From a virus (taxonomy: Duplodnaviria; Caudoviricetes), in the IMG/VR virus record IMGVR_UViG_3300020576_006967, positions 96,001-160,000 of that record: 64,000 nucleotides of DNA. The stretch is one strand, 5' to 3'. The notes below the pieces were generated by a model that was given only the letters and a program-made list of their open reading frames with translations, was not told where the DNA came from and searched no databases. A program made the translations under genes and the position numbers. Positions 1 to 64,000 of the stretch are shown here, piece by piece (within the stretch, counting starts at the first letter, position 1; each line of letters opens with the position of its first letter).

Positions 1-1
1 C

Positions 2-619
2 GATAAAATTGTTGCAAAGATTGAAGAAATCTACACAAGAAAAAACAAAGAAGGTAAAGAAACTGGGAGGTCATTTATCAACCACCTTTTAAAAGCTTAT
101 CTACCGATAAGCAAGGTTCAAAAAGTCTGGGATTCAAAAACAAAAATGAGATGTTGTTTTACCAACATGCCACTGTGTTCTATTGAAGATGTTTGGCAAA
201 TAACAAACAAAGAAGATATGGGCAAAAAGTTGGTTGAACATATGGCCTCTGCTTTTAAAGGAGAAAATAAACCACACCCACTAAAAGCAGAACTTAAAGG
301 AAGGGTTTTAGCTTATACTGGAGAAAAAACTGAAACATTTATGTGCTTAGAAGCCGTTCAGGCGTTCATAGACTGGTTTCAACACAAAGTGCTCACTGGC
401 GATAAAAATGTGGCCTTTATAGTTAGAGGCATTAGAACTAAAGAAACAATAAGTACAATAAGAAAAAAACTCCCAGAAGAATCAGATCAAAAAACCATTG
501 ATATGTTGGAGAAAAAAACAAAGCACCCAGAGAGAGCAACATATTCTCTCGGAGAAATGTCGGCGCTACAAGCACTACAAGCAAAACTTAAAGCAAGTGA
601 GGAGTCAAATGGTATATAA
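2..619 (+). CDS. hypothetical protein (5'-partial)
   Basis: Frame is open from base 2 to TAA at 619, so the gene starts before the window. Confidence 0.75.
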   Translation, partial: DKIVAKIEEIYTRKNKEGKETGRSFINHLLKAYLPISKVQKVWDSKTKMRCCFTNMPLCSIEDVWQITNKEDMGKKLVEHMASAFKGENKPHPLKAELKGRVLAYTGEKTETFMCLEAVQAFIDWFQHKVLTGDKNVAFIVRGIRTKETISTIRKKLPEESDQKTIDMLEKKTKHPERATYSLGEMSALQALQAKLKASEESNGI

Positions 620-962
620 AGGTGTTGATATTTTTATGTGTAAATTTTTTGCCTTACGCAAACCTGGAACTGGTAAGGGATTAAGATTTATAGTGAAAAA
701 ATACAGAGATCTAACCTCAGATGATTTTAATACTATAGAGGATATTTGTAAAATTATTGCTTACTGTTTTTGGATTATGAAAAAAGCAGACATACCAATA
801 TACAGTAAGTTTGCCGCAATTAGTTTTATAAACGAGCTTAAACCTAAACTTTCAGATTTAGAGAAAAAAATAAACGAAAGAGCAATCGAAGAACAAGAAA
901 GGCTTAAAAAAGAAACGAAAGAATCAATGAAGCAACTTGGAACAGTATATTCAAAAAGATAG
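609..962 (+). CDS. hypothetical protein
   Basis: ATG 609 overlaps the previous gene end; ends at TAG. Confidence 0.65.
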   Translation: MVYKGVDIFMCKFFALRKPGTGKGLRFIVKKYRDLTSDDFNTIEDICKIIAYCFWIMKKADIPIYSKFAAISFINELKPKLSDLEKKINERAIEEQERLKKETKESMKQLGTVYSKR

Positions 963-969
963 TTTAAAA

Positions 970-1329
970 TTAGCTAAGAGTAAACAAGTACAAAGTCTTG
1001 TTTGTAAGAGCTAAAGCTTCTTCTAGGATATTATTTAAATCTCCTTCGCTTGGGCTAAGGCTTTTTTTTCTTTTATTGATGTATCTGGCAAGTTTTTTGA
1101 AATATTCTACCATTTTTTCCTTATTATAAGCGTGGAAAGTCATTCTAACGCCACCAAAGTCAATTCTCTTGCCTCTGCCCATGTAGGCTTCTAAAAGTTG
1201 ATCTGTGAGTTCTAAAATACCTTCATAAAAATCTTGTAGAGCTTTGTGCTCAGCAAACGATTTTGTGTCCAAGTGCCAAAAGTGTGCTTGTTGTCTGGAA
1301 TGAAATAATATTGTAGCTGTTTTTCTCAT
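970..1329 (-). CDS. ferritin/Dps-like four-helix protein (DUF5856-like)
   Basis: QAHFWHLDTKSFAEHKAL..YE....LTDQLLEAYMG..LYLFTLS pattern; TATTTAT upstream. Confidence 0.75.
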   Translation of the reverse strand: MRKTATILFHSRQQAHFWHLDTKSFAEHKALQDFYEGILELTDQLLEAYMGRGKRIDFGGVRMTFHAYNKEKMVEYFKKLARYINKRKKSLSPSEGDLNNILEEALALTNKTLYLFTLS

Positions 1330-1356
1330 GGTTTGATAATAAATATCTCAAAAAAA

Positions 1357-1385
1357 AGAAACTTTTTGTATCTTTGAACGTATAA
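1357..1385 (+). promoter_or_regulatory. ECF-sigma-like phage promoter
   Basis: AGAAAC-N16-CGTATAA just upstream of ATG 1391. Confidence 0.65.
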
Positions 1386-1390
1386 AACAC

Positions 1391-1600
1391 ATGACAACGC
1401 AAAAAACAACTATTTTTAAGACCAAAAGAGAGCGCATTAGAGCTTTTTTACAAAAGGCAAAGTTTTCAAAATTTGAAAAGACTTCTGAGCCAGAAGCTAT
1501 TGCTTACGAACAATTTTGCGAATCACCTTTTTATGAAAAGACGGATTATAGTTATTTTACACGAGTGTACAATTTAGAAAAAATTCAGTCGAAAAAATGA
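1391..1600 (+). CDS. hypothetical protein
   Basis: ORF after promoter; ATGA overlap with next gene. Confidence 0.65.
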   Translation: MTTQKTTIFKTKRERIRAFLQKAKFSKFEKTSEPEAIAYEQFCESPFYEKTDYSYFTRVYNLEKIQSKK

Positions 1601-2331
1601 GAAACGTATTTAGGACCATTTCCACATTTCCGCCAAAATCCTTGAATAAAAACAAGGTTAAACTAAAAACAGAGGAATATAAGCTAAAAATTAGAGAGCG
1701 CCAGCATATTTTATATGCTCAGTCTAAGTATAGTTTACTTTTAATTTTCCAGGGCCTAGATGCTTCTGGAAAAGATGGTGCCACAAATGCCGTTTTTAGT
1801 TCAGTGAATTCTCAAGGTGTATCAGTTACAAGTTTTAAAAAGCCAAACGATATTGAATTATCCCATGATTTTATGTGGCGCATACATCAAGAGGTTCCAC
1901 AAAAAGGTTTAATAAAAGTTTTCAACAGATCTCACTATGAAGATATATTAATTCCTTCAGTGTATGGAACGCTTGACACAAAAACAATTAAAAAGCGCTA
2001 CGATTACATAAACAGTTTCGAAAACATGCTGATTGACAGTGGTACGATTGTGCTTAAATTTTATCTTCACATTTCGCAAGAACAACAAGCAATAAGGTTT
2101 AAAGAAAGATTGAGCAATCCAATGAAAAATTGGAAGTATAATCCAAGTGATACCGAAACCGCAAAACATTGGCCAGAATTTAAAAAGGTGTATCAAAACA
2201 TTTTTGATAAATGCAACGATGTGCCATGGATTATTGTGCCATCTGATAAAAACTGGTATAAAGAACATTTGATTGTTAAAACAATTGCTAAAGAATTACA
2301 AAAATTAAATTTAGAATATCCAAAATTATGA
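1597..2331 (+). CDS. ppk2: polyphosphate kinase 2 (class III-like)
   Basis: Walker A LLIFQGLDASGKDG, SFKKP..ELSHDFMWR, FNRSHYEDIL, KFYLHIS, PWIIVPSDKNW. Confidence 0.93.
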   Translation: MRNVFRTISTFPPKSLNKNKVKLKTEEYKLKIRERQHILYAQSKYSLLLIFQGLDASGKDGATNAVFSSVNSQGVSVTSFKKPNDIELSHDFMWRIHQEVPQKGLIKVFNRSHYEDILIPSVYGTLDTKTIKKRYDYINSFENMLIDSGTIVLKFYLHISQEQQAIRFKERLSNPMKNWKYNPSDTETAKHWPEFKKVYQNIFDKCNDVPWIIVPSDKNWYKEHLIVKTIAKELQKLNLEYPKL

Positions 2332-3320
2332 AAAGATTTTTTACTTCCGATTTACATTTCAGCGATGAAAGATATGATATTTTAGTAAGACCATTCAAGT
2401 CTTTAGAAGAACAACACAATACAATTATAAACAATTGGAATAGCGTTGTTGGCGAAGAAGATGAGGTGTACGTTGTTGGCGATATTTCTATTGACGATAT
2501 TGGTTTAAATGAGTTGCGTCATCTTAATGGTAGAAAAATACTTATTAAGGGAAACTATGATGTTCCACGCAATGAAGAAATTTTAAAATTTTATTTTGAT
2601 GAAATTCACGACTCAGGAATTGATTTAGAAATTCAAGGTAAAGTTTTTCACCTAAATCACTATCCAGAAAAAGCAAAGGGCGACAAGTTTAATCTTGTTG
2701 GCCATGTACATGGCGCATGGAGAATTCAAAAAAACATGATAAATGTGAGCGTTGAATCTTGGAATTATACTCCAGTATCAGAAGAACAAATTATAAATTG
2801 TCTGAATGCAATAGAAATACATTATGATGCTAACGTGTTTGCTGGAACACTATCTTCAAATATACCGTTTAACGTTATTTACACTGGCGAGCCGATCAAT
2901 ATTGTTGGGCCGTCTATTTTTCTTGCTGGGCCAACACCTAGAGATGCAAATACAAAATCGTGGAGGCCAGAATTTATACAAAAATTAAAGGATGCTGGTT
3001 TTAAAGGTACTGTGCTTACTCCAGAAACAAAAGTGTTTCAAGACTATTACGATTATGATAAGCAGGTAGAATGGGAAGATGAAGGTTTAACAAAAGCTGA
3101 CAAGATTGTATTCTGGGTTCCAAGAGATCTTGAAAATATGCCAGGATTTACCACAAACATAGAATTTGGTGATTGGATGAAGAGTGGAAAATGCATTCTT
3201 GGCTATCCTTTACCAGGAGTGAAGATGAATTATCTTCACTACAAGGCTAAGAAATTTAATATGCCAGTGTTTCACACAATAGATCATGTGTGTGCTTACA
3301 TCATCGACACACAAGATTAA
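2328..3320 (+). CDS. calcineurin-like metallophosphoesterase fused to nucleoside 2-deoxyribosyltransferase-like domain
   Basis: N-terminal SDLH, VGD, GNYD, HYP, GHVH; C-terminal SIFLAGP..SWR..QVEWE..FWVPR..PGFTTNIEFG. Confidence 0.85.
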   Translation: MKRFFTSDLHFSDERYDILVRPFKSLEEQHNTIINNWNSVVGEEDEVYVVGDISIDDIGLNELRHLNGRKILIKGNYDVPRNEEILKFYFDEIHDSGIDLEIQGKVFHLNHYPEKAKGDKFNLVGHVHGAWRIQKNMINVSVESWNYTPVSEEQIINCLNAIEIHYDANVFAGTLSSNIPFNVIYTGEPINIVGPSIFLAGPTPRDANTKSWRPEFIQKLKDAGFKGTVLTPETKVFQDYYDYDKQVEWEDEGLTKADKIVFWVPRDLENMPGFTTNIEFGDWMKSGKCILGYPLPGVKMNYLHYKAKKFNMPVFHTIDHVCAYIIDTQD

Positions 3321-4084
3321 CCTTTTCTTTTAGCAGGTTTTTTTTTAAGGCTTTTTTGAGAATTAGCTCTAATTGGTTTTCTAGGCTTTCTTGGAGTTTT
3401 AGCAATTTCAGTTGTTTTAGGTTTTTCAATAGCATCAAAAATAAATGTTGTTGTATATCCTGAAGAAAAATTAGGCTCTTCTTTTTTATCGACAATTGTA
3501 GATGTAGGATCTTTTGGAATTTCATCACCCATTTTTATAATGGGTTTTTTTTCTGAATCTAAATATGGGTGTTGATTATAAATTTCGTTTTTTAACTTAT
3601 ATAGTTTCTCCAAAACCTTTAACTCACCTTCGGTATTTGATTTTTTTTGTAGTTTTTCTATTTCTAACGAAATCTCATTTAAGCTTTTAGAAATTGGCGA
3701 TTTTTCAGTAATTTGTCCAATAGGTTCTAATAATGAAATTGTACCAAAAGGCCCAGTTCTAGACTGAAGTTTATCAACTCCGCCCTTAAACCTATCCTCA
3801 ATTGGCGTAGGATCAAAATTAAAGCCGTTTAATTCTCTAAACATTTCTTCGCTTAAACTTGAAGGTATGATACCATCATTTGAATCAAATGTTTTTTTAG
3901 GTTTAACAATATCTACAGCGTCTGTTTCTTTCGCCATAGGCGCTTCTTGCTTAATACCTAGAAGTTCTTCAGCAAGCTCTTTTTTAAGGGCCTCAAAGTC
4001 GGTTTCCTGAGACAATTGGTTTGCAAGCATATCAATAACTTTAGCTTTCACTCCATCTTTTATTTCTTTTCTATCTTCGGTCAT
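3317..4084 (-). CDS. hypothetical protein with basic C-terminal tail
   Basis: MTEDRKEIK reads from the reverse complement of CAT at 4082-4084; the ORF track's '+' label is wrong. Confidence 0.7.
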   Translation of the reverse strand: MTEDRKEIKDGVKAKVIDMLANQLSQETDFEALKKELAEELLGIKQEAPMAKETDAVDIVKPKKTFDSNDGIIPSSLSEEMFRELNGFNFDPTPIEDRFKGGVDKLQSRTGPFGTISLLEPIGQITEKSPISKSLNEISLEIEKLQKKSNTEGELKVLEKLYKLKNEIYNQHPYLDSEKKPIIKMGDEIPKDPTSTIVDKKEEPNFSSGYTTTFIFDAIEKPKTTEIAKTPRKPRKPIRANSQKSLKKKPAKRKG

Positions 4085-4149
4085 AATTTAGTTTTTTTTT
4101 GTATATTTGAATTAAATATATGCAAAAAACCTAGAAAACCAAATTGTAA

Positions 4150-4620
4150 ATGAAAGAATTCGAGACTATAGCTTTAATTATAGCAAAAACAACTGGGGTA
4201 ACTAGGGATGAACTTGTTTCTAAAAGTAGAAAAAGACCAATTGCAGAATTAAAAATGATGTGCTCGCAACTTTTAAAAAACTGCTCATATCAAGCTTCTG
4301 AAAAAATTACAGTTATAAAAATAGGAGATATTTTAAACTTGGATCATTCTGCAATAACTTATCATTTAAAAAAGCACGTAGAAATGATGGGCCAAAAAGA
4401 TGGAAAGTATAAAGCCTTATATGAAAAAATACTTAAAAGTTATAAGTCTGACAAATCTTTATCAATTATAAACGACTATGAGAGACAAAGTAAAATTTTA
4501 GCAGATAGAATAAAAGTTGAGCAAAAAAACCTGAATCAACTTATAGCTCAAAAAGAAGAAATAGACAAAAAAATAGATAATCTAAAATTTGTATCTGGTT
4601 ATTTAAAGCAAAGTATTTGA
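4150..4620 (+). CDS. DnaA domain IV-like HTH protein with coiled-coil tail
   Basis: GVTRDELVSKSRKRPIA...IGDILNLDHSAITYHLKK resembles DnaA_C (SKSRKR..IG..F.RDHSTV). Confidence 0.7.
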   Translation: MKEFETIALIIAKTTGVTRDELVSKSRKRPIAELKMMCSQLLKNCSYQASEKITVIKIGDILNLDHSAITYHLKKHVEMMGQKDGKYKALYEKILKSYKSDKSLSIINDYERQSKILADRIKVEQKNLNQLIAQKEEIDKKIDNLKFVSGYLKQSI

Positions 4621-4653
4621 TTTTTATTTGTGCATTGTTTAAATTTATGTATT

Positions 4654-5157
4654 ATGAAAGATAAAATACAATTTAAATATAAAGATGTAAATATTGAGTT
4701 TGATATATATAACGAAGAGTGGGTCGCTAGTTTTGAGGTGGACTTGTCTAACAAACATATTATTTACAAAAGGAACAAGTCTTTAAAAAGTTTAAAAGAA
4801 GCTGTGGATAGATTTGTTACAAATAACTTTACCCCAATTCCAATTTCTTATTTTGATAATAACTTAAATTTTGTGCAGGCTGAAATTACATCATTCACAG
4901 AAAAAGAAGGAGATTGTTGGATAAAATTCAACGATGGAAGAAGAACGCTGCTAACAGTTAATGACAACAGAATGTATTCAAAAAAAATATATGCGGCTGG
5001 TAACATAAATAACGAAGAAAAGTTATTAAAAATATTTGATTTAAGTGATCAAAAAACCAAAATAGAACACCAGTTGGAACAGATAAAAAAGGAAATTATT
5101 TTAACAATTGATAGCCTTGAAAAATACGATATAGCTGGATTACAAGTATTTAAATAA
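4654..5157 (+). CDS. hypothetical protein
   Basis: ORF; ATG 4654 preferred over upstream GTG. Confidence 0.7.
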   Translation: MKDKIQFKYKDVNIEFDIYNEEWVASFEVDLSNKHIIYKRNKSLKSLKEAVDRFVTNNFTPIPISYFDNNLNFVQAEITSFTEKEGDCWIKFNDGRRTLLTVNDNRMYSKKIYAAGNINNEEKLLKIFDLSDQKTKIEHQLEQIKKEIILTIDSLEKYDIAGLQVFK

Positions 5158-5242
5158 TTAAATAACTTTTAGTTTGTATTTGCTTTGATTCTTGATTTTT
5201 TTTATTTAAATTCGCATTGCTAAACCTACACTAAACACACAT

Positions 5243-6109
5243 ATGTTCAAAATAAAAATTCACAAAGATAAAATCACTTATAACATATTTAACGAAGATT
5301 CAAACAAATGGGAAGAGCAAATAGACCTTGATAACTCTTCAATGTTATCAAAATATTTTAACAATGAAGTTGAAATATCTGAGGACGTTACTTTTGAAGA
5401 TGTTATGAACATTTTAGAAAGATTTGAAAATGATGTTAACTATTGTTTTGCCGCTTATAGTCAGTGTATTCCTTTAAAAACATATTTAAAGGAAATGCGA
5501 ACCGATATTACTCATGATTTAGAAATAGTTCAGATAGAACTTTTTAGAAAAGGTGAAATATCTGCTTCAGAATTTTCATTAAACAATTCAATAAGGGGTT
5601 TCATGTCTGAAGAAAGCGCCGAGCGCCTGGGCGAAGAAATTGACAAACCTTTGTCTGTTGACACATATCATGTAAATGCATTAAAAAAATCAAAATTTTA
5701 CTTAAACGATAATATAGTCATTGTTGATTACGGCAACCCATCTTCGAGTGTTAATAATGAAGAAAACATGATTTTCGACGGGTTTGCTAGTTGGACGCTA
5801 CACGATTTAATTTCAACTATAATGTCAGTTTTAACACAAAACGGAACCCCATCCGAGAGAGACTCTGTAAATGTTGGAAATAATTATAATTTTAATAGTA
5901 TATCCAAAAACAAAGAAGAGATAAAAATGTGGATAGGGCTTTTTGAAGAAGAGCTTAAAGACAAAAGAGATAACAAAGAAGAAGCAATATCGTGCGAGCG
6001 ATATGAAGATGCTCATTTAATAAATGGGCAAATATTGGATTTAAAAGAAAAAATTAAGGATTTAAAAAAGCAATTAAGCGAAATAAGCACAGACGAACAA
6101 ATTGCATAA
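5243..6109 (+). CDS. hypothetical protein with C-terminal UVR (UvrB/C) coiled-coil motif
   Basis: 288 aa; KEEAISCERYEDAHLINGQILDLK. Confidence 0.75.
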   Translation: MFKIKIHKDKITYNIFNEDSNKWEEQIDLDNSSMLSKYFNNEVEISEDVTFEDVMNILERFENDVNYCFAAYSQCIPLKTYLKEMRTDITHDLEIVQIELFRKGEISASEFSLNNSIRGFMSEESAERLGEEIDKPLSVDTYHVNALKKSKFYLNDNIVIVDYGNPSSSVNNEENMIFDGFASWTLHDLISTIMSVLTQNGTPSERDSVNVGNNYNFNSISKNKEEIKMWIGLFEEELKDKRDNKEEAISCERYEDAHLINGQILDLKEKIKDLKKQLSEISTDEQIA

Positions 6110-6115
6110 CGAAGA

Positions 6116-6391
6116 TTAGCCTAAATCTCTTAAATCTCTTTCGAAACCATGACCTTTTAGATCATCTGGTAAATCATCATCAGATTCAAGTTCCTCCATT
6201 TCGTTTTTTACTATATTATATACCATAGAGGCTGATTGGCCACGAAATTCTGTGTTTATAAAGCCATTGACAGCGTTAACTTTTTCGTTTGATGTCATTG
6301 TGTTTCCTGCTCCCCAAAGAAGATCAGCAAGAGCTATTTTAATCATGGTTTCATGTACTGCTTCTTTTATTATATTTTTTATTGGTTCCAA
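6116..6391 (-). CDS. hypothetical protein
   Basis: TTG 6391 (or ATG 6346) start downstream of a TATTTAT motif. Confidence 0.55.
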   Translation of the reverse strand: MEPIKNIIKEAVHETMIKIALADLLWGAGNTMTSNEKVNAVNGFINTEFRGQSASMVYNIVKNEMEELESDDDLPDDLKGHGFERDLRDLG

Positions 6392-6466
6392 GGCGTTTGT
6401 TTTTTTAATAAATAGTTGTTTTTTTGGTTGTTTTTGGTTATATTTTATAATACAAAAACATAAAAT

Positions 6467-6733
6467 ATGACACCAAGACCAGTACTTGAAAAAACAAGAA
6501 TTCCGATGCCAACAAGTCATTATTCTCTACAGAGACAAATAATGAATTACATTTCAGATGGAGACTTTAATGAGTTCCTAGAATTAAATCCAGCTGCAAA
6601 AGTTTATTACGAAGACCTAGACGAAAATCAGAAAAAACAATATTTGGAAGATTTCTGGTATTTTTATAACTTAGCAGCACGATCAATTAACTTTTTAGAT
6701 TACACACAATATCCAATACACGAAAAATTATGA
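6467..6733 (+). CDS. hypothetical protein
   Basis: ORF with ATGA coupling to next gene. Confidence 0.6.
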   Translation: MTPRPVLEKTRIPMPTSHYSLQRQIMNYISDGDFNEFLELNPAAKVYYEDLDENQKKQYLEDFWYFYNLAARSINFLDYTQYPIHEKL

Positions 6734-7431
6734 AATATTACCTATACACTTTTAGAGACACATTAGACGGTCACAAGCTTGTTGGTTTTAAAGTTTTTAC
6801 CGAAATAGAGAAAGACATAGAACTAACTAGAATAAAAAAGAATTTTAAAAACGGCGGAACAATTTACTTTGGAGAGGATGGCGATTACGAATATGAGTAC
6901 GATTCTTTAAGAGATTTGATGTCTAGCATTAAAATAAAAGAAATACACAACATTCAATACAATTCGATAAAAAGTTCTTTTGAATCTGGTGAATTTGGTT
7001 ATTTAGGACCACTTAATTGTCAACCAGAAGATGAATACTGCGAAAATTGTGGTGGCTTACTTGAAGAATGCGATCAAGACATGTGTGATTCATGCAGAGA
7101 AGACGAAGAAGATGAAGAGTGGGAAAATTGTTATAATAAGCAAGTGGTCAATTTAGCTAAAATGATTAAGACAGAGTTTAATCTTGAGGAAACTGGACGT
7201 GTAAATTTTGCTTCATATTTTTCTTGGAAGCCTACTTCTAAAACAGAAATTGAAATTAGCATTAAAACTTTTGATGATGGTGGAGAAGATGATGAAGTAG
7301 AAATCAATTTAAAATACAACAATAAAGATGTTGGCTATGAGTGCTATGGAATAGAAGATGCTGAATCAGATTTTGAGGACACTGTTAAAAAAACGGTAAA
7401 CAACTTTTTAAACAAATCAAGAAGTTACTAA
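6730..7431 (+). CDS. hypothetical protein with CxxC...CxxC zinc-ribbon
   Basis: CENCGG...CDSC and acidic stretch. Confidence 0.7.
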   Translation: MKYYLYTFRDTLDGHKLVGFKVFTEIEKDIELTRIKKNFKNGGTIYFGEDGDYEYEYDSLRDLMSSIKIKEIHNIQYNSIKSSFESGEFGYLGPLNCQPEDEYCENCGGLLEECDQDMCDSCREDEEDEEWENCYNKQVVNLAKMIKTEFNLEETGRVNFASYFSWKPTSKTEIEISIKTFDDGGEDDEVEINLKYNNKDVGYECYGIEDAESDFEDTVKKTVNNFLNKSRSY

Positions 7432-8369
7432 TGAGTTATTACTTGCCATTACCAGATTGTGTAAAAATAAAAGAATCACCAATACATGGTTTTGGTTTGT
7501 ACGCAACAAAGAAAATATTCGCTGGAACCAATCTTGGTATTACGCATGTCAAAACAGATCTTAAAGAATTTCCAGATGGATGGATAAGAACTCCGCTTGG
7601 CGGTTTCTTTAATCACTCATCAAATCCAAATTGCGAAGTGCTACACGAAGAAAATTTTATTTTTTTAAAAACATTGGTGGACATCGAGCCTCTTGAAGAA
7701 ATTACAGCTTACTACACTTTATACAATCCAGAGAACGACAATAGGTTTGATGTTGCTATGGATTTTCTAAAAATTATTAAAGAGAAGTGTAAGTCTTTAG
7801 GCGTAAAATATTTATTTCCAATTACAAGTAAAGTTTCATATCCAGGATCTGGAGATATAAAGGTTTCTGGTTATTTCGATAATATTCCAGAACCAATATT
7901 GGCATGCGCTATCGGAAAACCTTTTTATCAGTGGTTAGAAATTTTGGTTCACGAATCTTGTCACATGGATCAGTGGTTGGAAAATAGTAGTTTGTGGTCA
8001 GATATTAGGAAAGATGGTATAGATTGCGACAAAAGAATGGACGAGTGGTTGGGAGGAAAAGAGTATGGAGTTGAAGAATATACGTATTTTATTAGGACCA
8101 TGCAGGCTGTTGAACTTGATTGCGAGAAAAGGTCTGTTGAAAAAATAATAAAACTTAATTTACCAATAAATGTTGAGGCTTATGTTAAAAAGGCAAATTC
8201 TTATTTGTTTTTCTATACAATTTTGCTACACACTAAAAAGTGGTGTGAAAACGCCCCATATAACGTTAAAGAGATTATAGAACAAATGCCAGGGCACTTC
8301 CTATCGTTTGATGAGTATGGAGCTGTTAGCGATGAAATTTTAAAAATTTACAAAGAAAATTGTTATTAA
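7431..8369 (+). CDS. SET-domain protein fused to HExxH metalloprotease-like domain
   Basis: SPIHGFGLYA, FFNHSSNPNC, EEITAYY (SET); LVHESCHMDQW...ELDCE (zincin-like). Confidence 0.8.
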   Translation: MSYYLPLPDCVKIKESPIHGFGLYATKKIFAGTNLGITHVKTDLKEFPDGWIRTPLGGFFNHSSNPNCEVLHEENFIFLKTLVDIEPLEEITAYYTLYNPENDNRFDVAMDFLKIIKEKCKSLGVKYLFPITSKVSYPGSGDIKVSGYFDNIPEPILACAIGKPFYQWLEILVHESCHMDQWLENSSLWSDIRKDGIDCDKRMDEWLGGKEYGVEEYTYFIRTMQAVELDCEKRSVEKIIKLNLPINVEAYVKKANSYLFFYTILLHTKKWCENAPYNVKEIIEQMPGHFLSFDEYGAVSDEILKIYKENCY

Positions 8370-8370
8370 T

Positions 8371-8399
8371 TGCAACCTTTAATGTTTGTTTGCGTATAA
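8371..8399 (+). promoter_or_regulatory. ECF-sigma-like phage promoter
   Basis: TGCAAC-N16-CGTATAA. Confidence 0.65.
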
Positions 8400-8421
8400 A
8401 CTATAAATATCTTTAACAACA

Positions 8422-8631
8422 ATGAAAAATAAAATTATACTATTTTTGGCTTTATTTGCCATGTTTATTTTAACATCTTGTCAAAAACAAGAAGAAACGT
8501 TAAACTTATACGGAGTTCAAGAAACAAACGCCTCTAAAACAACCCCACAAGCTTATTTGGCCTTTTTTGTTATTGCAACTATAGTCATTATCGTGATTAT
8601 GTGGTTTTATAAGAAAATTACAAAAAAATAG
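8422..8631 (+). CDS. small lipoprotein/membrane protein
   Basis: Lipobox LTSC and C-terminal TM helix. Confidence 0.65.
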   Translation: MKNKIILFLALFAMFILTSCQKQEETLNLYGVQETNASKTTPQAYLAFFVIATIVIIVIMWFYKKITKK

Positions 8632-8640
8632 CAAAAGCTT

Positions 8641-8937
8641 TTGAAAAAAAACCATCAAATATTTTCTGATTTACCATTAGAGATTGGCAAGCGATATAAA
8701 ACAAAGTTTGCCACTGGTGAATATTTTGTTGTAAGCAAAATAGAATACGTAGACAAAAAAGGCGCAAAAGTAAAGCACCCAATTGCTTTTGGCGTTTATG
8801 AAAACCATAAAAACATTGGGGAATGCCCTTTGCCAGCGGATAGAATAATACACGAAAAAAAATTTGAAAGAACTATAGAAATATGTGGCAAGTGTAAAAC
8901 TCCACTAGACGAAGACATCGAAATTGATGCTGAATAA
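8641..8937 (+). CDS. hypothetical protein
   Basis: TTG-start ORF; CGKC near C-terminus. Confidence 0.6.
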   Translation: MKKNHQIFSDLPLEIGKRYKTKFATGEYFVVSKIEYVDKKGAKVKHPIAFGVYENHKNIGECPLPADRIIHEKKFERTIEICGKCKTPLDEDIEIDAE

Positions 8938-8950
8938 TATAGTCTGGATA

Positions 8951-8981
8951 TTTGATTTTTTGTTAATAATTCTTATCTTTG
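8951..8981 (+). promoter_or_regulatory. Bacteroidota sigma70-type promoter
   Basis: TTTG-N19-TATCTTTG matches the -33/-7 consensus. Confidence 0.6.
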
Positions 8982-8998
8982 TATAATAAGTTAATAAA

Positions 8999-9196
8999 AT
9001 GAAAACACTTTGGAAAAATACTAATTTTTTTGAAAAAATTTGGATGATTGCAGCAGTCATGTATTCAATACAAATTGCGGCTGTTATATATAAATTTTGC
9101 GATAATTTTTTAGTTACTTTCTTTTTGTCAATACTTCCAAGTATTGGCGTTTTTGTATTTGGACTTATTATTGGCAGAATTTTAAAATATAAATAA
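8999..9196 (+). CDS. small membrane protein
   Basis: Two hydrophobic helices. Confidence 0.6.
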   Translation: MKTLWKNTNFFEKIWMIAAVMYSIQIAAVIYKFCDNFLVTFFLSILPSIGVFVFGLIIGRILKYK

Positions 9197-9198
9197 TT

Positions 9199-9489
9199 AT
9201 GGCAACAACAAAAAAATATATAGTTGGATTTTTGGACATAGTAGATGATGTTCCAGAAAAAGCGGTTTTTTTACACTCGAAAAGTGTTGATTGGGATAAA
9301 ATAGAAACCCAACCAGAAGACTTACCGAGATTAAAAAGAGCTGTTGGGTGCGGCTATGCACAATACATGCATTTTTTTGAAGTTGATAATAATGATTTTG
9401 AAGATCTTAAAACAGAGGGGTTTTTTAAATTAAACCTACTTGAGAGAATAAAAAAATTTAGCACCAAGCACAAATTGCAAACAGCATGA
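9199..9489 (+). CDS. hypothetical protein
   Basis: Tightly packed ORF. Confidence 0.65.
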   Translation: MATTKKYIVGFLDIVDDVPEKAVFLHSKSVDWDKIETQPEDLPRLKRAVGCGYAQYMHFFEVDNNDFEDLKTEGFFKLNLLERIKKFSTKHKLQTA

Positions 9490-9935
9490 ATTTGTACGTT
9501 TTAAAAATAAGGCCAAGCAGTAGGCTTGTAACTGAAACCAAATTAACACGTGAAGGTATTTGGATGGAAGGATTTGATCCGTCTGATTCAGCTTACGAAA
9601 TGTGCGTTGACGTTTTTTATACGTCAGAGGGTGATGGCTTTATTTTAAACGGCGGCAAAGAAAGAAGTATACTTGTTGGTGAGGAATTTCACAGAGAAAT
9701 GCTTCGCAAATATTCTTCTGAAGAGCTTTTAAAAGGTGTTGAAATTGATTCGCTTTTGTCTATTATAAACCCGCTGTCTTTGGATAAAGATGTTTTATTT
9801 GAAGAAGAGGTTAGGGATATTGCGAGTAAAATTGTAGACGAAACAGACTATATTAATTCTAAAGAAGATTTGTTTAATTTAATATGCAAAGAAATATCCG
9901 CACTAAAAGATAAATTCAAAATACAGCCAAAATGA
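9486..9935 (+). CDS. hypothetical protein
   Basis: ATGA-coupled ORF. Confidence 0.7.
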   Translation: MNLYVLKIRPSSRLVTETKLTREGIWMEGFDPSDSAYEMCVDVFYTSEGDGFILNGGKERSILVGEEFHREMLRKYSSEELLKGVEIDSLLSIINPLSLDKDVLFEEEVRDIASKIVDETDYINSKEDLFNLICKEISALKDKFKIQPK

Positions 9936-10351
9936 GTGAAATCACCTTGTGGGCAATAGATCCAAGCTATTTGGATAATTTTGCTTTAAAAAAATGTTGG
10001 AATGACGCAAATGAAGTAAAAAACTTGATTATAAGCAAACGCCATCAAAATGTTTGCACAATGTTTTCAAAAGGTCATGAGCTTGGCCAAATTAAATCTT
10101 ATTTGTTTTTTATATATCTGGAAGGCGTTAAAAGAGGTCTTAGTTTCGAAAGCTATGTAATAGACCCAAAAATTCTTAGGTTTGCGCAAAAAATTGGAGA
10201 GATAAGACCAATAAGCATTCCTGAATCTAGATTAAAAAAAGAGAGACAAACTTTTTTAAGTGCGCTTAAACAAAGAGATTCCCATAAATTTTCTCAATTA
10301 ATACAAATCACAAAATTCGACAAACACTCAAGTTTCAAAATAGAAGAATGA
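9932..10351 (+). CDS. pyrimidine-dimer DNA glycosylase/endonuclease V-like protein (divergent)
   Basis: LWAIDPSYLD..AL...W and YL..IY.EG.KRG.SF resemble the family motifs MRLWSLHP.YLD and YL..V..EA..RGY.F. Confidence 0.55.
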   Translation: MSEITLWAIDPSYLDNFALKKCWNDANEVKNLIISKRHQNVCTMFSKGHELGQIKSYLFFIYLEGVKRGLSFESYVIDPKILRFAQKIGEIRPISIPESRLKKERQTFLSALKQRDSHKFSQLIQITKFDKHSSFKIEE

Positions 10352-10605
10352 AAGATAAAAAATTTATTTTAGGATTAAACACTGAAAACATTAATTTAAA
10401 AGGTGTTCAAGATATCCTGGTTAAAAACGGATGGTTTTTTAAATATGTTCAAGTTGGTAATAAGGTGAGAATTAAAGTTTATCTTCTTGAAGAAGATTTT
10501 GATTTTTTTAAAGAGGATCCTTTTTATACCGTAAGAGCCAACACAAAAGAAGAAGCGTTTAAATTGTTTTTAATAGATACCAAAGAAAAATATGGACTTA
10601 TCTGA
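10348..10605 (+). CDS. hypothetical protein
   Basis: Coupled ORF. Confidence 0.6.
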   Translation: MKDKKFILGLNTENINLKGVQDILVKNGWFFKYVQVGNKVRIKVYLLEEDFDFFKEDPFYTVRANTKEEAFKLFLIDTKEKYGLI

Positions 10606-10954
10606 AGAAAATAGAGTTATGTGCGATAAACGCATTGCGTATTTTCTCGGATGGAGAATTGACAATTCTTTTCCAGACAAAAATCGTGTTTGGCGGTTGG
10701 GAAACAACGTGGAGTTGGACTCAACATTCAAGTTTTCAAATGATTATGAGGCATTGATGAATGTTGTTGAAAAAATTGAAGATCTTGGTTTTATTTTTAT
10801 GATAAATAAAGCATGTGTAAGAGTTTACAGAACACAGGAAGAAAAAGTTTTTGGAAATCTTATAGAAATAGATTCGCCATCAATAAAAGATAAAAGAACG
10901 GCCATATATTTGGCTGTAGCCGAATTTTGTAGGATTAATTTAGAATTAAAATAA
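10592..10954 (+). CDS. hypothetical phage protein
   Basis: IAYFLGW...DYEALMNVVEKIE; similar to 39134-39523. Confidence 0.7.
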   Translation: MDLSEENRVMCDKRIAYFLGWRIDNSFPDKNRVWRLGNNVELDSTFKFSNDYEALMNVVEKIEDLGFIFMINKACVRVYRTQEEKVFGNLIEIDSPSIKDKRTAIYLAVAEFCRINLELK

Positions 10955-10965
10955 AACAATCTGTT

Positions 10966-11376
10966 ATGAGCGAAGTAAAAAAAATAAATGAGTTTATCGC
11001 ACAAAGCGGAGTCCAATTTGATATTATCTTAAGAAGAGAATCAGGTGAAAGTTTTAATTTTCATGTTAAAGGCCCTGAAGAATTTCCAGAAATATTAGAT
11101 TACAAAGAGACAATATTTTCAACACACGAGCATGAAGGGATTATAAGAATCATAAAAAGAGTGTGCGACGATTCTGTTTTTCATCAATCAGATATTGTGG
11201 AAATAGAAGGAGTTGGCACTTGTTTTATTGTTGAGTTTTGTGAAGATCTTATACACTGTTTTGTAGTTGATTTAGATAATACAAAGCGTAAGGTTGAAGT
11301 AAATAATTTAATTGAAGTTGTGTCAGAAGAAAGAGGTGAAGCTCCCGAATTTGGGCTTGATAGTTTATCTTTATGA
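10966..11376 (+). CDS. hypothetical protein (R..DG..F..GD.V family)
   Basis: KRVCDDSVFHQSDIV shared with genes at 61.4-62.7 kb. Confidence 0.65.
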   Translation: MSEVKKINEFIAQSGVQFDIILRRESGESFNFHVKGPEEFPEILDYKETIFSTHEHEGIIRIIKRVCDDSVFHQSDIVEIEGVGTCFIVEFCEDLIHCFVVDLDNTKRKVEVNNLIEVVSEERGEAPEFGLDSLSL

Positions 11377-11780
11377 ATGAAATACAAAAACAAATAACAT
11401 CTGGCAAAATTTGCACCTACTGCAAAAAACCAACTGTGTTTGTAGACACGTATGAAGTTTATGGTAAAAGTTTTGGAAAACTATATTTGTGCAGAGATTG
11501 TAAAGCGTGGGTTGGAACCCACAAAGACACAGAACAAGCATTGGGCTCAGTTGCTAATAGTGAGCTAAGAGATTGGAGAAAAGAGGCTCATGCTCATTTT
11601 GATAAACTTTGGCTTAGAAAAATAAAAAAAGACAACTGTTCAAAAACAAAAGCTAGAGTTGCCGCTTATAAATGGCTGTCTGAAAAACTTGGGTTACCAG
11701 TAGCTGAAACACATATAAGTTGGTTTAACATAGATATGTGCATGCGTGTAGTGGAAATTTGCAAACCTTATTCTTCATGA
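11373..11780 (+). CDS. zinc-finger protein (DUF3268-like)
   Basis: CTYC...YLCRDCKAWVGTH..ALGSVANSELR..RKEAHAHFD.LW...THI. Confidence 0.8.
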   Translation: MNEIQKQITSGKICTYCKKPTVFVDTYEVYGKSFGKLYLCRDCKAWVGTHKDTEQALGSVANSELRDWRKEAHAHFDKLWLRKIKKDNCSKTKARVAAYKWLSEKLGLPVAETHISWFNIDMCMRVVEICKPYSS

Positions 11781-12040
11781 TAGTGCTTTTACTTAAAATG
11801 AACGGCGAACATACTGAATTGATTAACATTGCAGCAAGAGTGCTTGGTGATTTTTCACACTATGATGAATTGAGTATATATGAACAAAAAGATCAATTTG
11901 AAATTATTACAACCTCATTTAAAAAAAGATATGTTACAAGAACATATATTGGCAAATATAGATGGAGAGTTTTAAGGGCATATTACAAAAAATTTGAAGA
12001 AGATGAAGTGGAGCTATATTTAAGAAAAACAAAAACATGA
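11777..12040 (+). CDS. hypothetical protein
   Basis: ATGA-coupled start at 11777. Confidence 0.55.
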   Translation: MIVLLLKMNGEHTELINIAARVLGDFSHYDELSIYEQKDQFEIITTSFKKRYVTRTYIGKYRWRVLRAYYKKFEEDEVELYLRKTKT

Positions 12041-12194
12041 AACGCATAAAAAACATTGCCCAATACGCAGTTAAGTACAATAACAAGCTAATGAGGCTTA
12101 ATCCAATTCCGCCATTTGTTATGCTCTTGTTATTAATAGCAATTGGCATTTTGTCTTATTTCAAAAACAAACATTTTTTTTAACTGCAATAATT

Positions 12195-12839
12195 ATGGAA
12201 AACGAAACTTATAACATTCTGAAAGACCCAGAACAACCAACAATAGGCATGGAAATGCAAGGTAGAAAATCAATGTTTGACTTCTTTGGGCCAACCATGA
12301 TAGTACAAAAAATACAAGCTCTCGAATTTAAAGATGGAAAAATGTGGCGTAGGCCACAAAATATAGAATTTGTAAACGGAGAACTTCCAGACAAAGAGGG
12401 GTGTGATGAATTGATAATGCACTCACATAAAACAAGAGTTGGTGTGCATTGGCTTTGTTGGGTAAATTTCAAAAAATTCAATGTTGATAAATTTTTGGAA
12501 GAACTTTACGCAATGGATCAAAGTGAAAGCGGAGCTATAAAACTTTGTGGAAAAGCTCATGAAACAATGAGCATATCTTCTCAATACGAAATTTGGGAAG
12601 AGTTGTTTGACAAAATAGATGTTGATAAAATTAACACATCTGGTTTAGCTTCATTTTTTGTATCTGCTAAATCTCACAGGGAATTTATAAAAAATTACAA
12701 TCCATTTGTTGATAGAGTAATCGAAACTTGTGCAAAAGAAGACCCAGAAAAAGGAAAGGATTATTACGATATTGCATTTGGAAAATTTAAATTTACTGGC
12801 GAAGAAAAAAAAGACATATTCGACGACTTATTGAGCTAA
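12195..12839 (+). CDS. hypothetical protein
   Basis: 214-aa ORF. Confidence 0.7.
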   Translation: MENETYNILKDPEQPTIGMEMQGRKSMFDFFGPTMIVQKIQALEFKDGKMWRRPQNIEFVNGELPDKEGCDELIMHSHKTRVGVHWLCWVNFKKFNVDKFLEELYAMDQSESGAIKLCGKAHETMSISSQYEIWEELFDKIDVDKINTSGLASFFVSAKSHREFIKNYNPFVDRVIETCAKEDPEKGKDYYDIAFGKFKFTGEEKKDIFDDLLS

Positions 12840-13121
12840 ATATGGAAAAGTTAGATAAAGAAAATATGATAAAATCAATACAGTCAAGAATTGAGGCTGA
12901 ATATATGAAGCACAAAAAATTGGATTGGGCACAAATAGCTGCAATAAAAATAGTGTCAAATATTGAATATTATTATGATGTAAACAAGAAAAAAGATGTT
13001 GACTAAAACAGAAAAATTTTTGTTTGCAGTCATGATTATATTGTCAATAGCTGAAGCTGTATTATATGGCATTGAGGCTTATATTAATTACCAACAATGT
13101 CCAACGTGTTATTAAACCAGA

Positions 13122-15920
13122 ATGAGTTATATTTACAGCGTATTTCAGAAAGCAATTTTTAATTTTTTATTACATGGAATGGGTAATGCCGTTATTTCTG
13201 CTGTGGCTGGAAGTGGTAAAACAACAACCATTCAAGAGTGTTTGACCTTAATTCCATCAGATAAAAGTGTGTTATACATGGCGTTTAACGTTGAGACGGT
13301 TAATAAAGTTAAAATCAAATACGTTTCAAATACGAATATTAAATTTAAAACTTCTCATGGTATTGGATATGCGGCATTATTAAAACATGACAGCTCCATT
13401 GAACTAGATGAATATAAATATTCTAAAATGATACGTAATATTCATCACTATATTTTAGAAGGCAAATCAAACAAAATAAAAGAATACGGTTTCACTCCCG
13501 AAATTTTAAGAGATCTCCAAGAGTTTAGAGCTGATAGTGAGCTGCCAGATTACGATAGCTTAGAAAATTTTCAAGATAGAATAAAATCTCTTTGTTCTCT
13601 GGCAAGAGGCATGCTTGTGTATAATTGTGAAGAACTAGAAATGATAGCTAGGACTTACGATATTGATTATAGCAATGGCGAATGTCGCATTGCTCTTTTA
13701 TTGGTTAGTCTTGGTGAATACTATTCATCAAAGGTTGATTATACTGACATGATTTATTTTCCAAATAGATTTAATTTAAAAACAGATCAATACGATTTTG
13801 TATTTGTTGATGAGTGCCAGGATTTAAATAAGGCCCAGAGATTACTAATGCTTAAATCTTTAAAACCAAATGGCAGATTTATTGCTGTTGGCGACCCTTG
13901 TCAACCCGAAGGCACAACTGTACAGGTTGTTATTAAAAAAGCTGACAGATGGAATAAAGCAATTATAATTGATAAAAAAATAGAAGATTTAACTTTAGAA
14001 GATAAAGTTGTGTCAGCTGATTTTAGAAGTTCTTCTTTTGTGTATGGTAGAAAAATTTTAGGTATAACCAAAAAAGAATATCAAGGAGATTTAATAAAGG
14101 TTGATTTGCCATCTGGCAAGTCAAGTAAATATACAATAAACCATCATTGTGTAGCTGATTTTAAATCAGTATCGCACAAATATGCTGTGTATATGATGAA
14201 AAGAGGTGATAATTTTAGGGTAGGTAGAAGTAAATTAGATTATGGAAATACTGGATCTGGTGTTTCAGTAAGGGCTAGAACTGAAAAAGCTGAAAGTTTT
14301 TGGATTCTAGATGTTTATGATACAAAAGAAGAGTGCGCCTTAATGGAAAAAGCAATCTCTGGAAAATTTGGTATTCCAGAGATAACTTTTGAACCTTCTT
14401 ATAGTAGTTCTGATAGAATTATATTTAATAAAGAATTTTTAGATAAAGCATGGAAATATTTATCTGATACACATCTAATGGAAAGAGCAGAAAGGTGTTT
14501 GACAGAATTTGGAAGAGATATTCGTTATCCATTTTTTTCATTAGACAATAAAAAACAAAAAACATTTAAAAGACCAATTGTCGTTCATGCTTGTAATTTA
14601 TTAGATGGTTGTTTAATGCTCCCTTTTAACAAACAAAATGGTAGCCATTACAAAAAAACACAGTGGGAACAAATAAAAATTAAAAGAGAAAAATACTCTG
14701 GTTTTGTTTATAGTTTATCTGTTGAAAAAGAGAGCTTATATGTTGCTGACAATATTTTAACGCATAATTGTCAAGCAATTTATGGCTTCGCTGGCGCAGA
14801 TTTTATAAGTTTTAAACAGTTTGTTAAAATACCTAACACCATAGAGCTTCCGCTTTCTGTGTGCTACAGGTGCGACAGCGAAATAATAGATTTAGCTAAG
14901 ACTTTGGTTCCACACATAGAGTTTTTCGATAAGAATGCTAAAGGAGTTGTAGATAATGAGGCTAAAAAAGAAAACATAAAAAGTGGAGATATGGTACTTT
15001 GCAGAACAAATTATCCTCTTATAAAAATGTGTCTTGATTATTTAAAGGTTGGAGTAAAGGCTCATGTGAGAGGTAGAGATATTGGAAAAAATATTGTTGA
15101 CATTTTAAAGAAAAGTAAAACCGAAGATCTATCTGCGCTGTTTAGTTACGTGTATACAGATTTAGAAAAGATTAAAAAAAGAGTACAAGACAAGCACGGT
15201 CTTAGCTTTTCAGAAGCACAAGAGCACCCAACTTATGTTGCCTATAAAGAAAAAATAGAAATCATAGAACTTTTATCTGCTGAAGCAAAAACGGTTAACG
15301 ATATAGTTTTAAAAATAGAACAAATATTTTCAGACGACAATGACGACGGGATTCAATTAAGTACAATACACAAAGCTAAAGGTTTAGAAAGCGACAATGT
15401 TTTTATCATACACAGAGAGCTTCTTGGTTCTATGTATTCTGGCCCAAACTCACAAGAAGACAATATAATGTATGTAGCCTATACAAGAGCAAAACACTAT
15501 CTTGGTTTTGTTATTGATTTTAGTGCATATAAAGACAAAAAACAACATGATAAATCTGGTGAGGCAAAAATTATCCCTAAATCAAATTTTGTAGGAACTC
15601 TAAATGAAAAAATGTTTATTGATTTAACATTAAGAAACACGGTGGTTTCACAAGATGGTAAATATACAATTTATAAATTTGTGGATGAGTTTGGCAATAT
15701 TTTTTCTAAATTTGCTCCAGTTCCAGAAGAGTTTCTTTCTGGGAAAACTTTTAGATGTTGTATAAAAATAACAAAGCATAACGAATTTAAAGGCGTAAAA
15801 GATAATACCGTTTCGTATATGGAGACAGAAGCGGATGCAAAAGCCAGAGATGAAGAAGTTGAAAGAAAAAGAATTAGTAAGCTTACTTTAAAAAAAAAAG
15901 AAAAAAAACCAAAATTTTAA
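13122..15920 (+). CDS. uvrD: UvrD/Rep-like SF1 helicase containing an intein
   Basis: AVAGSGKTT, VDECQD, VGDP[intein]CQAIYGFAGAD, CYRC, LSTIHKAKGLE, YVAYTRAK. Confidence 0.92.
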   Translation: MSYIYSVFQKAIFNFLLHGMGNAVISAVAGSGKTTTIQECLTLIPSDKSVLYMAFNVETVNKVKIKYVSNTNIKFKTSHGIGYAALLKHDSSIELDEYKYSKMIRNIHHYILEGKSNKIKEYGFTPEILRDLQEFRADSELPDYDSLENFQDRIKSLCSLARGMLVYNCEELEMIARTYDIDYSNGECRIALLLVSLGEYYSSKVDYTDMIYFPNRFNLKTDQYDFVFVDECQDLNKAQRLLMLKSLKPNGRFIAVGDPCQPEGTTVQVVIKKADRWNKAIIIDKKIEDLTLEDKVVSADFRSSSFVYGRKILGITKKEYQGDLIKVDLPSGKSSKYTINHHCVADFKSVSHKYAVYMMKRGDNFRVGRSKLDYGNTGSGVSVRARTEKAESFWILDVYDTKEECALMEKAISGKFGIPEITFEPSYSSSDRIIFNKEFLDKAWKYLSDTHLMERAERCLTEFGRDIRYPFFSLDNKKQKTFKRPIVVHACNLLDGCLMLPFNKQNGSHYKKTQWEQIKIKREKYSGFVYSLSVEKESLYVADNILTHNCQAIYGFAGADFISFKQFVKIPNTIELPLSVCYRCDSEIIDLAKTLVPHIEFFDKNAKGVVDNEAKKENIKSGDMVLCRTNYPLIKMCLDYLKVGVKAHVRGRDIGKNIVDILKKSKTEDLSALFSYVYTDLEKIKKRVQDKHGLSFSEAQEHPTYVAYKEKIEIIELLSAEAKTVNDIVLKIEQIFSDDNDDGIQLSTIHKAKGLESDNVFIIHRELLGSMYSGPNSQEDNIMYVAYTRAKHYLGFVIDFSAYKDKKQHDKSGEAKIIPKSNFVGTLNEKMFIDLTLRNTVVSQDGKYTIYKFVDEFGNIFSKFAPVPEEFLSGKTFRCCIKITKHNEFKGVKDNTVSYMETEADAKARDEEVERKRISKLTLKKKEKKPKF
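13899..14768 (+). mobile_element. intein (290 aa) in helicase motif III
   Basis: Starts Cys (CQPEGT), block B TINH, ends VYSLSV..YVADNILTHN, +1 Cys; removal restores GDPCQAIYGF. Confidence 0.92.
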
Positions 15921-16745
15921 ATGGAAGCCACAAAAACAAAAATAATTAAGCTGGGTTACCAGGCACCAAAAGGTTATAGAATTAATCGTGGTTTTATGAC
16001 CATTGGAATCAAAGACATGCACTATTGTTATTCGCATGATTTTTGGTTTGATAAAGAGGAACAAAGTCGTTTGTTGCATTTTGGACAACCGTGTTTTTAT
16101 ACAGATGGATATGTAGAAGGTAGACATAATTATTATGGCGAGGGAAGTATGTTGTGGGCAAGACGTAAGGGTTTTACTTTAAAGAAAGCGCTTAGACTTA
16201 TTAAAAAAACCAAAAACATTCCTGTTGGAACCATTGTAAATATTGAGCACAACCAATACGCCACAAGCAAGAAAGGTAAAACTGTAAGTTTGGGTTATAA
16301 ATATAGAGTTAGGAAAGAAAACACATTTGACCCTAAGTACGAGGTTTCAAGACCAAGTTATTTTAAAAATTTCAACACCGATCAAAAAGCTAAAGAACTT
16401 ACAGATTTGTTAAGAGCCAACGGGTTTTTAGTAAGTGTTTCAAATAAAAACCCAAATTTCATTTCTTCGCTGATTTCAACCGCAGCCTCTTATAAAGGTT
16501 CTCACATAGATGTACAAGAAGAAGAGGGTGAAACAGCTGTTGCATACGGTCACGGTCTTAGAGTTGGTTATTCTTCAAACAAAGATAGTTATTATGGGTA
16601 TTCAAACGGTTGTGAATTAGTTTTGTACGATAAATGGGACGAGTTTGACAAATGGAGTAGATGTAATGGAATTAAAAAAGACGTTCCAAACGAAGAAATT
16701 GTAAGACTACTTATTGAATATTCTAAAACCACACATGAACAATAA
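15921..16745 (+). CDS. hypothetical protein
   Basis: 274-aa ORF abutting the helicase. Confidence 0.75.
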   Translation: MEATKTKIIKLGYQAPKGYRINRGFMTIGIKDMHYCYSHDFWFDKEEQSRLLHFGQPCFYTDGYVEGRHNYYGEGSMLWARRKGFTLKKALRLIKKTKNIPVGTIVNIEHNQYATSKKGKTVSLGYKYRVRKENTFDPKYEVSRPSYFKNFNTDQKAKELTDLLRANGFLVSVSNKNPNFISSLISTAASYKGSHIDVQEEEGETAVAYGHGLRVGYSSNKDSYYGYSNGCELVLYDKWDEFDKWSRCNGIKKDVPNEEIVRLLIEYSKTTHEQ

Positions 16746-18000
16746 ATTATCAAAAATTGCCAAAGGCATAATCGGATCAGAGATTGTAAAAATCTCAAAT
16801 GAAATAAACGAAAAGAAAAGAAATGGTGAACAAGTTTTCAATTTAACTATTGGAGATTTTGACCCACAACATTTTCCAATTCCAGAAACATTAAGATATC
16901 AAATACTAAAGGCCTATTCTGATGGAAATACAAATTATCCACCAGCTGATGGCGTTTTAGAACTTAGAGAAGCAGTAAGCAAGTTTCATGAAATGCAGGG
17001 TTTAAAATTTGATCCAACTGAAATTTTAATTGCTGGCGGAGCAAGGCCAATCATATATAGCATTTATAAGGCCATTGTAGACCCAGGTGATAAAGTTGTT
17101 TTTGCTACACCTTCGTGGAATAACAATCACTACACTTATCTTTCTTGCGGAATTCCAGTTATAATTGAAACAACGCCAGAAAACAACTTTATGCCATCTG
17201 CTAAAGATATTGAGCCATTTATTGGCGATGCTGCGCTTATAGCCCTTTGTTCCCCTCAAAATCCTACTGGAACAATGTTTACAAAAATAGGCTTAAGAGA
17301 TATTTGCGTGTTGATTCTTGAAGAAAATGCAAAAAGAAAAGCAGAAGATAAAAAACCAGTTTATTTAATGTATGATCAAATTTATTGGTTGTTAACAAGT
17401 AATGGTTTAGAGCATTATGACCCAGTTAGTCTATTTCCTGAGATGAAAGAATATACCATTTATGTTGATGGTATTTCTAAGTCGTTATCTGCAACTGGTA
17501 TTCGTGTTGGTTGGGGTATGGGTCCAAAGTTTATCATAGACAAGATGAAGGCCATATTAACTCACGTTGGTGCCTGGGCACCAAAAGCAGAACAAGTCGC
17601 TGTTGCAAAATATTTGCAGCTGCAGGAAACTGTAACAAAAGATATTGAAAAACAAAACAATAGAATAAGTTTAAGAGTTGAGAAGTTTGCTAACGGATTT
17701 GTTGATCTTGCTATGAAAGGTTATAACGTTGATGTAATCACGCCTCAAGGCGCTATTTATTTATCTGTTAAGTTTGCTCTTAAAGGTTTAATAAAAGAAA
17801 ATGGTGAAGTTCTACAAACCACATCAGATGTTACCATGTATTTACTTGATGAAGCGAAGATGGCCATTGTACCATTTTATGCTTTTGGATCTTCTACAGA
17901 ATCCGATTGGTACAGAGTATCTATTGGCACATGTTCATTAGAAGATATAGATACTGTTTTCATTAAACTTGAGGAATCTCTTTTAAAGTTAAAAAAATAA
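16735..18000 (+). CDS. PLP-dependent aminotransferase class I/II (aspartate aminotransferase-like)
   Basis: NLTIGD, YPPADGVLELR, CSPQNPTG, DQIY, GISKSLSATGIRVGW (PLP lysine). Confidence 0.93.
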   Translation: MNNKLSKIAKGIIGSEIVKISNEINEKKRNGEQVFNLTIGDFDPQHFPIPETLRYQILKAYSDGNTNYPPADGVLELREAVSKFHEMQGLKFDPTEILIAGGARPIIYSIYKAIVDPGDKVVFATPSWNNNHYTYLSCGIPVIIETTPENNFMPSAKDIEPFIGDAALIALCSPQNPTGTMFTKIGLRDICVLILEENAKRKAEDKKPVYLMYDQIYWLLTSNGLEHYDPVSLFPEMKEYTIYVDGISKSLSATGIRVGWGMGPKFIIDKMKAILTHVGAWAPKAEQVAVAKYLQLQETVTKDIEKQNNRISLRVEKFANGFVDLAMKGYNVDVITPQGAIYLSVKFALKGLIKENGEVLQTTSDVTMYLLDEAKMAIVPFYAFGSSTESDWYRVSIGTCSLEDIDTVFIKLEESLLKLKK

Positions 18001-18055
18001 AATCATGCAAGAACAGAAAAAAAGAATTAGTTTCACCTGATTTAATTTATTAGTT

Positions 18056-18367
18056 ATGATAAGAAGAGCTATTTTATTTACTGGTTATAGATTTACAATT
18101 CTTGGCAACGACCACATGGAAAGCCACGATTGGAATTTACAAAGAGAACTAGGTAAAGGTGTTGCATATCCATACAACAAAAGAGGTGGATTGATGTATA
18201 TTATTTTTCCAGGCGATCCTAGTGAAGATGAAATAACGGAGTTAATAAAAAAAATTGAAGTTATTTGCAATTTTAAATACTATGATTCAAAAGAAGAACA
18301 GTATCAGGCTCAATATGAATTGAATTTAAAATCTATGTTTGGTGACAAACTTGTTATTAAAGAATGA
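18056..18367 (+). CDS. hypothetical protein
   Basis: Coupled ORF. Confidence 0.6.
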   Translation: MIRRAILFTGYRFTILGNDHMESHDWNLQRELGKGVAYPYNKRGGLMYIIFPGDPSEDEITELIKKIEVICNFKYYDSKEEQYQAQYELNLKSMFGDKLVIKE

Positions 18368-18642
18368 CAATAAAAACTCATTCTAGCTGGTTTGTATACA
18401 TTGTTAGGTGTGGAGATGGAAGTTTATACACTGGAATAACAAACGATCTTAAAAAACGAATTAAAGCACACCAGGAAGGAAAAGGCGCAAAGTATACAAG
18501 AGGAAGAAATCCAATTGTACTATTGACAAGTTTTGAATTTGAAAACAAATCGCTAGCAGCCAAAGAAGAATATAGAATAAAAAAATTAACAAGACCACAA
18601 AAAGAAAATTTAATCAATGAGTCACAGAGTTTACATCCTTAA
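18364..18642 (+). CDS. GIY-YIG nuclease (UPF0213/YhbQ-like)
   Basis: FVYIVRCGDGSLYTGITNDLKKRIKAHQEGKGAKYTRGR...E..IK. Confidence 0.9.
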   Translation: MTIKTHSSWFVYIVRCGDGSLYTGITNDLKKRIKAHQEGKGAKYTRGRNPIVLLTSFEFENKSLAAKEEYRIKKLTRPQKENLINESQSLHP

Positions 18643-19369
18643 AGGAAAAAATAATTATTTCAATTCAAATGAATTTGTGTCAGAGAATGCCTTTTGTGCG
18701 TTTTTTGGTTTTTCCATATTAGGCTGGGAGGTTGTACCTTTTACAGCAAATGAACACATTGATAGACTTACACGCAATGATGTTGTTGTAGCTGGATTAA
18801 GCACATTTAAAAAAAGTGTTGAGCAACTTGGCTTTAAATGCCCTGAAGAAATTGATTATCCCGAAGAACTGTCTGAGTTTTATGGTAGAAAAATGTGGAG
18901 TAGCAATTTGAAAGATATCTACTTTGATGAGACTAGTTGGCCAATCTTCATAAAGCCAAAAAGACAAAAACTTTTTACTGGCGTACACATAAAAGGACCA
19001 ATGGATGTGTCAAAATTGGGGGCAGATAAAACCGTGGATGTTTGGTGCAGCGAGCCAGTTAATTTTGTATCAGAGTGGCGTTGTTTTGTGCGTTATGGTA
19101 AAATCCTTGATGTGAGAAACTATAATGGAGATTGGAGTATAACCCCAAATAAAGCAACCGTTCTTAGAGCTATAAATGAATATGAGTCTCAGACGGCTGG
19201 ATATGGTATTGACTTTGGTGTCACGGATGATGGTAGAACATTGGTTGTAGAGGTAAATGATGGTTTTTCTTTGGGTAGTTATGGTCTGGCACCAGTAAAA
19301 TACGCCCAGATGCTTACCGCAAGATGGTTTGAACTTATGGATATTCCAGACCCTCTTCAAATAATTTAA
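18617..19369 (+). CDS. ATP-grasp protein (R2K/DUF4343-like)
   Basis: DYPEEL..F.GR, FIKP..KLFTG, SEWRCFV, IDFGV, VVEVNDGFSLG.YG. Confidence 0.85.
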   Translation: MSHRVYILKGKNNYFNSNEFVSENAFCAFFGFSILGWEVVPFTANEHIDRLTRNDVVVAGLSTFKKSVEQLGFKCPEEIDYPEELSEFYGRKMWSSNLKDIYFDETSWPIFIKPKRQKLFTGVHIKGPMDVSKLGADKTVDVWCSEPVNFVSEWRCFVRYGKILDVRNYNGDWSITPNKATVLRAINEYESQTAGYGIDFGVTDDGRTLVVEVNDGFSLGSYGLAPVKYAQMLTARWFELMDIPDPLQII

Positions 19370-19385
19370 ATGTTAAATTTTGCAC

Positions 19386-19416
19386 AACCTAGACAAAACG
19401 TCTAGGTTTTTCTTTT
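19386..19416 (+). terminator. Rho-independent terminator
   Basis: AACCTAGAC-loop-GTCTAGGTT followed by T-rich tract. Confidence 0.75.
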
Positions 19417-19463
19417 ATTGGTAATATATTTTATATACATTTGCCATACCAAGGTAAAAGAGT

Positions 19464-21047
19464 ATGCCAACTAAAAATTATCCATTAATAAAAAAAAGAA
19501 TATCTGAAATTCAAAAAGAACTTAAAGTTCTTAGTAAAAAAGGTATAAAAAAAGAAGTTCCAGAATATATTTCTAGAGAAATGCAAGATAATATTAGTTA
19601 TTTGGGCACTCAAATTTATAATTTTAAAAATAGCAAGGCGTTTAATTTCCATTCAATTAAAGAGAAGTTTTTTACAACCATTGGAATTGAATATACTTTT
19701 TTAAAAAGATTTAATTCAAAAGAAAAAGAAGTAGATATTTGCAACAAACTAATTAAATTATCTGACAAGCGTCAAACTTGGAACAAGCAAGTTCACGGTG
19801 ATGGCATAGATGTTATTGAGTTCGCCAGCCCAGTTCACAAAAATTGGAAAGACATGCTTGAAAATTATAGAAACACAGTAAAACTCGCCAAAGATTCTGG
19901 GCTTGTTTTAAAAAGAAAAGATTGTGGTAGTGGCGGCGGTCATATTCATATGGGTCTACCTAAGGCGTGGACTTTAGATTTTAAGTTAAGGTTTTTAAAA
20001 GTATTTTATGCAGATATAAATTTAAGGCCATATTTAAATTGGGTATTCAACGAATCTATTGATGATGGGAATGCAAGTTCTATGTTTACTGACTACAACG
20101 GTGCAAAGTTTATGATGACTCTTTTTGAACCAAGATATTTTTCAAGCGAACAAATTTATAGAGATTCTCAATATATTGATTTTAATACAATGCATAATTT
20201 ATCTACAAAAAATTTTGCACTAAGATACGACAACGAGTTTGATACAGTTGAATTAAGAATATTTGACATGATGGAAAACGAAAAAATGTTAGAAGATTAT
20301 GTTGAATTTGCCAATGCTTATTTTAGATTTATTTATTACCTAACGTTAAGAGGATATAGTTGGAACACAGAAACTTGTGAAATAGATTTGTTCAAAGAAT
20401 ACACTCCAGAAGATTATAAAAAACCGTTTTCAATACCAAATACATTATTTGACAGATTTAAAAATAAGAAAAAAACAATAGAAAGGTTTGAAAAATTTTT
20501 AGACATTTTAGGTCTAGATAAAAAAAAATATAGAAAGTACATTAAAAAAAATTATGAAGAAAGACTAAAGTTAAGCAAAGTCGGAGATGTAAAAATGGAT
20601 TACGACACAATTAAAAGTTTTGTTTGGCCTGAAAGAGTTTTTGTAAATTCAGAAGAAAACGTTGACGGTAAATATGATAATTTAAATTCTGCATCAGACC
20701 ACTCTGAAGATATAGTTGTAAATATTAGAGCAAATAACCAAGAGGACATTTCAATAGAAGCCTTTGAGGCGTTTAACGAAGTGACAACTTCTGATTCTTT
20801 AGAATCAAGCGAGGTGGCTGATAACAATTCTTCTGGTGAGGTTTTTTCAGAAAGATTAGAAGTTAGACCAGCATTAAACTCAAATCAAACACTCACAACT
20901 TCAAATGAACTCACAACTCTTAGTGGTGTCCAAGATCCATTAAGAAGGATAAGGGTTTTAAGTCGAATTATTGCAGAGGATTTATTAAAAAAAATGGAAG
21001 AAACTCCTAGGAATGGTCAAAAAATAACAATATCAACAACATGGTAG
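19464..21047 (+). CDS. putative amidoligase (COOH-NH2 ligase, glutamine-synthetase-like fold)
   Basis: TIGIEY, IEFASP, GGGHIHMG, TVELRIF; low-complexity acidic C-terminus. Confidence 0.7.
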   Translation: MPTKNYPLIKKRISEIQKELKVLSKKGIKKEVPEYISREMQDNISYLGTQIYNFKNSKAFNFHSIKEKFFTTIGIEYTFLKRFNSKEKEVDICNKLIKLSDKRQTWNKQVHGDGIDVIEFASPVHKNWKDMLENYRNTVKLAKDSGLVLKRKDCGSGGGHIHMGLPKAWTLDFKLRFLKVFYADINLRPYLNWVFNESIDDGNASSMFTDYNGAKFMMTLFEPRYFSSEQIYRDSQYIDFNTMHNLSTKNFALRYDNEFDTVELRIFDMMENEKMLEDYVEFANAYFRFIYYLTLRGYSWNTETCEIDLFKEYTPEDYKKPFSIPNTLFDRFKNKKKTIERFEKFLDILGLDKKKYRKYIKKNYEERLKLSKVGDVKMDYDTIKSFVWPERVFVNSEENVDGKYDNLNSASDHSEDIVVNIRANNQEDISIEAFEAFNEVTTSDSLESSEVADNNSSGEVFSERLEVRPALNSNQTLTTSNELTTLSGVQDPLRRIRVLSRIIAEDLLKKMEETPRNGQKITISTTW

Positions 21048-21295
21048 CAACAACGATAATTGGTCTAGTGTCTGGCGCTTTTACAACAGTATCGCTTATA
21101 CCTCAAATAGTAAAAATACTTAAAACAAAGGATACAAAAAGTATTTCACTTCCGATGTATGTGATTTATGTTATAGGTATTATTGGCTGGTTAATATATG
21201 GTTTTATGCTTGGAGAATTTGCACTTATATTCTCTAACTTTTTTTCTTTCTCGTTTGGATTATTGATATTGATTTTGAAACTAATTTACAAATAA
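21041..21295 (+). CDS. SemiSWEET / PQ-loop sugar transporter
   Basis: TTVSLIPQIVKILKTKDTKSISL.MY....G..WLIYG....N; 3 TM, 84 aa. Confidence 0.9.
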   Translation: MVATTIIGLVSGAFTTVSLIPQIVKILKTKDTKSISLPMYVIYVIGIIGWLIYGFMLGEFALIFSNFFSFSFGLLILILKLIYK

Positions 21296-21304
21296 CACGT
21301 ATAA
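21276..21304 (+). promoter_or_regulatory. ECF-sigma-like phage promoter
   Basis: TGAAAC-N16-CGTATAA. Confidence 0.7.
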
Positions 21305-21323
21305 ATTATACAAAACTTATAAA

Positions 21324-21680
21324 ATGTTTAAAACTGTTTTAATAAAAGGAATGCTATGGAATGGAGATTTCTTTCTAGGTAGATTTCCAAAAGAGCTTTC
21401 ATATGTGCAGCATGGCGCTCACAAAGTGGTAGCAATTCCAGCAATGCTAATGGATGATCCAAGCGTATTTAAAGAAGTGGATGATGGGGAAATTAATAAC
21501 CTACTTCCAAACGCAATGATTACTTCACCTTACACAATAAAATTCGAAGGGGCTAAATATGGAGAAGATGAAAGAGAACCTCCTTTTTTAAATTCAAAAA
21601 AACCATTTACAAAAGAAGATCAGAAAAAAATTGCCGAAGCAATGAAAACTTTACAAGCATATGGTTTATTTGGTTTTTAA
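21324..21680 (+). CDS. hypothetical protein
   Basis: ORF after promoter. Confidence 0.65.
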   Translation: MFKTVLIKGMLWNGDFFLGRFPKELSYVQHGAHKVVAIPAMLMDDPSVFKEVDDGEINNLLPNAMITSPYTIKFEGAKYGEDEREPPFLNSKKPFTKEDQKKIAEAMKTLQAYGLFGF

Positions 21681-21682
21681 TT

Positions 21683-21955
21683 ATGGATGGAAGTCACAAA
21701 TTTAGAAGTGGTAAATATGAAGGCATGACAGTTGAAGATGTCATGAGAATTGACCTTGATTATTATGAGTGGGTCAAGGAAAATAAACCGATGATGCTTA
21801 GACCAAACATGAATCAAAAGTTTCAACCACAAGCTAAGCCAGAAGTAAAAATACCAAGGAAAGAACCGCCGCCAGATGATGAAGTTGTGCCAAAAAGTTC
21901 ATTAGTTGACAATACAGATTTCCTTAACCAAGGACCACACGGAAAGTTAAATTAA
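21683..21955 (+). CDS. small protein with F.GKY.G...YxxW (ExoX C-terminal/DUF3820-like) domain
   Basis: KFRSGKYEGMTVEDV...DYYEWV. Confidence 0.6.
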   Translation: MDGSHKFRSGKYEGMTVEDVMRIDLDYYEWVKENKPMMLRPNMNQKFQPQAKPEVKIPRKEPPPDDEVVPKSSLVDNTDFLNQGPHGKLN

Positions 21956-22224
21956 ACTATAAATAATGAATAAGCAAGGAGAACACTCAGGAAAAATAGT
22001 TAGAACCAAATTGGGTGATGGCTATACTATCAATGCTGATAAACCAGTACAAGGAAAAATAGTTGTATATTTGGATGATGGTAGAAAAGTATTGTGTACT
22101 CCTGAAAAATTGAAATTTCTTGGTTTCTATGACTAGGTGACAAAAAGTCATTTAATGTCATGTTTTTTACAATGGTACATAATTTGATTATTTGATTTTG
22201 CTATAAACCAATAAACACAAAAAT

Positions 22225-22605
22225 ATGAAAAACAAAAACAATGATTCGTTTGATGATTTTTTCGAAAATCTGTTCAGTAAAGCTTTTTTAATTGGTTCTT
22301 TTAAACTAGGCAGTTTCGGGTTCAATGACGATGAGGATTCTTCTTTTCCAAAAGATGGTGATGAAAATTACCACAAAACAGAAGAGGTTACAGAAACAAG
22401 TTCTCACTCTATTAAAAAAGAGATTTGGACAAGTTTAGATGGCACACAATCATTTCAAAGAACAACCAGTCAAAGTAAAAAGACGGAAAGAGCTTTAAGT
22501 GAAGAAAAAATTAAAGAATTAAGGGATGAAGCTGTAGCTGAGCACAGATATGAAGATGCTGCAAAATACAGAGATCAGCTATTAAAACTAAAAACGGACA
22601 AATAA
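22225..22605 (+). CDS. UVR-motif protein
   Basis: RDEAVAEHRYEDAAKYRDQLLKL. Confidence 0.75.
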   Translation: MKNKNNDSFDDFFENLFSKAFLIGSFKLGSFGFNDDEDSSFPKDGDENYHKTEEVTETSSHSIKKEIWTSLDGTQSFQRTTSQSKKTERALSEEKIKELRDEAVAEHRYEDAAKYRDQLLKLKTDK

Positions 22606-22625
22606 AACGATTGGGAGATCGTATA

Positions 22626-22653
22626 AGCTCTAGGGTATCCTAGGGCTTTTTTT
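22626..22653 (+). terminator. Rho-independent terminator
   Basis: AGCTCTAGG-GTAT-CCTAGGGCT then T7. Confidence 0.7.
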
Positions 22654-22699
22654 GTAAATTTTTTTTAGTTTTAACGTAAAAATTAATGTATTTATAAAC

Positions 22700-23338
22700 A
22701 TGAAATTAAAACTAATAATCATCCTGGTTTTTATAGCCAATTTATTGCTGTCTCAAAGCAAATCTAATTCAAAATACGACACAATAATTCACACACAAGC
22801 TTATACCAGCTATTTTTCCAAAAAATATTTGGCCCCAGTAGCCGTTACTTACACTTTAATAAACGCTGGCGGAAATTGTGATAGAGGTAGCTTTTATTTT
22901 AAAAACGATATTAAAGCTCTTAAAACTGCTACTGATAAAGATTATGCTATGAGTGGATATGATAAGGGACACATGGCACCAGCAGAGGCTTATGCTTATA
23001 GTTGTTTTCTTGAAGAGTTGACATTTAGGTATTATAATTGTGTGCCACAAGATCCTGCATTAAATAGAGGTCAATGGAAAGCAAAAGAAAATCAAGAAAG
23101 AAAACTATCATTAAACGATACAATAGTTGTGGTGTGTTTCAATGAATTTGGTAAAAACAAAATCGGAAACGTTGGAATCCCAGACAAATGCTATAAATTT
23201 GTTATAAGCAAATCAACTAAAAAAGTTCTTCTAGCTTTTTGTTACACAAATGTTGGAAACCCAGTCTATACAAATTTGGAAAATCAATTAGTTTTCTATA
23301 AATTTGTATTAAAATTGGGTGGATATGGAAAAAAATAG
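22700..23338 (+). CDS. exported DNA/RNA non-specific endonuclease (NucA/EndoG family)
   Basis: Signal peptide; SGYDKGHMAPA, N.VPQ...LNRGQWK..E. Confidence 0.88.
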   Translation: MKLKLIIILVFIANLLLSQSKSNSKYDTIIHTQAYTSYFSKKYLAPVAVTYTLINAGGNCDRGSFYFKNDIKALKTATDKDYAMSGYDKGHMAPAEAYAYSCFLEELTFRYYNCVPQDPALNRGQWKAKENQERKLSLNDTIVVVCFNEFGKNKIGNVGIPDKCYKFVISKSTKKVLLAFCYTNVGNPVYTNLENQLVFYKFVLKLGGYGKK

Positions 23339-23624
23339 TAATACCGACTTATATCTTTTACGAGATAATTTATTTGATTTTCCAAATTCACATGGTTTTA
23401 TGAATCGTGAAAAACCTGGACGCATCTTATGGTCTCAAGAAGAACTAGATGAAATAACAAAACAACTGGAACAAATTGAAAATGCTCCTGTTGCAATTTT
23501 GCGTAGCATTTTATTTTTCCACGCCGAACAAAAAGGTATTACTCTTAAAAAGCTAAAAGAGTTTTTTTCAGATAAGGCTATTAAACTTTTTGAAGTTGAT
23601 GGTTATGTTAAAATTGAAAAATGA
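23319..23624 (+). CDS. hypothetical protein
   Basis: Packed ORF. Confidence 0.6.
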   Translation: MDMEKNSNTDLYLLRDNLFDFPNSHGFMNREKPGRILWSQEELDEITKQLEQIENAPVAILRSILFFHAEQKGITLKKLKEFFSDKAIKLFEVDGYVKIEK

Positions 23625-23788
23625 TGGAAGTTTTACAAGTAAATAATTGGTTAAAACAAATAGCTGTATATGATGGCTATGATCCAATTAACAATAAATT
23701 TATAAACCCACATTATAACAATCTTAAAGGTGGGTATGGCGGAAATTATACAAAAGAGTTTTTAATGTTTTTACATAAAATAAAATGA
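23624..23788 (+). CDS. small MEVLxVxxW-motif protein (54 aa)
   Basis: Translated by hand: MEVLQVNNWLKQ... Confidence 0.55.
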   Translation: MEVLQVNNWLKQIAVYDGYDPINNKFINPHYNNLKGGYGGNYTKEFLMFLHKIK

Positions 23789-24048
23789 CAGAAGCAGATT
23801 TAGATAGTTTAGGATTTAGAGTTCTTGAAGATGAAGAGGACGATGATTGTGGTATAAGATGGGATTGGGGATCATATACATACGAAAGACCTGATGGTAG
23901 CAGACAATATTTTCCAATATTAAGGTATAATACACAAACCAAAATGGTGTTTTGCAACGCTATGGAATTTTCAAGAAAAGTGGAAAACTACAAAACAATG
24001 TTGGAAATTATTGATGCAACCAGTTTTTTAATGACGCAATATGTTTAG
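23785..24048 (+). CDS. hypothetical protein
   Basis: ATGA-coupled ORF. Confidence 0.65.
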   Translation: MTEADLDSLGFRVLEDEEDDDCGIRWDWGSYTYERPDGSRQYFPILRYNTQTKMVFCNAMEFSRKVENYKTMLEIIDATSFLMTQYV

Positions 24049-24436
24049 AATCATACACAATAGTTTAAAACACTTATACTACGGTTCTATATTAAATTTA
24101 TGGGCAGCAAAAATAGAGCGTTTTTTTACAACTAGATCAATAGAAAAAAACATTAAAGAAAGAGGTGACACAATTCTTTCTAACAGATCTTATATAGGGC
24201 AACATTCGACTTATACAACCAAATTACCTAAACGTAAAGATGGTTTGAACTCTTGTGAAATACATGGTGGAAAATATAAATTCCACCCATTATACACCAC
24301 ACAGCAACAAATTGACGATATATCTAAAATGTCTTCTTTTGGTAATAATAGAATCAGCGAACTTGATGCGTTATTAAAAGTGCTTATTGATGCTGAAAAT
24401 AAAGTTAGGTTAAAAAATAAAAACAATGACCTATAA
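24041..24436 (+). CDS. hypothetical protein
   Basis: Packed ORF. Confidence 0.6.
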   Translation: MFRIIHNSLKHLYYGSILNLWAAKIERFFTTRSIEKNIKERGDTILSNRSYIGQHSTYTTKLPKRKDGLNSCEIHGGKYKFHPLYTTQQQIDDISKMSSFGNNRISELDALLKVLIDAENKVRLKNKNNDL

Positions 24437-24626
24437 TGTTTTATTTGTAGAAGATTGGCTTAATTTTAGTGAACCAGATGAAGAAGGTTTTATAAACCAC
24501 ATAAAAATTTTAAAAAAAGAAGGAATACCAATAAGCAGAAGAAGAATTGTGGTCTTAGCAAGAGCATACAATGTCAAGCTTCCACTAAACGAAGAAATTT
24601 CAAAAATATTACAATCAATTTTATGA
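24426..24626 (+). CDS. small VLxVEDW-motif protein
   Basis: MTYNVLFVEDWLN. Confidence 0.6.
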   Translation: MTYNVLFVEDWLNFSEPDEEGFINHIKILKKEGIPISRRRIVVLARAYNVKLPLNEEISKILQSIL

Positions 24627-24925
24627 AAGAAAAAAAGGTATATGTTATACAATGTGAATCTGGACATTGGGACTCACACCACACATGGATTGGTGGCATT
24701 TATGATGATTTAGATTTGGCAAATTTGGATTGTAAAAAATTAAATGATAGAGCCAAAGCGGTTCAAGATAGCTGTCCAATAAAAAAGAAAATCGAGGAGA
24801 TGACAGATGAGGAAGAAGAGATTTATGATATTTGGTGGGCTAAAAACCAAGAAGCAGTAGAATGGGAAGATGCAAAAGTTAAAGATTTTGAATTAAATGA
24901 ATTATATGAAAACAGATTGGGATAA
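24623..24925 (+). CDS. hypothetical protein
   Basis: ATGA-coupled ORF. Confidence 0.65.
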   Translation: MKEKKVYVIQCESGHWDSHHTWIGGIYDDLDLANLDCKKLNDRAKAVQDSCPIKKKIEEMTDEEEEIYDIWWAKNQEAVEWEDAKVKDFELNELYENRLG

Positions 24926-25346
24926 AAGATTTATGGATCTTGCTGAGCATGTATCCAAATGGAGCAAAGACAGAAGAAAAAAAGTTGGCTCCGTAATAGT
25001 GGATGATGATAGAAGAGTTATTAGTATGGGGTTTAACGGCTTTGCTTCAAAGATTAACGATGATGTAGAGGAAAGGCATGTTAAGCCATTAAAAAACTTC
25101 TATGTAGAGCATGCGGAGAGAAATTCAATATATAGCGCCGCCAAATCTGGCATAGCCTTAAAGGGCACAACAATATACATTAATTGGTTTGCTTGTTCAG
25201 AATGCTGTAGGGCCATAATTCAAAGCGGTATTAAACGTGTGGTATGTATTAAACCAGATTTTGAAGATGATTCCTGGGGTGAAGCCTTCAAAGTTTCAAA
25301 ATCTATGTTCGAAGAAGCTGGGGTAGAAGTTGCTTATTTAGATTAA
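24906..25346 (+). CDS. dCMP deaminase
   Basis: WDKRFMDLA...SKD..KVG..GFNGF..HAERN...CSECCRAIIQSGIKRV. Confidence 0.9.
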   Translation: MKTDWDKRFMDLAEHVSKWSKDRRKKVGSVIVDDDRRVISMGFNGFASKINDDVEERHVKPLKNFYVEHAERNSIYSAAKSGIALKGTTIYINWFACSECCRAIIQSGIKRVVCIKPDFEDDSWGEAFKVSKSMFEEAGVEVAYLD

Positions 25347-25353
25347 AAAAATT

Positions 25354-25998
25354 ATGAGAAAGAAAATAGAAAAGACAAATAAAGAAAAGATGTTGGATCT
25401 TTTTACGGCTTGTGTTAACAATAGGTCGTTTTATGACAATTTTTATAAAACAGAAAAAAATACCAATAAAGAAAAAATAGTATCTGGGTATCAAACAGAT
25501 GTTGCGACAAAAATAACACGTTATTGTTATGAAGATAATAGACAATCTGTAAATTTAAAAAAACTTGAAGAATGGGGGTACAAACCAGTAATACAAAAAG
25601 AAGCAAGTGTTTTATATAGCCAATCTTCTTATTTTTCAGATATTTCTATTTATTTTGAAGATTCGCCTACTTTAAAACTTACACTCATAGAAAAAGAAGT
25701 GAACAGAACTGATGATGAAAAAATAGAATTATACAAAACTTTTGAATATAGAGGTTTTTGGAAATGGATAAAATTTTTTATTCCATCTTTCGGAGATGAA
25801 GCAAGAACTGTAACTCTGATAAAAAACGAAATAGAATTTACTCACTTTTATGTTTTATCACACGGAACAATAAAAGAAGAACTAAGCCTTGAAGAAGGCA
25901 AATTATTAGCCGATATATATGAGTTAAAAATAAAAGAAGTCAATGGTCAAATTGATTTGGATAAATTAAATAAAAGAATCACACAATTTGTAAAATAA
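25354..25998 (+). CDS. hypothetical protein
   Basis: 214-aa ORF. Confidence 0.7.
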   Translation: MRKKIEKTNKEKMLDLFTACVNNRSFYDNFYKTEKNTNKEKIVSGYQTDVATKITRYCYEDNRQSVNLKKLEEWGYKPVIQKEASVLYSQSSYFSDISIYFEDSPTLKLTLIEKEVNRTDDEKIELYKTFEYRGFWKWIKFFIPSFGDEARTVTLIKNEIEFTHFYVLSHGTIKEELSLEEGKLLADIYELKIKEVNGQIDLDKLNKRITQFVK

Positions 25999-26188
25999 AT
26001 TAAAATGTCATTTATTCAGATTTTTTTGTGCATAATTATAGGTGTATGCTTGCTAGAATTTAGAGAGTTAAATGCAAATAAAATTAAAAATGACGAAAAA
26101 ATAGTTTTCGTTATTTTAGTCATTTTGGTTATTATTTTATTGCACACTTTTTATGCTGATAGTGTGGATATGGTTCAAAATTAATAAA

Positions 26189-26419
26189 ATGGAAAACATA
26201 GATTTAGAAGAAGGTACAGAAAATTACACACACGAAGAATTGAAAGCTTTAGTTGATAAACAGTGGAGTAGAATGTCTGATGAAGAAAAAGCATGGAGAT
26301 GCGGTTATAGAAACGGCGTTCTTGATCCTACGTTTCACGAATATGTTTTGTACCATACAAAAGCAGGGGATAAAATTGAATTAAACGAGTATACAAAAGA
26401 ATTTAAAATAATAAGATAA
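26189..26419 (+). CDS. hypothetical protein
   Basis: ATG 26189; TAATG coupling to next gene. Confidence 0.6.
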   Translation: MENIDLEEGTENYTHEELKALVDKQWSRMSDEEKAWRCGYRNGVLDPTFHEYVLYHTKAGDKIELNEYTKEFKIIR

Positions 26420-26718
26420 TGTCATATTGCAAACATTGTGGAGACAAACTCACGAGCCTTGAATTGGCTACGACACATCACTGTAGTAAAATGGGTATTT
26501 TACATGCTTTAACCGATGGAACATTTATTGTTTCTACTGCAATAGAGGTCGCAACTGGATCCTCTTCTCTGGGTTCTTTGGGCGGAAATATACTTGGCGG
26601 TGCCGCAGATAGTGTTATTGGCGGAATTAGTTCTTTTTTCACAAGCGATGACGATGAAGAAGATGATGATGATGATGATGATTATGGGACATCAGATGAT
26701 GATGACTGGGATGATTAA
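26419..26718 (+). CDS. hypothetical protein with Cys/His N-terminus, Gly-rich middle and poly-Asp tail
   Basis: YCKHC..HHC; DDDEEDDDDDDD. Confidence 0.6.
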   Translation: MSYCKHCGDKLTSLELATTHHCSKMGILHALTDGTFIVSTAIEVATGSSSLGSLGGNILGGAADSVIGGISSFFTSDDDEEDDDDDDDYGTSDDDDWDD

Positions 26719-26729
26719 TTTTTTATATT

Positions 26730-27080
26730 ATGAAATTTATATCGCTTAATCAGAAACAAGATGCGTGTTCAATAAAAAGAACTCAAGCCCAAGAAGGAAA
26801 GTGGAATTTACAAAATAAAGAAAGCGGTAAATACATTTCCGACATTTGGTTTGATAATTTGGGAACATGGAGTAGCTTTTCATCTATTGTAGGTAATGAG
26901 CATGATATTTTTGGTTGGGATGGATTAATATTTTTAGAAGAACCAAGACCAGCAAAGGGGGCTTATCCATATATGGTGAAATCTAAAATTTATCATTACA
27001 ATAGTGAGGGCGAATTGTTAAGTATTGGCGAAAATGTCTGTGGAATATGGGGGTTTGGTTATAATGAAAATGCTAGATAA
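26730..27080 (+). CDS. hypothetical protein
   Basis: ORF. Confidence 0.6.
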   Translation: MKFISLNQKQDACSIKRTQAQEGKWNLQNKESGKYISDIWFDNLGTWSSFSSIVGNEHDIFGWDGLIFLEEPRPAKGAYPYMVKSKIYHYNSEGELLSIGENVCGIWGFGYNENAR

Positions 27081-27194
27081 TAAAAAATGAACGAGGAGAT
27101 GGATAATTTTAAGACATTTGTTAAAATTTGGGTTTTATCTTTAATTTCTGTATTTTTAATAATTGTTATAGCTTTAATTATAAAAATGTAAAGA

Positions 27195-27641
27195 ATGAAA
27201 TTTTTTTTAAATATCTTTTTTTGTTTAATAGTTTTGTTTTGTAGTGCTCAAAAACACGAAGAAAATATCTATAAAACATGCGTAGCTACAAATACCTTAA
27301 CAGTTAAATCTCATACCTCTACAACAATATATTATAGAACGACAATAAAAGTAAAAGAAGATACAATAGCGTCTATATATCTTTTTATTGTGGCAAAAAT
27401 TGGAAATGAATTTGTTGGTGTTTGGTTGGCAAACGAAAAAACAAAGGGCATGCTTTTCTCTTATGTTTATGGAAAAGGAAACGAGACTGGTGTTTTTGAA
27501 TACAACAAGGAATATATGGCCGTATCTACGTCTGGAAGATCAATGTCATTTGTTGAAAAATCAGATTCAGTATATCTACCCTCTAAGCTTAACAAACAAG
27601 TGCTTGAAAAAAATATAGTAGAACACTACGTATTCAAATAA
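27195..27641 (+). CDS. exported hypothetical protein
   Basis: Signal peptide ending ..CSA-Q. Confidence 0.6.
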   Translation: MKFFLNIFFCLIVLFCSAQKHEENIYKTCVATNTLTVKSHTSTTIYYRTTIKVKEDTIASIYLFIVAKIGNEFVGVWLANEKTKGMLFSYVYGKGNETGVFEYNKEYMAVSTSGRSMSFVEKSDSVYLPSKLNKQVLEKNIVEHYVFK

Positions 27642-27651
27642 AACGAAAAAA

Positions 27652-28296
27652 TTGAAAAAATTACTTTATTTACTCAGCTCAATATTGGTTTATTTGTGGA
27701 TTTGTAATACGCCGACATTTCAATTCATAGCGTGGCCAATAAATATGCTTTGTACTTTTTTACACGAATTTGGTCATGCGTTTTTTTCTATAATTTCTGG
27801 CGGTACAGTACACTCTTTAGCAGTTAACAATGATGGCAGTGGCGTTACAACAACGAGCGGAGGCAGTCAAGGATTGTGCACAATAGGCGGTTATGTTGGA
27901 AGCGCTATTTTTGGAAATGTTATGCTGTGGTTATCTGGAAGTAAGTGGTCTTCTATCACTTTAAAAATTATTGCTTTTGCAATGTTCTTTTCTTCTATAA
28001 TTTGGTTTGACAATATTTTCACAACTGCTATTCTGGCTTTTTTTGCAATTGGTTTATACTTTGTTTCAATGGTACCTTTTAACTCGTTTGTTTTAAGTTT
28101 CCTTGGTGTTGCTTGTGCTATTTACATTATACAAGATTTCAATGTTGGACCAACATCAGATCTTCAAGCTTACGAGCAAGAAGTTGGTATATTTCCTGCA
28201 GGTGTTTGGATGTACATTTGGTTAGGTTTAGTTTTGGCAAGTACATCTTTTACGATGTGGAAAATTTTAAAAATAAATAATGGAAGAAGCAATTAA
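27652..28296 (+). CDS. M50B-like membrane metallopeptidase
   Basis: FLHEFGHA...GG.V...DGSGVT...GGYVGS...SD; multiple TM helices. Confidence 0.88.
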   Translation: MKKLLYLLSSILVYLWICNTPTFQFIAWPINMLCTFLHEFGHAFFSIISGGTVHSLAVNNDGSGVTTTSGGSQGLCTIGGYVGSAIFGNVMLWLSGSKWSSITLKIIAFAMFFSSIIWFDNIFTTAILAFFAIGLYFVSMVPFNSFVLSFLGVACAIYIIQDFNVGPTSDLQAYEQEVGIFPAGVWMYIWLGLVLASTSFTMWKILKINNGRSN

Positions 28297-28519
28297 AATC
28301 GAAAATGGACAACGTATTTCTATCCCAGTGTGCGGATTAGAGTTTAACGTTGGAAGCAATACAATATGGGTTCACTCACCAGAAGGCGGAACTGTTTTAC
28401 GAATAAAATGTAAAGGTAAAATCAACGTTGAAAAATGTACAAATAGTCCAATATCACATTCAGACATTATTGTAGAAGGAGATATAGATTTTTGTTTGTC
28501 TGAAGATGCTGAAAGTTAG
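28280..28519 (+). CDS. hypothetical protein
   Basis: NTIWVHSPEGGTVLRIKC. Confidence 0.65.
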   Translation: MEEAIKIENGQRISIPVCGLEFNVGSNTIWVHSPEGGTVLRIKCKGKINVEKCTNSPISHSDIIVEGDIDFCLSEDAES

Positions 28520-29004
28520 GCGGACAAATACAAGCCGAAAGCAATCATTGCAACTCCAAAGAAAGCTAGATAAACTCGCCTTTTTCCATACCAAAACCTG
28601 GGAATCCAAATTGTTTTATTTGTAAACGGATTTGCTAACTCCATTTGTTTCTTTTCGTTTGGATCTATAAACGGCTTTCCACCTCCTATATTAACAAATC
28701 CTTGATAGATGGGGCCAGCCATTGCAGAAGTACCAGCAGAGATCAAATATGCAGATAATAGACTCATCCAAATAACATCTGGATGTATGATTCTCATCAT
28801 CGCAAAAAGCATAACGCCAAAAGCTCCAAATAGCGAATACCAAAAAGGAGTCTGGACATAATGAAGGTTTTTAATATATTTTTCAAGCAACGCAGGTAGT
28901 GGGATGTTTCCTTTGGCGTAAAAGCAACCAGATTTAACCGCACTCCAGATGTGTGCACTTGCTACCAGAAGGACCGCAATGATGATGTAAATAATTGTCT
29001 CCAT
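28516..29004 (-). CDS. membrane protein
   Basis: ATG 29004 (METIIYIII) after TATTTAT; about 4 TM helices. Confidence 0.7.
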   Translation of the reverse strand: METIIYIIIAVLLVASAHIWSAVKSGCFYAKGNIPLPALLEKYIKNLHYVQTPFWYSLFGAFGVMLFAMMRIIHPDVIWMSLLSAYLISAGTSAMAGPIYQGFVNIGGGKPFIDPNEKKQMELANPFTNKTIWIPRFWYGKRRVYLAFFGVAMIAFGLYLSA

Positions 29005-29062
29005 AGTTGAACTTTTGTTAATAAATATGTTTAAAAAAGGTCTGGGAAAATTTGGAAAATTG

Positions 29063-29091
29063 TGAAACCTTTTATATCTTTGTTCGTATAA
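29063..29091 (+). promoter_or_regulatory. ECF-sigma-like phage promoter
   Basis: TGAAAC-N16-CGTATAA before ATG 29112. Confidence 0.75.
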
Positions 29092-29111
29092 TATTAAAAT
29101 CAAGACGAAAG

Positions 29112-29762
29112 ATGCAAAAGACAGCCACGCAAACAGCCACAAACAGCGCAAGCAAAGGGTTAACAAAGAACGTAATTCAATTCCGTAATGGTTTTGTAAA
29201 TTTACCAAGTTCTAAATCGGCTAATTATCAGATGGCAATGTCTGTTACTGCTGAACTTATGCAATTTGGTTATATTCTTGAACAATCTGCTATAACAAAT
29301 TTGAGCTCAGCTTCCAAAGAAGATATTATAAATTTCCACAATGAAATAATTGTGTATTTAAAACATATGACTGGTTCTAATAGAAACTACCAAGCTTTCT
29401 ATTCTGGTTTTCCAACTCAAGTAATGGAAATGTCTGATTGCGAACTTTGGGTAAACCAAATTGTTCATTATATTTCTAATGGTCGTTTTGTTCCAAACGA
29501 ATGGACAAAAGAAAAACCGACAGCTTTCGAGAATTCAAAATATACAAAAATTGGTTCTGGAAATGATGAAAAATTTATAAACATTTTTACTGATTTGGTA
29601 AGTGTAAACAACTCTTTAACACCAGACGATCAAAGCATTATTGAGTTTTTTATAAGCAATGGAATTGAATTAAGATTTCCTGACCAGATACCATTTAAAG
29701 AAAATCTTTGCAAGGTTATAGGTGAATTAGCTAAAAGTGGTAAAAAAATAGAAATTGAATAA
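29112..29762 (+). CDS. N-terminal half of a split large TerD-domain stress protein
   Basis: ELMQFGYIL...FYSGFP.QVMEM...NQIVHY...SLTPDD...IPFKENL, as in the N-terminal region of long TerD-domain proteins. Confidence 0.75.
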   Translation: MQKTATQTATNSASKGLTKNVIQFRNGFVNLPSSKSANYQMAMSVTAELMQFGYILEQSAITNLSSASKEDIINFHNEIIVYLKHMTGSNRNYQAFYSGFPTQVMEMSDCELWVNQIVHYISNGRFVPNEWTKEKPTAFENSKYTKIGSGNDEKFINIFTDLVSVNNSLTPDDQSIIEFFISNGIELRFPDQIPFKENLCKVIGELAKSGKKIEIE

Positions 29763-29822
29763 AAACCATAACAGACTTTGTTTTTTTTAAAAAAACTTAA
29801 TATTTATATTAAAAAGTCTGTT

Positions 29823-30737
29823 ATGGAAGAAAAAACTAAGTATTTTATTGGCAAAGCAAAAAAAACACATGGAAACAAATATGATTACTCTTTAGTTGAA
29901 TATAAAAGTAGTCGAGAAAAAGTTAAAATAATTTGCAAAAATCACGGAGAATTTGAGCAACAAGCTAATTCTCATTTGCAAGGAAAAAAATGTATGCAAT
30001 GTTCAATAGAAGAAAGATCTTTGAAAAGAAAAAACACAAAAAAAGAATTTATAAACAAAGCGATTGAAATACATGGGAAAATTTTCGATTATTCAAAGGT
30101 TGACTATGTAAACAATAAAACTAAAATTAAAATAATTTGTAAAAATCACGGAGAGTTTGAACAAAGACCAGATTGCCACTTATTTTTAAAACACGGATGT
30201 CCAAAGTGCGGCGGCACTTCAAAAGTTAGCTTAGAAGAGTTTAAGAAAAGAGCAAATGATAGACACGATGGTTTTTTTAATTATTCAGCAGTAACATTTA
30301 ATAATATTACTGATAAAGTTGAAATAAATTGTCCAAAACATGGCCCATTTATACAAGGTGTTAAAGCTCATTTAGATGGAAATGCTTGCCCTAATTGTAA
30401 GACTTCAAAATTAGAAAACAAAATTTTAAAAGAAATAAAAGGAATAACAAATGAAATTAGAATTAAACAATTTTACAAGAGCGCATGGTTAGAAAGACAA
30501 CATATTGATATTTTTTTGTTAGATTTTAATATAGCAATAGAGTGTCACGGAATACAACACTATGAGGTAATTGAAAAATTTGGAGGTGAACCCGCATTCA
30601 AAAAAAGAATTGAGTTGGATTCTAAAAAAAGAAAACTGTGTGCAGAAAACAATATTGAACTTTATGAAATTCCGTATTTTTATAACAAAAGTGAATTGAA
30701 TGAAGTTTTACAAAAAATAAAAAACAAAATAGCATAA
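29823..30737 (+). CDS. free-standing homing endonuclease (DUF723-like zinc repeats plus PD-(D/E)xK domain)
   Basis: Three HG.KYDYS.V.Y...K.KIIC..HGEF.Q....H...CP.C repeats; C-terminal DIFL..NIAIECHGIQHY...D..K. Confidence 0.85.
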   Translation: MEEKTKYFIGKAKKTHGNKYDYSLVEYKSSREKVKIICKNHGEFEQQANSHLQGKKCMQCSIEERSLKRKNTKKEFINKAIEIHGKIFDYSKVDYVNNKTKIKIICKNHGEFEQRPDCHLFLKHGCPKCGGTSKVSLEEFKKRANDRHDGFFNYSAVTFNNITDKVEINCPKHGPFIQGVKAHLDGNACPNCKTSKLENKILKEIKGITNEIRIKQFYKSAWLERQHIDIFLLDFNIAIECHGIQHYEVIEKFGGEPAFKKRIELDSKKRKLCAENNIELYEIPYFYNKSELNEVLQKIKNKIA

Positions 30738-30750
30738 AAAAACAAAGCAT

Positions 30751-32388
30751 ATGAACACAACATTAAATAAAGAACAAAACACTATTGTGTTAAAAAATTT
30801 AAAACTGACCGTGACAGATATTTTGCGTGTGGCAGTTCATATGTCTGGTGGAGATATTTCATTGCCAAAGGTGCCAAGAAAACTTATTAGAGCTAACAGA
30901 TGGAGCTCACATCAGTCTGCCAATCCAGAGCGTGAAAAATTTAAGTTTAAAAGCTTTTCTCGTCCTGAACGTAGAATTATCCTTTCTCTTCTTGAGAAAA
31001 CAAATTGTGATGCTTCCGAAGCAAAACTTAAAGCGCAGCGTTGGGCAAAACTTGGTCATTCACTTCACGTTGGTGAATATGCAAAGAAATTTCCAAAAGC
31101 TTTAGCTATGTTCAATTCTGTGCGTAATGAAAAGGTGCAGTCTTGGTATGGTAAAGTAAATAGCGCATTTGCTTCTTCTTTTAACGAAGGAATTAAACTT
31201 CTTTCACAAAGACCAGGTGAATTTATGCGTAAACTTGACTGGTTGCTTAGAACAGAGGTTTCAAGCACAAAACCTTTTAAAGGAAATATCCTTGCAAAGT
31301 ATTTTACTAAGGATCCACATGTTTCAGATTCTTTAAAGAAGTTGACCCTTGAAGAAAGAGTTGCTCTTGTATTGGATGTGTTTAAAGTTATTGCTCCTAA
31401 AGTAAGTAACAAAGTGTTATATGAAGCATATAGCCATTTTGAAGGGCGTTACGAGGAAAAAACTAATAGAACTATTATGGTAAAGGGTTCAAGAAAAAGA
31501 ACTACATTACCTAGTTTGCCAGCTATTCCAGCAAGTGTAATTGAATCAGTTCAGCGAGGTGTTATTGAAGCTCTTATGAGTAAATTTGCTGCATTACCAA
31601 AGCTTGAAAAAGTTTATGTGGATGAGCAATTAAAAAACATTCCTATGCCAACTAACATGCGTTCTTTAAATTCTTCGTTGAAGCCTACTATCAGAGGTTT
31701 GAGAATGCCTATTGGAAACACAGACTCTAAGGTAATTCGTGTTTATGTTCACTGGTTCGATGAACGTGGAAATAAAGATATTGACTTGAGCACAACTTTT
31801 GTTGGAAATAACAAGCAGCCAATTGTAATTGCTTACACAAATTTGAGAAATGAGTTTACTACTCACTCAGGTGACGTAAGGCACCGTCAAGGTGCTTGTG
31901 CTGAGTACATCGACATTGAAATTGCTAAAGCACGTAAGGCTGGATACAAATATGCAACTGTTGATATCAGAAACTTCAATGGTGGATCTCTTGCGTCAAT
32001 TAAGGACTGTGTGTTTGGCTTCATGGAGCGTGAGTTCCCAGAGTCTAACAAGACATTCTTACCTTCTACATTGGCAAATTCAATGAAGTTGGAAAGTTCA
32101 TCTACTGTAACTTTGGCCGTGATTATTGATCTTGAAACCAGAGAGTACATATATATGGACATTGATTCAACATCGTTGCCAGTTGCTTCTATGTCTGTAA
32201 AAGACACTATTGCTGCAATTAAGCCTTATACAGATGCACCAAAATTCTCTGTATATGACTTAGCATTGCTTCACGCAGAAGTTAGAGGTGCAGAACTTGT
32301 TGAGAAAGAAGAAGAAGCTAACACCTGCTTTAAGTTTGAAGAATATAGCCAAAGCTATATCGAAATACTTAAACTCATGGGAGTTTAA
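30751..32388 (+). CDS. C-terminal half of split TerD-domain protein
   Basis: TVTDILRVAVHMSGGDISL, RPGEFMRKLD, TerD-like DIDLS...HSGD....ACAEYIDI. Confidence 0.8.
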   Translation: MNTTLNKEQNTIVLKNLKLTVTDILRVAVHMSGGDISLPKVPRKLIRANRWSSHQSANPEREKFKFKSFSRPERRIILSLLEKTNCDASEAKLKAQRWAKLGHSLHVGEYAKKFPKALAMFNSVRNEKVQSWYGKVNSAFASSFNEGIKLLSQRPGEFMRKLDWLLRTEVSSTKPFKGNILAKYFTKDPHVSDSLKKLTLEERVALVLDVFKVIAPKVSNKVLYEAYSHFEGRYEEKTNRTIMVKGSRKRTTLPSLPAIPASVIESVQRGVIEALMSKFAALPKLEKVYVDEQLKNIPMPTNMRSLNSSLKPTIRGLRMPIGNTDSKVIRVYVHWFDERGNKDIDLSTTFVGNNKQPIVIAYTNLRNEFTTHSGDVRHRQGACAEYIDIEIAKARKAGYKYATVDIRNFNGGSLASIKDCVFGFMEREFPESNKTFLPSTLANSMKLESSSTVTLAVIIDLETREYIYMDIDSTSLPVASMSVKDTIAAIKPYTDAPKFSVYDLALLHAEVRGAELVEKEEEANTCFKFEEYSQSYIEILKLMGV

Positions 32389-32390
32389 TA

Positions 32391-32415
32391 AAAAGGGCCT
32401 CAGGGCCCTTTTTTT
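32391..32415 (+). terminator. Rho-independent terminator (possibly bidirectional)
   Basis: AAAAGGGCC-TCAG-GGCCCTTTTTTT. Confidence 0.85.
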
Positions 32416-32443
32416 GTAACCTTTTTGTTTTATGTGCGTATAA
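32415..32443 (+). promoter_or_regulatory. ECF-sigma-like phage promoter
   Basis: TGTAAC-N16-CGTATAA. Confidence 0.7.
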
Positions 32444-32463
32444 GATTATAAATCGTCTAAAAA

Positions 32464-32667
32464 ATGAAAAACGGTAAATGGTTGTTCTTATTATACCTTC
32501 TTTGTCTAGCTGTTGGATTTGTATGGAGTGTTAAGATTTATTTCGATAATTGGAATAGAATAATGAGTGACCACGATAAGTTTGAATTATATAAATATCC
32601 AGTTGGCGTGTTGTGTTTGGGTATCATTGCATATAACTTTCACAAAGTATTCTATGAAAAAGAGTAA
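32464..32667 (+). CDS. small membrane protein
   Basis: Two TM helices. Confidence 0.6.
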   Translation: MKNGKWLFLLYLLCLAVGFVWSVKIYFDNWNRIMSDHDKFELYKYPVGVLCLGIIAYNFHKVFYEKE

Positions 32668-32992
32668 CAAAGTCAATAACTCTACAAAAAGAAATTTCCA
32701 GCTTCAAGGTTTGTGGTTTACTCAAAAAGAAGCGACCTATTTGGTTCGTGAAGCTAAAAAAATTGGTTTTACACCAATGTCTCAGTACGCAAAGGAAAAA
32801 GTTTTTAATAAAAAAGAAGTTCTTGGTTATATTTATTTCCTTCATACAAAAAGCGAAAACACATTTCGTTTGGATAAATTTGAAATTAAAAACGCTGGCT
32901 TAGATATATTTAAAGATAACGTTTCGAACATTTTTTTTACTCTATTATTTAAGCAGCACGAAGAAAGCATATCTATTTACCACGAAGAATGA
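32654..32992 (+). CDS. hypothetical protein
   Basis: ATG 32654; ATGA coupling to next gene. Confidence 0.6.
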   Translation: MKKSNKVNNSTKRNFQLQGLWFTQKEATYLVREAKKIGFTPMSQYAKEKVFNKKEVLGYIYFLHTKSENTFRLDKFEIKNAGLDIFKDNVSNIFFTLLFKQHEESISIYHEE

Positions 32993-33489
32993 CGATTCCA
33001 AAAAACATAGCTAAGGCTCTCGGAAACCCTGGAATATGGGCGTATGTAAAAGAAAAATATTACAACGAGGCAATTAATTATCTTGACAAAGAGCTTGATG
33101 AATTTCACGACAAAAAACGTGGAGATATTAAGGTAAAATTTAAAGACTTCGACTATAAACATGAAATTGATGCTTGTGATTTCTCACACGAGAAATTTCA
33201 AGACGAAGATGTGTTGATTGGTATTTGGAGAGTAAAAAAAGAATATCTTATTCCAGACCTTGATGATTATGAAGATATGGTTAAAGATAAAGATTGCAAG
33301 TTTTGCCGCAGAGAATACCCGTCAAGAAAAATATCTCTTGATGGTTTAAAAGTTGAGCACTATGACCATGATGGCGGTTGGCCCGTAAGAGGATTTGCAA
33401 AAAAGCAGTGGCTTTATGTGGTTTGCCCAGGATGTGGTCACCAACACTCATTTAATCATCTTGGAATTAGTAAAGAAGTAAAGCAATAA
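32989..33489 (+). CDS. hypothetical zinc-ribbon protein
   Basis: CKFC...HYDHDGGW...QWLYVVCPGCGH. Confidence 0.7.
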   Translation: MTIPKNIAKALGNPGIWAYVKEKYYNEAINYLDKELDEFHDKKRGDIKVKFKDFDYKHEIDACDFSHEKFQDEDVLIGIWRVKKEYLIPDLDDYEDMVKDKDCKFCRREYPSRKISLDGLKVEHYDHDGGWPVRGFAKKQWLYVVCPGCGHQHSFNHLGISKEVKQ

Positions 33490-33490
33490 T

Positions 33491-34102
33491 TTGGATTACG
33501 AAAAACAAATAGATATCATAAGAAGCGTAACTCACAGTATAGAACCTCACAAAGTGACCATACTTACTGGAAAAAACGGTAGCGGTAAATCTCTTGTAAG
33601 AAAAATATTGAGTGGAGTTATAAGTGAAAAGTGTGGAACTGATATCAAACACACTGTTGCCGCAGTTTCTATGGAATCTAGATCAAATCGCAAAATGGAT
33701 TTCAGCGCTCTTAATTCTGCTGGCATTGACGATCCTGAAAATCCAACTGGTTTAGAAAGTCTTCACAATCTGGACATGATTCTTGGATCCTTTACAAAGG
33801 ACAGTCCAAGATATATTGTGATTGACGAGCCTGAGCTTGGCATGGGTGAAGAAATGGTTGTTGCTTTTGCTAACAAATTAAACTCTGTTTTTGAAACGCT
33901 TCCAGAGGGTTGTTTGGGTGTTATGATCATTACTCACAGTCCAACAATGATAAAGCTGTTAAAAGGCAAATTTGCTAACATGGAGGGTATGACTCGTGAA
34001 GAATGGCTTAATAGAGAAATTATACCCACTGATTTAGAGCAATTTAAGGTTGATTCCCTGGGTCTTTGGAGGGCAATACAAAATTATTCGAAAAAAAATT
34101 AA
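33491..34102 (+). CDS. ABC-type ATPase (stand-alone)
   Basis: Walker A GKNGSGKS, Walker B/D-loop IVIDEPELG, H-loop IITHS. Confidence 0.85.
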   Translation: MDYEKQIDIIRSVTHSIEPHKVTILTGKNGSGKSLVRKILSGVISEKCGTDIKHTVAAVSMESRSNRKMDFSALNSAGIDDPENPTGLESLHNLDMILGSFTKDSPRYIVIDEPELGMGEEMVVAFANKLNSVFETLPEGCLGVMIITHSPTMIKLLKGKFANMEGMTREEWLNREIIPTDLEQFKVDSLGLWRAIQNYSKKN

Positions 34103-34109
34103 AAAATAC

Positions 34110-34140
34110 TTGCTATTTATTTGAAATAGTATTATATTTG
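34110..34140 (+). promoter_or_regulatory. Bacteroidota sigma70-type promoter for the ncRNA array
   Basis: TTG-N20-TATATTTG (TAnnTTTG). Confidence 0.7.
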
Positions 34141-34167
34141 TACTCAGAAAGTTCTTTTACGTATTTT

Positions 34168-34780
34168 AAACAAACTAAAGCAGGCCATGTGTCTAGTTAC
34201 TTCTATCTCTTGAAATGATTTTACTGTCACGCTTTCCAGCTTTACTTTGTTTTACAGATATTCAAAAATATTGACGGCCATCTGTATTCTTACTTCTCGC
34301 CGAAAGGCATTCAATTGTTAACTGAAACCACAGAAGCAGAATTACCGTCTTTGTTATTGGAGGCCATGTGTCTACTTACTTCTAAATTTTTCAGCAAAAA
34401 AAACATTAGTATCACAATTTCCTCCTGTTATTTCAAATAAGTTTAAACGGCCACATGTCTAGTTACTTCTACTTTTATTCCAAAAAACTACTAGCATAAT
34501 TACCGTTTAAACTTATTTACCTTATTAAACTGGCCATGAGTCCAGCTACTTCTACAGATCCACCTCAAGGAGGATTACCAAACTGCTAGCTCAATTACCA
34601 GTTTATGTTCTTTAAAATATTGTCAATTCAGGGCTAAACGGCCATGTACCCAGAGACTGAAAACTACTTCATCAGGTTCCCGTAATTGGAACCCGTGAAA
34701 GTTCAGAGTCTGCAGCTACTTCTATACAATTATAAAATAGAGATGATCTTATGATCGGATGCTGATACAATTACCGCCTG
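34168..34780 (+). ncRNA. array of six structured ncRNA units sharing a GGCCAY...TACTTCT...AATTACC scaffold
   Basis: GGCCAY at 34183, 34276, 34362, 34449, 34532, 34640; compensatory base changes in three stems; no long ORF; own promoter and terminator. Confidence 0.85.
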
Positions 34781-34816
34781 GAAAAACAATCATCGGGTCA
34801 TCTCGACCAGAACAAT

Positions 34817-34859
34817 AATCCGCCATTACACATAAGAACATGGCGGATTTTTTGCTTTT
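34817..34859 (+). terminator. Rho-independent terminator ending the ncRNA array
   Basis: AATCCGCCAT / ATGGCGGATT 10-bp stem plus T-tract. Confidence 0.75.
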
Positions 34860-34862
34860 AAT

Positions 34863-34891
34863 TGAAACCTTTATGATAGTTTTACGTATAA
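34863..34891 (+). promoter_or_regulatory. ECF-sigma-like phage promoter
   Basis: TGAAAC-N16-CGTATAA. Confidence 0.75.
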
Positions 34892-34916
34892 ATGTATATG
34901 AATCTAACAATTTATC

Positions 34917-35099
34917 ATGCAAAGAAGAGACGAAATAAAAGAATTGCTAAAACATCTTTTAGGTAAAGCTAAAGACGCTATAAATACTAAAGCTTACTCC
35001 GATGATTTTAAAGAAGTTTTAAAATCATCACAAGAGGTTGTGGTAATATCAAAGCAAATTGAAACTTATATGACCGAATTAAATGAAATCACTGATTAA
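34917..35099 (+). CDS. hypothetical protein
   Basis: ORF after promoter. Confidence 0.6.
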   Translation: MQRRDEIKELLKHLLGKAKDAINTKAYSDDFKEVLKSSQEVVVISKQIETYMTELNEITD

Positions 35100-35271
35100 C
35101 TTCATTATGTATAAAATTTTTCGTCGCACGTATTGGCGTTTAAATGCTATTTTGGGTTTTATTTTATTGAACTCATTTAGTTTGCTGGAGGCAATATTTA
35201 CAAAAAACTCTTATGCAGAATACTATGAAGAAAATATGGTTGTAATTAAAAACAGTTGGAACAAATATTAA
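35083..35271 (+). CDS. small membrane protein
   Basis: One TM helix. Confidence 0.5.
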   Translation: MKSLINFIMYKIFRRTYWRLNAILGFILLNSFSLLEAIFTKNSYAEYYEENMVVIKNSWNKY

Positions 35272-35273
35272 AA

Positions 35274-35597
35274 ATGAAAACAATACCATTTAAAATACCC
35301 TTACAAGGAGCGCCAGTGTTTAGCAAGTCTCCAGCATTTATAATAAACTCAAGTGAGAATATACTGATTGTAGAGGTTAGCATGAAAAGCAAACGGTGTT
35401 TGGTGGAAAGTATTGTTGGCGGAGATGATGAAATGCCAGGTTTGTATATTTGTGCTTCTGAAAATTCTGTCTGGTTAAAAAGTGGAAAACGTGTAAACGA
35501 ACCAACTTGTATTATGTTTCCAACACTAAAAGATTGGAACCATTTTTGTTCTGATATTGGCAAAAACACATTAAGAATTTGTTTTTTAAAAAAATAA
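35274..35597 (+). CDS. hypothetical protein
   Basis: ATG 35274. Confidence 0.6.
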   Translation: MKTIPFKIPLQGAPVFSKSPAFIINSSENILIVEVSMKSKRCLVESIVGGDDEMPGLYICASENSVWLKSGKRVNEPTCIMFPTLKDWNHFCSDIGKNTLRICFLKK

Positions 35598-35598
35598 A

Positions 35599-35871
35599 AT
35601 GGCAAAAGGCGACTGGATAAAAGCTCAGGCTTTTCCAATATACTACATAGATTCTTGGAGTTCAGATGAAAGCAAATTCATTCTAAGAATTGAGCAGTTG
35701 GTGCTTGAAGAGGGAAGACCATGGATTGTTGATGTAATGGGAGTTGAGAAATTTCTGGTAATTGGTGAAGACAATCCAGATAAAGTTAAAAGACTTGCAA
35801 AGAAATATTTGCGAGAGGTCATTAAAAAAGTGGCTTGGACACTTGATATGAAAAATTTGGACACAGAATAA
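35599..35871 (+). CDS. hypothetical protein
   Basis: Packed ORF. Confidence 0.6.
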   Translation: MAKGDWIKAQAFPIYYIDSWSSDESKFILRIEQLVLEEGRPWIVDVMGVEKFLVIGEDNPDKVKRLAKKYLREVIKKVAWTLDMKNLDTE

Positions 35872-35873
35872 TT

Positions 35874-36125
35874 ATGAAAAAAATAATTTTAATTTTTGCA
35901 ATTTTAATTGCTTCTTGTAAAGAAAGAGCAACAGTTGTTATTGATGGCTGTGAATACATTGAGACAGAGAATTTTAATGGTGAAGGAGTTAATACTTCTT
36001 TAACTCACAAGGGTAATTGTAAAAACCCAATTCACCACTATGTAACTCCTGATGTAAAAAATGACACAATTGTGTTGCCATTAATTTCAGGCCCACTTAT
36101 TTTAGACACATTAATTAAAAAATAA
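35874..36125 (+). CDS. small lipoprotein
   Basis: Lipobox IASC; IDGCEYI...THKGNCKN. Confidence 0.7.
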   Translation: MKKIILIFAILIASCKERATVVIDGCEYIETENFNGEGVNTSLTHKGNCKNPIHHYVTPDVKNDTIVLPLISGPLILDTLIKK

Positions 36126-36129
36126 AACC

Positions 36130-36687
36130 ATGAACAATCCTAAAAAAGCATTATTGGACAAAGCGTTAAACGCTCTGTTTCTTGCGGTTGATGAAAAGAT
36201 TGCACAAGACATTTCAAATAAAGTTATTGAAGCGTTTGAAGAAAAAAACGTTGCTGGTGAAGATTTTTATCTAGATGAAGAAAACGCCTACCAAAGACTT
36301 AAAGAAGAGTACGAAAAATATCATACTCTTATCGTGGCCTATGACTTTGGAAACACTGTGTTTGATTACAATAACAAAGGAATTACTTTTCAAAATGTTG
36401 TAGAGCTTTTAAAAGTGTGCAAAGAAATTGGCTGTCACCTATCTGTATTCACCTCTGATGATGATGATAGCATTCAGGATGTAAAGAATTACCTGGACGA
36501 AAACAACATCCCTTACGACAGCATTAACGAGCACCCAGATTCAATCAAGTTCAAATCTAAAAAGATCTATTACAACATTCTTTTGGATGATAGAGCTGGT
36601 TTACCATCTGCTTACAGAGTGTTGTCTAGAGTTGCTTATGGAGCAAGGATGAAAAAAATGCAAATTGGAATGACTGACGTGGCTTAA
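36130..36687 (+). CDS. HAD-superfamily phosphatase-like protein
   Basis: IVAYDFGNT, FTS, YDSINE, KIYYNILLDDRAG. Confidence 0.75.
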   Translation: MNNPKKALLDKALNALFLAVDEKIAQDISNKVIEAFEEKNVAGEDFYLDEENAYQRLKEEYEKYHTLIVAYDFGNTVFDYNNKGITFQNVVELLKVCKEIGCHLSVFTSDDDDSIQDVKNYLDENNIPYDSINEHPDSIKFKSKKIYYNILLDDRAGLPSAYRVLSRVAYGARMKKMQIGMTDVA

Positions 36688-36989
36688 TGGAAGAAAGAAT
36701 AATATGTGCAGCTAACTGGTACAAAGATTTGCAAAAGCCTGTATACGGTCCAAAAAACATTGTAGAAGGCATTGTGTTCTGTGGTCATAGTCACTTAATG
36801 TGTTTGCATCAAATGATTGCAATGACTGGTAAAAGACAAGCTGAAGTTGGAGCGTATGAAGAGGGTTTTATTACAAGTACAAATAGATTTGTTACAAGAG
36901 AAGAGGCTGCTAAGATTGCGCTTTCTTGCAAGCAGATTGAAAAGCTGAAGTACAGCAGCAAAGATTTGTACAGCGAAGATTTATATTAA
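36687..36989 (+). CDS. conserved phage hypothetical protein
   Basis: IICAANW..G..FCGH.H...GFITSTNRFVTREEA..IA...LYSEDLY. Confidence 0.75.
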   Translation: MEERIICAANWYKDLQKPVYGPKNIVEGIVFCGHSHLMCLHQMIAMTGKRQAEVGAYEEGFITSTNRFVTREEAAKIALSCKQIEKLKYSSKDLYSEDLY

Positions 36990-37006
36990 TAATAATTTAT
37001 TTAAAT

Positions 37007-37465
37007 ATGTTTGGATTTTTATACAGAGAAATGGAAAGCACAGGGTCTGGAGACCGATTTCCCAAGAGGATTGAAAAATTTAGAAAAGCTGAAAAGCGCT
37101 TTCCAATATTGCAGCACTATTTTTGGTGGTTTACGCATAACTGTATAACTCATCCGTTAATTGGTTTGATTCCAGTAAAGTTATTCTTCCAATTTCATGA
37201 TTGGACAAGCGTAAAGCTAAATGCTGGAGAATCAGCTTTATCAACTCCGCTGGATGATTTGGAAGCCTGTAAGGCTCAAGCTAAAAAAATACATGAAAAG
37301 CTAAAAGAAATAAGCGGTAATGAAGAAGCAGATTCTATTTGGGAAACATTGGTTTTAATTGAAGCTTTAGAGGCAGATATTCGATATAATCAAGATCAAA
37401 AACGTGCTGGCAGATTAAGAAGAGCAACAAGAATAATTTTTAAAGAACAACAAGAGAAAATATGA
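37007..37465 (+). CDS. hypothetical protein
   Basis: WWFTHNCITHPLIG...HDWT. Confidence 0.65.
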   Translation: MFGFLYREMESTGSGDRFPKRIEKFRKAEKRFPILQHYFWWFTHNCITHPLIGLIPVKLFFQFHDWTSVKLNAGESALSTPLDDLEACKAQAKKIHEKLKEISGNEEADSIWETLVLIEALEADIRYNQDQKRAGRLRRATRIIFKEQQEKI

Positions 37466-38232
37466 AAGACGCAATAGGAGATAGAATGAAGGAAGATTTC
37501 GAGGATAGAACTCGAATTTCATTGCCAAGAAGAAGTTACACAATAGCGAGAATTGACGGGAAATCTTTCCATACTTACACCAGAGGTCTTACAAGACCTT
37601 TTGACGACGGATTGATAGAAGATATGGATTTAACAGCTGCGTACCTGTGCAAGAACATTATGGGTGTTAAATTCGCATTTGTACAATCTGATGAAATTTC
37701 TTTGTTACTAACAGATTTTGAAGATATTGGCACACAAGCCTGGTTTGACAATAATTTACAAAAAATGTGTAGCGTTTCAGCTTCTATGGCGACAAGAGCT
37801 TTTAACGAAGCTAGACTTAAAAGGTTTGTAAGTGATAAAGTGTTTTTTACAAAATGGGCCGAGTTCGATAGCAGGTTTTTCCAGATTCCTCAAAAAGCAG
37901 AAGTGTTCAATTATTTCTTGTGGAGACAAAAAGATGCCACCAGAAACAGCATTTCTTCTGTAGCGCAATCGTTGTATAGTCAGAAAGAATTGAATGGAGT
38001 TAACTCTGATCAAAAACAAGAATTAATTTTTCAAAAAGGAATTAATTGGAATGATTATCCTTCTAAATATAAACGTGGGAGAATTATTCTAAAAGAATCT
38101 TACGAAAAAGCTCCAGATATAGATGTTATTAATTCGTCTTCTTCAACTAGGACTAAGTGGATTAGTGTAGATACACCAATATTTACACAAGATAAAGAAT
38201 TTTTGAATAAATTGATCCCAGATAATTTATAA
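37462..38232 (+). CDS. thg1: tRNA(His) guanylyltransferase / Thg1-like 3'-5' polymerase
   Basis: GDRMK, RIDGKSFH, QSDEIS, FDSR, YFLWRQKDATRNS, GINWND.P..YKRG. Confidence 0.92.
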   Translation: MKDAIGDRMKEDFEDRTRISLPRRSYTIARIDGKSFHTYTRGLTRPFDDGLIEDMDLTAAYLCKNIMGVKFAFVQSDEISLLLTDFEDIGTQAWFDNNLQKMCSVSASMATRAFNEARLKRFVSDKVFFTKWAEFDSRFFQIPQKAEVFNYFLWRQKDATRNSISSVAQSLYSQKELNGVNSDQKQELIFQKGINWNDYPSKYKRGRIILKESYEKAPDIDVINSSSSTRTKWISVDTPIFTQDKEFLNKLIPDNL

Positions 38233-38240
38233 AACTCACA

Positions 38241-38447
38241 ATGAAATTGTCAGATAATCAATTGAGCTCGCTTTTTATTTTAAAAGAAGAAAAAAGTCTA
38301 GGTCACAACAATAGCAAGTTAAATAAAAATACTATGAATTCTTTGTATTTTAAAGGGTTAATAAGAAACGTTAATTATGCTAATGGCCCACATTGGGAAA
38401 TGACAGACAAGGGCATAGAGTTTTTAGAAAAAACAAAACGAGTGTGA
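38241..38447 (+). CDS. small winged-helix-like protein
   Basis: LSDNQ...TMNSLYFKGLI...WEMTDKG. Confidence 0.55.
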   Translation: MKLSDNQLSSLFILKEEKSLGHNNSKLNKNTMNSLYFKGLIRNVNYANGPHWEMTDKGIEFLEKTKRV

Positions 38448-38538
38448 TTGATTGGAAAAAGGCAACCAGCAACCGAACTGTTTTTATTTATGTGCCAAAA
38501 ACGCCCGATGTTTAAAAAAAACACACATAATTATATTT

Positions 38539-38898
38539 ATGTTTCGAACTATATTAATTGTACTATTATACCTTTCTTTTTCTGCTAAGTCTCAGATTTT
38601 TAGAACACAAGAGCAGCCAAAAATAAATCAGAATTTCCAGCACACATTTATTAAAAAGCAAAACTTAATCTCTTACAAAGCTTCAAATTTTAAATTTACT
38701 CTTAAAGCAAATTTAAACGGCGGCGCTATACAAAACAGTTTTCAAAACAACTCTATTTCAAATTCAAACCTTGTAGGATATGATTTTAGGACCAAATATT
38801 ACTTAACAAAAAGAGTTCATCTGGTTTTAAAAACCAAGTTTAGTGGAACATCTGCAATTGCTTCTTTTGGAATATATTACATCCTAGAAAAAAAATAA
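38539..38898 (+). CDS. exported hypothetical protein
   Basis: Signal peptide MFRTILIVLLYLSFSAKS-Q. Confidence 0.55.
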   Translation: MFRTILIVLLYLSFSAKSQIFRTQEQPKINQNFQHTFIKKQNLISYKASNFKFTLKANLNGGAIQNSFQNNSISNSNLVGYDFRTKYYLTKRVHLVLKTKFSGTSAIASFGIYYILEKK

Positions 38899-38904
38899 AA
38901 AATC

Positions 38905-38933
38905 TGAAACCTTTTTAATTGTGTTGCGTATAA
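38905..38933 (+). promoter_or_regulatory. ECF-sigma-like phage promoter
   Basis: TGAAAC-N16-CGTATAA. Confidence 0.75.
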
Positions 38934-39133
38934 GTAACAACAACATTGTTTTAAATAATTATGGAAATTTATAAACGAAAGTACACCAACGGCTTGTTGA
39001 TGTTTAGTGTTTTATTTTTTATGATTGCAAATGTTATTGATGGCTTGTTTTATTGGAAAGATGTTGTCTTGGTTTTAACAATACCAGTAACAATATGGTA
39101 TTTTTTGTGTAAATTTGTATTTAAAAAACTAAG

Positions 39134-39523
39134 ATGAAAAACGAAATCGACGAAAAGATATTAGAGCAAAACAAAAAATTTGCTGAATTCATGGGCGGCA
39201 AACCAGTCGGAAACGGTTTTGAATTCTCAACCCCGCCAATTACAACAGATACAAGTAGGTTATTTCACATCGAAGATATTTCTTACCACTCTTCCTGGGA
39301 TTGGCTTATACCTTTGTGGAGCAAATTAATTAATGAACTGCGTGTCGTTGGAATTTTGGTCGAAGAAATGTCTGGCGCTGTTATGTCAAACGACGTTCAA
39401 GGTGCATGGGAAGTTGCCTGTAAGACCATTGGTAAAATCCCACAAAAAGTATGTAAAAACAAAGTCAATGGCAGTTGTCCACTACCTAATGTGCACTGTA
39501 CATTTCCTAAATGTGAAGAATGA
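39134..39523 (+). CDS. hypothetical phage protein with Cys-rich tail
   Basis: NKKFAEFMG...YHSSWDWLIP. Confidence 0.7.
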   Translation: MKNEIDEKILEQNKKFAEFMGGKPVGNGFEFSTPPITTDTSRLFHIEDISYHSSWDWLIPLWSKLINELRVVGILVEEMSGAVMSNDVQGAWEVACKTIGKIPQKVCKNKVNGSCPLPNVHCTFPKCEE

Positions 39524-39692
39524 TGAAACTAAGCAAAGGAAAAAAACTTATTTTTAAAGATAGAGAAGAAATCATTCTAAAGGCTAGCAACAATAGAAGA
39601 ACAGGGTTGGTTTTAACTGATAAGCAAGAGTATTCAACAGATTTTATTTGTCGATGGTTAGAATTTGGTTTTGTTAAATTAGAAAATAAAAA

Positions 39693-40040
39693 ATGAAAAA
39701 AGAAGAAAAATCAATTTGTGATTTTATGTATAATTTTACAAAAAAAAATTGGGATAAAATTGATAAGGAAAGATGCGAGTTGCATAAAATAGGCAAGGAA
39801 ACTTTTTTAAAAGAGGTCAGTGAAAACGTACAAACAGCGCTTTGGGTTTTGACAGAAATTTGTAATTGGGGTATGTATGGCGAAAAATTTCTGGAAGACA
39901 TATGGGTAAAACAAATTGATGAAACTGATTTTCATGTAATTAAAATTGAAGACAAATACATCAAGCTTAAATTCAACGGTTTGAATTATGAAGTTAATTT
40001 TTGCTCACCAAAAACAAAAACAGTAATTTATTTCGATTAA
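39693..40040 (+). CDS. hypothetical protein
   Basis: ORF. Confidence 0.65.
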   Translation: MKKEEKSICDFMYNFTKKNWDKIDKERCELHKIGKETFLKEVSENVQTALWVLTEICNWGMYGEKFLEDIWVKQIDETDFHVIKIEDKYIKLKFNGLNYEVNFCSPKTKTVIYFD

Positions 40041-40051
40041 AACATACAACC

Positions 40052-40339
40052 ATGAACATCAACAAAGAAATAGGAGATAGAGTAAGAACCTATCGCAAAA
40101 AAGCAGGATACTCACAGCAAGACATCGCAGACATGCTTGGCATAACAAGAGTTAATTACGTTAATATGGAAGCTGGTAAGCAGAACTGGCAAACCATTTA
40201 TCTGTACAATGTGTGTAGGGTTTTTAAGTGTAGACCAACCAATATTTTTCCAAAGATTGAATCTATCGAGTTAAAGAGTAAGGTTACCTCAAGAAGAGTT
40301 ACAATTACAAGAAACAAGGAACGTTTCTTTAAAATTTAA
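40052..40339 (+). CDS. XRE-family HTH transcriptional regulator
   Basis: IGDRVRTYRKKAGYSQQDIADMLGITRVNYVNMEAGK. Confidence 0.88.
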   Translation: MNINKEIGDRVRTYRKKAGYSQQDIADMLGITRVNYVNMEAGKQNWQTIYLYNVCRVFKCRPTNIFPKIESIELKSKVTSRRVTITRNKERFFKI

Positions 40340-40348
40340 AAGCCAAAA

Positions 40349-40717
40349 ATGAAAGAGAGTGAAATACATAATAATTTACCACACAAAGAACTAAGAGACT
40401 TTATCTCTTTATCATTGGTTAAAAACTTTCAAAAAGATTGTGATAACCAAAAAGAACGTGTTGGACCCATAAAAGATAATCCAGTAGAATGGGCCATTAA
40501 AGATTGCGAAAGCGAGATCGCCTTTTATCAAAGAAAGTTGGAGTTGCGAAAAGAACTTTTGGCGCTTACGCAAATAATGAAAATGAATAATTGGAGAGAA
40601 TTTGATGTCTCCGATCAAGTTTCTCGTGATTCGGGTTTAAAATTAATTTTAAGTTTTATAGGTACAGAAAAAGAGGCCAATGAACTTGAATTAAAAATAA
40701 GTCATGAAAAAAAATAA
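40349..40717 (+). CDS. hypothetical protein
   Basis: ORF. Confidence 0.65.
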   Translation: MKESEIHNNLPHKELRDFISLSLVKNFQKDCDNQKERVGPIKDNPVEWAIKDCESEIAFYQRKLELRKELLALTQIMKMNNWREFDVSDQVSRDSGLKLILSFIGTEKEANELELKISHEKK

Positions 40718-40896
40718 AAAACTACTTTCAAGATTAAAAGTTTTAAACAAAAAACTTAAAAAATCATTATCCACCAATAAGGAAAATGTAAAGACAATTA
40801 GAGGTCTTAACAAAATATTGGAACGCCAACCAGGCTTGTATTAAAAACTAGACAATTTTCTTGTATATTCCAGAATAATTTCATAATTTAGCAATT

Positions 40897-41127
40897 GTGA
40901 AAAACGGAAGAAAAATATTTATACCTGAACTAAATACTTTTGGTATTGCATTCGACGTACAACTTGTTGTAAAAAACAAAAATGGTAGCGATGGTTTTGC
41001 AGATTGGGTAAAAACTATTGACGTAGAAACATTAGAGCGTCTAAAGAAAACGCAAGTTGAAAACGAAAATTTTATGTCCGCAGATGTAATTTACAAAGAA
41101 CTTGAATCTAGAAAAACAAAAACATGA
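40897..41127 (+). CDS. hypothetical protein
   Basis: GTG start; ATGA coupling to next gene. Confidence 0.5.
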   Translation: MKNGRKIFIPELNTFGIAFDVQLVVKNKNGSDGFADWVKTIDVETLERLKKTQVENENFMSADVIYKELESRKTKT

Positions 41128-41360
41128 AATACCAAACATTAACATTAAACGAAGAAGAAAAATTGCTTGTAAAATTTCTTCTTGAACACACTAAAGATGG
41201 CGGAGCATCACCGCTAAAATATTTTAAAACTCTTGGACCAGACAAAGACAATATTTTAAACACACACGATTTTCTTCTTGGCAAAATAACAAGGAACTTA
41301 GAGTCTAATAAAGAAATTAATAAAGTGCCAGCTTTAAACAAGAAAAAGGCAAAAAAATAA
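41124..41360 (+). CDS. hypothetical protein
   Basis: Coupled ORF. Confidence 0.6.
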   Translation: MKYQTLTLNEEEKLLVKFLLEHTKDGGASPLKYFKTLGPDKDNILNTHDFLLGKITRNLESNKEINKVPALNKKKAKK

Positions 41361-42124
41361 TGAAAAAAATTAGCACATTATATAAAAAAGACCCAAAAGA
41401 TCTTGGTAGAGTTACCAATGAAAAAAACCCTGAAAACTCATGGGTATTTGAAGGTTATGGTGTTGCTACACGTAAGTTTGATGGAACTGCTTGTGTAATT
41501 ATAGATGCAGAAATCTATAAAAGATATGATGCAAAATTGAAGCCTTGTAAAGTTTTTGAAATTGGTGATACCGTGTCAAAACCAAGTAAAAAGCCTTTTA
41601 AAAACGGTGAATTAACTGATGAGATAGTCAGTTTCACGATCAACGAAAATGATCCGAATAAAAGACAAGCCGCAGTATTAAAAAATTCTGATTCTATTGT
41701 ATCTTTAGAAGGCTTACAAGTGGTTGGAAAATTTTTAAACGAGTATTTTAAACCCCTGCCAGAGGGCGCAATCGAATGCCAGGAACCAGATTTAATAACT
41801 GGACACCACCCACATTGGTTAAAGTGCGATAGAGCAAATAGTGAAGATAAATACTTTTTTGAAGGTTTCGATTTATTACAAGACAAAGTTGATGGCACTT
41901 ATGAACTTTGTGGTGATAAAATTAATGGAAACCCAGAGAGAATAAGTGGGCATCAACTTATAAAACATGGTTCTGAAATCGTTCATTTAACAAGCTTAGA
42001 CTTTGATTATCTAAAAGAATTTTTATCTGATGCAAAAAATGATATTGAGGGAATTGTTTTCCATCACAGATCAGATGGTAGAATGTGCAAAATTAGAAAA
42101 AGAGATTTTGAAATTAAAAGATAA
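41360..42124 (+). CDS. RNA ligase-like nucleotidyltransferase (DUF5565/RLIG1-like)
   Basis: Motif I ATRKFDGT, YKRYDAK, GTYELCG.KINGNPE, EGIVFH, KIRKRDF. Confidence 0.8.
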   Translation: MKKISTLYKKDPKDLGRVTNEKNPENSWVFEGYGVATRKFDGTACVIIDAEIYKRYDAKLKPCKVFEIGDTVSKPSKKPFKNGELTDEIVSFTINENDPNKRQAAVLKNSDSIVSLEGLQVVGKFLNEYFKPLPEGAIECQEPDLITGHHPHWLKCDRANSEDKYFFEGFDLLQDKVDGTYELCGDKINGNPERISGHQLIKHGSEIVHLTSLDFDYLKEFLSDAKNDIEGIVFHHRSDGRMCKIRKRDFEIKR

Positions 42125-42134
42125 AGTATATACA

Positions 42135-42338
42135 ATGAAAAAAACAACCAGAACAACACTGTCCTCCAAAATACAGGAAATAAAAAATATTTTTGGAGAA
42201 AGAAGTGTTATAAGGTATTCAGAGTTAAACGGAAAAGATAAAGAACAATATGATGCTTTTATGCACATGGAAAAAGAAAATATGGTAGAAACATATTTTG
42301 AGGGGTATAAGGTTTTTATAAAACGTGTAAGTTTTTAA
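42135..42338 (+). CDS. hypothetical protein
   Basis: ATG start MKKTTRTT. Confidence 0.55.
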   Translation: MKKTTRTTLSSKIQEIKNIFGERSVIRYSELNGKDKEQYDAFMHMEKENMVETYFEGYKVFIKRVSF

Positions 42339-42339
42339 A

Positions 42340-42546
42340 ATGACAATAAGTAACACAAACATATTTACCAAGTTGTTATTTTTCTTATTTGTTAAGCTTC
42401 ACAAGGCTCATTTTGAACAAGAGTGGAATGGTAAAAAAAGATTGACGTTAATTGAGATAAGGGGTTTTAGAACGGCTCTAGTAGATGATTTATCTCAAAG
42501 GGCAATAACAACCTTTTATTGGAAATTTGGTAAATGGTATATTTAA
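42340..42546 (+). CDS. hypothetical protein
   Basis: Packed ORF. Confidence 0.5.
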   Translation: MTISNTNIFTKLLFFLFVKLHKAHFEQEWNGKKRLTLIEIRGFRTALVDDLSQRAITTFYWKFGKWYI

Positions 42547-42558
42547 AGGAGGTATAAA

Positions 42559-42744
42559 ATGGGAGTAACAACAACTGCAGATGAAAAGTTAAGAGATGCC
42601 AGAGAGAAAATAGAAGGCGCTTATAAAGATCTTCTTGAATTTTTAAATGAAGATACATATGGTCACGGAGATTATAAATCAGACTTTATTGATACTGTTC
42701 ACGAGTTAGCTTTAGAATTATTAAAAATTAAAAGAAAATTATAA
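42559..42744 (+). CDS. hypothetical protein
   Basis: Packed ORF. Confidence 0.6.
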   Translation: MGVTTTADEKLRDAREKIEGAYKDLLEFLNEDTYGHGDYKSDFIDTVHELALELLKIKRKL

Positions 42745-43266
42745 ATGTTAGTAGTAGTAGACGTAGAGGCCGATGGGCCGATACCAAATAAATATTCAAT
42801 GGTTAGCTTTGGCGCTGTCATTGTAGAGCCTGGACTTACCAAAACATTCTATGGAAAAGTAAGGCCAATTTCAGAGGAATGGATTCCAGAGGCGCTTAAA
42901 GTTTCTGGAATATCCAGAGAAGAGCACCTTGCGTTTGATGATCCTAAAGAAGTTATGGAAAAATTTGCTACCTGGTTAAAAGAAAACGTTAAAGGTCAAC
43001 CTAAATTAATAAGCGATAACAATGGTTTTGACGCTATGTGGATCACTTATTACTTTCATTACTACCTTGGGCACAACCCATTTGGACATTCTTCAAGAAG
43101 AATTGGAGATTTGTATTGCGGTATGAAGATGGATATTGGGGTTAATAATGAATGGAAGAAGTTAAGACAAACCAAACACACGCACAATCCAGTTGATGAT
43201 GCTAAAGGTAATGCTGAGGCTATTTTAAAAATGAAAGAAATGGGCCTTAAAATGCCAAGTAAATAA
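42745..43266 (+). CDS. DEDDh 3'-5' exonuclease (Rv2179c/RNase AS-like)
   Basis: VDVEADGP, SDNNGFD, NPFGHS, HTHNPVDDA. Confidence 0.85.
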   Translation: MLVVVDVEADGPIPNKYSMVSFGAVIVEPGLTKTFYGKVRPISEEWIPEALKVSGISREEHLAFDDPKEVMEKFATWLKENVKGQPKLISDNNGFDAMWITYYFHYYLGHNPFGHSSRRIGDLYCGMKMDIGVNNEWKKLRQTKHTHNPVDDAKGNAEAILKMKEMGLKMPSK

Positions 43267-43273
43267 CAACTAA

Positions 43274-43516
43274 ATGGGAACCAAGAAAAAAATAATATAC
43301 GAATTTTTATATTGCTCATGTGTGCACGAAAGTTCGTGGGCAACTATGAGTTTGCACAAGACAAAAGAAGGCGCTAAAAAAGCAATGAAAAAACACAAAA
43401 GCGCCGAGCGTAGAAGGTTTAATAAAATTTACGAAGATAGCCCTGAGTTAAAAGAAATTGTAAAATTTGGAGAACACGAAAATTGGTGCATTGGAGAACA
43501 AGAGCTTCTTGATTAA
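43274..43516 (+). CDS. hypothetical protein
   Basis: ORF. Confidence 0.6.
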   Translation: MGTKKKIIYEFLYCSCVHESSWATMSLHKTKEGAKKAMKKHKSAERRRFNKIYEDSPELKEIVKFGEHENWCIGEQELLD

Positions 43517-43623
43517 CTTAATATGCAATATATAAATTATACAACAATTATAAATACACAATACACGTTTAACTACATTTTTGATGCAGGTGGATTTGTG
43601 TGCGGTGTTACTTTAAAGTTTTA

Positions 43624-44094
43624 TTAGCCTAAAGAACAGTTTAATGGCTCTATAACTAACTTTATTTTTTGTAGCTCGCTTGAACCATAATCATTTTCCC
43701 CAAAGGAAACGCTAACAACTTCTTTTACTTTTATTGTCCAGGTTTCTATTGTAATACCAGTAGGGTCTAAGTCTTTTATTGTGAAAATAAATAGTACTTG
43801 TTTGTTTGGGTCTGTTACACCCTTGTTAGAGAATTTGTTTTTTTTATTTTTACAATGATCTATTATTTTAAGTAACCCAACAGAAGGAGATAATTCACCT
43901 GCAACGTCCAACATTTCAATAGATATATGACCCCAGGTATAATTGTTTTTGTCATGATAAGTTAACCTGGGTTTACTTACAGTTTGCACCAAATAAGATT
44001 CTATCCCAAATTCACTAGGAAATTCTAAAATGAATCTATTTTCTCTTTTTGGTTCCAACTCAATAGGAGTTTGTTTAAATTTTGTGTCAGCCAT
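43624..44094 (-). CDS. T4 gp19-like tail tube protein homologue
   Basis: EPKRENRFILEFP...W..ISI...D...PS...LDPTG..IETW. Confidence 0.75.
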   Translation of the reverse strand: MADTKFKQTPIELEPKRENRFILEFPSEFGIESYLVQTVSKPRLTYHDKNNYTWGHISIEMLDVAGELSPSVGLLKIIDHCKNKKNKFSNKGVTDPNKQVLFIFTIKDLDPTGITIETWTIKVKEVVSVSFGENDYGSSELQKIKLVIEPLNCSLG

Positions 44095-44348
44095 AGTTGT
44101 TGTTTTTTTAATAACTAGACCAAAATAAAAAATTGCAAAATTGATAAAAAAATATTACCTTTATTTTTACAAAAAAAACCAAAATGGACAAAGAAAAAAA
44201 AGAGCAGCTATTTAGCCAATACGAAAAATTAAAGGGCGCTGTCCTAAAAACTGTTCAGGAAGACAGTGGATCTATTAAGGAAGATGTTAATGAATTGCTA
44301 GAGCAATTTGGATATGAGTTAAAATTAATAACCGAAGATTCTAAATAA

Positions 44349-45245
44349 ATGGAAAATCCAAAAAGAGCAATTGTAATACAAGGAGGCGGCTCGTTTGGCG
44401 CTTTTACGGTTGGAAGAATATTAAAAAGTCAAAAACAATATGATATGGCAGTGGGTTCTTCTACTGGAGCATTGATAGCGCCTCTGGCTTTAATGCAAGA
44501 ATATGATGTTTTAAAAGATAACTATACCAATGTTGAAAACAAAGACATATATAGCCATTATCCATTCTGGAAAAATGGTGTACCGAAAATTTATATGGCT
44601 CTGTGGGCGTGGATAAGACAAAAAAAAGGTCTTACTGATAGTAAACCATTGAGAGAGTTGATAAGAAAGGCATATACAGAAAAAACACACAACGATATAA
44701 TTCAATGCGGCAAAGAATACTATGTAACAGTATGTGTTTTAAATTCACTTCAAACCGCATCTCAATATGTATGCTCCAGTGATTTTGAAAATAATTACGA
44801 GGAGTTTTGTGATTTAATATGGGCTTCCACATTAATTCCAGGACTGTTTGAGCCTCTTTTAAGAGAGGTTGATGTTAGAGTCAATGTTTTTCCTGGAAAG
44901 ACAGAAAAAAACAGAGTTTTTGCCGAGTTGGTAGATGGAGGAACGGTTGAAAACTTGGGTTTAAAAAAGGCAATTGAATTAAACTGTACAGATATTGATG
45001 TTTATATGCACACGGTTAAAGCAAGTGGTTTTAAAGAAGTTGGAAAGAACTATATCCACAATCTTATTAGGGCTATTGCTATACAAAGACAAGAGGTTAC
45101 TGAAGATGATTTATTTGGCACAAAAATACCAGATGGAACAAATGTGAATTTGCACTATATGCCATTTAAACCAATAGGTGCAAGCATTTATGAATTTGAC
45201 AAAAAAGTAATGACAGACTGGTTCAATAAAGGATATAATTTATAA
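44349..45245 (+). CDS. patatin-like phospholipase
   Basis: GGGSFG, GSSTG (catalytic Ser), DGG (catalytic Asp). Confidence 0.9.
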   Translation: MENPKRAIVIQGGGSFGAFTVGRILKSQKQYDMAVGSSTGALIAPLALMQEYDVLKDNYTNVENKDIYSHYPFWKNGVPKIYMALWAWIRQKKGLTDSKPLRELIRKAYTEKTHNDIIQCGKEYYVTVCVLNSLQTASQYVCSSDFENNYEEFCDLIWASTLIPGLFEPLLREVDVRVNVFPGKTEKNRVFAELVDGGTVENLGLKKAIELNCTDIDVYMHTVKASGFKEVGKNYIHNLIRAIAIQRQEVTEDDLFGTKIPDGTNVNLHYMPFKPIGASIYEFDKKVMTDWFNKGYNL

Positions 45246-45442
45246 TGGAAGTTTTATTTGTAAATGATTGGCTGCTTCTTAGACAGCGTATTTTTGAAGA
45301 AATAAGGTTTTCAAGACTCGATTTACAAGATTATAATTTACCAGAAATGCACATCAGTGGTGAAGGTAATTATTGGAATGTAAATCTAAAACCAAAAGTT
45401 TCAGCAAGGGTTATAAACATAACAATCTTTCCAGATACTTAG
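45245..45442 (+). CDS. small MEVLxVNDW-motif protein
   Basis: MEVLFVNDWLL. Confidence 0.6.
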   Translation: MEVLFVNDWLLLRQRIFEEIRFSRLDLQDYNLPEMHISGEGNYWNVNLKPKVSARVINITIFPDT

Positions 45443-45446
45443 CCAT

Positions 45447-45475
45447 TGAAACCTTTATTATTTAGTTACGTATAA
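45447..45475 (+). promoter_or_regulatory. ECF-sigma-like phage promoter
   Basis: TGAAAC-N16-CGTATAA. Confidence 0.75.
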
Positions 45476-45500
45476 GAGATATGTTTAATAAATACACGAA

Positions 45501-46043
45501 ATGAACACAGAAGAATTAAAATTAAAATACAGTCTACAAAAAATGTATGTTATACTTGTGGATAGTAAAGAATCAAAGTTTAAAGCTGGTGACATAATCA
45601 CAAATGGTAAAGAAACCAAGATAGCCACACATTCAAGTGGTTTTTTAAATTTTAAAAATTGGGGTTACAAAAAACGAGATCTTATTTTCGCCTCACAAAG
45701 TTTCATAAACTTGGGCGAATTATTAATAAAGCCAAATATTGTAGAAGGTAAAATCGTAGACTTTGATGGCAGCGAGATCAAAGAGGCTAACATGTCATAT
45801 TCAGAGGGCCCAGAAGCTCTCAAGGTATTTGCTTCGACTGGGCATGAATATTATAATCTTGCCAAAATAAAACCAGAATTTATAGATTTGTATTTTAAAC
45901 GTGAGGGCGGAATTAAAGTTACAAACGTTGTTGTGCACAGATACACAAAAGATAGATATGCGCCGCAAAAAAATGAAGATGGCACTGTAAACACAAGGCC
46001 AGTTTTTAGAAAATTTAAACGTTTTAAAGGTGGAAAAAAATAA
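45501..46043 (+). CDS. hypothetical protein
   Basis: 180-aa ORF. Confidence 0.7.
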   Translation: MNTEELKLKYSLQKMYVILVDSKESKFKAGDIITNGKETKIATHSSGFLNFKNWGYKKRDLIFASQSFINLGELLIKPNIVEGKIVDFDGSEIKEANMSYSEGPEALKVFASTGHEYYNLAKIKPEFIDLYFKREGGIKVTNVVVHRYTKDRYAPQKNEDGTVNTRPVFRKFKRFKGGKK

Positions 46044-46458
46044 CTACAATTTCATTCCAATACTGGTGCCAACAAATAGACGTGAGGCTCCGATATGTAA
46101 AATGAATAACGGAAAGCTGTGCGCAAACACCAATGCTAGTTCTAGATGGGCTCTATATGATCTATTCATTATATCTGATAGACCGATAACCACAGATTCC
46201 CAATTGGCTTTTTCAGCAACAATGCAAATTGTTAAAATTACTCAAAACACAAGCGCTGATTTTTTAGTAATAGAAGCGTGCACAAATTCAAATTTGAATA
46301 TATTAAATATTGAACAGGACTTCATAAAGTCTTTTATAGACTGCTTTAACAAAAGAAAACCAATTTTTGAAGTCAAATTTATTGTAGTAGAAAATCACAT
46401 AAAAATTACAAAAATAAAGAAAAATGAAAGTAGTTGGTTACGCACAAATAAGTTCTAA
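46030..46458 (+). CDS. hypothetical protein
   Basis: GTG-start ORF. Confidence 0.6.
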   Translation: MEKNNYNFIPILVPTNRREAPICKMNNGKLCANTNASSRWALYDLFIISDRPITTDSQLAFSATMQIVKITQNTSADFLVIEACTNSNLNILNIEQDFIKSFIDCFNKRKPIFEVKFIVVENHIKITKIKKNESSWLRTNKF

Positions 46459-46798
46459 TACCACAACTGGTATGAGCGCAATTCCCATGGAAAGATTTAA
46501 CGGCAAAATTTGTCGTGTGTTTGAATTTGCTTCTGATGGAGGCGTTCTTGTTATTGATTCTCAATGTACTGGTATAGCAACGTTTGATAAAGAAGATGTG
46601 TTAAGAAAATTCGAATGTACATCACAAGGAGATGTGTTAATGCCGAAAGATTTGAATGAGATGGAACAAATTCTTTATATGGGAAAAGTAATGATGAGAA
46701 AAGGTGGATATAATGAACTTTTAAAAAACATGGTAATAGCATCCAGTCTTTCAAAAGGTGAGTTTTATGATGATTTTTTATTTCAAAACCAAGATTAA
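46424..46798 (+). CDS. hypothetical protein
   Basis: ORF. Confidence 0.65.
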   Translation: MKVVGYAQISSNTTTGMSAIPMERFNGKICRVFEFASDGGVLVIDSQCTGIATFDKEDVLRKFECTSQGDVLMPKDLNEMEQILYMGKVMMRKGGYNELLKNMVIASSLSKGEFYDDFLFQNQD

Positions 46799-46808
46799 TA
46801 TGCAGTAA

Positions 46809-47153
46809 ATGAACAAAGAAGATTATGAAAAAGACCTAAAAAAAAGGCAAGAACAACACTTAAAAAACATACAAGGTTTCAGAGAATCTACTTGGCAACC
46901 CTGCTTACACGATAGTTGCTCTTCTTGTCTTGGTACTGGCGTTAAAGAAAACGGTTCAATATGTATACATTTTATAAGCTGCAGTTGTCCAAAATGTTCT
47001 CCGCAATGTTTGGCTAGCAATGCCATGCACACACAAACAATAAGCAACGCCTACAACGATCTTAAAAACAAAGTTGAAATTCCATTTAGGCACAAAAAAG
47101 TTTTAGATTGGGATAAAGTTGAAAGCGTTTGGGACAAATATTTTAAAGGTTAA
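46809..47153 (+). CDS. Cys-rich zinc-binding protein
   Basis: WQPCLHDSCSSCLGTG....CIHFISCSCPKC. Confidence 0.7.
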   Translation: MNKEDYEKDLKKRQEQHLKNIQGFRESTWQPCLHDSCSSCLGTGVKENGSICIHFISCSCPKCSPQCLASNAMHTQTISNAYNDLKNKVEIPFRHKKVLDWDKVESVWDKYFKG

Positions 47154-47158
47154 AAAAT

Positions 47159-47467
47159 ATGAACTTAAATAAATTAAAAGAAATTCTAAATTACAACATG
47201 ATATCTGATGATCAAAAGGAAGATCTTATAATTGAATGTCTTTCTTCTGATGAAAAAATTATTCCGATCATCATGAAAATTTTAGATAAAGAGAGGTCAT
47301 CAAAAAAAGAAATTGTGAGAGAGTTGAATAACCTGGTTTCAAAGGCAGAAGCCGCATTGGGCACTCCTCGTCTTAACAAAGAAGGGTTTATTCAAAAAGA
47401 AATAAATGACTTTTTTAAAAAACATGAAGAAACAAAAGGGGTTTTTCACGCATATAAAGAACAGTAA
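47159..47467 (+). CDS. hypothetical protein
   Basis: ORF. Confidence 0.65.
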   Translation: MNLNKLKEILNYNMISDDQKEDLIIECLSSDEKIIPIIMKILDKERSSKKEIVRELNNLVSKAEAALGTPRLNKEGFIQKEINDFFKKHEETKGVFHAYKEQ

Positions 47468-47697
47468 TGACCCCTGAAGAATATATAGCTGAAAAGATGA
47501 AGGAATTTGCATCAAACATTGACGAGTTTGATGTTGGCTGCGAGGTTAAAGATTCAAATGGTGTTGTGTGCTCTGTAAAAGAAAAAACAGCAAATTCTAT
47601 TTGTGTATATATAAAAATAAAAACAGATAGAGGTTTAGTGGAAGGAACCCAGTGGTATGATATGAGAGATTTTAATAAAAGGTTTAAAAAAATATGA
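47467..47697 (+). CDS. hypothetical protein
   Basis: TAATG-coupled ORF. Confidence 0.6.
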   Translation: MTPEEYIAEKMKEFASNIDEFDVGCEVKDSNGVVCSVKEKTANSICVYIKIKTDRGLVEGTQWYDMRDFNKRFKKI

Positions 47698-47723
47698 AAC
47701 CTTCCTTGTTTTTTTGCGTATAA
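47695..47723 (+). promoter_or_regulatory. ECF-sigma-like phage promoter
   Basis: TGAAAC-N16-CGTATAA. Confidence 0.75.
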
Positions 47724-47840
47724 AAGGTCATGATACAAGTCGGCAATAATATTTATCACCTTTCTCCAATGGGTTGGATTTTGTGTGGTAAAGTTAAAAT
47801 TGGCTCAGATGGGCCTTTTGTCGAATGGTATGAATAACAA

Positions 47841-47940
47841 GGCGGTTTCTTTGTAGAATACGTTCAGCTTAGGGCGTATGCAGGTTTTGACGAGGATAAG
47901 CGCTCGTTGAGTTTAGGTTCGAACCCACCAACCGCCACGA
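47841..47940 (+). ncRNA. atypical tRNA-like RNA or pseudo-tRNA
   Basis: Acceptor-like stem GGCGGTT/AACCGCC + A-CGA, T-loop GGTTCGAACCC, three internal hairpins, no canonical anticodon arm. Confidence 0.55.
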
Positions 47941-47950
47941 TATTATAAAA

Positions 47951-48370
47951 ATGAAAAGTGAAATGCTAGATAATTTGCGCAAGCATCTTGATTCCGAAGA
48001 AGGAAAAAAACAGATGAAAGAGTGGTTTGAAAAAGAAGCCAGACTTGTCGCTATTCACAATTCTCAACTGGAAAGATTTAAAAATAAGTTTGGTCACAGA
48101 CTCTCTGAACTTATCGAAAAAATTAAAATTAAGTATCGCTCAGATAAATATTATACATCCTGGATAAAAAGAGGCATTGAACCGCCTGAAGATCTATATT
48201 TCTTTTTATTTGATTATGCTGAAAAATATGGCAGAGAGGCCACAGAAGAAGAGTTTAAGGATTATAGTAACATGTTCACTGGTGAGCTGTATTTTATTGA
48301 TGGTTTCTTTTTTAATAAAATGAATGGTCAGGGCACAGTGGTTCAAATAGAAAAAAAGCGTGAAATCTAA
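47951..48370 (+). CDS. hypothetical protein
   Basis: ORF. Confidence 0.7.
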   Translation: MKSEMLDNLRKHLDSEEGKKQMKEWFEKEARLVAIHNSQLERFKNKFGHRLSELIEKIKIKYRSDKYYTSWIKRGIEPPEDLYFFLFDYAEKYGREATEEEFKDYSNMFTGELYFIDGFFFNKMNGQGTVVQIEKKREI

Positions 48371-48941
48371 AGAAGAAATAGATATTGAAAAGGGTAGACT
48401 TAGGAAACTTAAAGAAGTTCTTCCTGAGTTTTCTTTATTTGGAGATTCCAATCATTTAACTATTGATGCCCAGATTGATGTTTTGGATGGTATTATTTCC
48501 GACGAAGACGAAGCCTGGGAAAGAGAAGATGATCTTGGAGAGGGCGTTATGGATGTCATAGATGCCATTAATTGGCTCAGTGGTAATTACGATGGTTCCT
48601 TAGTAAACGACCATGATTTGGTGCCTAAGAAGCCAAAAAAAGACCCATTAGAGGTGCTTAGAACAAGATGGAGAAGGTGGATTGGACAAAAATGTCGTAT
48701 TGATAAAAATGGCTGGGTGGATTTATTTCATTCCGATTGGGCAAGTTGGCCAAACAACGTAAAGAAAAGAAATAATTTACCTTATAAACATTTAAATTGG
48801 GCAACATCTGGGGCTGCTGAACTTTACGCTCACTTTTTGGAATCTATAAATGTGGCAAGCATTGATGAATTAAGAACGCTTGATAATATTTATGTTGAAA
48901 ACAATTTTGAAAAAATTGAAAACAGGAAAAAAAGAAAATAA
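48360..48941 (+). CDS. hypothetical protein
   Basis: GTG-start ORF, 193 aa. Confidence 0.65.
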   Translation: MKSKEEIDIEKGRLRKLKEVLPEFSLFGDSNHLTIDAQIDVLDGIISDEDEAWEREDDLGEGVMDVIDAINWLSGNYDGSLVNDHDLVPKKPKKDPLEVLRTRWRRWIGQKCRIDKNGWVDLFHSDWASWPNNVKKRNNLPYKHLNWATSGAAELYAHFLESINVASIDELRTLDNIYVENNFEKIENRKKRK

Positions 48942-49123
48942 TGGACTGGAATTTATTTGTATTTAAAAAAGGTTTTAAGCATTATTTGGTTCCTGCCGAA
49001 TCTGAAGAGAACGCCTGGGAGCTTTTACAAAAGAAGTTGAGTTGGAAAATGGAAGTTGTTAAAAAAACGTGTGAGCTAGTTGAAATTATGAATTGCAATA
49101 GTGAAATTTTATCTTTAAAATAA
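48941..49123 (+). CDS. hypothetical protein
   Basis: TAATG-coupled ORF. Confidence 0.6.
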   Translation: MDWNLFVFKKGFKHYLVPAESEENAWELLQKKLSWKMEVVKKTCELVEIMNCNSEILSLK

Positions 49124-49260
49124 CCAATTAAAATGACAGACAAACAAATAGTATACACAGTTTTAATTGGCACTGCAACAATGTTTATTTCAGTGTGTGT
49201 TTTTTTAATATTTTTCATAAGGAAACATAACAAAAAAATTAAAGAAAAAAACCTCTCTAA

Positions 49261-49500
49261 ATGATTAAGGTTCCAAGAAAAAAGAAAAAACAAATTCCAG
49301 AAGGAGTATATTGTTATACGATGACTTCTGGTTTTAAAGAACTTGGTGGTGGTGAATATGGCTATACAATTAAGTCTTGCCCTTTTTACAAACATGTTGA
49401 AGGTATTGAGGGCCATTGTAAACTTTTAAATTGTGAAACAGAAGACCAGTTAAAAGATTGTGGAATAAAAGATAAAATAAAATTTAATGAGACAATTTAA
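49261..49500 (+). CDS. Cys-containing small protein
   Basis: IPEGVYCY...CPFY...C...DQLKDCG. Confidence 0.65.
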   Translation: MIKVPRKKKKQIPEGVYCYTMTSGFKELGGGEYGYTIKSCPFYKHVEGIEGHCKLLNCETEDQLKDCGIKDKIKFNETI

Positions 49501-49885
49501 ACCAGTGTACGGACCAAAGGTGGATCTTGATGACCCTGAAACTTACGATTATCTTCCTAAAACAGAGAAAGAGTTAGATGCACTTATGTTTAGAGAAATT
49601 GGATATGCACTTGTGTATATGGATTATTTTAAAGATAGAAGAAAGTTTTTTCCAAAAAGAAAAAATAAATCTGACATGGTAAGATTTTGCGATATCTTCA
49701 CAGATAAAAAATACGCAAAAAATACGACTCTCATAGATGTAAACAACGCAGCTTATGACCAAAGACAAAGAGTACAAAAATTGATTCAAAGTTTTGCGGA
49801 CAATAGAAGAAACAACCACGGCAACGTTCTATGGTATCAGGAACAAATCTTTTTATTTCAAGATGAAATAGAAAATATGTGTTAA
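49487..49885 (+). CDS. hypothetical protein
   Basis: ORF. Confidence 0.65.
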   Translation: MRQFKPVYGPKVDLDDPETYDYLPKTEKELDALMFREIGYALVYMDYFKDRRKFFPKRKNKSDMVRFCDIFTDKKYAKNTTLIDVNNAAYDQRQRVQKLIQSFADNRRNNHGNVLWYQEQIFLFQDEIENMC

Positions 49886-49900
49886 TTAAAAAAACAAACC

Positions 49901-50518
49901 ATGATAGTAAGCAAAATTAAATTTCCAAAATTTACAGGCATTAAATGTATTATGATGCCTTTTATCCAGGGTGATAGCTCTTCACTTCCTGAAATCTATA
50001 AACCATACAAAAAAATTATAGATGAGAACTTTTTAGAGAAAGGTCAAATTGGTTTTTTAACCATTGATGAAGATTTTGTTGAGGGCGGTAAATCACAACG
50101 TGGCTATAACGATGCTGGTATAACCCGCAACGTTCACATTGAGGTTGGTAGAACAAAAATGGGAAATCGCTGGGGCAGTGGCGGCGGAAGCTCATGGGGT
50201 GGAAAAAGAAGCACTCGTTTAAAAGACAGCACAATGGTTTTGATCGCCAATAGCATTTCAGATACTTGTCGTGTATGGAATACAAAAGATAAATCTTATA
50301 CAAAAAACGGAGATCTAAGTAAGTACATTGACAAATATCCTGAAAACACAGGTATTACTATGAAAAAAGGAGAGCTGGCAAAAATAAGCATATTTACTCC
50401 ACACGAATGTGTGCCACAAAAAAAACCAGGACAAAGACAATTTTTTAGAATTGTTGGTAAAGGTGTTACTGGTCGTGAAAAATACTTCACAGTTAATCCA
50501 TTGGTGTCAATCAAATAA
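49901..50518 (+). CDS. possible 2OG-Fe(II) dioxygenase-like protein
   Basis: YLTIDE-like FLTIDE, VHIE (HxE), distal PHE, RQFFR. Confidence 0.5.
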   Translation: MIVSKIKFPKFTGIKCIMMPFIQGDSSSLPEIYKPYKKIIDENFLEKGQIGFLTIDEDFVEGGKSQRGYNDAGITRNVHIEVGRTKMGNRWGSGGGSSWGGKRSTRLKDSTMVLIANSISDTCRVWNTKDKSYTKNGDLSKYIDKYPENTGITMKKGELAKISIFTPHECVPQKKPGQRQFFRIVGKGVTGREKYFTVNPLVSIK

Positions 50519-50521
50519 GTT

Positions 50522-50707
50522 ATGAAGCTAAAAGATTATATCAAACAACTTAAAAAAATAAAACCAGAGCTACAAGATGTGGATGTTAAAGTTGTGGCGG
50601 AAAACGGTTTGCTGTTTGACCCTAAAGCGAAATTTGTTTTAAAAGATCCAATGGATCCTTTAAATATTAGCAAAAAAAATGTAGAAACGATTGTTATAAC
50701 TTACTAA
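50522..50707 (+). CDS. hypothetical protein
   Basis: ORF. Confidence 0.6.
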   Translation: MKLKDYIKQLKKIKPELQDVDVKVVAENGLLFDPKAKFVLKDPMDPLNISKKNVETIVITY

Positions 50708-50935
50708 AAAAAATATGATTCCAAGAAATTGCCAGGAAGTAATTGCTTCCATGATTGAAAAAGTTCCTGTTGACAAAGAAGATTTTATCAGAGATCTAAA
50801 TTGGAATTTAAAAGATGCCATATATAAAGCCCCAGAAGAAACATTGCAATGGCATAGAACTCAGCAAACTTTGATTGCACATATTCCAAGACCAAAACAA
50901 GAGTGGGAGTTCGAAGTTGTCAGCATTTTTACAAC

Positions 50936-51642
50936 GGTTGGGTGTATATGTAGTGGTGGATAAAGACCAGAAATGTTTGATTAACCACAAAACATCATAG
51001 AAAGCACAAATCTTGAAATCACATACAAAACCACCATTACATATACACCTTGTTATGTGTAGGTGTGGTTAATTAAGGTAGAGTGTTTAATCGGAGAACT
51101 GAACAAAAATTTTAAAAGAAAAAGAAGGGTGGGAAGTTTTAATTCTTAATATTTATATATAAAGAAAACAAATATATGAAAGATTTGAGAAAATTTATTA
51201 AAACCACTATACGAGAGTTTTTGAATGAGAATATTCAAAATTACGATATTGTATATAGAGGACAACCTGATGATGTAGATGATATTTCACCAAAAAAATC
51301 AATTTGGGTTACTTATGATTATGATTTTGCGAATGAATATGGTAATGTTAAAAAATATAAATTACCAAAAAATCTAAATATTTTAGATACTGATTATTAT
51401 AGTGAATGGGAAAGTTTGGTTGATGAATTTGATGAAGATGGTGATTATGATGAGTATAAATATGAACCAACTGATGAATTTATATCCTTTTTAAGTTCAA
51501 AAGGGTATGATGGATTTATGAATGGTGATAATATTTTAATATTTAATAAATTTCTATTGAAATAAAAGTGGGTGGGATTTTTCTTTTAAAATTTTCAACC
51601 GAAATGTTGATTAGAACAATTAACGGAACACTTACACATAAC
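50936..51642 (-). mobile_element. 707-bp integron-cassette-like element with attC-like hairpin
   Basis: AAC at both junctions; inverted repeats 50941-50959/51031-51049, 51052-51066/51628-51642 and 51106-51123/51578-51595. Confidence 0.7.
51176..51565 (+). CDS. ADP-ribosyltransferase-like protein (ART-PolyVal-like), cassette cargo
   Basis: VYRG, IWVT.D..FA.EYG, NILD, KGYDG..ILIF; leader LRKFIKTTIREFLNE. Confidence 0.6.
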   Translation: MKDLRKFIKTTIREFLNENIQNYDIVYRGQPDDVDDISPKKSIWVTYDYDFANEYGNVKKYKLPKNLNILDTDYYSEWESLVDEFDEDGDYDEYKYEPTDEFISFLSSKGYDGFMNGDNILIFNKFLLK

Positions 51643-51714
51643 TAGACCTGTAGACGAACTTAAAGCTATGTACCCTTAAAAAAATCAAATAACTTCCTAT
51701 TTATTTAGAAAGTT

Positions 51715-52068
51715 ATGGATATTTTTAAAGATATAAGTGGTGAAATTCAGTTATTTTTTACTGGGTTAAATTGGACATATATTTTCATTTTTATAATGGT
51801 TCTCTATGGAATCAAGTATAAGCCAGAATTCCACTGGTACAATTCTCTTTTGCACAAATTAGGTGCTTCAAAGTTTAAAGTGTGGATCGCTGGTATCGTT
51901 ATAGGTATCTTTTTTTGCATTTTTAGACACTCAGACGGTGTTTTACCTCTTAATAGCTTATATGTGTCCAGTTTGTTAAGAAGTTGGATTGTAGCCATCG
52001 TATTCAATTCTTTGGCAAGCTTAAAAATTCAGCAAATAGACAAATCTGAAGATCCAAAAAAAGATTAG
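51715..52068 (+). CDS. membrane protein (holin-like size, 3 TM)
   Basis: Three hydrophobic helices, charged C-terminus, TATTTAT upstream. Confidence 0.55.
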   Translation: MDIFKDISGEIQLFFTGLNWTYIFIFIMVLYGIKYKPEFHWYNSLLHKLGASKFKVWIAGIVIGIFFCIFRHSDGVLPLNSLYVSSLLRSWIVAIVFNSLASLKIQQIDKSEDPKKD

Positions 52069-52105
52069 GTTTTGGAATTTTTGAATTTAATGTTTATATT
52101 TTATA

Positions 52106-52492
52106 ATGTTGTTACCAACCGTTAAAATAATAAACTCAGAGGTCCGTCAAATTACAGAGTGGCTTCTTTTAAGTGAATTCTATTGTCTTGTTGAAAAATC
52201 CAGACTTCTATTACTTTCCTCCACAAATTTAGAAGAGCTTGAAGAAGCTAAAATGTCAGTTGATGACATGGCAAATTTTTTATTAAAGATTTTGCTTAAA
52301 AATTTAATTGAACCAGATGATTTGTCATCTTATGAAATACCAATAATTTACAGAAAAATACAGCCAGAGAACGGCTATAATGCTGGTTACTATTTAAACA
52401 TGTGTTCTCTATATTTACTTCATGCAAACTTGTTTAATTATATTGTGGATGGTAGATATAAAGAATTTAGAAAGAAAAATCAAGGTTGGTAA
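52106..52492 (+). CDS. hypothetical protein
   Basis: ORF. Confidence 0.55.
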   Translation: MLLPTVKIINSEVRQITEWLLLSEFYCLVEKSRLLLLSSTNLEELEEAKMSVDDMANFLLKILLKNLIEPDDLSSYEIPIIYRKIQPENGYNAGYYLNMCSLYLLHANLFNYIVDGRYKEFRKKNQGW

Positions 52493-52650
52493 GATTTTCT
52501 AATTTGATAAGCTTTAAACTCATCTAAAATAGTAAAACCAGGAGGTGGTTCTATTTGTGAAAAATGTTTCCAATAACCTTCTCTTTGTTCTAAGATGGTG
52601 AAGTGTATTTTTTGTTTTTCTAACCAGTCGTTTACATGTAAAACTTCCAT
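52480..52650 (-). CDS. small MEVLHVNDW-motif protein (56 aa)
   Basis: Translated by hand: MEVLHVNDWLEKQK... Confidence 0.6.
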   Translation of the reverse strand: MEVLHVNDWLEKQKIHFTILEQREGYWKHFSQIEPPPGFTILDEFKAYQIRKSYQP

Positions 52651-52868
52651 TATTTATTTTTTACTTTAAAAACCAATTTATCATCTTCTAACAAAAATCT
52701 GGGTGTATTAAACACAATTTCGTATGTGCCGCCTCCAGAATCAGCATGTCCAGCAATTACCCTGCTAAACCTTTCTGCTTTTCTGTCTTTTTCTTTTTCT
52801 TCCTGTTGTTTAATATACTTTTTAATTTTTTCTACTTCCATCCAGATATTAATATTTAGTACTTCCAT
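52650..52868 (-). CDS. small MEVLxI-motif protein
   Basis: MEVLNINIWMEV; TAATG coupling. Confidence 0.55.
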   Translation of the reverse strand: MEVLNINIWMEVEKIKKYIKQQEEKEKDRKAERFSRVIAGHADSGGGTYEIVFNTPRFLLEDDKLVFKVKNK

Positions 52869-52950
52869 ACTTTTTTTATTTAACAAATATAATAAAAAAA
52901 TTGTTTGTATAGGATTTTATTGCTAAATTTGTTTGACCAACAAGATTGTC

Positions 52951-53901
52951 ATGAAAAACCACATTGTAGAAAAAATAAACCCGCACTCCAAAAATGAACC
53001 ACCAACCTACACTGTATATGAAAATTTAGACAAAGATTTAAAGGCACAAATACAAAGTTTTGAATTTGATAACACCAAAGTTGTTATAGGACTTCCAAGA
53101 GAGGAATGGAATATTGTTGAGTGGGAAGAAGAAGAAGTAAAATGTCAGAGAGGCAGGAACATACACTATTATAAAAAAGAAGAAGTCGAGCAACACCTAC
53201 AGGAGGATTTTGAAAAAGCTCTCAACAAAAAATTTCCAGCTTATATGTATTTTAAAAAAGTATTTGGTGTTTTATCTTTTTATCAAGAACAAATACATAA
53301 CACAACCACCTATTATAGTTTAAACAAAATTGATTTAAACAAATTATTATATTTTAATTTAAACAATTCAGAAGAATCACATGTTGATACAACGAGTGTA
53401 CAACATTACAACAATATAACATGTTACAATTTAAGGGTTTACGAAAATGGTTTAGATTTGAATGTGAGTGGCCATGGTCAAAGCTTGAATTTATATTTTA
53501 ACAGAGAAGGCAACTTCGTAAATCGTGATTACAATACAAATTTATCCATTTATGAAAGGAAGGATATAGATCCCATTGAGCTGTATAAAAAGGCGTGCGA
53601 AACAATTTTAGGAACACAAGGACCGTTTCAATATTATAAAGGAAAATTTTTTACAGAAAATGTTTGTTATATAATTTCTAAAAATGAAGAAAGCTTTAAA
53701 AGCGGTATTACTTTAAACGGTTTCAAGTCTGAATATGGGCGTGATACTTTTAGAATTTGTGAAGGTAGAAAATACACAACAGTGAAAAGGCCAAAAAAAT
53801 TTGAAATGAAGACCACTCAAGATTTATTGGAGTTTTTTATTTCTGAAATTCCAAAAAAAATGTTACACGAATTTAACATTAAGATAAAAGAAAATGCTTG
53901 A
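52951..53901 (+). CDS. hypothetical protein
   Basis: 316-aa ORF after TAAATTTG promoter element. Confidence 0.75.
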   Translation: MKNHIVEKINPHSKNEPPTYTVYENLDKDLKAQIQSFEFDNTKVVIGLPREEWNIVEWEEEEVKCQRGRNIHYYKKEEVEQHLQEDFEKALNKKFPAYMYFKKVFGVLSFYQEQIHNTTTYYSLNKIDLNKLLYFNLNNSEESHVDTTSVQHYNNITCYNLRVYENGLDLNVSGHGQSLNLYFNREGNFVNRDYNTNLSIYERKDIDPIELYKKACETILGTQGPFQYYKGKFFTENVCYIISKNEESFKSGITLNGFKSEYGRDTFRICEGRKYTTVKRPKKFEMKTTQDLLEFFISEIPKKMLHEFNIKIKENA

Positions 53902-54109
53902 TAATTTCACAGAAAATGATTGGAACCACATGCATGATTGTATATTGGATGCCACCTGGAGTACAACGAAACTAAGCATGTCTCAAAAGGCAATGGAAAA
54001 TTTATTTGAATCTCTGCCAGAAGATTTGCAAGACGAAGCAATACATTGGGGCATGAATGATACTGTGTGGAGAGATAATTTTATTCAATGGTATAAAGAA
54101 AATTTTTAA
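53894..54109 (+). CDS. hypothetical protein
   Basis: LPEDLQ.EA..WGMNDTVWRD. Confidence 0.65.
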   Translation: MLDNFTENDWNHMHDCILDATWSTTKLSMSQKAMENLFESLPEDLQDEAIHWGMNDTVWRDNFIQWYKENF

Positions 54110-54111
54110 TT

Positions 54112-54315
54112 ATGGCAACAATACAATTAGAAATAAAAAGCTGTCAAGAATGTCCCCACTTTAAAACAGAAAATCAATATTCCACAGATGGCTGGGATAG
54201 AATGGAAGATTGGATATGTACAAAAACAGAGCCAGAAAAAAAGATACAAGGCGCTGTGGAGTGGCATGAAGAAAAACACATTAAAGTTCCAGAATGGTGT
54301 CCGATAAAAATATAA
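54112..54315 (+). CDS. small zinc-binding protein
   Basis: SCQECPHF...C...PEWCPI. Confidence 0.65.
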   Translation: MATIQLEIKSCQECPHFKTENQYSTDGWDRMEDWICTKTEPEKKIQGAVEWHEEKHIKVPEWCPIKI

Positions 54316-54424
54316 AACCATGTACTTGGTACTGGGTAGAGTTGGCCATGAAGATTGTGGCAAAGGATTTACGTGCACCATTGTGCGTTAGACAAGGATT
54401 GGTTAAACCTAAAAAAAATAAAAA

Positions 54425-54691
54425 ATGACAGCAATTGAGTTATACAGATTTCTTCACAACAACAGAATAGAATGGCATTATTCCGAAAATGGCAACGAAA
54501 AAGATGTTATCATATTTGTGGAATATTATAATGTTGAAAATTTTAGAAAGATATTGTCAGCTTCCATGTTTGATGATGAAGGTATTGAGTGTAGTATGAA
54601 AGATGGTTATTTTTGTTTTTGGATGAAATACATTTGTGAATATTACGGCATTGAATTAAGTGAGGTTTTTATTAAAGAAGAAGAACAATGA
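54425..54691 (+). CDS. hypothetical protein
   Basis: ATGA-coupled ORF. Confidence 0.65.
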   Translation: MTAIELYRFLHNNRIEWHYSENGNEKDVIIFVEYYNVENFRKILSASMFDDEGIECSMKDGYFCFWMKYICEYYGIELSEVFIKEEEQ

Positions 54692-55869
54692 AAAAAATAA
54701 TTGTATTAGGTGCAGGAATGGTTGGCAGCGCAATTGCTATTGATCTATCAAAAAAATATGAAGTCACGTTGTTTGACAAATCACTCGATCAAGTTGAAAG
54801 AGTGAAAGAAAAACACCCTCAAATAAATATAGGCACATGTGATGTTACAGATGAGCATCAATTGGTAAGCATGACAATAGACTGCGATTTGGTTGTATGT
54901 GCGGTTCCAGGATTTCTAGGCTTTCAAACAATAAAGTGGTTAATTGAGGGTGGAAAAAACATTGTTGACATTTCATTTTTTCCAGAAAACGCTCTAATGT
55001 TAAACGAACTAGCAGTGCGTAATGGCGTTACAGTTATTGTAGATTGCGGCGTAGCTCCTGGACTTGACAATATAATTATTGGTCACGTCAACAACAACAT
55101 GGAAGTAATCCAAAGCTTTGATTGTGTTGTTGGTGGTTTACCTAAAACTAAAAAATGGCCATTTAACTATAAAGCCCCTTTCTCTCCAGTAGATGTTATA
55201 GAGGAATATACAAGACCAGCAAGATATGTGGAAAACGGAGTTGTTGTTGTAAAAGAAGCTTTGTCAGATATTGAACATGTTGAATTTGATGGTGTGGGCA
55301 CCTTAGAATCTTTTAATTCTGACGGGCTCAGATCTCTCATTTATACAATGAGACATATACCAAATATGAAGGAAAAGACTTTGCGTTATCCTGGTCATGT
55401 TGAATACATAAAGGTTTTAAGAGATAGCGGATTCTTTTCAAAAGAACCTATTATTGTGACCTCTAAAATGATGGGCGAACACAAGTATTCACTTGATGAT
55501 GTATATGTTACTCCGTTAGATGTTACAAGTAAAATTCTTTTTAAAGAATGGAAGCTTAGAGAAACAGAAGAGGAGCTAACTGTGATGCGTGTAACCATTG
55601 TCGGTAAATTTAAAAAAGAAGATGAAAAATTTACAGAGGTGGTCTATAACCTTCACGACGAATTCAACAAAGAAACAAACACATCATCAATGGCAAGGAC
55701 CACTGGGTATACAGCTACAGCAGCTGTTGAATTAATTATTAATGGTTTTGCTAAAGGCATGTATCCTCCTGAGATAGCCGTGCATGCAGCACCTGAATTC
55801 TTCACATTGGTTTTAGATCATCTCGCAGATAGAGGAATAGTTTTAAATGTTACACAAAAAACAATATAA
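54688..55869 (+). CDS. saccharopine dehydrogenase / lysine 6-dehydrogenase family protein
   Basis: GAGMVG Rossmann motif, AVPGFLG, DCGVAPG, VGGLP, EEYTRPAR, EKTLRYPGH, SSMARTTG. Confidence 0.92.
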   Translation: MKKIIVLGAGMVGSAIAIDLSKKYEVTLFDKSLDQVERVKEKHPQINIGTCDVTDEHQLVSMTIDCDLVVCAVPGFLGFQTIKWLIEGGKNIVDISFFPENALMLNELAVRNGVTVIVDCGVAPGLDNIIIGHVNNNMEVIQSFDCVVGGLPKTKKWPFNYKAPFSPVDVIEEYTRPARYVENGVVVVKEALSDIEHVEFDGVGTLESFNSDGLRSLIYTMRHIPNMKEKTLRYPGHVEYIKVLRDSGFFSKEPIIVTSKMMGEHKYSLDDVYVTPLDVTSKILFKEWKLRETEEELTVMRVTIVGKFKKEDEKFTEVVYNLHDEFNKETNTSSMARTTGYTATAAVELIINGFAKGMYPPEIAVHAAPEFFTLVLDHLADRGIVLNVTQKTI

Positions 55870-56049
55870 GTTATGAAAATAATATCAATAATAATTTGGT
55901 TAGTAGTGGTTTTTAATATGTGGATATTCGCCACAAAAACAAAGGTAGAACCTGAAAAATTTAAACACCTTGAATTCAGGGTTAGAAGTATATTTTATTG
56001 GTTAGCTGTAATTAGTTCGTTTTTATTTGGAATTATAGTGTGTAAACAA

Positions 56050-56078
56050 TGAAACCTTTTACAATATAAATCGTATAA
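56050..56078 (+). promoter_or_regulatory. ECF-sigma-like phage promoter
   Basis: TGAAAC-N16-CGTATAA. Confidence 0.75.
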
Positions 56079-56246
56079 ATTAAACCAACTTAAATTCAAT
56101 GACATATTCAGATTTAAATAAAAAAGAAAATTGGACTAAAGCAGAAGCTTTTAAGATGATGATTTATTGTGCAAACACACTTAAAATGGTGCCTAGCAAA
56201 AACAAAATTTCTAAAGCAAAAAAAGCACTTAGTAATTGTAAATAAC

Positions 56247-56630
56247 ATGAAATACATTAAAATTAAATTGGCTAGAGCTTTAAGAGACAAAGGTTTTGTA
56301 GAACCTTGCTTGTGCTGTTTTGATGGAAGCGATATGCTTTCCACATACGTGAAATCTGTTTTTGAGCCTCTGAATTATAATACTGGAGGAAGCAAAAACA
56401 CATCTGCTCCTACTTACGATGAAGTTCTTGAATGGCTTCGTACAAAACACAAAATTCATGTGGCTCCATTTATAGGTCATGACGAGGATAAAATATGGTA
56501 CAATTTTACATTGGAACCAATTGAATTAGGTTATAATTATGAACCACATACTTGTGATGAGCAACCTTTTAAAGATTATTTTGACATGCTCGAACACGCT
56601 ATTTTTGAGGCTTTAAAACACATCAAATGA
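56247..56630 (+). CDS. conserved Bacteroidota-phage hypothetical protein
   Basis: LARALRDKGF.EPC...SAPTYDEVLEWLR.KH.IHV. Confidence 0.7.
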   Translation: MKYIKIKLARALRDKGFVEPCLCCFDGSDMLSTYVKSVFEPLNYNTGGSKNTSAPTYDEVLEWLRTKHKIHVAPFIGHDEDKIWYNFTLEPIELGYNYEPHTCDEQPFKDYFDMLEHAIFEALKHIK

Positions 56631-56809
56631 AACCACAAGGAATAAGACCAGAAGATAGTAGTTGTTGCCCAGGACACGCCAAATATGGCGTAAGGGGTCT
56701 TACTGCTAAGGGTGTAAAAAGACCACGTAAAAAAAGCAAGGATAAGCCTAGAAAGGCTAAAGAAAGAAAACTAGATCATGTTAAATTTACAGAAGACGAC
56801 GGAAACTAA
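56627..56809 (+). CDS. small basic protein
   Basis: CCPGH, Lys/Arg-rich. Confidence 0.55.
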   Translation: MKPQGIRPEDSSCCPGHAKYGVRGLTAKGVKRPRKKSKDKPRKAKERKLDHVKFTEDDGN

Positions 56810-57100
56810 ATGAATAAGCCAAATTATAAATATACAATTGATGGTAATGTAATCTTTATCGAGGATCTTGGAGGTCCTTTTCAATCGGTGACAAATGGGA
56901 TTGAAACAGTACTTCAAGAGGTGTCTGATGATTTAGAAAAAAACGGAATTAGCGGCACTGGAATAAATAACTTCAAAGTAGTATACAAAGATTCTGATGG
57001 AGCAATAGATGGCGTTGCCATTGACTCCGATGGTATGTTTATGAATTTTTATCATATAGGTGCTAAAAACTTTTACGAAGCTAAACTAAAAATAAAGTAG
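56810..57100 (+). CDS. hypothetical protein
   Basis: IEDL...SVTNGIE.V...YKDSDG..DG. Confidence 0.7.
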   Translation: MNKPNYKYTIDGNVIFIEDLGGPFQSVTNGIETVLQEVSDDLEKNGISGTGINNFKVVYKDSDGAIDGVAIDSDGMFMNFYHIGAKNFYEAKLKIK

Positions 57101-57102
57101 TC

Positions 57103-57549
57103 ATGGAAGAAAAAAAGTGCACCAAGGTAAAATTTTTAACCCAAAAATATGCCGACTTTCATATTGTAAAAAACGAATACAGAAACATTAAAACAGGTAA
57201 AAAGGCCAGAAGTTATAAGTGCAAAATTTGTCAAAATTCATGGCACATTACTTCTAAAATAGAAAACTTTAAACTCGTCGAAGACAATGAGTTTTTATTT
57301 AACAAAGTTGAGGCGTTTAGAAAGACAAATCAATCGTTAAGTGATGCAAATAATAAATTGATAAACAAAGAAAGAAAGGAACTTAGAGAAGAAGTGGTAA
57401 TTTTACATTTAGAGAACCTTGTTTCAAAAAAATCTGAGGATATAATTGGTATGTCTAAAAGAATAAACGATCTAAACACCTTTAATGAAGCTCTGCTTAG
57501 AAGAATAGATTCACTTGAAGAAGAAAAACAAAAAACAACTACATCATGA
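57103..57549 (+). CDS. zinc-finger plus coiled-coil protein
   Basis: C.KVKF...RSYKCKICQNSWHITSK. Confidence 0.7.
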   Translation: MEEKKCTKVKFLTQKYADFHIVKNEYRNIKTGKKARSYKCKICQNSWHITSKIENFKLVEDNEFLFNKVEAFRKTNQSLSDANNKLINKERKELREEVVILHLENLVSKKSEDIIGMSKRINDLNTFNEALLRRIDSLEEEKQKTTTS

Positions 57550-57815
57550 TAAAAATAAAACAATTTATTTCGTTTATATTACTTGCAGCCCTTTTTTATT
57601 CTTGTGGGCCAAGCAGGGAAGAAATGGATGCGCAAGCTTTAGAGGGTTTAAAAAGCCGCAAGAGTTTAAATCACATTAGTACGTTAAGCAACGGGCAGTT
57701 TCAAACATATGTTGTCGATAGTTGTGAATACATTGGCGGTTGGATAGGTAGTTCAAAGGGCGGTCCCATTTTTACTCACAAAGGAAATTGTAAATTTTGC
57801 AAACAAAGAAAATGA
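57546..57815 (+). CDS. small lipoprotein
   Basis: Lipobox FYSC; VVDSCEYI...THKGNCKFC. Confidence 0.7.
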   Translation: MIKIKQFISFILLAALFYSCGPSREEMDAQALEGLKSRKSLNHISTLSNGQFQTYVVDSCEYIGGWIGSSKGGPIFTHKGNCKFCKQRK

Positions 57816-58159
57816 AAAAATTACACGAACACGATTGTGATACATGTATATATTTAGGAAGTGATTCTGAACACGACTTTTACTTCCATCACGATAAAGA
57901 ATATCCAATTCTTTCTACGCTAATTACTAGATATGGAGAGTTTGGAGATTATAGTTCAGGTTTAGATTTTGCGTTTTCTTCAATACCACTTAATTGCGCT
58001 CTTAAATTAGCAGTAGAACAAAGTGTAATTCCGCAAGATGTGTTGAGTTATTTGAAAAAAGGTCAAGATCGTTGGTTTAGTTATTGCAAAGAAGACAAGG
58101 AGTATGCTGATAGCATTGCAGAGAGATGGAAGGACAAAGAAAGGTTTATTCTTAAATAA
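57812..58159 (+). CDS. hypothetical protein
   Basis: HEHDCDTCIYLG...DFY...RYG..GDYSSG. Confidence 0.7.
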   Translation: MKKLHEHDCDTCIYLGSDSEHDFYFHHDKEYPILSTLITRYGEFGDYSSGLDFAFSSIPLNCALKLAVEQSVIPQDVLSYLKKGQDRWFSYCKEDKEYADSIAERWKDKERFILK

Positions 58160-58161
58160 AA

Positions 58162-58371
58162 ATGAATAAGATTTATTGTTCACATTGCGGCAACCCAATA
58201 GGGGAAATGCATAAAAGAGATGAAACTTACTATCATAAGAATAAAATAGGTAAAGTGGTTTGTTTAACTTGTGAATTTAACAAAAGAAACAGTCGAGCTC
58301 AAACTTCTTTTTTTATAATTTTTGTTTTTGCTTTAATCGTAGTTATCTATTTAGCTATAAAAGGTTTATAA
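58162..58371 (+). CDS. zinc-ribbon membrane-anchored protein
   Basis: CSHC..CLTC plus C-terminal TM. Confidence 0.6.
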   Translation: MNKIYCSHCGNPIGEMHKRDETYYHKNKIGKVVCLTCEFNKRNSRAQTSFFIIFVFALIVVIYLAIKGL

Positions 58372-58391
58372 ATGAAAAATAATAAATACAA

Positions 58392-58832
58392 ATGAGGTTG
58401 TTTAAATTTTTATTTGGTTGGTTATACTTTAAAAAAACCAAAAAACAAATTGGAAAAAGAAATGAGCCAAGCAATGTAAAACCAGGAGATTATGTTGTAA
58501 TTGAATGGAACAGAATTAAAGGCGGAATTGGCGGCTTAAAGTGCATAAACAATGACACAGAAACACAAAAAATGTTGCTTGAAGTTAGCTGGAACAACCC
58601 TCAAGATGTTCCAGGAACAGAGCCTAAAGAAAGAATTATTGTAGATTACTTTAGTCATTATTTAAAAAATTTCAACCTTTTAAACCCGCTTAGCAAAGAA
58701 GAAGAGGAAGAAGAAATTGATGAATATGATATTGCGAATCTTCAGAGCAAACTTAACAAAGCTTTAGAAGAACAGGAGTATGAGAAAGCTCAAGATCTCC
58801 AAACCAAAATTGATAAACTTTTAAAAAAATAA
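58392..58832 (+). CDS. UVR-motif protein
   Basis: LNKALEEQEYEKAQDLQTKIDKL. Confidence 0.7.
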   Translation: MRLFKFLFGWLYFKKTKKQIGKRNEPSNVKPGDYVVIEWNRIKGGIGGLKCINNDTETQKMLLEVSWNNPQDVPGTEPKERIIVDYFSHYLKNFNLLNPLSKEEEEEEIDEYDIANLQSKLNKALEEQEYEKAQDLQTKIDKLLKK

Positions 58833-58833
58833 T

Positions 58834-58862
58834 TGAAACCTTTTTAAAACAAATACGTATAA
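58834..58862 (+). promoter_or_regulatory. ECF-sigma-like phage promoter
   Basis: TGAAAC-N16-CGTATAA. Confidence 0.75.
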
Positions 58863-58875
58863 CAAAGAAAAACAA

Positions 58876-60213
58876 ATGACAACTATTGGATCATATAACG
58901 ACAAAGTAATTGGAGCCAATTACAGCTTGCAGATATATCAATCAGCCCAAGAGTTGTCAAAACAATTAAAATCAACCTATAAATCAATTGGGATAGATTT
59001 TAAAGAGTTCAATTCAGGCGAGGTAGAATCTAGTTCGGTTGAAAATCCTCCTTCAGAAATATACGAATATCAAAACTTTTTTTTACTTGAAAAAACTGAT
59101 GGCAAGATTGTTCTTTTAGATGGGTTTCGTAGACTTTTGTGGTATAATGCACCCAATACATCAATATACGTGCGTACATACAAGCAGGAAGATTTAACCA
59201 GCAGTCAAATTTTAACTTTGCTTGTAAACTTAAATCATTTTAAATTCTTTTCTAATGCCTCATATCAAGAACGTGGTTTTGGCTTGTTGTTGAAAACTGT
59301 TTTTGATATAGATATCACAAAGTTCAGAAGTGCATTTGACGCTTACCTTTCCTCGGATTCAATAAAAAATGATTATGGTTCAAGTTACGGAAGATCTATT
59401 GGAACTGAAAAAATAGAAACCATTAAAGAAAGAATATTAAATCCTTTATTCATAGAAGACATGAAGTTTATTTCTAAACTTCAAGAGGAACAATGTATGG
59501 TAAACACATATTTTGGTGCTTTTGTATATAAAAAAAGACTTGAGTTCGATGAAGCTTTTGATACAGATAAGTTTTTAACATTACATAAGTCAGACAAGGT
59601 GCTCGCTGATTTAATGGAAAAGTATAAAAAAGCTGGAACAAACTCTTCTGTAAAAAGCATGGAAGCTGTAAATCGTGTAATGGAAACGTATAGTAATTTT
59701 TTCATACTAATGAAAGGCGGTTCAGTTGAAAAGTCGTATGCCGAAAAAATGCAAGAGTGCAAAGATTTGCGTTCTGAAATCAACAAGGATAAAAACTACA
59801 CAAAACTCACAGGAAGTAAAAATTGTTATTTGATAGAACGTGTGATGGAAAAAAACCCTGGTGATCTTAAATTCAAGTGCTTGGTTTATCCTAAAGAAGA
59901 AAGTTTAAGTAATTTCTCAAGAGGTAGTGGTATGCCTTTAGAATATGGTGTAAACGACCTAGTTCGCTTTATAGGTGTTGTTGCAAAAAGTTTTGGTCAA
60001 AAGGAAATGGTGTTTGGTTTAAATGATACAAAAACTGGAGCTGAATGGAAGGTTAGACACAATTACGGTGGCTATAATTCTTATGGAAAAAAATACACAA
60101 CACTAGACTTTCAATGGAACAAAGAAATATCTGAAAAATACAACGTCGGAAGCATGTCTTGTAAATATGATATTGAATTGTGGGTAAATATTAAACAAGA
60201 AGAATGGAAATAA
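58876..60213 (+). CDS. ParB/Srx-like N-terminal domain protein
   Basis: IVLLDGFRRL...F..LN pattern; 445 aa. Confidence 0.6.
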   Translation: MTTIGSYNDKVIGANYSLQIYQSAQELSKQLKSTYKSIGIDFKEFNSGEVESSSVENPPSEIYEYQNFFLLEKTDGKIVLLDGFRRLLWYNAPNTSIYVRTYKQEDLTSSQILTLLVNLNHFKFFSNASYQERGFGLLLKTVFDIDITKFRSAFDAYLSSDSIKNDYGSSYGRSIGTEKIETIKERILNPLFIEDMKFISKLQEEQCMVNTYFGAFVYKKRLEFDEAFDTDKFLTLHKSDKVLADLMEKYKKAGTNSSVKSMEAVNRVMETYSNFFILMKGGSVEKSYAEKMQECKDLRSEINKDKNYTKLTGSKNCYLIERVMEKNPGDLKFKCLVYPKEESLSNFSRGSGMPLEYGVNDLVRFIGVVAKSFGQKEMVFGLNDTKTGAEWKVRHNYGGYNSYGKKYTTLDFQWNKEISEKYNVGSMSCKYDIELWVNIKQEEWK

Positions 60214-60223
60214 AAAAAACAAC

Positions 60224-60574
60224 ATGAAAAACAACGAAGAAGTATTAGATTTAATTATTAAAAACAGCAAAAGTTTAAAGGCGTTTTATACTTATCCAAC
60301 AGCTGGGTGCGGAGATGTAATTGCTGAAACATCTATTCACAATGGAAAAGAATTTGACCACAATTTAAAAAACCTGATTAACTTAACAGTACAATTGGGC
60401 GCAGCCGCAGCTGGCTGCGGTAATGATAATAAAATTGCGGTTAAGGTTATTGTCGATCAGCTTGATTATCCTGTTTATTTTTGTAAAAAAGATGGTAGAT
60501 ATTGTATTACAAAAGATGTCAATGCAATGGATAAGCAGGAGCCTATTAAAATTAATTGGAGCCTAGAACACTAA
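60224..60574 (+). CDS. hypothetical protein
   Basis: ORF. Confidence 0.65.
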   Translation: MKNNEEVLDLIIKNSKSLKAFYTYPTAGCGDVIAETSIHNGKEFDHNLKNLINLTVQLGAAAAGCGNDNKIAVKVIVDQLDYPVYFCKKDGRYCITKDVNAMDKQEPIKINWSLEH

Positions 60575-60576
60575 AT

Positions 60577-60780
60577 ATGAATGAAGACGAAAAAGATGAC
60601 TGGCACAGCGTGCAATTTCGAATAAAAGATGAAGGAATTCATTATTGTTTTAATGACTACAGCAGGTGGGAGCATATTAAAGACGAAGATTTTCATAAGT
60701 TACGCAAAGCATATTTAAACGCAGCAGAAGAACTTAAAAATTATGTTTTAAAGAAGAATGAAGAAGCTGATAAAGAATAA
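60577..60780 (+). CDS. hypothetical protein
   Basis: EGIHYCF..YS.W..I.D..FH.LR..Y. Confidence 0.65.
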   Translation: MNEDEKDDWHSVQFRIKDEGIHYCFNDYSRWEHIKDEDFHKLRKAYLNAAEELKNYVLKKNEEADKE

Positions 60781-60784
60781 TTTT

Positions 60785-60817
60785 AAAACCCAGGAATTTG
60801 TTTTTCTGGGTTTTTTT
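60785..60817 (+). terminator. Rho-independent terminator
   Basis: AAAACCCAGGAA...TTTCTGGGTTTTTTT. Confidence 0.7.
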
Positions 60818-60831
60818 ATTATATTTAATTA

Positions 60832-61104
60832 ATGCAAGTTCTAAAAATAGAAGAATACATAAGTATACAAGGTCAAATTATTACAAAAGCAAATAATTTA
60901 AGAGACACAATTTTGTCTTGTGAATATCCGTCACAAGAAACTAAAACCAAGCTTATAAGAGATGTGGAGCGTTTAGCGGAAATGGTAGACGAATCAATCC
61001 ATTTTAAAAAGCAAGTTGATTTAAGTCATTTGACCGTTGAGAATGACAAATGTGAACATAGCATAGTTAATTATTATAATTACTTGGTAACATTTAAAAT
61101 TTAA
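60832..61104 (+). CDS. MQVLxIEEY-motif protein
   Basis: MQVLKIEEYIS. Confidence 0.6.
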   Translation: MQVLKIEEYISIQGQIITKANNLRDTILSCEYPSQETKTKLIRDVERLAEMVDESIHFKKQVDLSHLTVENDKCEHSIVNYYNYLVTFKI

Positions 61105-61106
61105 TC

Positions 61107-61439
61107 ATGCAAGTATTAACAATAGAACAATATTTAAAATTGCCAGAAATGGTTGTTGAGTATTCTGGTGTTCTAAACAAAGCTCTACACAATTTAAATA
61201 AAAGAAATAGAAAGACTGTGGTCGATATAGAATTTATTGATAAAAAAATTGGTGAGTTTTGCAGTTTAATGATTTTAATGCTCGATTTTAAAATAAAAAT
61301 ACCAAATCTGGAACGCTTTAAAATAGAAGAGGTGTCAGATTACCACTCGCTGAAGGTTCGTACAAATTACGAGGTTTTTAATTTGTTGGTAAGCGAAGAT
61401 CTTCCGAACCTATATGAAGAATTAAAGTCTATTTGTTGA
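61107..61439 (+). CDS. MQVLxIEQY-motif protein
   Basis: MQVLTIEQYLK. Confidence 0.6.
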   Translation: MQVLTIEQYLKLPEMVVEYSGVLNKALHNLNKRNRKTVVDIEFIDKKIGEFCSLMILMLDFKIKIPNLERFKIEEVSDYHSLKVRTNYEVFNLLVSEDLPNLYEELKSIC

Positions 61440-61710
61440 GAAGAGTTTTATAAAACCCCTCATTCCACTCTATATCATTAATGCAAACAACATCGTTATT
61501 GTCCATAAAAACATAAGACATCACCATGCTTTCAAAATACTTTATGTTTGATGTGGTTTTTTGAGAACTTTCATTAATGTACTCCACAAGATCTCCAACA
61601 AAAAACATGCTGCCGTCTTTAATCCTTTCAACTTTATCAAAGCTATCATCTATAAAAAAGAATTGATCTTTTGCCTTTATCCAATCATCTACTGTTAAAA
61701 CTTCTCCCAT
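61429..61710 (-). CDS. EVLTVDDW-motif protein
   Basis: MGEVLTVDDWIK; RIKDGSMFFVGDLV. Confidence 0.65.
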   Translation of the reverse strand: MGEVLTVDDWIKAKDQFFFIDDSFDKVERIKDGSMFFVGDLVEYINESSQKTTSNIKYFESMVMSYVFMDNNDVVCINDIEWNEGFYKTLLNK

Positions 61711-61991
61711 GGTCTTTTATCGTCGTTTAATTTTGATAAGCTATTAATTGGTATTGTAAAATCTGAATTATCTTCGTTTGAAATAACCCACACATCTATG
61801 TTGTTAAGAGCAAATCCAGTTATTTCACAAAATTCCACTCCAACATTATTAAAGAACATAACGTCTTCTTCTGTTTTAAATATTGCCCCATCGTTTAATC
61901 TTTGAGCTGTTTCAAATATTCCATTTGTCAAAAATTTAAACTGATCTCCGTCAGATTTTTTAACCCAATCATCTACTACCAGTACTTCCAT
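61695..61991 (-). CDS. MEVLVVDDW-motif protein
   Basis: ATG 61991; RLNDGAIFKTEEDV. Confidence 0.65.
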   Translation of the reverse strand: MEVLVVDDWVKKSDGDQFKFLTNGIFETAQRLNDGAIFKTEEDVMFFNNVGVEFCEITGFALNNIDVWVISNEDNSDFTIPINSLSKLNDDKRPWEKF

Positions 61992-62148
61992 TTTGTTTTT
62001 TATTGATAAGTTGTACAATTTTTTCATCTATTGAAAAGTTGATCGCTGGCATGTTTAAAATAGATGGATAAACAATCGTGTAATTGCCCCAAGTTATATA
62101 TCCTTCTTTTTGCTTTTTAAGCCATTCATCTATGAATAAAACGTCCAT
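61969..62148 (-). CDS. MDVLFIDEW-motif protein (59 aa)
   Basis: Translated by hand: MDVLFIDEWLKKQK... Confidence 0.6.
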   Translation of the reverse strand: MDVLFIDEWLKKQKEGYITWGNYTIVYPSILNMPAINFSIDEKIVQLINKKQNGSTGSR

Positions 62149-62149
62149 G

Positions 62150-62425
62150 TTAAGCTTTTTTTATATCGTTTATTTCTGCTATTATCCCGCCAATTTCTCT
62201 TCTTTTATAATTATCAAGTTCGACACTTTTCATATCTGGGTGAAAATACCAAATCTTATAAGTGTCGTTATCAAAAATAACAAGTTCTTTAACCGCAAAC
62301 TCAAGGTTATCTTTTAATCTTGTGACACAAGTCGCCCATCCAACAGTTCCATAACCCTCCGTTACTTTAAACTGAACACCATTTTCTTGAGCACTAATCC
62401 AGTCTTCTACATTTAAAATTTGCAT
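62150..62425 (-). CDS. MQILNVEDW-motif protein
   Basis: RLKDNLEFAVKELV. Confidence 0.65.
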   Translation of the reverse strand: MQILNVEDWISAQENGVQFKVTEGYGTVGWATCVTRLKDNLEFAVKELVIFDNDTYKIWYFHPDMKSVELDNYKRREIGGIIAEINDIKKA

Positions 62426-62676
62426 AATATATCGTTAATGAACGTTTTATTATTTCTAAAAAAAACAGTTTTCTGATCTTGGCCAAAAGATAATATCACA
62501 CCCATAGGTAAAGCGCTAGAAAATTTATTTTCCCCTTTAAATATAACACAATCGCCGATTTTAAAAGTTTCATTGTCAATCACCCTTATAACAGATTGGT
62601 AGAAAATATCTTTAGGAACAAACTGTAATCCTTTGCTTAGTTTAACCCATTCATCTATGTGTAAAACACTAACCAC
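62413..62676 (-). CDS. VLHIDEW-motif protein
   Basis: GTG start; RVIDNETFKIGDCV. Confidence 0.65.
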   Translation of the reverse strand: MVSVLHIDEWVKLSKGLQFVPKDIFYQSVIRVIDNETFKIGDCVIFKGENKFSSALPMGVILSFGQDQKTVFFRNNKTFINDILCKF

Positions 62677-62962
62677 GTAAAGCTAAATTGACATGTTTAA
62701 TTAAAACTGCCAAAGAGCCAGAACCAAACACAAATCCAAACGCATACCAGCCACCATTGTTGTTTGGGGCATAAACCGCAACATCATCCCAGAAAATCAT
62801 AGCAACTAAATCCCACGCCATTATCATTCCATGCCAAAAACCACCACAGAAACCGTATACATGACAACTAACACACTCGCTCGGTAAAGTATTATCAGCG
62901 CAGCCAGTTAAAAGAAGTATCGCTAAAATGCCTAAAAAGGCTAAGTTAAATTGTTTTTTCAT
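62669..62962 (-). CDS. membrane lipoprotein
   Basis: Lipobox LTGC; GF..GFWHG...Y..NNNGGWYAFGF. Confidence 0.75.
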   Translation of the reverse strand: MKKQFNLAFLGILAILLLTGCADNTLPSECVSCHVYGFCGGFWHGMIMAWDLVAMIFWDDVAVYAPNNNGGWYAFGFVFGSGSLAVLIKHVNLALRG

Positions 62963-63119
62963 CTAATGTATGTTTATGGTTATATTTTTTTAATTCTAAT
63001 CTGGTTCCATTTATTTTGTCTTTAATTAAAGACACACGACCAAGTTGAAATCTATCCACTATTTGGTTGTTTTCGTCGTATATTAAAACTATGTCTATTT
63101 TTGTTACATCTATTTTCAT
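62946..63119 (-). CDS. hypothetical protein
   Basis: ATG 63119 (MKIDVTK). Confidence 0.5.
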   Translation of the reverse strand: MKIDVTKIDIVLIYDENNQIVDRFQLGRVSLIKDKINGTRLELKKYNHKHTLDEKTI

Positions 63120-63129
63120 AACATTAATT

Positions 63130-63324
63130 CTAATAGGTTGATATTTTAATTGTTGAGGAGCCTGGTCCAAGAGTATCATCCATAAAACCAGATAAAACAA
63201 CTTCCTGATACCACCAAGCTGGATACCCGCCATTAAATGCTTTTTTAATTGTGTCGCAGTTGGCGTTCCATTCACTTGAATTTTTGCTAGACTTTAATAA
63301 GTCCATTACTTCTTGTTTTTCCAT
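63130..63324 (-). CDS. hypothetical protein
   Basis: SS.NS.EWNANCD.IK.AF.G.YP.WW. Confidence 0.65.
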   Translation of the reverse strand: MEKQEVMDLLKSSKNSSEWNANCDTIKKAFNGGYPAWWYQEVVLSGFMDDTLGPGSSTIKISTY

Positions 63325-63330
63325 TGTTAA

Positions 63331-63615
63331 TTATTTGATGTTTATAAATTTATTTACAAGTGCTTCGTCTGCCATGGTGAATAATCCATTTGCGCTTCCA
63401 TCTTTACTCCAAACAGTACACTGTTCAGATGGAGAAAGACTATCATACCATTTTTTAAAAGCTACCATTTCACTTTTAAACAAGTTTTCTAAGTTTGTAG
63501 AAAGACTCTGGTGATCAACAGAATCCCCGCCAACTTTTTCTCTTGGTATCTGTTTAACTTCTGAATTAATTTTGTCCCACAAAGGACTTCGTTTAATTTT
63601 GCTAGTCGTTTCCAT
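63331..63615 (-). CDS. hypothetical protein
   Basis: Packed ORF. Confidence 0.6.
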   Translation of the reverse strand: METTSKIKRSPLWDKINSEVKQIPREKVGGDSVDHQSLSTNLENLFKSEMVAFKKWYDSLSPSEQCTVWSKDGSANGLFTMADEALVNKFINIK

Positions 63616-63832
63616 TTGTATGTGTTTTTGTTGTTAATTCATTTTTGTAATTTTCCATTCTAATTTCTAGTTTCTCAATTTCTTCAGGAATTTTTTCAAG
63701 CATTATCAAAATATGTTCCACTCTGTTTTCTTCTTTTTTAAAACATTCGCCATCGCATTTCGAACCAGTTGGCGTTTTGGTGCAATAACCACAATAGTTT
63801 TTTGTTGATTCTTCTTTTGTCCAATCTATCAT
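63602..63832 (-). CDS. small Cys-rich protein
   Basis: CGYC...CDGECF. Confidence 0.6.
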   Translation of the reverse strand: MIDWTKEESTKNYCGYCTKTPTGSKCDGECFKKEENRVEHILIMLEKIPEEIEKLEIRMENYKNELTTKTHTNGND

Positions 63833-64000
63833 AAGTTTTCTATATTTAATTTTATAATATTGCTAATACTAGTATTTACGTCATATTCAATTTCCCAGGC
63901 GTTATTATAGCTGTCAACCTCAACAACAACATCACAAGAATATATTCCAAAAACAGATGGAATATCACCAGGGTTTTGAATTATATTATCTCTAAGATCG

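What the first reader, a model, noticed from the sequence alone, without database searches (positions are those of the whole stretch)
29112..34859. Candidate ribonucleoprotein system: large TerD-domain protein plus the ncRNA array (Ro60/Y-RNA-like logic)
Seen: a two-part protein of about 760 aa, with a long apparently helical basic region and a C-terminal TerD-like domain (DIDLS...HSGD...AEYIDI), lies about 1.8 kb upstream of the array. A stand-alone ABC ATPase sits directly before the array promoter. Established: Ter-family stress loci often co-occur with TROVE/Ro60 and RNA-repair genes, and Ro60 binds a bulged helix of Y RNAs that carry tRNA-like modules. Inference: the conserved internal-loop handle is the binding site for this protein, giving a set of RNPs with interchangeable RNA arms. 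The link rests on proximity and analogy only.
Basis: inference. Interest (0 to 1): 0.8.

Follow-up and report, generated by a model that had tools for sequence, protein, structure and literature searches.

The report
TerD-tailed protein with partner RNA array
A large phage carries a two-piece gene for an uncharacterised 760-residue protein and, 1.8 kb away, six small structured RNAs; the same protein-RNA pairing recurs in distant phages and many bacteria, so the two most likely form an undescribed RNA-protein particle built on the logic of Ro60 and its Y RNAs.

Summary
29112-29762 and 30751-32388 are the two halves of one gene, split by a free-standing HNH homing endonuclease. The protein has a helical-repeat N-terminal part and a C-terminal TerD domain (structure match Z 13.5). 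At 34177-34781 lies a self-contained array of six covarying RNA hairpins with one conserved "handle".

Comparative data now support the link strongly.
- Starting from the protein, handle RNAs lie on the gene's strand within about 500 nt in 14/14 IMG/VR loci, 8/9 distant GenBank phages and 58/80 bacterial species genomes. No other neighbouring gene is conserved.
- Starting from the RNA, 39 of 51 verified units in metagenome contigs sit next to the gene, always on its strand (median gap 93 nt).

Neither the protein (Pfam) nor the RNA (Rfam 15) is catalogued. The helical part resembles Ro60 only weakly (Z 5.6-6.7; profile comparison negative), so this works like Ro60/Y RNA but is not shown to be a member. 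The ABC-type ATPase and three other ORFs between gene and array are not conserved with the system. Binding itself is untested.

This scan reached the same pairing before on other DNA (e1-5374704, e1-5755188). New here are the wide bacterial spread, the RNA-first test and the relation to NCBIfam NF041916.

The parts
29074..29081 (+). TAnnTTTG promoter-like box (TATCTTTG) about 30 nt before the N-half start codon
   Evidence: Read from the sequence. The Bacteroidota -7 consensus is established knowledge. Not tested.
29112..29762 (+). N-terminal half (216 aa) of the split helical-repeat/TerD protein gene
   Evidence: phrog_33734 positions 30-171, E 1.1e-14. 46% identical to residues 3-185 of the intact 690-aa homologue. 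Keeps all conserved residues of this part.
29823..30737 (+). Free-standing HNH homing endonuclease gene that splits the host gene in a variable surface loop
   Evidence: phrog_559 E 2.8e-60; Pfam DUF4379 and DUF723. No group I or II intron in Rfam at E<=10. Absent from the intact gene in 14 related loci.
30751..32388 (+). C-terminal half (545 aa): rest of the helical-repeat domain plus the TerD domain
   Evidence: phrog_33734 positions 236-731, E 3.5e-44. 54% identical to residues 199-690 of the intact homologue. NCBIfam NF041916 E 5.4e-63, below its cut-off.
31630..32121 (+). TerD-fold domain with the invariant DxD / SGD / E / D metal-site residues
   Evidence: Mapped from model residues 473-636: VIA Z 13.5 to 2qz7_B and 12.1 to 2kxt. 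PDB profile hit to 3ibz, E 0.009. Invariant D493, S520-G521-D522, E532, D606 are kept in the window copy.
32464..34102 (+). Four intervening ORFs (67, 141, 166 aa of no family; 203-aa ABC-type P-loop ATPase at 33491-34102). Not part of the conserved system.
   Evidence: Pfam and PHROGs. No homologue in any of about 130 protein-carrying loci fetched by then.
34133..34140 (+). TAnnTTTG promoter-like box (TATATTTG) in front of the array
   Evidence: Read from the sequence. Not tested.
34177..34243 (+). RNA unit 1 (3' loop strand GCUUU instead of AAUUA)
   Evidence: R1 74.4 bits.
34270..34352 (+). RNA unit 2
   Evidence: R1 65.8 bits.
34356..34428 (+). RNA unit 3
   Evidence: R1 82.5 bits.
34443..34510 (+). 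RNA unit 4 (16-bp perfect outer stem)
   Evidence: R1 81.2 bits. Inverted repeat I4.
34526..34605 (+). RNA unit 5
   Evidence: R1 69.8 bits.
34634..34781 (+). RNA unit 6, with an extra long hairpin inserted between P2 and P3
   Evidence: Read from the sequence. Partial R1 match at 34703-34781, E 0.5.
34814..34858 (+). Terminator-like hairpin (13-nt arms, 13-nt loop) followed by a T run
   Evidence: Inverted repeat I12 and sequence. The consensus scanner misses it because its loop limit is 8.

Best explanation
The split gene encodes a two-piece protein of a very large, unnamed family: a helical-repeat N-terminal domain plus a TerD-fold C-terminal domain with an intact metal site. The six RNAs are its dedicated partner RNAs. 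Each RNA has a conserved handle: an outer stem ending in GG/CC, an asymmetric internal loop (5' CYAY opposite 3' NNUUN), two short covarying stems, then an invariant UUMCUUCUA. On this handle sits a free-to-vary arm. I infer that the protein recognises the handle, so one protein is loaded with a set of RNAs that differ in their arms. In other genomes the arms are plain loops, hairpins, permuted tRNA-like domains or whole tRNAs, and the handle can also be grafted into a tRNA. This is the logic of Ro60 with Y RNAs. Members often sit in phage tRNA regions near CCA-adding enzyme and RtcB genes, which points to a role in tRNA or RNA surveillance, repair or decoying during host-phage conflict. Shown here: gene anatomy, fold, RNA structure, conserved linkage. 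Inferred: direct binding, which face binds, and the cellular role.
For: Protein-first linkage. The RNA model R1, built only from window units 1-5, finds 3-6 units directly downstream on the gene's strand in all 14 IMG/VR homologue loci (52-54% identity). No other window protein from 20-45 kb is shared there. Model R2 finds units within about 500 nt on the gene's strand in 8 of 9 distant GenBank phages: Rhodococcus Weasels2, Ruegeria RpAliso, Rhodobacter RcXuper, Xanthomonas XacN1 and Xoo-sp13, Lactobacillus LpeD, and two uncultured phages. In 80 bacterial species genomes, 58 loci have a unit at E<=0.01 and 66 at E<=1. All 105 matches lie on the gene's strand. No other protein family is shared by the flanks. 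RNA-first linkage. A motif scan of metagenome contigs that did not use the protein returned 80 loci, 51 with a model-verified unit. Of these, 39 carry the gene, always on the same strand, with a median gap of 93 nt and a maximum of 478 nt; 34 units are upstream and 5 downstream. In viral contigs the figure is 4 of 4 verified arrays. RNA structure. 40 phage units are 87% paired, with 163 double-change cells against 51 in shuffles; slid controls give 36-53%. 78 bacterial units are 93% paired, with 465 against 145; slid controls give 44-54%. Trans-acting features. The window array has its own promoter-like box and terminator 1.8 kb from the gene. Circularly permuted handles are mounted in two tRNA-like genes 128 kb away in the same genome, and another sits at the end of the L014 array. 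Protein. The AF2 model has pLDDT 94. TerD matches reach Z 13.5. All three Ro60 representatives (2nvo, 9l5y, 1yvp) are the longest low-rmsd matches of the helical domain: Z 6.7, 6.5 and 5.6 over 219-246 residues. The window halves keep 44 of 45 conserved residues.
Against: No binding or expression data could be obtained. Linkage could reflect cis regulation rather than a particle: in bacteria most units lie just 5' of the ORF, and in Paenibacillus alvei the likely Shine-Dalgarno GGAG lies inside the outer stem. About a quarter of RNA-first units have no gene in the fetched DNA; at least 8 of them have several kb (4), or enough flank to show part of an adjacent gene (4), on the expected side. 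One genome has units on contigs without the gene. The Ro60 resemblance is below the level the aligner's own notes call reliable (Z<8). Foldseek finds nothing for the helical domain, and hhalign against four TROVE proteins gives 1.2% probability. Salicola phage SCTP-2 and 14 of 80 bacterial loci gave no RNA hit, although the model comes from phage units and filters were on.
Confidence: 0.7

Rival explanations
1. The handle RNA is only a cis-acting leader or operator of the gene. This would be a riboswitch, or an autoregulatory site where the protein (or a ligand such as a metal) controls translation or termination of its own mRNA. There would be no trans-acting particle.
For: In bacteria, 34 of 39 RNA-first units and most protein-first units lie directly upstream on the same strand, with a median gap of 93 nt. 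In Paenibacillus alvei the second unit ends 4 nt before the ATG, with GGAG inside its 3' outer-stem strand.
Against: Units also lie downstream of the gene: all 14 IMG/VR loci, Weasels2, and several Bacillaceae. Arrays of up to six units carry different arms. The window array has its own promoter-like box and terminator, with four unrelated ORFs between it and the gene. Handles are grafted into tRNA-like genes 128 kb away. Units occur on contigs without the gene. Autoregulation could coexist with a particle.
Confidence: 0.15
2. The RNAs are tRNA-like decoys or processing signals that act with host enzymes. The TerD protein is a separate calcium or stress sensor of the Ter kind that merely travels in the same mobile module.
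For: Published accounts treat phage TerD genes as Ter-system stress or superinfection factors (PMC7824862; PMC12880540). Arms include tRNA-like domains and whole tRNAs. Some units are remote from the gene.
Against: A two-part module kept together on one strand, a median of 93 nt apart, across Actinomycetota, Bacillota, Pseudomonadota, Bacteroidota, Planctomycetota and their phages, with no other conserved neighbour, is hard to explain without a direct functional tie. No other Ter gene (TerB, TerC, TelA, TerY) appears as a conserved neighbour in the flanks.
Confidence: 0.08
3. The repeats act at the DNA level, as recombination sites or mobile-element ends rather than as RNA.
For: A hairpin-bounded cassette system was noted elsewhere in this window by the scan (e1-5755233). 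The array consists of repeated hairpins.
Against: Strand is strictly tied to the gene: 105/105 and 39/39. G-U pairs are frequent at paired positions, for example U-G 34 times at one pair, which is an RNA-level signature. A promoter-like box and terminator bracket the array. No recombinase is a conserved neighbour.
Confidence: 0.03

Closest known systems
Ro60 (Rsr, TROVE) with Y RNAs, especially bacterial and phage YrlA (Chen et al. 2014, PMC4201824; Thermus phage phiLo Ro60, PMC12135203)
   Same: A large helical-repeat protein capped by a metal-binding C-terminal domain. Partner RNAs are encoded within a few hundred nt on the same strand. The RNAs have a conserved terminal-stem handle plus a variable or tRNA-like module. 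There are several different RNAs per protein. Phage copies sit in tRNA and RNA-repair neighbourhoods. All three Ro60 structure representatives are the longest structural matches of the helical domain.
   Different: No TROVE signal by Pfam or hhalign. The C-terminal domain is a TerD beta-sandwich, not vWA/MIDAS. The handle is GGCUAU ... UUMCUUCUA ... UUUCC rather than GNCGAA(N)G or GGUCCGA, and neither Rfam YrlA nor Y_RNA matches it. Three of five genomes with this protein also have a canonical TROVE gene elsewhere, so it is a separate system.
TerD family (Pfam PF02342; structures 2kxt, 3ibz, 2qz7)
   Same: Same fold (Z 12-13.5) and the same DxD / SGD / E..D motif pattern as the calcium site of TerD.
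   Different: Here it is the tail of a 690-aa protein with a 430-residue helical domain. It falls below Pfam's detection. It has no Ter-operon neighbours and is tied to an RNA.
NCBIfam NF041916, MXAN_6230/SCO0854 family RING domain-containing protein
   Same: Clear sequence relatives over profile positions 385-769, E 1e-50 to 1e-130.
   Different: Scores fall below the 600-bit cut-off, and the first ~385 profile positions are not covered by the best-scoring stretch (3 stretches matched; only the best one's range was reported). That this unmatched part is the N-terminal RING is inferred from the family name. No function is published for that family: no paper in the library names either locus tag.
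Autoregulatory mRNA leaders bound by their own gene product (ribosomal-protein leaders)
   Same: A structured RNA directly 5' of the ORF in most bacterial members, with the ribosome-binding site in a stem in at least one case.
   Different: Multi-unit arrays, downstream and remote copies, tRNA-grafted copies and variable arms are not features of such leaders.

Membership tests
Ro60 / TROVE | TROVE domain detectable by sequence profile (PF05731) | tested here: not met
   No Pfam hit at E<=1 in 10 diverse members or at E<=0.01 in the window halves. hhalign of 78 members against 4 TROVE proteins gives probability 1.2%. The genome has no PF05731 match.
Ro60 / TROVE | HEAT-repeat ring fold | tested here: inconclusive
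   Helical domain alone: 2nvo_A Z 6.7 (233 aligned, 4.5 A), 9l5y_B Z 6.5 (219), 1yvp_A Z 5.6 (246). Whole chain: Z 4.9-5.8. Foldseek finds nothing. Z<8 is within the range of unrelated helical repeats by the tool's own note.
Ro60 / TROVE | C-terminal vWA domain with MIDAS site | tested here: not met
   The C-terminal domain is a TerD beta-sandwich (Z 13.5).
Ro60 / TROVE | Partner RNA encoded within 4 kb on the same strand (criterion of Chen et al. 2014, PMC4201824) | tested here: met
   The partner is a different RNA family, however.
Y RNA / YrlA (Rfam RF00019, RF02553) | Match to the covariance models; GNCGAA(N)G or GGUCCGA Ro-binding motif in the 5' strand of the terminal stem | tested here: not met
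   No Rfam match at gathering score, or at E<=10 over the array. The 5' strand reads GGCYAY.
TerD (PF02342) | TerD beta-sandwich fold | tested here: met
   2qz7_B Z 13.5, 2kxt Z 12.1. Foldseek prob 1.00.
TerD (PF02342) | Pfam HMM above the gathering score | tested here: not met
   No hit at E<=1. Only a PDB profile hit to 3ibz at E 0.009.
TerD (PF02342) | Calcium binding | not testable with these tools
   Motif residues are invariant. Metal binding is inferred.
NCBIfam NF041916 (RING_SCO0854) | Score above the 600-bit equivalog cut-off, with the N-terminal RING domain | tested here: not met
   169-435 bits; the best stretch covers only profile positions 385-769.

The most novel reading that the evidence does not exclude
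This is a widespread, uncatalogued ribonucleoprotein class of bacteria and phages. It is independent of Ro60, which coexists with it in some genomes. A TerD-tailed helical-repeat protein is loaded, through one conserved RNA handle, with interchangeable RNA arms, including tRNA mimics and whole tRNAs. Its metal-sensing TerD domain couples RNA surveillance or tRNA protection to a calcium or stress signal.
Probability: 0.45. Interest if true: 0.88.

Novelty: new variant of a known kind. Interest (0 to 1): 0.8.

Why it matters
Ro60/Y RNA is the only well-studied case in bacteria of a ring-like protein that uses modular, tRNA-like RNAs as tethers and gates. A second system with the same logic would give RNA-quality-control and phage-host tRNA-conflict research a new machine. 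This one has a different protein tail and a different RNA handle. It is present in at least 296 bacterial species genomes and 2,401 protein clusters at 50% identity. It would also supply a function for a very large "hypothetical protein" family, a new RNA family for Rfam, and an RNA-linked role for a TerD domain. Cultured carriers make it directly testable: Paenibacillus alvei, Bacillus toyonensis, Priestia abyssalis, and phages Weasels2, RpAliso, RcXuper, XacN1 and LpeD.

Tried and rejected
- Exact-motif scans of viral contigs with the window's own handle sequence gave mostly chance hits in coding DNA. Only L032 was real.
- A tandem-motif scan gave three real arrays, one chance hit and two contigs with a tandem 5'-half-handle repeat that the model rejects.
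- The search for related loci failed with the 78-sequence alignment and found nothing in viral contigs with two distant proteins.
So there is no expression or assembly evidence.
- The whole-genome RNA search of five bacterial genomes is low-powered: only 150 of thousands of first-look candidates were scored. It missed units known from the loci, so it was not used as evidence of absence.
- Three of four canonical TROVE loci examined have no handle RNA within about 1.5 kb, so the handle is not a general Ro60 partner.
- Rejected: a group I intron around the endonuclease.
- Rejected: the ABC-type ATPase or the three small ORFs as system parts.
- Rejected: a conserved second protein partner. Orphan units have unrelated neighbours.
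- Papers on phage TerD genes concern canonical Pfam TerD proteins, not this family.


Full report
**What the window is.** The window is bases 96001-160000 of a 188.9-kb IMG/VR phage record. GC content is about 31% and almost all genes are on the + strand. TAnnTTTG promoter-like boxes of the Bacteroidota kind are present (read; the consensus is established knowledge).

**The protein gene.**
- ORFs 29112-29762 and 30751-32388 match the same 764-position family, phrog_33734, at positions 30-171 and 236-731. The ORF between them is an HNH homing endonuclease (phrog_559, E 2.8e-60).
- Rfam finds no intron, even at E<=10.
- In 14 IMG/VR loci the homologue is one uninterrupted 690-aa ORF.
- The split falls between residues about 185 and 199 of that ORF. 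This is a loop between helices 181-189 and 200-210 of the model.
- The two halves keep 44 of the 45 invariant or near-invariant residues of the family.
- I therefore read it as a live gene in two pieces.

**The protein family and fold.**
- The family is very large: 2,401 clusters at 50% identity with E<=1e-3. It has no Pfam domain.
- NCBIfam relates it to NF041916, the "MXAN_6230/SCO0854 family RING domain-containing protein". The best stretch covers only profile positions 385-769, and scores fall below the cut-off. No paper in the library names those locus tags.
- An AlphaFold2 model built from a 78-sequence alignment is confident: pLDDT 94, pTM 0.91.
- Residues 473-636 are a TerD sandwich: 2qz7_B Z 13.5, 2kxt Z 12.1; Foldseek prob 1.00; PDB profile hit to 3ibz at E 0.009. 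The DxD, SGD, E and D positions are invariant.
- Residues 1-430 are helical repeats. Searched alone (model pLDDT 95), the longest low-rmsd matches are the three Ro60 representatives: 2nvo_A Z 6.7 over 233 residues, 9l5y_B Z 6.5 over 219, 1yvp_A Z 5.6 over 246.
- Those Z values are in the range that unrelated helical repeats reach. Foldseek finds nothing. hhalign against four TROVE proteins taken from genomes that also carry this family gives 1.2%.
- The one segment hhalign aligned puts the family's near-invariant W277...H285-P286 on TROVE's W-S-H-R-D...H-P-K block. This is roughly where the structural alignment would put it. I record that as a lead only.

**The RNA array.**
- Six units start at 34183, 34276, 34362, 34449, 34532 and 34640.
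- Each unit reads: outer stem, GG, CCAY, P2 (3 bp), 2 nt, P3 (4 bp), UACUUCU, variable arm, P3', 1 nt, P2', AAUUA, CC, outer stem'.
- Unit 6 has a long hairpin inserted between P2 and P3.
- The 721-nt region folds as separate hairpins, z -6.6.
- It is bracketed by a promoter-like box and a hairpin plus T run.
- Nothing in Rfam 15 matches.
- The same handle, circularly permuted, is mounted in two tRNA-like genes at genome positions about 1937 and 2250.

**The link, tested from the protein side.**
- A covariance model built only from window units 1-5 (R1) found 3-6 units directly downstream of the gene, on its strand, in all 14 IMG/VR loci. None of the other window proteins from 20-45 kb is shared by those loci.
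- A broader model (R2, from 40 units) found units within about 500 nt on the gene's strand in 8 of 9 distant GenBank phages with 22-31% identical proteins. Their hosts include Actinomycetota, Alpha- and Gammaproteobacteria and Bacillota.
- Several of these loci lie among tRNA genes, next to a CCA-adding-type nucleotidyltransferase, or a few kb from RtcB.
- In GTDB species genomes the protein has 296 confirmed relatives. Of the 80 loci kept, 58 have a unit at E<=0.01 and 66 at E<=1. All 105 matches are on the gene's strand.
- All-against-all clustering of flanking ORFs shows no other conserved neighbour.

**The link, tested from the RNA side.**
- A motif scan of metagenome contigs that made no use of the protein returned 80 loci, 51 with a model-verified unit.
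- Of these, 39 carry the gene, always on the same strand. The median gap is 93 nt and the maximum 478 nt. In 34 the unit is upstream and in 5 downstream.
- Of the 12 without the gene, about four have too little flank on the expected side. The rest are true orphans with unrelated neighbours, one of them 2 kb from RtcB.
- In viral contigs all four verified arrays found by motif have the gene beside them.
- The motif was derived from units found beside the gene, so this test is biased toward known clades. It could still have failed and did not.

**RNA structure across the family.**
- 40 phage units: 87% of cells paired; 163 double-change cells against 51 in shuffles; slid controls 36-53%.
- 78 bacterial units: 93% paired; 465 against 145; slid controls 44-54%.
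- These alignments were fitted to the model, which favours its structure. The size of the effect and the slid controls argue that the structure is real.
- The family consensus is GGCUAU, P2, P3, UUMCUUCUA ... P3', P2', NNUUUCC.
- Arms range from 4-nt loops to inserts that Rfam calls whole tRNAs (L069) or a permuted tRNA-like domain (Weasels2 unit 3, read).

**Reading.**
- A two-component module has stayed together on one strand, tens of bases apart, through hosts of at least six phyla and their phages, while everything around it changed. The most economical account is that the protein acts on or with the RNA.
- Several features favour stable trans-acting RNAs over a mere leader: multi-unit arrays with differing arms, downstream and remote copies, an independently bracketed array in this window, and grafting of the handle into tRNAs.
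- The upstream position and the ribosome-binding site inside a stem in P. alvei leave room for autoregulation as well.
- The logic matches Ro60/Y RNA (PMC4201824, PMC12135203). Membership is not shown: the TROVE profile and the vWA domain are not met, and the ring fold is inconclusive.
- Ro60 coexists with this system in three of five genomes checked. In one Microscillaceae assembly a handle unit sits right after a TROVE gene and a Band_7 gene, but three other TROVE loci have none.

**What is not part of it.** The ABC-type ATPase (33491-34102) and the three small ORFs between gene and array have no counterpart in any other locus.

**Prior notes of this scan.** The scan had already reached the same protein-RNA pairing on another phage (e1-5374704) and from the tRNA-mounted copies of this genome (e1-5755188). 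I used these as leads after my own model had found the linkage. I re-tested the claim here and extended it to bacteria, to an RNA-first test and to the NF041916 relation.

**Limits.** No expression, binding or assembly evidence could be obtained. E-values of the RNA models are rough, as the build tool states.

Noticed in passing
genome positions ~1880-2010 and ~2200-2330 (outside the window); L014:12110-12235: The handle occurs circularly permuted inside tRNA-like genes. The outer stem is closed by a loop, and the arm position opens into the tRNA anticodon-stem region. One such copy ends the RNA array of the related phage locus L014.
   Followed up: partly
L138:2770-2941 (Paenibacillus alvei DSM 29): Two handle units lie directly 5' of the protein ORF. 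The second ends 4 nt before the ATG, with a GGAG inside its 3' outer-stem strand. This would allow translational autoregulation.
   Followed up: no
L157:692-3754 (Microscillaceae MAG, contig C341): A canonical TROVE gene, a 680-nt gap containing a T-arm-like match, a Band_7/SPFH gene and then a bona fide handle unit (40 bits) lie in a row on one strand. The TerD-type genes of this assembly are on other contigs.
   Followed up: partly
L069:6545-6801 (Puia sp. MAG): One unit's variable arm contains a sequence that Rfam scores as a full tRNA (65.6 bits). The next gene is a 122-nt tRNA match, probably a tRNA with a grafted handle.
   Followed up: no
L055:1480-3314 (Ruegeria phage RpAliso): 1.8 kb annotated as empty, upstream of the protein gene, is full of T-arm-like GGTTCGA elements and CATCCTTCTA / CATACTTCTA handle motifs. 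Only one unit passes the model, so this phage may hold many diverged or tRNA-fused units.
   Followed up: no
L066:1520-1610 and L067:3540-3630: A tandem repeat of the 5' half of the handle (GGCTAT...TTACTTCT) has no 3' half and is rejected by the RNA model. Its meaning is unknown.
   Followed up: no
family consensus (A6), loop 5' strand: The invariant UUCCUUCUA of the bacterial units is pyrimidine-rich. From memory, it resembles the 3' tail of Bacillus 16S rRNA (anti-Shine-Dalgarno region). It could pair with purine-rich sites. Not tested.
   Followed up: no
window 27652-28296: ORF with a strong Peptidase_M50B-like match (E 4.7e-30) just upstream of the split gene.
   Followed up: no
window 29766-29826: A 14-bp hairpin covers the start codon of the homing endonuclease (seen; also noted by the scan as e1-5755227).
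   Followed up: no

Follow-up and report, generated by a model that had tools for sequence, protein, structure and literature searches.

In Ro60 ribonucleoproteins, a small Y RNA tethers or gates the protein. In the ToxI–ToxN system, the ToxI RNA is made of identical repeats that are processed by a small endoRNase toxin. Bacteria and phages encode YrlA, a modular RNA in which a tRNA-like domain is attached to the Ro-binding stem; its genes are found no more than 4 kb from rsr, in the same orientation (Chen et al. 2014, PMC4201824). Y RNAs and YrlA possess a conserved Ro-binding motif, GNCGAAN0-1G, near the 5′ end (PMC4201824). Small structured RNAs are likewise embedded in phage tRNA clusters. 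Specifically, theta ribozymes adopt a nested double-pseudoknot HDV fold and have their cleavage site at the tRNA 3′ end (PMC10879173).

Here, we focus on an array of small RNA genes in a phage genome that resembles each of these systems in part. The source record is a 188,933-base IMG/VR virus, estimated to be 74% complete, and the window that we analyzed is its 64,000-nucleotide stretch from base 96001 to base 160000. Positions are those of the window unless they are given as genome positions. Six units span positions 34171–34780 of the + strand, and they appear to be genes for small non-coding RNAs of an apparently undescribed and widespread family. All share the fold P1(GG/CC)-CCAY-P2(3 bp)-NN-P3(4 bp)-UACUUCU-variable arm-P3′-N-P2′-AAUUW-CC, in which we call the constant scaffold the handle and the variable arm the payload. 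Scores for the individual units refer to R1, a covariance model derived from the five regular units of the window:

34171–34249, + strand: unit 1; outer stem of about 10 bp, GG/CC, CCAU; P2 GUG/CAC; P3 UAGU/ACUG; 18-nt arm; R1 73.8 bits
34273–34349, + strand: unit 2; P2 CUG/CAG; P3 UUCU/AGAA; 34-nt arm with a GCC-GAAA-GGC hairpin; R1 67.7 bits
34359–34425, + strand: unit 3; P2 GUG/CAC; P3 UACU/AGUA; 24-nt A/U-rich arm; R1 82.5 bits
34435–34518, + strand: unit 4; perfect 16-bp P1; P2 AUG/CAU; P3 UAGU/ACUA; 19-nt arm; R1 79.7 bits
34526–34605, + strand: unit 5; P2 GAG/CUC; P3 (C)AGC/GCU(A); 31-nt arm with a small hairpin; R1 68.7 bits
34629–34780, + strand: unit 6; 62-nt hairpin between P2 (GUA/UAC) and P3 (CAGC/GCUG); 37-nt arm

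An earlier note, made from the letters of this DNA alone, placed GGCCAY starts at 34183, 34276, 34362, 34449, 34532 and 34640, and we find each of them there. Its list of P2 and P3 pairings matches ours, with a G–U pair in P3 of unit 1 and one C–A mismatch in P3 of unit 5. The 16-bp outer stem that it described for unit 4 is real (z = −7.4), and unit 1 does carry GCUUU where the other units have AAUUW. Within the window, GGCCAY-N9-TACTTCT occurs exactly five times, every copy inside the array. When up to two mismatches are allowed, eight occurrences are seen versus 1.5 expected, and none of 100 shuffles reaches eight. Unit 6 falls outside this fixed-spacing pattern because 62 nt are inserted between its P2 and P3. 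By eye and by fold, unit 6 has all the handle features plus the insertion, and it is because of the insertion that its match to the covariance models is partial (14–19 bits); units 1–5 score 53.7–82.5 bits against R1 and R2, the latter a model built from 66 phage units.

The array is flanked by predicted signals of its own, a Bacteroidota-type promoter before it and a terminator after it, as first proposed:

34110–34140, + strand: promoter-like site of the Bacteroidota type (TTGC-N19-TATATTTG), read from the sequence
34817–34859, + strand: predicted intrinsic terminator; 10-bp G+C-rich stem, 13-nt loop, U6; fold −14.4 kcal/mol

A sigma-70 scan lists 34110–34138 with 9 of 12 positions, and the promoter-like site is nearly identical in a close relative, the metagenome contig L219, which also has a terminator at the corresponding place. 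The consensus terminator scan missed 34817–34859 because the loop is 13 nt long. Between unit 6 and the terminator lies a small hairpin, GGUCAUCUCGACC (34796–34808), kept as GGUCGUCUCGACC in L219.

The structure of the handle is under selection. Minimum free energy folding recovers the P1/P2/P3 stack in all six units. In an alignment of five units (A2), 96.7% of cells pair, versus 72.5% in shuffles, and 8 of the 12 pairs change on both sides. Sliding the 3′ partner out of register reduces pairing in this alignment to 27–70%. The window units are 60% identical by column. The covariation listed in the earlier note holds in larger alignments. Specifically, across 64 distinct phage units, 96.2% of cells pair and 250 changes are double-sided, in an alignment fitted to R1, which favors pairing. 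Across 53 distinct bacterial units, 98.0% of cells pair and every one of the 12 pairs shows compensatory changes. The phage units are invariant at GG, C-Y-A-Y, the S-U end of P3, UACUUCU, and UUU-CC. Taking phage and bacterial columns together, the unpaired GG, CUAU, UNCUUCU, and UUUCC are invariant, as is expected of a protein or tertiary contact surface. The family is defined by a P1 closed by GG/CC, CYAY opposite NNUUU, a 3-bp P2, a 4-bp P3 ending S-U/A-S, and UNCUUCU directly after P3.

The array had been read as a constant, putatively protein-binding handle with a variable arm, neither CRISPR nor tRNA, and belonging to no named family. Every test that we ran agrees with this reading. ARAGORN calls no tRNA in the window, the Rfam tRNA model (RF00005) has no match in the array by cmscan, and a T-arm is absent from all six window units. 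Rfam 15 yields no family match to the array, neither at the gathering threshold nor at E ≤ 10. Complementarity between the variable arms and the phage genome is no better than chance matches of 11–13 nt, and a guide role against self is therefore unsupported.

Relatives exist in phages and metagenomes. At a cut-off of E ≤ 0.001, R1 identifies 66 units in 24 phage or metagenome sources, and a tandem pattern allowing GGCYAY recovered many phage contigs, with arrays of up to seven units. The metagenome scan revealed the close relative L219, which has a syntenic six-unit array and a matching promoter, and a distant relative, L216/L217. From the window to L219, the scaffold is almost unchanged and the arms have diverged. 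The GNRA hairpin of unit 2 is kept on an altered stem, P2 of unit 5 goes from GAG/CUC to UUG/CAA with two pairs changed on both sides, and the unit 6 ortholog has only about 10 nt at the P2/P3 joint. In other relatives, a similarly large unit carries its insertion at that joint. Relatives' handles match no Rfam family by cmscan to E ≤ 10.

The payloads of relatives are short A/U-rich arms or consist of a T-arm and a closed acceptor-like hairpin. In one case (L217:6686–6820), the payload is a complete tRNA body (51 bits to RF00005) in which a GAAA tetraloop replaces the anticodon loop. Thus, decoding is not the point. The neighboring tRNAs of L217, at 6829–6955 and 7038–7158, carry inserts that are full or decayed handles.

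Sequence searches by other routes returned nothing further. BLASTN of the array against 50,697 phage records matched nothing, and exact full-unit GGCCAY and permuted patterns gave no real match in IMG/VR. Three IMG/VR matches to the permuted pattern were chance occurrences in coding sequence, and a 14-base pattern gave only single chance matches there. Contigs L218 and L220, which came from the metagenome scan, were likewise discarded as relatives because their matches arose by chance in coding sequence.

A single protein gene accompanies the arrays. Specifically, ORF clustering shows that an ORF family of about 690 aa (phrog_33734) adjoins arrays in 20 of 25 phage or metagenome sources, the window included. 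The partner gene usually ends about 20 nt before the first unit, and in relatives it is one intact 690-aa ORF. In the window, it lies 1.8 kb upstream of the array on the + strand, as two ORFs:

29052–29762, + strand: N-terminal fragment of the partner protein, 236 aa; residues 3–186 of the 690-aa reference; BLASTP 49% identity, E 6e-58; phrog_33734; own stop codon
29778–30737, + strand: free-standing HNH homing-endonuclease ORF splitting the partner gene; phrog_559, E 2.8e-60; Pfam DUF4379 and DUF723
30751–32388, + strand: C-terminal fragment of the partner protein, 545 aa; residues 200–690; BLASTP 51% identity, E 0; own ATG

With the partner gene in two pieces and a promoter-like site dedicated to the array, coupling looks looser in the window than in the relatives.

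The link between RNA and protein extends to bacteria. Using the partner-protein profile alone, we retrieved 80 bacterial loci from Bacillota, Acidobacteriota, Armatimonadota, Planctomycetota, Obscuribacterales, and others. R1 gives weak matches in these loci just upstream of the partner gene, on the same strand. R2 identifies 61 units in 39 of the 80 loci, every one of the 61 on the partner gene's strand and most of them less than 1 kb upstream of its start. The loci include Paenibacillus, Bacillus, Priestia, Brevibacillus, Acidobacteriota, Armatimonadota, and Obscuribacterales, and the bacterial units read GGCUAU...UUCCUUCUA...UUUCC. No other neighboring gene is conserved in the bacterial loci. 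Given that the RNA and the protein travel together across phyla with nothing else shared, they are most simply partners. The search for arrays and neighboring genes in phages and bacteria, which the earlier note had put forward, has in this way uncovered a family coupled to one protein family across phyla. Whole-genome searches of five bacterial genomes with R2, in which E-values are genome-wide, found none among the 150 candidates scored out of thousands. In one Bacillus sp. locus (L345:3587–3820), the partner gene is preceded by two to three handle units in tandem, of which the third shows the variants GACUAU and UUCUUCU. Arrays are thus not confined to phages.

What kind of protein is the partner? 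Pfam finds nothing in it, TROVE included, and NCBIfam gives a partial match to the MXAN_6230/SCO0854 family. Its C-terminal domain has the TerD fold (Foldseek E 2e-5; VIA Z 13.6). The helical domain was folded alone with 56 sequences (pLDDT 85.2), and the three best structural matches to this model among 48,161 chains are three Ro60 structures, those of Thermus phage phiLo (Z 8.9, rmsd 5.1, 246 residues), Xenopus (Z 7.7), and Deinococcus (Z 7.5). The Ro60 alignments (246–261 residues) span the whole helical domain; other matches cover about 100 residues. This predicted likeness is suggestive and modest, with Z below 9 for a helical repeat. Foldseek with the helical domain returns nothing from the PDB at E ≤ 0.001, HHalign of the partner against eight TROVE proteins gives a probability below 1%, and the Pfam TROVE model does not match the partner in four bacterial genomes. 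Neither Pfam, NCBIfam, nor Foldseek finds a nuclease or toxin domain in the partner. In the window, the C-terminal fragment comprises the rest of the helical Ro60-like domain and the TerD domain. We found no description of the handle RNA or of the RNA–protein pair in the literature searched or in Rfam 15. Literature on the names of the protein family, and on TerD together with Y RNA or tRNA-like, yielded no account of the pair.

Other genes near the arrays are less constant companions. A Thg1-like tRNA-His guanylyltransferase (3′–5′ polymerase) gene at 37462–38232 has 47–72% identity with those of many 100–450-kb phages. No handle unit is present in 80 flanks of these relatives or in five whole jumbo-phage records, and the idea of Thg1–array synteny was dropped because the flanks lack the array. 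A 203-aa P-loop (ABC/AAA-like) ORF at 33491–34102, immediately upstream of the array's promoter-like site, has no relatives in IMG/VR by pattern search. Genes for a 148-aa protein and a metallophosphoesterase follow the arrays of relatives. They are absent or distant in the window genome and absent from the bacterial loci, and we attribute them to lineage synteny only.

On balance, and by analogy with Ro60 and Y RNA, we lean toward the interpretation that the units are handle RNAs of a Ro60/Y-RNA-like ribonucleoprotein. The handle, comprising P1 with its GG/CC, the asymmetric CYAY/NNUUU internal loop, P2, P3, and the single-stranded UNCUUCU, would be the docking site of the ~690-aa protein, and the invariant loops and UNCUUCU would form a putative protein-contact surface. 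The variable arm would be the payload that the protein–RNA particle carries or presents. We infer that a polycistronic precursor is processed into the individual RNAs, which the earlier note put at about 70–150 nt. If the Ro60/Y RNA analogy holds, the particle would most likely act in RNA or tRNA maintenance during infection. The covarying structure, the gene linkage, and the TerD and Ro60-like fold of the protein argue for such a ribonucleoprotein. So do the payloads of relatives, which mimic tRNA parts as YrlA does, and the pairing of a constant scaffold with fast-evolving payloads between the window and L219. Four observations point the other way. First, the likeness to Ro60 is modest and comes without detectable sequence homology to TROVE. 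Second, removing the handle restores a perfect anticodon arm in tRNA-Tyr of the window genome and in tRNA-Asn of relatives. Third, the RNA occupies a leader position in bacteria, where it may be purely regulatory. Fourth, coupling to the partner gene looks looser in the window than elsewhere.

The second observation stems from handle copies that lie outside the array. A genome-wide pattern search located two more copies beyond the window, at genome 1.9–2.3 kb, in a phage tRNA cluster. There, the order is circularly permuted: P3′-P2′-AAUUW-CC-loop-GG-CCAY-P2-P3-UACUUCU. The first, genome 1870–2004 (L001:1120–1254), is a tRNA-Tyr(GUA) gene. When introns are allowed, ARAGORN reports an intron of 48 nt at 37/38 whose extent coincides exactly with the handle; neither ARAGORN at its default settings nor the Rfam tRNA model detects the gene. 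In this graft, UACUUCU supplies U, A38, and the 3′ strand of the anticodon stem, and the paired 5′ strand is AGAAG. The second, genome 2206–2303 (L001:1456–1553), is an acceptor/T-arm minihelix whose CCA is encoded and whose D and anticodon arms are replaced by the handle; its tRNA-like end produces a weak match to the tmRNA model (12.4 bits). Relatives provide a parallel. In L285, L224, L297, and L237, a permuted handle interrupts tRNA-Asn(GUU) between nucleotides 28 and 29, and removal of about 53 nt gives back CGAGG/CCUCG together with a perfect CUGUUAA loop. These permuted copies in tRNA-Tyr and in a tRNA-like gene, together with the partner gene 1.8 kb upstream and the wide spread of the family, go beyond what was first read from the array.

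Two further gap-filling tRNA-like genes in the tRNA clusters, genome 4327–4458 and 7867–7972, are recognized only when introns are permitted. In one, which has an amber-reading CUA anticodon, the insert is 58 nt long and contains AAAAUUUCC...GGCUGC, possibly a degenerate handle. This CUA anticodon hints at TAG recoding. The other is tRNA-Gly(UCC)-like, with a 12-nt insert.

Because handle removal regenerates perfect tRNA-Tyr and tRNA-Asn, the main rival to the ribonucleoprotein is that the handle is an excision signal. The perfect anticodon arm that results is more like the product of an intron than of a tether. The notion is that the partner protein, or else a different nuclease, makes a cut on each side of the handle, one lying a few nucleotides 5′ of P3′ and the other just 3′ of UACUUCU, and that an RNA ligase, for example the phage's RtcB, joins the flanks. 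The tRNA genes would then yield functional tRNA-Tyr and tRNA-Asn, and from stand-alone units the variable arm would be set free, perhaps in circular form as a small RNA. The exact coincidence of handle and intron in tRNA-Tyr is consistent with excision, as is the restoration of tRNA-Asn in the four relatives, and the insert-bearing tRNAs of relatives still score 41–57 bits against the Rfam tRNA model. The genome moreover encodes an RtcB RNA ligase at genome 18138–19214, outside the window (PF01139, 111 + 18 bits in one 458-aa frame), in addition to the Thg1-like tRNA repair enzyme. However, the splice distances vary: 1, 3, or about 7 nt after UACUUCU and 4–9 nt before P3′. No 3-4-3 bulge-helix-bulge motif is evident on reading the tRNA junctions, and EndA (PF01974) has no match in the genome record, which is 74% complete. 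Many payloads cannot become tRNAs, among them the A/U-rich arms of 18–34 nt and the tRNA body with GAAA, and the bacterial loci have single units with short loops, outside any tRNA context. We consider excision unlikely. Were it nonetheless correct, a Ro-shaped TerD protein plus RtcB could form a protein-dependent cut-and-rejoin system, not known in bacteria or phages, and a third kind of tRNA splicing, with the variable arms released or circularized as a programmable small-RNA set. We regard this combined outcome as unlikely, to the same degree as excision itself.

Less likely, and in our judgment improbable, is that the RNA regulates the partner protein, as an autoregulatory leader or as an antitoxin-like RNA in the type III manner, with the phage arrays serving as sponges for the host or phage protein. 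The bacterial RNA occupies the 5′ leader position of the partner gene, which makes a purely regulatory role conceivable. The typical bacterial layout, namely a promoter, one to three units, a U-run, an SD, and then the partner gene, is that of ToxI–ToxN loci and of ribosomal-protein leaders, and the phage array is multi-copy. Nevertheless, the units differ and covary, unlike identical ToxI repeats, and the partner has no recognizable nuclease or toxin domain. In most phages, the array is downstream of the gene, and in the window it is 1.8 kb away with its own promoter-like site and terminator. Moreover, regulation leaves no role for the tRNA-like payloads and the tRNA grafts.

The least likely reading, and a very improbable one, is that every unit acts as a small self-cleaving or self-processing ribozyme, dividing the polycistronic transcript and the tRNA precursors into pieces: invariant internal-loop nucleotides between covarying helices, circular permutation as in twister and hammerhead, and a phage tRNA gene context as for theta ribozymes (PMC10879173) would suit it, but no Rfam ribozyme family matches the array or its relatives at E ≤ 10, strict linkage to one protein gene across phyla is unexpected for an autonomous ribozyme, and cleavage within the anticodon arm of a tRNA would call for another cut as well as a ligase. 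In particular, the seven weak Rfam matches in window 34050–34900 at E ≤ 10 include no known self-cleaving ribozyme family; hammerhead, twister, twister-sister, pistol, hatchet, hairpin, and HDV-like families were covered, by Rfam models that do not represent every permutation. Readings of the conserved loops as an anticodon loop, K-turn, tetraloop-receptor, HDV, or hairpin ribozyme fit poorly by eye and were dropped.

If the pairing of handle RNA and ~690-aa protein is real, it would constitute a second, independent Ro/Y-RNA-like particle, joining a conserved small-RNA scaffold to a large uncharacterized protein in large phages, in many uncultured phyla, and in Bacillus, Priestia, Paenibacillus, and Brevibacillus. 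A TerD-domain protein family with no known role would gain a function, and catalogs would gain a new RNA family. The odd insert-bearing phage tRNA genes, which standard tRNA finders miss, would be explained. The phage arrays with interchangeable payloads, combined with the tRNA grafts, suggest that the scaffold serves in nature as a platform on which RNA modules are displayed. Tractable carriers, including Priestia megaterium and Bacillus, make the hypothesis directly testable.

How, then, does the ribonucleoprotein that we favor compare with known systems? Like theta ribozymes, the handles are small structured RNAs embedded in phage tRNA clusters; unlike them, the handle is a simple interrupted hairpin with no HDV-type match in Rfam. 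Like ToxI–ToxN, tandem small RNA units lie beside the partner gene, and in bacteria upstream of it, with a terminator-like U-run between. In contrast to ToxI–ToxN, the units covary and differ in payload, and they are accompanied by a 690-aa helical and TerD protein. Like tRNA introns, the handle lies inside tRNA genes, at 37/38 in tRNA-Tyr and at 28/29 in tRNA-Asn, and canonical tRNAs result once it is taken out. However, at 48–58 nt it is far too small for the group I introns of bacterial anticodon loops, and, unlike archaeal and eukaryal bulge-helix-bulge introns, it shows no such motif, nor does the genome have an EndA match. Unlike tRNA introns in general, it also occurs free-standing with non-tRNA payloads and in bacterial leaders.

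The closest parallel is with Ro60 (Rsr) and its Y RNA and YrlA partners, and it has limits. The handle has no Rfam Y RNA match at the gathering threshold or at E ≤ 10. Its 5′ strand is an invariant GGCYAU, and GNCGAAN0-1G is not conserved: the only such string, GNCGAANG, lies within unit 2's payload hairpin and is missing from the L219 ortholog. Unlike Ro60, the partner lacks detectable TROVE homology, and the Pfam TROVE model has no match in the 189-kb record. Unlike Y RNAs, handles form arrays of up to seven units and, to our knowledge, circular permutation into genuine tRNA genes has not been described for Y RNAs. Nonetheless, in both cases the gene of a small, modular RNA lies within a few kilobases of one large protein gene and shares its strand; the protein is RNA-binding in the Ro60 system, and both systems occur in bacteria and phages. 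As in YrlA, a conserved stem, putatively on the protein side, is combined with a variable module that in relatives often mimics tRNA, in the form of a T-arm or a closed acceptor-like hairpin. Here, T-arms occur in the arrays of relatives and in none of the six window units, and in the window genome the handle sits within the tRNA-Tyr and the minihelix at genome 1870–2303. As with Ro60 and Y RNA, several RNAs may accompany one protein gene. Finally, the predicted architecture of the partner resembles that of Ro60 in having a helical domain followed by a second globular domain, TerD in the partner and vWA in Ro60.

Follow-up and report, generated by a model that had tools for sequence, protein, structure and literature searches.

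A probable integron-like gene cassette inserted with base precision into a conserved phage gene

A conserved gene of the phage genome analysed here breaks off in its 74th codon and resumes 707 bp further on, which raises the question of what lies between its two parts and by what kind of reaction it arrived there. The window, a stretch of 64,000 nt from a viral record of 188,933 bp that is estimated to be 74% complete, had been described preliminarily as holding an integron-cassette-like unit inserted at an AAC within this gene. The features at issue, all on the plus strand, are the following, where host gene means the gene that received the insert and a caret marks a junction here and below.

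50715 to 50935, plus: 5' part of the interrupted host gene, phrog_31550 family, 73 codons and 2 nt (PHROG match, uninterrupted homologues)
50933 to 50935, plus: left AAC, the 3-nt crossover window common to target and cassette (target reads CATTTTTACAAC^)
50936 to 51642, plus: inserted cassette, 707 bp (absent from the orthologous locus of L072; homology boundaries in L006 and L152)
50936 to 51051, plus: recombination-site hairpin (repeat finder, fold, family covariation, covariance-model match)
51052 to 51066, plus: inner core box GTTATGTGTAGGTGT, R'-like (pairs with the 3' end of the same cassette)
51106 to 51123, plus: left arm of a perfect 18-nt inverted repeat, extending a long split palindrome around the cargo (repeat finder)
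51176 to 51565, plus: cargo gene, 129 aa, an 18-aa leader MKDLRKFIKTTIREFLNE and a domain of ART-like fold (homologues, AF2 model, structural neighbours)
51578 to 51595, plus: right arm of the perfect 18-nt inverted repeat (repeat finder)
51628 to 51642, plus: outer core box ACACTTACACATAAC, R''-like, ending in the right-junction AAC at 51640 to 51642 (junction and repeat finder)
51643 to 51679, plus: stranded 3' remnant of the host gene, codons for RPVDELKAMYP and a stop (homologue C-termini, L072)

That the 707-bp element was inserted into a phage gene is nearly certain. It splits a Thr codon of the host gene, whose ORF as now present (50715-50963) runs into the insert and terminates after 82 aa in SIFTTVGCICSGG (VGCICSGG) and a stop; taking out the 707 bp joins 50715-50935 to 51643-51679 and, as had been predicted, restores the frame, giving an ORF of 85 aa with the terminus SIFTTRPVDELKAMYP before the stop. 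In the PHROG search the host ORF matches phrog_31550 (E 4.5e-29) over profile positions 5-76 of 87, and the unmatched end consists of exactly the 11 last positions, those which the stranded remnant would supply. An RPVDELK-like C-terminus in homologues and a precise presence/absence polymorphism at the AAC had been set beforehand as tests of this reading. The first is seen throughout: ten homologues of 61-81% identity (two from IMG/VR, eight from metagenome contigs) are all uninterrupted and all continue after SIFTT with (R/K/Q)x(V/I)(D/E)(E/D)(L/I/V)(K/R), examples such as RNIEDLRAVF, KTVDELKLIF and RSVDDIRSAV being comparable to the RPVDELKAMYP of the remnant. The second is provided by the closest relative of the host gene (81% identical in protein), located on a 76-kb contig (L072) that is collinear with window positions 48158-54996 on both sides of the insert, lacks exactly this insert, and holds 57 nt between the flanking blocks where the window holds 761 nt, its empty site reading CATTTTTACAAC^CAGAAAC. 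An orthologous empty site thus exists in a syntenic, though not near-identical, relative. An exact IMG/VR search with the reconstructed empty-site 19-mer gave a single match (L071), an unrelated chance match. Misassembly, also considered, is ruled out, as it cannot leave and then re-enter the same gene in frame. At the protein level the insertion would have replaced the last 11 residues of the host protein by eight unrelated ones.

Both junctions lie in the window sequence where they had been placed preliminarily. The left one, between 50935 and 50936, reads ACAAC^GGTTG (longer context AGCATTTTTACAAC^GGTTGGGTGTATATG) and the right one, between 51642 and 51643, CATAAC^TAGAC (longer context ACACTTACACATAAC^TAGACCTGTAGAC). 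Identity between target and cassette at the junction is limited to the three nucleotides AAC, a target duplication is absent, and searches of the whole record found the element in a single copy. The inserted block carries a hairpin upstream of its gene and nothing downstream, which places the exchange at the AAC 5' of the hairpin.

Related cassettes occur in other contexts with the same boundaries, in support of the cassette reading. One (L151) is 96.5% identical to the window cassette and lies in a different context, a second (L152) is 88.5% identical and lies inside an array, its homology to the window stopping exactly at 51642, and a third (L006), an intergenic unit that opens a head-to-tail row of three, matches both non-coding ends at 80-90% identity, its ORF sharing only the first 22 codons; here homology to the window cassette ends at the same AAC on both sides, with the left edge at ~50933. 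The cargo gene is also found, at 78% identity, as an ordinary phage gene without a hairpin (L153). The cassette is more conserved in its best copy than is the host genome, judged by the closest relative of the host gene, and this is the pattern expected of a mobile unit. Among about 50 other related cassettes no convincing in-gene insertion was found, one (L103) being a weak candidate. The precise in-gene insertion described here, as read from the compared sequences, would be direct evidence of cassette movement between phages.

The architecture of the cassette suggests how such movement may occur. The long hairpin described earlier at the left end was recovered by the repeat finder, with arms (50941-50959 and 51031-51049) complementary at 18 of 19 positions, a 5' spacer GGTTG (50936-50940), a loop of 71 nt and a 3' spacer TT (51050-51051). 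The two ends of the element are complementary as well, 51049-51066 pairing with 51628-51645 at 16 of 18 positions, a pairing that contains the 14/15 match of the preliminary description. The second perfect 18-bp inverted repeat reported around the cargo was found too (51106-51123 and 51578-51595), and its left arm is 100% conserved in the three related cassettes L006, L151 and L152. The direct repeat GGGTGGGA is present at both places where it had been seen (51127 and 51570, its only two copies in the 189-kb record), but it is not a conserved part of the unit. Its left copy is conserved neither in L006 nor in L152, so that a target duplication or functional repeat was rejected and the repeat is probably incidental. 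When the junction of the putative excised circle is reconstructed, its sense strand folds at -49.1 kcal/mol (DNA parameters; z = -7.4 versus shuffles) into one nearly continuous imperfect hairpin reaching out to the 18-nt inverted repeat, compared with -43.3 kcal/mol for the opposite strand and -16.9 kcal/mol for the integrated left site alone. The earlier proposal that an excised circle would form a complete AAC...GTT hairpin is consistent with this fold.

The hairpin belongs to a larger family of sites. An exact search with a 16-mer from its foot, ACCTTGTTATGTGTAG, found 62 IMG/VR stretches, about 45 of them with the full architecture, which reads (Y)ATAAC^GGTTGGGT...hairpin...ACC-TT-GTTATGTGTAG+extension...ORF...extension'-TTACACATAAC^ or, in short form, AAC^GG-hairpin-TT-GTTATG...ORF...CATAAC^. 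Hairpins of 40-120 nt and several stem types head units of 284-1282 nt, and the carriers (about 45 IMG/VR phage contigs, some MAG contigs and the cultured Polaribacter phage P12002L) usually hold them in tandem arrays. In the window and about 35 related cassettes the box after the hairpin is complementary to the 3' end of its own unit, whereas its complementarity to the end of the preceding unit does not go beyond the core; complementarity within each unit is thus the footprint of a circular intermediate. Searching the genome for further sites had been advised, and the family covariance model, run over the 188,933-bp record, found exactly one, the window site itself (69.6 bits, match 50925-51062), which is among the 46 training rows of the model. 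A scan of 185,579 species genomes with the 16-mer found about 16 true sites, all on MAG contigs and none in an isolate chromosome; these contigs bear inconsistent taxonomic labels and are probably binned phage DNA, so that the scan gave neither a host nor a chromosomal source.

The stems of these sites covary and fold on one strand only, a further point in favour of a cassette. AAC and GTT show no variation in the 87 aligned sites whose spacers are of the common 5/2 form; the stems alternate between GC, AT, CG and TA at positions 1-4 and 9-11 with almost no broken pairs, and position 13 is a conserved G.T in 77. RNAalifold of 46 sites gives 23 pairs, 18 with compensatory double changes, and joins AACG to TGTT across the spacer. 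The covariance model gives 89-95 bits to the strand with the 5' AAC and 25-37 bits to the other. The non-Watson-Crick stem pairs of 139 unique sites are almost all G.T (G.T/T.G 206, A.C 10, other 20), which identifies the gene-sense strand as the folding strand; judged by these patterns, the hairpin sites are structures selected for folding on the coding strand of the cargo.

Reassortment is also visible between hairpins and cargos. Many cassettes have a conserved frame around unrelated cargo bodies, and in L152 the R'-ORF-R'' module of the window follows another, short hairpin. This hairpin-cargo reassortment is not explained by a single crossover at AA^C; homologous exchange in conserved boxes, or a second crossover point, must also operate.

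The window contains no integrase, as had been noted, and searches with PF00589 and with homologues of the array-linked recombinase extend this negative result to the rest of the 189-kb record (~74% complete). A candidate enzyme is found where related phages carry tandem arrays of such units, which end beside a tyrosine recombinase gene. In all ten loci where this is visible, the arrays end 45-70 nt upstream of a Xer-like tyrosine recombinase (268-286 aa), with all sites upstream of its gene and on its strand, and the homologues beside arrays in ten stretches are 50-80% identical; the complete 362-kb genome G002 is among the ten (recombinase gene a few kb from the cassette in L027). In L010, for instance, twelve sites on one strand are followed on the same strand by a 79-aa ORF and a recombinase of 268 aa (PF00589 at 6e-36, PF13495 at 1e-9), and in L006 a 47-residue recombinase remnant directly follows the array end. 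The last array junction, 45-70 nt before the recombinase start in 9-10 loci, reads ...TAAC^TA(n)(n)(A/T)TATAT..., and the attI-like motif TAAC^TAnnATATAT is the putative insertion point of the arrays. The window target TTTTTACAAC^TAGACC shares AAC^TAGA, and little else, with the attI-like sites TAAC^TAGATTATAT of L010 and L007, and on this comparison it appears to be a secondary site. A link between recombinase and cassette is suggested by adjacency in these other phages. Since the record holds one site and no recombinase, the window element may be regarded as a lone cassette that was moved in trans to a secondary site. In Polaribacter Freya phages, which were also compared, the integrase is 37% identical, the genomes are of unequal length, and the site model found no match.

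The array-linked enzymes resemble Xer/dif modules (XerC/D, archaeal XerA) in protein and differ from them in substrate. They are collinear with P. abyssi XerA (4a8e, E 1.4e-37), and NCBIfam places XerA first, with scores of 184-186 bits that fall short of the model's cut-off (220), but the phage sites are long folded hairpins in arrays, while dif is a 28-bp duplex. On TIGR02249 they reach 151-158 bits against a cut-off of 265. Alignment with VchIntIA (2a3v) falls into two pieces, query residues 180-210 facing IntI residues 181-259 with about 48 residues missing, which indicates that the IntI-specific (I2) insert is absent.

The claimed likeness to integrons therefore holds for the cassette architecture and fails for the classical integron, the associated enzyme being Xer-like and without the IntI-specific insert, and the element is an integron analogue rather than a classical integron. 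IntI acts on the folded bottom strand of attC and cleaves between A and C of 5'-AAC-3', opposite G^TT; its secondary sites need little beyond GNT, and precise cassette insertions at such sites are known (PMC10127599), the aadB cassette in RSF1010 being an example cited there (Recchia & Hall 1995, cited in PMC10127599). Similarly, the units described here hold one ORF and one folded site and are promoter-independent, their circle would close the hairpin, they have an AAC/GTT core and a crossover compatible with AA^C, and the window cassette sits at a minimal GTT/AAC site outside an array and without duplication. Features of the attC type are found in the imperfect AAC...GTT palindrome, the asymmetric spacers (GGTTG versus TT), the loops of 40-120 nt and the strand bias, and the crossover falls within the AAC on the 5' side of the hairpin of the folded strand (3-nt ambiguity). 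The map of the folded strand also proceeds, as in integrons, from the array to an attI-like site to the recombinase, its order on the sense strand being 5'-CATAA^C-spacer-stem...stem-spacer-GTTATG...cargo...CATAA^C...attI-like...recombinase gene-3'.

The differences concern orientation, expression and enzyme. Cargo ORFs are sense on the folded strand, that is, inverted in what is otherwise the bottom-strand integron map; they lie downstream of their own hairpin, point toward the recombinase gene, and have their own upstream A/T box and no Pc, unlike the classical promoterless layout in which the ORF is upstream of attC on the top strand and read from Pc. The core boxes are YATAAC/GTTATR in place of the integron RYYYAAC/GTTRRRY, the conserved landmark seen in the sites is the G.T pair at stem position 13, and in the window unit complementarity reaches far into the cassette as a split stem of ~130 bp. 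The recombinase is ~48 residues shorter than VchIntIA at the I2 insert, and an IntI with the I2 helix was found neither in the record nor among the array recombinases. According to PMC7790495, IntI would need this insert to act on folded single-strand substrates, and its absence counts against the mechanism proposed below.

Two earlier lines of work bear on such cassettes. Qi et al. 2023 described CALINs in 17 phages and found that IntI1 recombined five of six tested phage attC sites, two of them from phage PH101 ending ATAACG...CTTGTTAT like the window family; the sixth, P12002L_attC1, was not recombined (PMC9892861). This sixth site (at ~30058, minus strand, ahead of a methyltransferase gene) belongs to the window family by its ends, its TCGTTTTAATG loop and a covariance-model match, and P12002L carries 5-7 family sites on the gene-sense strand; its failure with IntI1 is an independent hint that IntI is not the enzyme. 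The CALINs of virulent phages are treated in that study as integron attC sites, and the paper mentions neither a phage recombinase nor Xer-like enzymes and reports no solo insertion within a gene and no empty site (PMC9892861). Relative to the phage CALINs, the in-gene insertion and the crossover point that it defines are new, and a literature search found no description of a phage hairpin-cassette system with a Xer-like recombinase. The PeSL cassettes of T4-type phages, reportedly described by Arbiol et al. in 2010, are said to be small genes flanked by conserved stem-loops and shuffled between phages, with circles reportedly proposed and the exchange said to be thought homology-driven. The window cassette differs from these in its junction of only 3 nt identity and in the linked site-specific recombinase.

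Taken together, the element is probably a mobile gene cassette, non-autonomous, from an integron-like system that phages carry. A Xer-like enzyme acting by a single-strand mechanism would be the best-supported account of its movement and is only slightly less secure than the cassette reading itself. Under such a mechanism two adjacent sites would recombine at their AAC cores and release the cassette as a circle. Circularisation would bring the 3' end ...CACATAAC up to the 5' end GGTTG-hairpin-TT-GTTATGTG..., closing one long imperfect hairpin, with a junction in which ...CACATAAC is joined to GGTTGGGTG... (beginning GGTTGG). A Xer-like recombinase would then act on this folded single strand much as IntI acts on the attC bottom strand, exchanging one strand at AA^C, and replication would complete the event. 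The normal partner would be the attI-like TAAC^TAnnATATAT before the recombinase's own gene; here a secondary site resembling it, TTTTTACAAC^TAGA in a gene of a different phage, would have taken its place, with the enzyme supplied in trans by a co-infecting phage, the host, or the unsequenced quarter of this genome. In the present case the cassette would have brought in the gene of an ART-fold protein together with its own upstream A/T-rich box.

Two alternatives keep the hairpins and replace the enzyme. The canonical IntI of the bacterial host might have placed a genuine integron cassette at a GTT/AAC secondary site, the arrays then being CALINs fed by host integrons. Such secondary-site insertions are documented (PMC10127599), and IntI1 does recombine five phage attC sites, including two PH101 sites resembling the family (PMC9892861), but the family member actually assayed, P12002L_attC1, is not recombined by it (PMC9892861), all 10 loci have a Xer-like recombinase gene at the end of the array, the roughly 16 true sites among the 185,579 species genomes all lie on MAG contigs and in no isolate chromosome, and the cargo genes occupy the folded strand, opposite to classical cassettes. 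A host IntI is accordingly unlikely. The other alternative, no more probable, holds that the hairpins serve mainly in RNA or regulation (as terminators, processing sites or 5' leaders), that shuffling proceeds by homologous or microhomology recombination, as proposed for PeSL, and that the insertion was illegitimate. An RNA-level role fits the G.T bias equally, the folded strand being the mRNA-sense strand and rich in G.U-type wobbles, and the shared frames around different cargos and the hairpin swap between window and L152 do resemble homologous exchange. Yet homologous exchange would need more than the AAC that target and cassette end share, the break coincides exactly with a unit boundary that does not vary in any of the 87 aligned sites, each unit end is complementary to its own inner box as expected of a circular intermediate, and the polarity of the sites is consistent and accompanied by an adjacent site-specific recombinase.

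Elements of other classes could in principle produce a similar insertion. A passenger of the IS200/IS605 type (HUH, single-strand), inserting 3' of a short motif without duplication, would account for the missing target duplication, the position 3' of a (T)AAC motif, the subterminal hairpin and the strand-specific folding. It is very unlikely nevertheless: the Y1 transposase PF01797 was not found in the record, the gene adjacent to the arrays encodes a tyrosine recombinase and not an HUH enzyme, each unit has one hairpin instead of one at each end, and the cargo is without histidine and hence without an HUH motif. Least probable of all, at the edge of what is credible, is an intron spliced from the mRNA that leaves the host gene intact. 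Its precise in-frame removal, the well-preserved 3' remnant and the long-range pairing that joins both junctions are what this reading would lead one to expect, but a search of 50000-52500 gave no Rfam intron match at E <= 10 (noise only), no junction within the 3-nt ambiguity gives the group I pattern of a U at -1 and a terminal G, nor does any give the group II GUGYG...AY with a domain V, and nearly all family members are intergenic, arrayed and beside a recombinase. The intron reading was rejected on the junction nucleotides and the family context.

The probable mobile cassette carries a protein that is ART-like in fold as judged from its AF2 model (pLDDT 84), and thus a putative ADP-ribosyltransferase-fold protein. 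Sixty-three metagenomic homologues were found; VYRG, W44, EYKYxP, GF-N-NIL and several Glu residues are invariant. Nearly all of the top 40 structural neighbours of the model are ART folds (Z <= 7.4, under the tool's caution line of 8), among them the diphtheria toxin catalytic domain, MbcT, ParT, RES, PARPs and a cyanophage pre-ejectosome protein domain; a Pfam search of the protein gave no match, and Foldseek of the model against the PDB gave nothing at E < 0.001. The leader MKDLRKFIKTTIREFLNE heads at least 14 unrelated cargo proteins of related cassettes and, in the window genome, was found on no protein besides this cargo. It may resemble the T4 capsid-targeting sequence, which is cleaved after (L/I)xE, a lead only. 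The T4-type prohead protease PF03420 has no match in the record, and likewise none in the controls, so that this negative carries no information.

Hairpin-cassette arrays of phages can be read as fossil repeats or as working gene exchange, and this locus is evidence that separates the two: one cassette outside any array, set with base precision into a conserved gene, with the empty site in a syntenic relative and a 96.5% identical copy elsewhere. The insertion settles three points that arrays alone cannot show: the cut lies at the AAC 5' of the hairpin on the gene-sense strand, a gene travels with the hairpin upstream of it, and a minimal target is enough for the reaction in trans. The accessory gene concerned is here that of a putative ART-fold protein with a leader common to many cargos. 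Should the linked Xer-like enzyme be confirmed, integron-type recombination would not need the IntI-specific domain, and the rapid turnover of small accessory phage genes would have a defined mechanism. The broader proposition, that phages of Bacteroidota-type hosts run their own integron-like exchange, in which an I2-less Xer-like recombinase acts on folded hairpins and sends cassettes in trans into genes of unrelated co-infecting phages, stands at about even chances. If true, it would mean that virulent phages exchange genes by a site-specific route, and that integron chemistry either arose a second time or is seen here in an ancestral form.

The gene that the 707-bp cassette splits in the window belongs to the phrog_31550 family, and homologues of it are themselves carried as cassette cargo in two phages, L002 and L003, each behind a recombination site of the cassette-array family:

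L002 2842-3311, strand not given: phrog_31550 homologue as cassette cargo, family site upstream
L003 2843-3377, strand not given: phrog_31550 homologue as cassette cargo, family site upstream

In both, the stop codon lies within CCCTATAAC|, the box that closes the cassette; this box can pair with the complementary GTTATAGGG standing after the upstream hairpin and is directly followed by the next family site. The gene interrupted in the window is therefore a member of the same cassette gene pool. The cargo gene of the window has a counterpart in another stretch, where it is an ordinary gene following an IF3-like gene, without a hairpin, and could be either the source or the sink of the cassette's gene:

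L153 1808-2252, strand not given: cargo-gene copy, 78% identical, with the same upstream TATATAAAAG box as the window

The array of L006/L067 (L006 has the window's cassette frame around another cargo) has lost its recombinase, of which a fragment persists immediately past the array-end junction CACATAAC|GAGTATATATACACACC:

L006/L067 2946-3086, strand not given: N-terminal remnant of the Xer-like recombinase, 47 residues, 55% identity

Ten near-identical Polaribacter phage isolates, Freya_1 to Freya_10 (MT732463-MT732472; 43,978-48,920 bp), encode a 37%-identical integrase, whose start lies at position 83 of the Freya_1 record but at position 4180 of that of Freya_10. The Freya_1 record opens exactly at an AAC| that follows TTGTTGCTAAC in Freya_10. 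The region upstream of this integrase, in which the covariance model of family sites found none, may represent cassette-like variation beside a recombinase in cultured phages.

Elsewhere in the record, outside the window, GTAAC|...|GTTGG delimits a long inverted repeat of ~150 nt (G000:C1:176247-176398) that forms 28-32 Watson-Crick pairs and that the site model did not match. Two further blocks of the window, 48346-48944 and 52650-54112, one of them containing a 322-aa ORF (52933-53901), are absent from L072, the syntenic relative with the empty site, which in turn carries ~380 nt extra between its positions 516 and 1257; none of these blocks holds a family hairpin, and they are therefore ordinary small-gene indels.

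Within this cassette subfamily, at least 14 unrelated cargo proteins begin with a conserved 18-aa leader, MKDL(K/R)xFI(K/A)TTIRE(F/Y)LNE (loci: window, L016, L017, L019, L022, L028, L032, L042, L050, L063, L064, L067 and L151), encoded here by:

51176-51229, + strand: leader-coding segment of the cargo gene, first 18 aa

The cargo leader ends in an (L/I)xE motif that resembles the capsid-targeting sequence of T4, which the prohead protease cleaves; the leader may be a mark of proteins destined for packaging and injection.
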